A DNA stretch of 6,418 nucleotides. Origin: Naegleria gruberi. Taxonomy: Eukaryota. Both the position numbers and the translations under genes were made by a program. The stretch's first letter is position 1. Every line of letters begins with the position of its first letter. A model generated the notes under the pieces. That model ran no database searches. It was not told where the DNA came from and worked only from the letters and a program-made list of their open reading frames with translations. The DNA lies in assembly GCA_000004985.1 (NCBI GenBank), contig GG739154.1. One strand, 5' to 3'. Below, in pieces: positions 1-6,418 of the stretch.

Positions 1-484
1 AGAATTGAAAGATCAGATAGATTTCATATTAGATAGAAATTGTGTTACAAGCAACCAAACATTATCTGTCTAGAAAATCCCTCCGTTTTTTCCTAGAAAT
101 TCCAACTTTATACTTAGGTATGACCTTAGTGAAACAACAAGATAATGAAAAAACAGGTAGTAATGGATGTTTTCCATCTACCATGTTGGTTTTATCATTT
201 TAAATGATATATTGAAGAAGCCTAGGGATGCAAACACACTTTTTTTGGAAAACGAACTTCTGTCTATGGTATTATGTCTGAAAAAATCTGATGCTTTCGA
301 GATATAGTCGTTAACTGAAGCAGTACTATATACTGTAAACTAGATACCTTCTTTTCCACTTTCAAATAATTTCTTTTTATGAAAAGTTCTGTAATCTTCA
401 CTTGTATAATTTCCATTTTCATCATTCACAAAAAACTATTACAATAATCAATCCAAATTATTAGAAACCAATTAAAACAAAACA

Positions 485-787
485 ATGAGAAAACTAATCC
501 TTCTCCTAATTGCTCTCTTCCTGATTGCTAGCTATCAAACCGTCACTGCTCAATGGTATGGTGCCTACAATGCTGCCTTCAACGCTGCAACCACTCCATG
601 GATGGCCACAACTGGAGCTTACAATCCTGCTCTCTACAGCAATGCCTACATGGGTGCCAACTCTTTCACTCCTTATTTGGCCACCTCTGCTGCAACAAGC
701 ACAATTCCAATTCTTGCAAATATGCAAGCAAGTAGTGCTGCCTTCAATACTTGGTCAACTATGCCATATGGAGGTATGTATTGGTAA
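485..787 (+). CDS. Secreted low-complexity (Ala/Tyr/Asn/Thr/Ser-rich) protein, 100 aa. The N-terminal signal peptide MRKLILLLIALFLIASYQTVTA has a probable cleavage site before QW.
   Basis: There is an uninterrupted ATG-to-TAA ORF. It opens with a classic n/h/c signal peptide. Codon usage is Caenorhabditis-like (GCT/GCC, CCA, GGA, TTC, CTT/CTC). An A-rich context (aaaacaATG) precedes the start. AATAAA lies at 853..858, about 66 nt after the stop. A weak TATAAT sits at 395..400. The overlapping ORFs 506..727(-), 525..821(+) and 553..735(+) are alternative-frame artefacts. Alternative model: a GTATGT donor at 774 could splice to TTTCAG at 1043..1048, which would give a ...PYGG-VYQ* C-terminus. 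Confidence 0.55.
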   Translation: MRKLILLLIALFLIASYQTVTAQWYGAYNAAFNAATTPWMATTGAYNPALYSNAYMGANSFTPYLATSAATSTIPILANMQASSAAFNTWSTMPYGGMYW

Positions 788-852
788 ATTGAAGAATTGC
801 CAACATACGGTTGGAATGTGAGAAGTCATTGTGATTTGATCAAAGAATTGTG

Positions 853-858
853 AATAAA
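853..858 (+). terminator. AATAAA polyadenylation signal for the 485..787 gene.
   Basis: The hexamer gtgAATAAAgat lies about 66 nt downstream of the TAA at 785..787. This is a typical short nematode 3'UTR length. Confidence 0.45.
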
Positions 859-1104
859 GATTCGTGTTATTAATAATATTTTTTGTTCCAAATGTAAAAG
901 GGAAATCAGTTGACAATAATACTGATTGGAAATATGGAAGAATAAACAAAACTATTTTAATTGCTAAATGATTTAAAATTGGACAAAATGAGATAATTTT
1001 TATTCGCCCATATTTGTATAAATATAAATAGTTATTACAATATTTCAGTCTACCAATGAAAATAAAGCATGGTAGAGAAAGAAGCACCAAGTATTTTAGC
1101 CACA

Positions 1105-1281
1105 TTATTGCCAACAGCAAACATAATTACCAATATAGAGAGGGAGGCACCAACAATTACAACCATCGATACGAAAATTAAGCTCACACGTTCCACAACA
1201 CCAACCAGCTTCACTGAAACTAACGAGAGTTGTTCCAATAAGTACTAGAACCAATAATAGGTGCAACAAGTTCATATTCAT
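1105..1281 (-). CDS. Speculative small secreted Cys-rich peptide, 58 aa: MNMNLLHLLLVLVLIGTTLVSFSEA | GWCCGTCELNFRIDGCNCWCLPLYIGNYVCCWQ. It has 8 Cys and 3 Trp in a 33-aa mature part.
   Basis: The ORF has an ATG at 1281..1279 and a TAA at 1107..1105. It has signal-peptide-like n/h/c architecture followed by a knottin-like Cys spacing. A TTTAAATA (TATA-like) motif lies on the minus strand at 1316..1323, about 35 nt upstream of the ATG. A minus-strand AATAAA lies at 989..994, about 110 nt past the stop. Caveats: the minus strand here is G/T-rich and A-poor, so stops are rare and Cys/Trp/Val/Leu codons are expected by composition. Codon usage (TTG, TTA, CTA, GGT) is not the Caenorhabditis-preferred set. 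A second overlapping ORF in another frame (1050..1238) argues for a compositional artefact. Confidence 0.2.
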   Translation of the reverse strand: MNMNLLHLLLVLVLIGTTLVSFSEAGWCCGTCELNFRIDGCNCWCLPLYIGNYVCCWQ

Positions 1282-1544
1282 TCTTTTATTTGGACTAGCA
1301 ATCAAATCACCGCTGTATTTAAAGATACTGGGAGATTGATATGGTTGGAAAATTGCTTAAAATTCTCAAGTATATATGGAAAATGTACAGATTGCATTAA
1401 AAACACAAAATGTGGAAGTGCTCTATCTTGTCAAATTTCCTATTTTATGGAAAAATTTATGAAATTCTCTCTCAATAATTGTAAACTAGTTCAAATTTTT
1501 TTATCAAATTTGGAAATACTCTTTGTTTGTTTTTGGAAACACAC

Positions 1545-1552
1545 TATAAATA
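1545..1552 (+). promoter_or_regulatory. TATAAATA box for the downstream plus-strand gene.
   Basis: The sequence is acacTATAAATAttctc. It lies 50 nt upstream of the ATG at 1603. The intervening sequence is A/C-rich leader (ccactcaaaaacaaaaccacacacATG). Confidence 0.5.
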
Positions 1553-1602
1553 TTCTCATTTGGCACCGATCATAATTTCCACTCAAAAACAAAACCACAC
1601 AC

Positions 1603-1751
1603 ATGTCAGAAGTTCACATTTACACAATTGAGTGCATTCTCGACCACGTAGGAGCCGATCCAGGAGACACCACTGAATCTGGCTCTGAAATTACAACCTC
1701 AATTACCATTGGTGGAAAGACAAAATCCTCAGGACCATTCACTCTTCCAGT
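1603..1751 (+). CDS. 5' end (first 49 codons) of a protein-coding gene truncated by the assembly gap: MSEVHIYTIECILDHVGADPGDTTESGSEITTSITIGGKTKSSGPFTLP... It has no signal peptide and is probably cytosolic.
   Basis: The ATG sits in an A-rich context downstream of a consensus TATA box. Codon usage is strongly Caenorhabditis-like (GGA, CCA, TTC, CTC, CTT, GAC, ATT). The ORF runs straight into the N-run. The product is unidentifiable from this fragment. Confidence 0.5.
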
Positions 1752-2640
1752 NNNNNNNNNNNNNNNNNNNNNNNNNNNNNNNNNNNNNNNNNNNNNNNNN
1801 NNNNNNNNNNNNNNNNNNNNNNNNNNNNNNNNNNNNNNNNNNNNNNNNNNNNNNNNNNNNNNNNNNNNNNNNNNNNNNNNNNNNNNNNNNNNNNNNNNNN
1901 NNNNNNNNNNNNNNNNNNNNNNNNNNNNNNNNNNNNNNNNNNNNNNNNNNNNNNNNNNNNNNNNNNNNNNNNNNNNNNNNNNNNNNNNNNNNNNNNNNNN
2001 NNNNNNNNNNNNNNNNNNNNNNNNNNNNNNNNNNNNNNNNNNNNNNNNNNNNNNNNNNNNNNNNNNNNNNNNNNNNNNNNNNNNNNNNNNNNNNNNNNNN
2101 NNNNNNNNNNNNNNNNNNNNNNNNNNNNNNNNNNNNNNNNNNNNNNNNNNNNNNNNNNNNNNNNNNNNNNNNNNNNNNNNNNNNNNNNNNNNNNNNNNNN
2201 NNNNNNNNNNNNNNNNNNNNNNNNNNNNNNNNNNNNNNNNNNNNNNNNNNNNNNNNNNNNNNNNNNNNNNNNNNNNNNNNNNNNNNNNNNNNNNNNNNNN
2301 NNNNNNNNNNNNNNNNNNNNNNNNNNNNNNNNNNNNNNNNNNNNNNNNNNNNNNNNNNNNNNNNNNNNNNNNNNNNNNNNNNNNNNNNNNNNNNNNNNNN
2401 NNNNNNNNNNNNNNNNNNNNNNNNNNNNNNNNNNNNNNNNNNNNNNNNNNNNNNNNNNNNNNNNNNNNNNNNNNNNNNNNNNNNNNNNNNNNNNNNNNNN
2501 NNNNNNNNNNNNNNNNNNNNNNNNNNNNNNNNNNNNNNNNNNNNNNNNNNNNNNNNNNNNNNNNNNNNNNNNNNNNNNNNNNNNNNNNNNNNNNNNNNNN
2601 NNNNNNNNNNNNNNNNNNNNNNNNNNNNNNNNNNNNNNNN
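1752..2640. other. Assembly/scaffold gap, 889 N.
   Basis: The run of n is uninterrupted. The ORF-track entries 1603..2649, 1709..2884 and 1739..2788 are mostly X and are artefacts of translating through the gap. Confidence 0.99.
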
Positions 2641-2760
2641 AAATTGTAATTTGTATTCTCTCTCTATGGAGAGGGTGTCTAAATATGGCGATTGTTATAA
2701 CATGTTTAGAATTAGTTTCGTCAAGAATCTGATAATTTTCAAACACAAAAAAACAACAAC

Positions 2761-3210
2761 ATGCCATCTGCCACCAATCATACAACATTCACTTTCCAAT
2801 CTACTTCTCCAAATCACATGTTTGGCATTCTCAAAAGCCAGAAAACAATACAGCTGTCAAAACATGAATCAGTTTTTTGTTTGACATCTGGCATTGACTT
2901 GCAATTCACGCCAACCAAAAAGCAAACCAAGAAAAGAACCAACAAGAAAACTTCCAACAAGAATAATCTTTTAGAAAATTTATCTGATTGCACAACAAGT
3001 GAAATTTCACAAGATTCGACAATGTCACTAATCATTTCACAACATGTCAAACCACAAACTCAATTTATAGCTTCTCCACAACAAACTCCATCAATTTCGA
3101 ATACAACAAGTTCAAATTTGCCAAAATCATCACTTTCGTCCAATGCAAATACGAATGTCAGTAAGAAAGTTATTCGAACTTCAATTTCCATTCGAGAATT
3201 ATTAAATTAA
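2761..3210 (+). CDS. Possible low-complexity Ser/Thr/Asn/Gln/Lys-rich protein of 149 aa with a basic NLS-like stretch (TKKQTKKRTNKKTSNK). It could be a real gene or a downstream exon or fragment of the gap-interrupted gene.
   Basis: The ORF runs from ATG to TAA. Its start context is aaacaacaacATG. AATAAA lies at 3336..3341, about 125 nt downstream. Against it: the coding strand is strikingly G-poor, which suppresses TAG/TGA and inflates ORF length by chance, and the low-complexity composition mirrors the nucleotide bias. Confidence 0.3.
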   Translation: MPSATNHTTFTFQSTSPNHMFGILKSQKTIQLSKHESVFCLTSGIDLQFTPTKKQTKKRTNKKTSNKNNLLENLSDCTTSEISQDSTMSLIISQHVKPQTQFIASPQQTPSISNTTSSNLPKSSLSSNANTNVSKKVIRTSISIRELLN

Positions 3211-3214
3211 AATT

Positions 3215-3365
3215 TAATTTTCATTGAAAAAACAAGGTTCGCACAACAAACATTAAAAAATGGTATTAATTCAAGATTTAATTTCCAAAATGATCAAACT
3301 CTTTCCATTTTTGTAAAATTTAAATATTATTTAAAAATAAATTTAATTTCTCAAAAAATCAAATT
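3215..3365 (+). repeat. Three degenerate direct repeats, with a period of about 60 bp, of the motif ATTTAATTTYC-A-AAAAA(A)YC.
   Basis: The copies are aatttaattttcattgaaaaaac (about 3215), gatttaatttccaaaatgatc (about 3283) and aatttaatttctcaaaaaatc (about 3341). They lie in an extremely AT-rich stretch. Confidence 0.4.
3336..3341 (+). terminator. AATAAA hexamer downstream of the 2761..3210 ORF.
   Basis: The hexamer sits in ttaaaaAATAAAtttaattt, inside an AT-rich repeat block. It would be a plausible polyA signal if the upstream ORF is real. Confidence 0.3.
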
Positions 3366-3639
3366 GTTCTTTTCAATTCCTGATGAAATTTATCATTGCA
3401 AGGAGATCTTGTGCTCTGATGAAGAGAACTACCTCCAAAAAGACAATAATCTAAACCTGTTCGATCACATCAACTTTTTATGACCCAGTGAATTTGTAAA
3501 TTGGGCACAAATTCGTGGAGCTGTCCAAACAGAAACTAAAGAAACAGCAAAGCCTATTCCAGTTGTGTGATCTTTCCACATGATCTCAGTTCATAATAGA
3601 CACAAGAAAACACAATGCTAATAATAAAAATATAATTTT

Positions 3640-4180
3640 ATTTAATTATTGAAATATGTGGAAAGATTTCCAACCTTAATGATCGGAAGTGGACTTGCTG
3701 ATGATATTGATGATAAAAGATATGATGAAGTGAAAATTCCACAACTCTATGAATACTAAGTGGAAAATTCAAACTCTCTTGATGGTGATATTAGACATCC
3801 CTGCTAATGATACTACGTTGTTGAAATTCAATCATCATGATGAAAATATATGGTGAATGATGAATACACCACCAACAAGGTGAAAACTCCAAATATCCAA
3901 AAACTATTATTCGGAGTGTTGTTGATGATGTATTTGAATGGTACTATTCGAAGAAAGTTTGGTTGATGATGAAGTACATGTTGAAATATGGTCCATGTAA
4001 TATTTTAAATATATGCATGTACCTATCTTGATGAAAACAAAATTCCAATCTATGATATTTTTTATGAATGCTAGATACGTCTTTATTGAGTTTGCTGTAT
4101 GATGAAAGTATAATAAAAATTACTACTGTAACTACTATTTAAATGATGTTGAGATGATGATGTGAAAGTTTGGTAGTTTA
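3640..4180 (+). repeat. Degenerate tandem (minisatellite-like) array that is GATGA-rich and C-poor. Its consensus unit is roughly GATGATGAAGTGAAAATTCCAAACTCT, with 30/60-bp spacing.
   Basis: GTGRAAAWTYCMAA occurs at about 3654, 3729, 3759, 3819, 3878, 3975, 4029 and 4163. Each is preceded by TGATGATGAAG-like runs (3701, 3721, 3836, 3921, 3962, 4098, 4151). The top strand is almost C-free and there are no ORFs on either strand. Confidence 0.5.
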
Positions 4181-4545
4181 CAGATATGAAACCACTCAAA
4201 GAATCATCAAGTCATTGACTTTATTTTTAGGTCTTCATTAAGTTGATCAGGTGAAACGGCTTCAAGATGCTTTCTTCTCTCACCCAAAGAAGTGATGGTG
4301 TTGAAAATTAGCATCAAGGTTCTTTTCAGAACCAGCTTTGTTGTTATCTAAGGTCAACCATAGAGAAGAGTGATACTGAGCTACTATTGTCAGTTACTAG
4401 GATGTAACTTGACTTGTTGGTAGAAGTTGAAGATTTGTTTGCTGAAACTCTTTGACGAATGTTAGAGATATTCGTTTTGCTTGGTGTTTGAATTATTTCA
4501 ATACACTTTCTTTTGTTGAGCATAAAAATTATTTATCAACTCAAT

Positions 4546-4551
4546 TTTATT
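4546..4551 (-). terminator. Minus-strand AATAAA (TTTATT on the plus strand) polyadenylation signal for the 4694..5611 gene.
   Basis: It lies about 143 nt downstream (on the minus strand) of the TAA at 4696..4694. No closer canonical hexamer is present. Confidence 0.35.
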
Positions 4552-4693
4552 GTTTACAATTTGTGTTTAAATACTAATGTTACATCGTTCCTCACAACTC
4601 TACACTACTTTATCTCAGTAAACTTTAATAAAAACACCTTTCTTAATTGAGTTTGACGAATTGATCAGTTCAATAATAATAATTTTACTGAGA

Positions 4694-5611
4694 TTAGTGT
4701 AATCTAGTTTTTCCACTACCTGGACATCTTTCTGGACAAGTATTTAAATCAGCATCGTGGAATAAAAAGTGCATTGTTGTGAACATGGTAAGACTACTTT
4801 CATGCTTCATACAATCATCAGAACAAAAGTTCTTACAGAATAACCATGGAATGAATGGACCTTCCCATTGACCAATTGGATAACATTCTTGAACACTGTG
4901 TGAATAGAATAAGACAGCAGAAACTTGACCTTCATGATACATTGGAATAACTGGAACCAAAGTTTTACTCCAACCACTCAAGTGTGGAGCAGTGTAAACA
5001 TCATACCCAAAGTGGGTTCCCATCCCTGATATGCAGGCCCCTTTAATGAATTGACGAGCAGTAGCTAACTTGTCAGTAAGTGGAATTTCAAAATTAAGCT
5101 TTCCTGGTTGGACAATTAAACGATCACCAATTGGTCCTCCATAAATGTCAGTATCTAAAGAGCATGCAAACTTTGGATCACGAGTAGCAATATCAATTTG
5201 ATATCTATCTTTGGAGAGCTTGGTCCAAAATCCTGGAACAGTTGATCCATTCTTTAATTCCTCATGTAATTGAACTCCAAATCCACTCAATTGTCCCTTA
5301 TTGGTATAATAGACAATAACTCTATTATTAATATATGGAATGCCCAAATATTCATGACATACACGAGCACCATCTAACAATTTCCATTCATTAGAGGCAA
5401 CAGCAGCACTTTCATTCAATGGAATTGGAGTTTTGCTGAAGAATGTATGTGTCAAACGATCACCCAATCCTTGGAATTTAGTAACCGATCTAGTATTTTG
5501 AATCATCTTGTCCAATTCAATACCTTGAAGTTCAGAGACAAGCATCATCATGATAACAACAACAGCAAAAGCCACCTTCATCATCACAGAATTATTATTA
5601 ATTCTCATCAT
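4694..5611 (-). CDS. Secreted Cys-containing protein of unknown family, about 305 aa if it starts at MMRINNNSVMMKVAFAVVVIMMMLVSELQG. The mature part has about 10 Cys, N-glycosylation sequons (NES, NGS) and a C-terminal Cys cluster (CKNFCSDDC...CPERC).
   Basis: This is the longest clean ORF in the window (the track gives 4694..5674). The first ATG after a consensus minus-strand TTTTCAG (5667..5661) is at 5611..5609. An alternative start is the ATG ATG at 5584..5579, immediately before the hydrophobic core. There is a clear signal peptide. Codon usage is Caenorhabditis-like (GGA, CCA, CTT). The TAA stop at 4696..4694 is followed by a minus-strand AATAAA. The antisense ORFs 5447..5647(+) and 5550..5795(+) are artefacts. 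I do not recognise a catalytic motif (no HExxH, no GxSxG, no GNHE). Confidence 0.75.
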   Translation of the reverse strand: MMRINNNSVMMKVAFAVVVIMMMLVSELQGIELDKMIQNTRSVTKFQGLGDRLTHTFFSKTPIPLNESAAVASNEWKLLDGARVCHEYLGIPYINNRVIVYYTNKGQLSGFGVQLHEELKNGSTVPGFWTKLSKDRYQIDIATRDPKFACSLDTDIYGGPIGDRLIVQPGKLNFEIPLTDKLATARQFIKGACISGMGTHFGYDVYTAPHLSGWSKTLVPVIPMYHEGQVSAVLFYSHSVQECYPIGQWEGPFIPWLFCKNFCSDDCMKHESSLTMFTTMHFLFHDADLNTCPERCPGSGKTRLH

Positions 5612-5660
5612 CGGAACGGGTGCGCGATTTTTTATGTTTTTTTTTAATGGAGATGAAACT

Positions 5661-5667
5661 CTGAAAA
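5661..5667 (-). promoter_or_regulatory. Consensus nematode 3' splice acceptor TTTTCAG on the minus strand, just upstream of the 4694..5611 CDS. It is either an SL trans-splice site or the acceptor of an upstream 5' exon.
   Basis: The plus strand reads ctgaaaa at 5661..5667. The minus strand therefore reads TTTTCAG|AGTTTCATCTCC..., followed 46 nt later by the first ATG. The in-frame extension of the ORF upstream of this site (MQVFRVSSPLKKNIKNRAPVP) crosses the acceptor and is therefore unlikely to be coding. Confidence 0.35.
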
Positions 5668-5794
5668 CTTGCACAATCTATGAAGTATCCAGTCCGTCCT
5701 TAAGAGTGGAACGGTGTGTTGGGCAACTCCTTTATGTTTGTGTGAGGTCCTTCCTTGAGGCCAATGTTAGTAATAGATTGCAATTATTATTTTA

Positions 5795-5930
5795 AGTGGG
5801 ATGTTGGTAGATGAATGTTCAATGGCTCAAATTCAGTTCTAATTGATGATATGAAGATATTGTGAGAGGAGAATCAACACTAATCGAAGAGATGTTGTTG
5901 AAGTGGAAGATGAAGATGGACCATCTCCAC
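5795..5930 (+). repeat. A second GATGA/GAAGATG-rich, C-poor block related in composition to the 3640..4180 array.
   Basis: It contains gatgaatgttcaatgg, ttgatgatatgaagatattgtgag and gttgttgaagtggaagatgaagatgg. Compare gttgttgatgatgtatttgaatgg and ggttgatgatgaagtacatgttgaaatatgg in the first array. Confidence 0.3.
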
Positions 5931-6234
5931 AACAGTTCCAAATAATTTATACAATTTAATATAAAAATTATGAATCCTCCCTCACCCGATCCATATTTCT
6001 TTCAACAGTCTCACTACCATGTGGATATATTTCACATGAAAAGTTTAAGGAATTATTCCCAGATTGTCTCACGGCCATCAGAAATACAGATGATAGCTAT
6101 CGTCTCTTCTCATCTGAAAAAAGCAAGTTGCAAATTACCTTAATCAAAGCGTAGAAACTTGGAAAGGGGTGGAATTTCATTCGTTTTGAGTTAATACTGA
6201 AAATCTCTCACTCAAACACCATGTCATTGGAATC

Positions 6235-6330
6235 CAGAAGAGAATTTCCTCAGAGATGACAATAAGGAAAAAGAACTTGTCAAGAAAAAGAAGAAACAGA
6301 AACAAAAGAGAATGGAAAAGAAGGAGGAAT
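6235..6330 (+). repeat. Polypurine (GA-rich) low-complexity tract.
   Basis: The sequence is ggaaaaagaacttgtcaagaaaaagaagaaacagaaacaaaagagaatggaaaagaaggaggaa. It is almost devoid of pyrimidines, and only a 28-codon Lys/Arg-rich ORF is embedded in it. Confidence 0.4.
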
Positions 6331-6418
6331 TTTTTTTAAATGGCCATGAATCGGTTCGATAATTGATGGAGAAATGGCAAACCAGATATCTGGAATAAAA
6401 ATACCAAATTACAAAATG

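Follow-up and report, generated by a model that had tools for sequence, protein, structure and literature searches.

The DNA analyzed here, a 6,418-nucleotide stretch of Naegleria gruberi hereafter called the window, is the entire scaffold carrying the gene NAEGRDRAFT_60085 and has a GC content of 33%. The ORF list contains an uninterrupted minus-strand open reading frame that begins with a GTG and spans 4694..5674; translation from its first ATG, at position 5611, to the stop codon at 4694-4696 gives a product of 305 aa. This product was 100% identical, with full coverage, to the NCBI hypothetical protein NAEGRDRAFT_60085 (XP_002668305.1) of N. gruberi. Upstream of the ATG the reading frame stays open for 21 codons. 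Downstream, the AATAAA at 4546-4551 on the minus strand lies 142 nt past the stop codon and coincides with the lower bound (4546) that an earlier reading of the letters alone (below, the sequence-only reading) had given to the gene. The features of the locus are collected in the table that follows.

Features of the NAEGRDRAFT_60085 locus, listed in the 5' to 3' direction of the gene (window coordinates)
Feature	Coordinates	Strand	Basis
Second shared upstream block, TAATTGCAAT...TTACTAACA	5765..5786	-	exact 8- to 10-mers in common with Willaertia L001 5860-5877
Upstream block AACACACCGTTCCACTCTTAAGGACGGACTGGATACT, conserved; lies 73-109 nt ahead of the start codon and may be a promoter or cis-regulatory element of the gene family	5684..5720	-	Willaertia magna alignment
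In-frame TAG, 22 codons ahead of the ATG, at which the reading frame closes	5678-5680	-	sequence
TTTTCAG heptamer in the 5' UTR or near the promoter; a match by chance, with no support as a splice acceptor	5661..5667	-	shuffles, Willaertia alignment
Complete intronless CDS, 305 aa plus TAA stop (NAEGRDRAFT_60085 / XP_002668305.1)	4694..5611	-	ORF list, translation, 100% identity to the NCBI protein, mass spectrometry
Predicted signal peptide, residues 1-30: n-region MMRINNNSVMMK, h-region VAFAVVVIMMMLV, c-region SELQG	5522..5611	-	hydrophobicity maximum, homologue architecture; cleavage site inferred
Repeat 1, residues 48-156: LGDRL ... PLN..A...W ... C85 ... LG90 ... YYTxxGQxSGxG ... R144 ... 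C150	5144..5470	-	family alignments, hhalign
Repeat 2 and C-terminal Cys-rich extension, residues 157-300: IGDRL ... PLT..A ... C193-I-x-G-M197-G-x-H200-x-x-x-D204 ... P220-x-x-P-M224-Y225 ... Q241 ... W249-E-G-P ... T279-x-H281	4712..5143	-	family alignments, hhalign
His200 codon, invariant 66/66	5012..5014	-	family alignments
C-terminal cysteine cluster C259-x3-C263-x3-C267 ... C292-x3-C296, all at least 95% conserved	4724..4837	-	family alignments
His281 codon, invariant 66/66	4769..4771	-	family alignments
3' UTR with candidate polyadenylation hexamers ATTAAA (4624-4629) and AATAAA (4546-4551)	4546..4629	-	sequence

Within N. gruberi, NAEGRDRAFT_81112 is a paralogue of the gene (57% identity); Willaertia magna has an orthologue with 48% identity. 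The orthologue carries a 53-nt intron (GTAAGT...TATAG; positions 6589-6641 of the Willaertia contig L001) between the PV and IP codons of the LxPVIPMY motif, a site at which the N. gruberi gene has no intron; this is an intron gain or loss within Heterolobosea. The sequence-only reading took the locus for a genuine gene encoding a secreted, Cys-rich protein of about 300 aa, and the intact ORF, the signal-peptide-like N-terminus and the C-terminal cysteine cluster bear this out. The protein was detected by mass spectrometry in whole-cell proteomics of N. gruberi (PMC9035749 supplement). The scaffold is small (6418 bp) and interrupted by an 889-bp gap, which could point to an annotation artefact or a pseudogene without a functional product, but this has a negligible chance of being correct, given an intact ORF of 305 codons that keeps every family-invariant residue, a protein seen by mass spectrometry, and the existence of both a paralogue and a Willaertia orthologue. 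The locus is a real, expressed and correctly annotated Naegleria gene.

Elsewhere in the window, a 100-aa ORF on the plus strand (485-787) begins with a clear signal peptide (MRKLILLLIALFLIASYQTVTA) that is followed by an Ala/Thr/Asn/Tyr-rich low-complexity region; it had no Pfam match and, judged by its sequence, may be another gene for a small secreted protein. A second small ORF, on the minus strand at 1105-1305, overlaps a 59-aa plus-strand ORF; from its first ATG it encodes about 58 aa with a hydrophobic leader and a dense cysteine pattern (GWCCGTCELNFRIDGCNCWCLPLYIGNYVCCWQ), and this putative product also had no Pfam match. The assembly gap, a run of 889 Ns at 1752-2640, breaks a plus-strand ORF that starts at 1603.

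The N-terminus of the 305-aa product agrees with the signal peptide assigned to it in the sequence-only reading. Residues 11-25, preceded by a basic n-region, form the most hydrophobic 15-mer of the protein, with a mean Kyte-Doolittle value of 2.6. The relatives described below are built in the same way: a hydrophobic N-terminal 12-mer was found in 51 of the 62 family members whose sequence starts with Met, and in these 62 a median of 28 residues precedes the first conserved motif. Since the homologues open with a Met and a signal peptide directly ahead of that motif, no missing coding 5' exon is needed to complete the N. gruberi protein. Translation could alternatively start at M10 or M11 (5579-5584), with the same outcome for the signal peptide. 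From its hydrophobicity and from the architecture of its homologues, we infer that NAEGRDRAFT_60085 is secreted.

The heptamer TTTTCAG upstream of the start codon had been read as a consensus splice acceptor, marking either spliced leader (SL) trans-splicing or a missing 5' exon. The heptamer is indeed present on the minus strand; the gap from its G to the ATG is 49 nt and not, as had been stated, 46 nt. The window contains 5 copies of TTTTCAG against 2.5 expected, and at least 5 copies occurred in 24 of 200 dinucleotide shuffles. In the aligned upstream region of the Willaertia orthologue the heptamer pairs with CTATCAA, and the AG is lost. What is conserved in this region lies further upstream. 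The block at 5684-5720, whose positions place it 17-53 nt upstream of the heptamer, aligned locally to the upstream region of the Willaertia magna gene with a score of 38, compared with 20.1 +/- 2.2 (maximum 29) for 500 dinucleotide shuffles, and there is no ATG between this block and the annotated start. On the environmental contig L010, the gene for P0002, a homologue with 53% identity, is preceded at a distance of about 60 nt by a weaker copy of an AGGnnGGAC core. Judged by sequence conservation, the upstream blocks are a candidate family-specific promoter or regulatory element. Taken together, the conserved non-coding blocks lie at 5684-5720 and 5765-5786 of the window (minus strand), at 5860-5910 of L001 and at 20-44 of L010, and share the core CTCTTA(C)AAGGACGGAnnGGATAC. 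The degenerate core [AG]GG[AG][ACG]GGA[CA] has only 2 sites in the window, both upstream of NAEGRDRAFT_60085.

The suggestion of trans-splicing went together with a nematode source for the DNA, and hence with a call for SL1/SL2 junctions and for orthologues in related nematodes. Both are inapplicable because the organism is Naegleria gruberi, a heterolobosean, to whose protein the product is 100% identical. To our knowledge, SL trans-splicing is known in Euglenozoa and not in Heterolobosea, and a literature search found no report of it in Naegleria. Ordinary cis-introns, by comparison, occur in N. gruberi at about 0.7 per gene (PMC5862402), and a cis-intron in the 5' UTR of NAEGRDRAFT_60085 is formally possible. 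A lineage-restricted nematode secreted protein whose mRNA is trans-spliced at TTTTCAG, or whose upstream coding exon is missing, could appeal to the heptamer 49 nt before the ATG and to the 21 open codons; the identity of the organism, the chance-level frequency of the heptamer and its loss in Willaertia, the in-frame TAG with the promoter-like block immediately upstream, and homologues whose Met and signal peptide open the protein at the corresponding place make this exceedingly improbable. A missing 5' exon considered by itself fares no better, since the conserved promoter-like block sits just upstream, no ATG separates it from the start codon, and the homologues begin with Met and a signal peptide. 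The results on the heptamer, the upstream block, the ATG and TAG codons and the homologue starts thus together support the annotated N-terminus (M1, or possibly M10/M11) and a nearby promoter. Because the sequence is from Naegleria and not from a nematode, the question of trans-splicing falls away and the N-terminus can be kept as annotated.

We then turn to the relatives of the protein. An exhaustive HMMER profile search over 1.84 billion cluster representatives (clusters at 50% identity) returned a family of 768 representatives at E<=1e-3, of which 459 passed E<=1e-10 and 205 also passed E<=1e-30. The members that carry an organism name belong to Naegleria and Willaertia (Discoba), to Vermistella antarctica (Amoebozoa) and to Telonema subtile (Telonemia); most other members are on environmental contigs of about 1 kb, that is, of transcript length, some of them with terminal A-runs. 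Further homologue searches and three cluster look-ups returned almost only environmental sequences, and a scan of viral contigs found no relatives. With 768 representatives at E<=1e-3 that reach Telonemia and Amoebozoa, the protein cannot be called lineage-restricted, as had been suggested. The family appears to be highly expressed in environmental protist communities.

The view that the protein belongs to no recognizable domain family, in contrast, held up in the Pfam, NCBIfam and PDB searches, none of which gave a significant match. In the profile search that the sequence-only reading had recommended, no Pfam-A family matched the NAEGRDRAFT_60085 protein at E<=10. Among 21 homologues, the Pfam-A matches were isolated ones in single members, all with E values of at least 0.037, and 10 longer distant members gave none. 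NCBIfam likewise gave no matches, sequence and profile searches of the PDB returned nothing significant, and we found no description of the NAEGRDRAFT_60085 family in the literature. The structure prediction and Foldseek search that had also been recommended yielded confident models without a significant PDB neighbour. AlphaFold2 modelled the full protein with a pLDDT of 87.4 and a pTM of 0.80, and residues 46-305 with a pLDDT of 91.0 and a pTM of 0.89; among solved structures neither model had a significant neighbour (best Foldseek E value 0.47, TM<0.2). The top structural matches, all weak and below significance, were curved beta-sheets (Rhs shells, ChuS, VioE, LolA/LolB) and small alpha+beta units (BamE, BLIP). 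The models thus suggest a new fold, relative to the PDB only.

As a working definition, members of the family have a signal peptide, two repeats of the form (I/L)GDRL-PLT-A-W-C-xG, 8 conserved cysteines that include CxNxCxxxC...CxxxC, and an invariant His in each of MGxH and TxH; NAEGRDRAFT_60085 has every one of these. Some relatives carry tandem copies of the whole domain, C-terminal Cys-rich tails, or hydrophobic, transmembrane or anchor-like C-termini, and this architecture is consistent with an extracellular location. Examples are P0026, P0066 and P0089 (758-801 aa), P0035 and P0128, some of which have two or three tandem copies of the domain and others of which have Cys-rich EGF-like regions and a hydrophobic anchor at the C-terminus. 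In the distant member P0159 the domain is preceded, at residues 38-85, by a Cys-rich module of about 48 aa (C..L...CGAAR..F.CAQC.GEHQQ.L.AAGCTNS.I..WC), which recurs at 65% identity in residues 116-164 of P0202, a protein of 646 aa that includes a GH5 cellulase domain; this accessory module, so far uncharacterised, is common to secreted proteins of one organism.

Conservation was assessed over 66 diverse members with 18-57% identity to the query. G90, G198, H200, P220, C259, C263, C267 and H281 are invariant across these 66 sequences, and C85, C150, C193, C292, C296, G106, G110, R144, G162, P177, G191, M197, D204, M224, Y225, Q241, W249, N261 and T279 are conserved in at least 88% of them. The three blocks of sequence that had been quoted as conserved-looking occur in the protein and coincide with the family's conserved cores. 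An internal duplication was detected when the profiles of residues 48-156 and 157-300 were compared with each other (hhalign probability 96.4%, E value 1.3e-9, 66 columns). The alignment pairs LGDRL with IGDRL, PLNxxxA with PLTxxxA, C85 with C193, L89-G90 with M197-G198, and the YYTxxGQxSG hairpin with PMYxxGxxSA. The two halves are not equally rich in conserved polar residues: with the exception of R144 and Q107, the invariant or near-invariant side chains of polar and metal-ligand type lie in the C-terminal half, and those of ligand type (H200, D204, M197, M224, Y225, Q241 and H281) are all in the second repeat and the C-terminal extension. As for the cysteines, the CxxxCxxxC...CxxxC cluster noticed in the sequence-only reading is there, and the total is 9 where about 10 had been counted. 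Eight of the 9 are kept across homologues, namely C85, C150, C193 and the five of the C-terminal cluster, and C243 is private to NAEGRDRAFT_60085. The 8 conserved cysteines presumably form 4 disulfides.

These observations leave little doubt that NAEGRDRAFT_60085 is a secreted, functional member of an undescribed conserved family. What is new here is at the level of protein family and fold; a new biological principle is not demonstrated. Being large, spanning Discoba, Amoebozoa and Telonemia, and having neither a Pfam model nor a PDB neighbour, the family is a clean candidate for the definition of a new domain family or fold, and its N. gruberi member is experimentally tractable and has already been seen at the protein level. 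Many protist genes are likewise without annotation, which tempers the weight to be given to one more unannotated family.

As to how the protein is built and what it does, we favor the following account, which we put forward tentatively as a whole, metal centre included. The protein would enter the secretory pathway by its N-terminal signal peptide and act as a compact, disulfide-stabilised domain of about 255 aa in an extracellular or endolysosomal setting. This domain goes back to a roughly 100-aa unit that was duplicated in tandem and has the pattern (I/L)GDRL - PL(T/N)xxxA - W/F - Cys - (L/M)G - beta-hairpin. The N-terminal repeat appears to be mainly structural, and the C-terminal repeat would have gained the invariant H200 and H281, flanked by the near-invariant D204, M197, M224, Y225, Q241 and W249 and capped by the five-Cys C-terminal extension. 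In the C-terminal repeat H200, D204 and H281, with or without Met, may form a metal centre, which would make NAEGRDRAFT_60085 a metalloprotein acting outside the cell, most likely as an enzyme and possibly with copper. A metal or catalytic centre made up of the invariant His residues is, on the conservation pattern, plausible without being probable; these residues could equally have general acid/base or structural roles. If the His pair does form a metal centre, the family would represent a new class of extracellular metalloprotein.

Some bearing on the metal comes from published proteomics of N. gruberi. In the comparison of cells starved of copper with neocuproine, both NAEGRDRAFT_60085 and NAEGRDRAFT_81112 are marked 'IC', that is, found in one condition only (PMC9035749), and both are in the second (DOWN) block of the neocuproine column, beside COX1, COX2 and cytochrome c (PMC9035749). 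The direction was read from the order of the blocks: the legend gives UP and then DOWN, and in the BCS column AOX, which goes up, is in the first block and NgDJ-1, which goes down, in the second (PMC9035749). From this order, with AOX first and NgDJ-1 second, we deduced that both paralogues were detected only in copper-replete cells. The protein is thus made, and a copper-dependent abundance is weakly hinted at. The hint is weak because about 100 proteins share the 'IC down' class under neocuproine (PMC9035749), because neocuproine inhibits growth, because neither paralogue is in the list for BCS, an extracellular chelator (PMC9035749), and because the direction comes from block order. That the metal of the putative centre is copper seems doubtful to us. 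We regard as more improbable still the most far-reaching version of the proposal, in which NAEGRDRAFT_60085 would be the founding member, in a cultivable model amoeba, of an undescribed extracellular metalloprotein fold widespread in heterotrophic protists; such a fold would be a two-repeat, four-disulfide domain with a His/His(/Asp/Met) copper or zinc centre in its C-terminal repeat, serving as a secreted cuproenzyme or metallo-hydrolase in, for example, prey digestion or extracellular redox chemistry.

Two other functions have to be weighed against a metal centre. The protein might be a non-catalytic extracellular binding or adhesion module, lectin-like or a ligand carrier, that recognizes prey or a substrate or carries a hydrophobic ligand, with the His residues in structural or ligand-contacting roles. 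The structural matches of the LolA type and the others are all below significance, and two invariant His, together with an Asp, Met, Tyr and Gln kept at about 20-30% identity, would be more usual in a catalytic or metal site than on a binding surface; we consider such a module somewhat unlikely. We think it rather unlikely that the protein is a secreted hydrolase or lyase that works without a metal and uses H200 and H281 for general acid/base catalysis, for instance a digestive enzyme with which bacterivorous protists attack the cell walls of their prey. All the named hosts (Naegleria, Willaertia, Vermistella and Telonema) are phagotrophic protists; one distant member has its N-terminal Cys-rich accessory module in common with a protein that contains a GH5 glycoside hydrolase domain; and one contig carries a fragment of a Peptidase_C1 gene close to a family member. 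This evidence from context is anecdotal, however, the protein has no likeness in sequence or fold to any hydrolase family, and besides D204 no conserved Ser, Cys, Glu or Asp stands out as a nucleophile.

Comparison with known systems brings out where the proposed metal centre resembles established ones and where it departs from them. A blue-copper site (Cys/His/His/Met) was set aside because C193 is the repeat equivalent of C85 and the 8 conserved cysteines are most simply 4 disulfides. The histidine brace of the LPMO and X325 proteins was rejected as well: the mature N-terminus is not a His, and family members begin with x(0-3)-I/V-G-D-R-L after the signal peptide. The BLIP, BamE and PepSY-type alpha+beta repeats gave insignificant scores, have no sequence relationship to the family, and lack its cysteine framework and His pair. 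Of the open beta-sheet ligand-binding proteins of the LolA/LolB, VioE, ChuS and ependymin type, LolA/LolB, VioE and ChuS were weak and insignificant structural matches; membership in the ependymin/LolA type was rejected, there being no PF00811 match and the published N. gruberi EPDR being a different protein. The LAS / M23 zinc peptidases (lysostaphin, LytM) are, like NAEGRDRAFT_60085, secreted and beta-rich. In M23 enzymes the motifs H-x-G-x-D and H-L-H-F supply His/Asp/His zinc ligands, and at the motif level only, H200-F-G-Y-D204 resembles H-x-G-x-D and S-T-M-H281-F resembles (P)H-L-H-F. Homology was rejected: the HxxxD is present (H200...D204), but the HxH is a TxH (T279-M-H281), and there was no Pfam match, an hhalign probability of 0.04% and no structural match. 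The His/Met copper sites of proteins that are extracellular or periplasmic (CusF, PCuAC, CopC and the CuM site of PHM) differ from the family in having no similarity to it in sequence or fold, and the proteomic link to copper is weak; yet they have a similar set of ligand-type residues, with two His and two Met together with Trp and Tyr, they too are extracellular, and a copper-status-dependent abundance, its direction taken from block order, is likewise indicated for NAEGRDRAFT_60085 by the N. gruberi proteomics.
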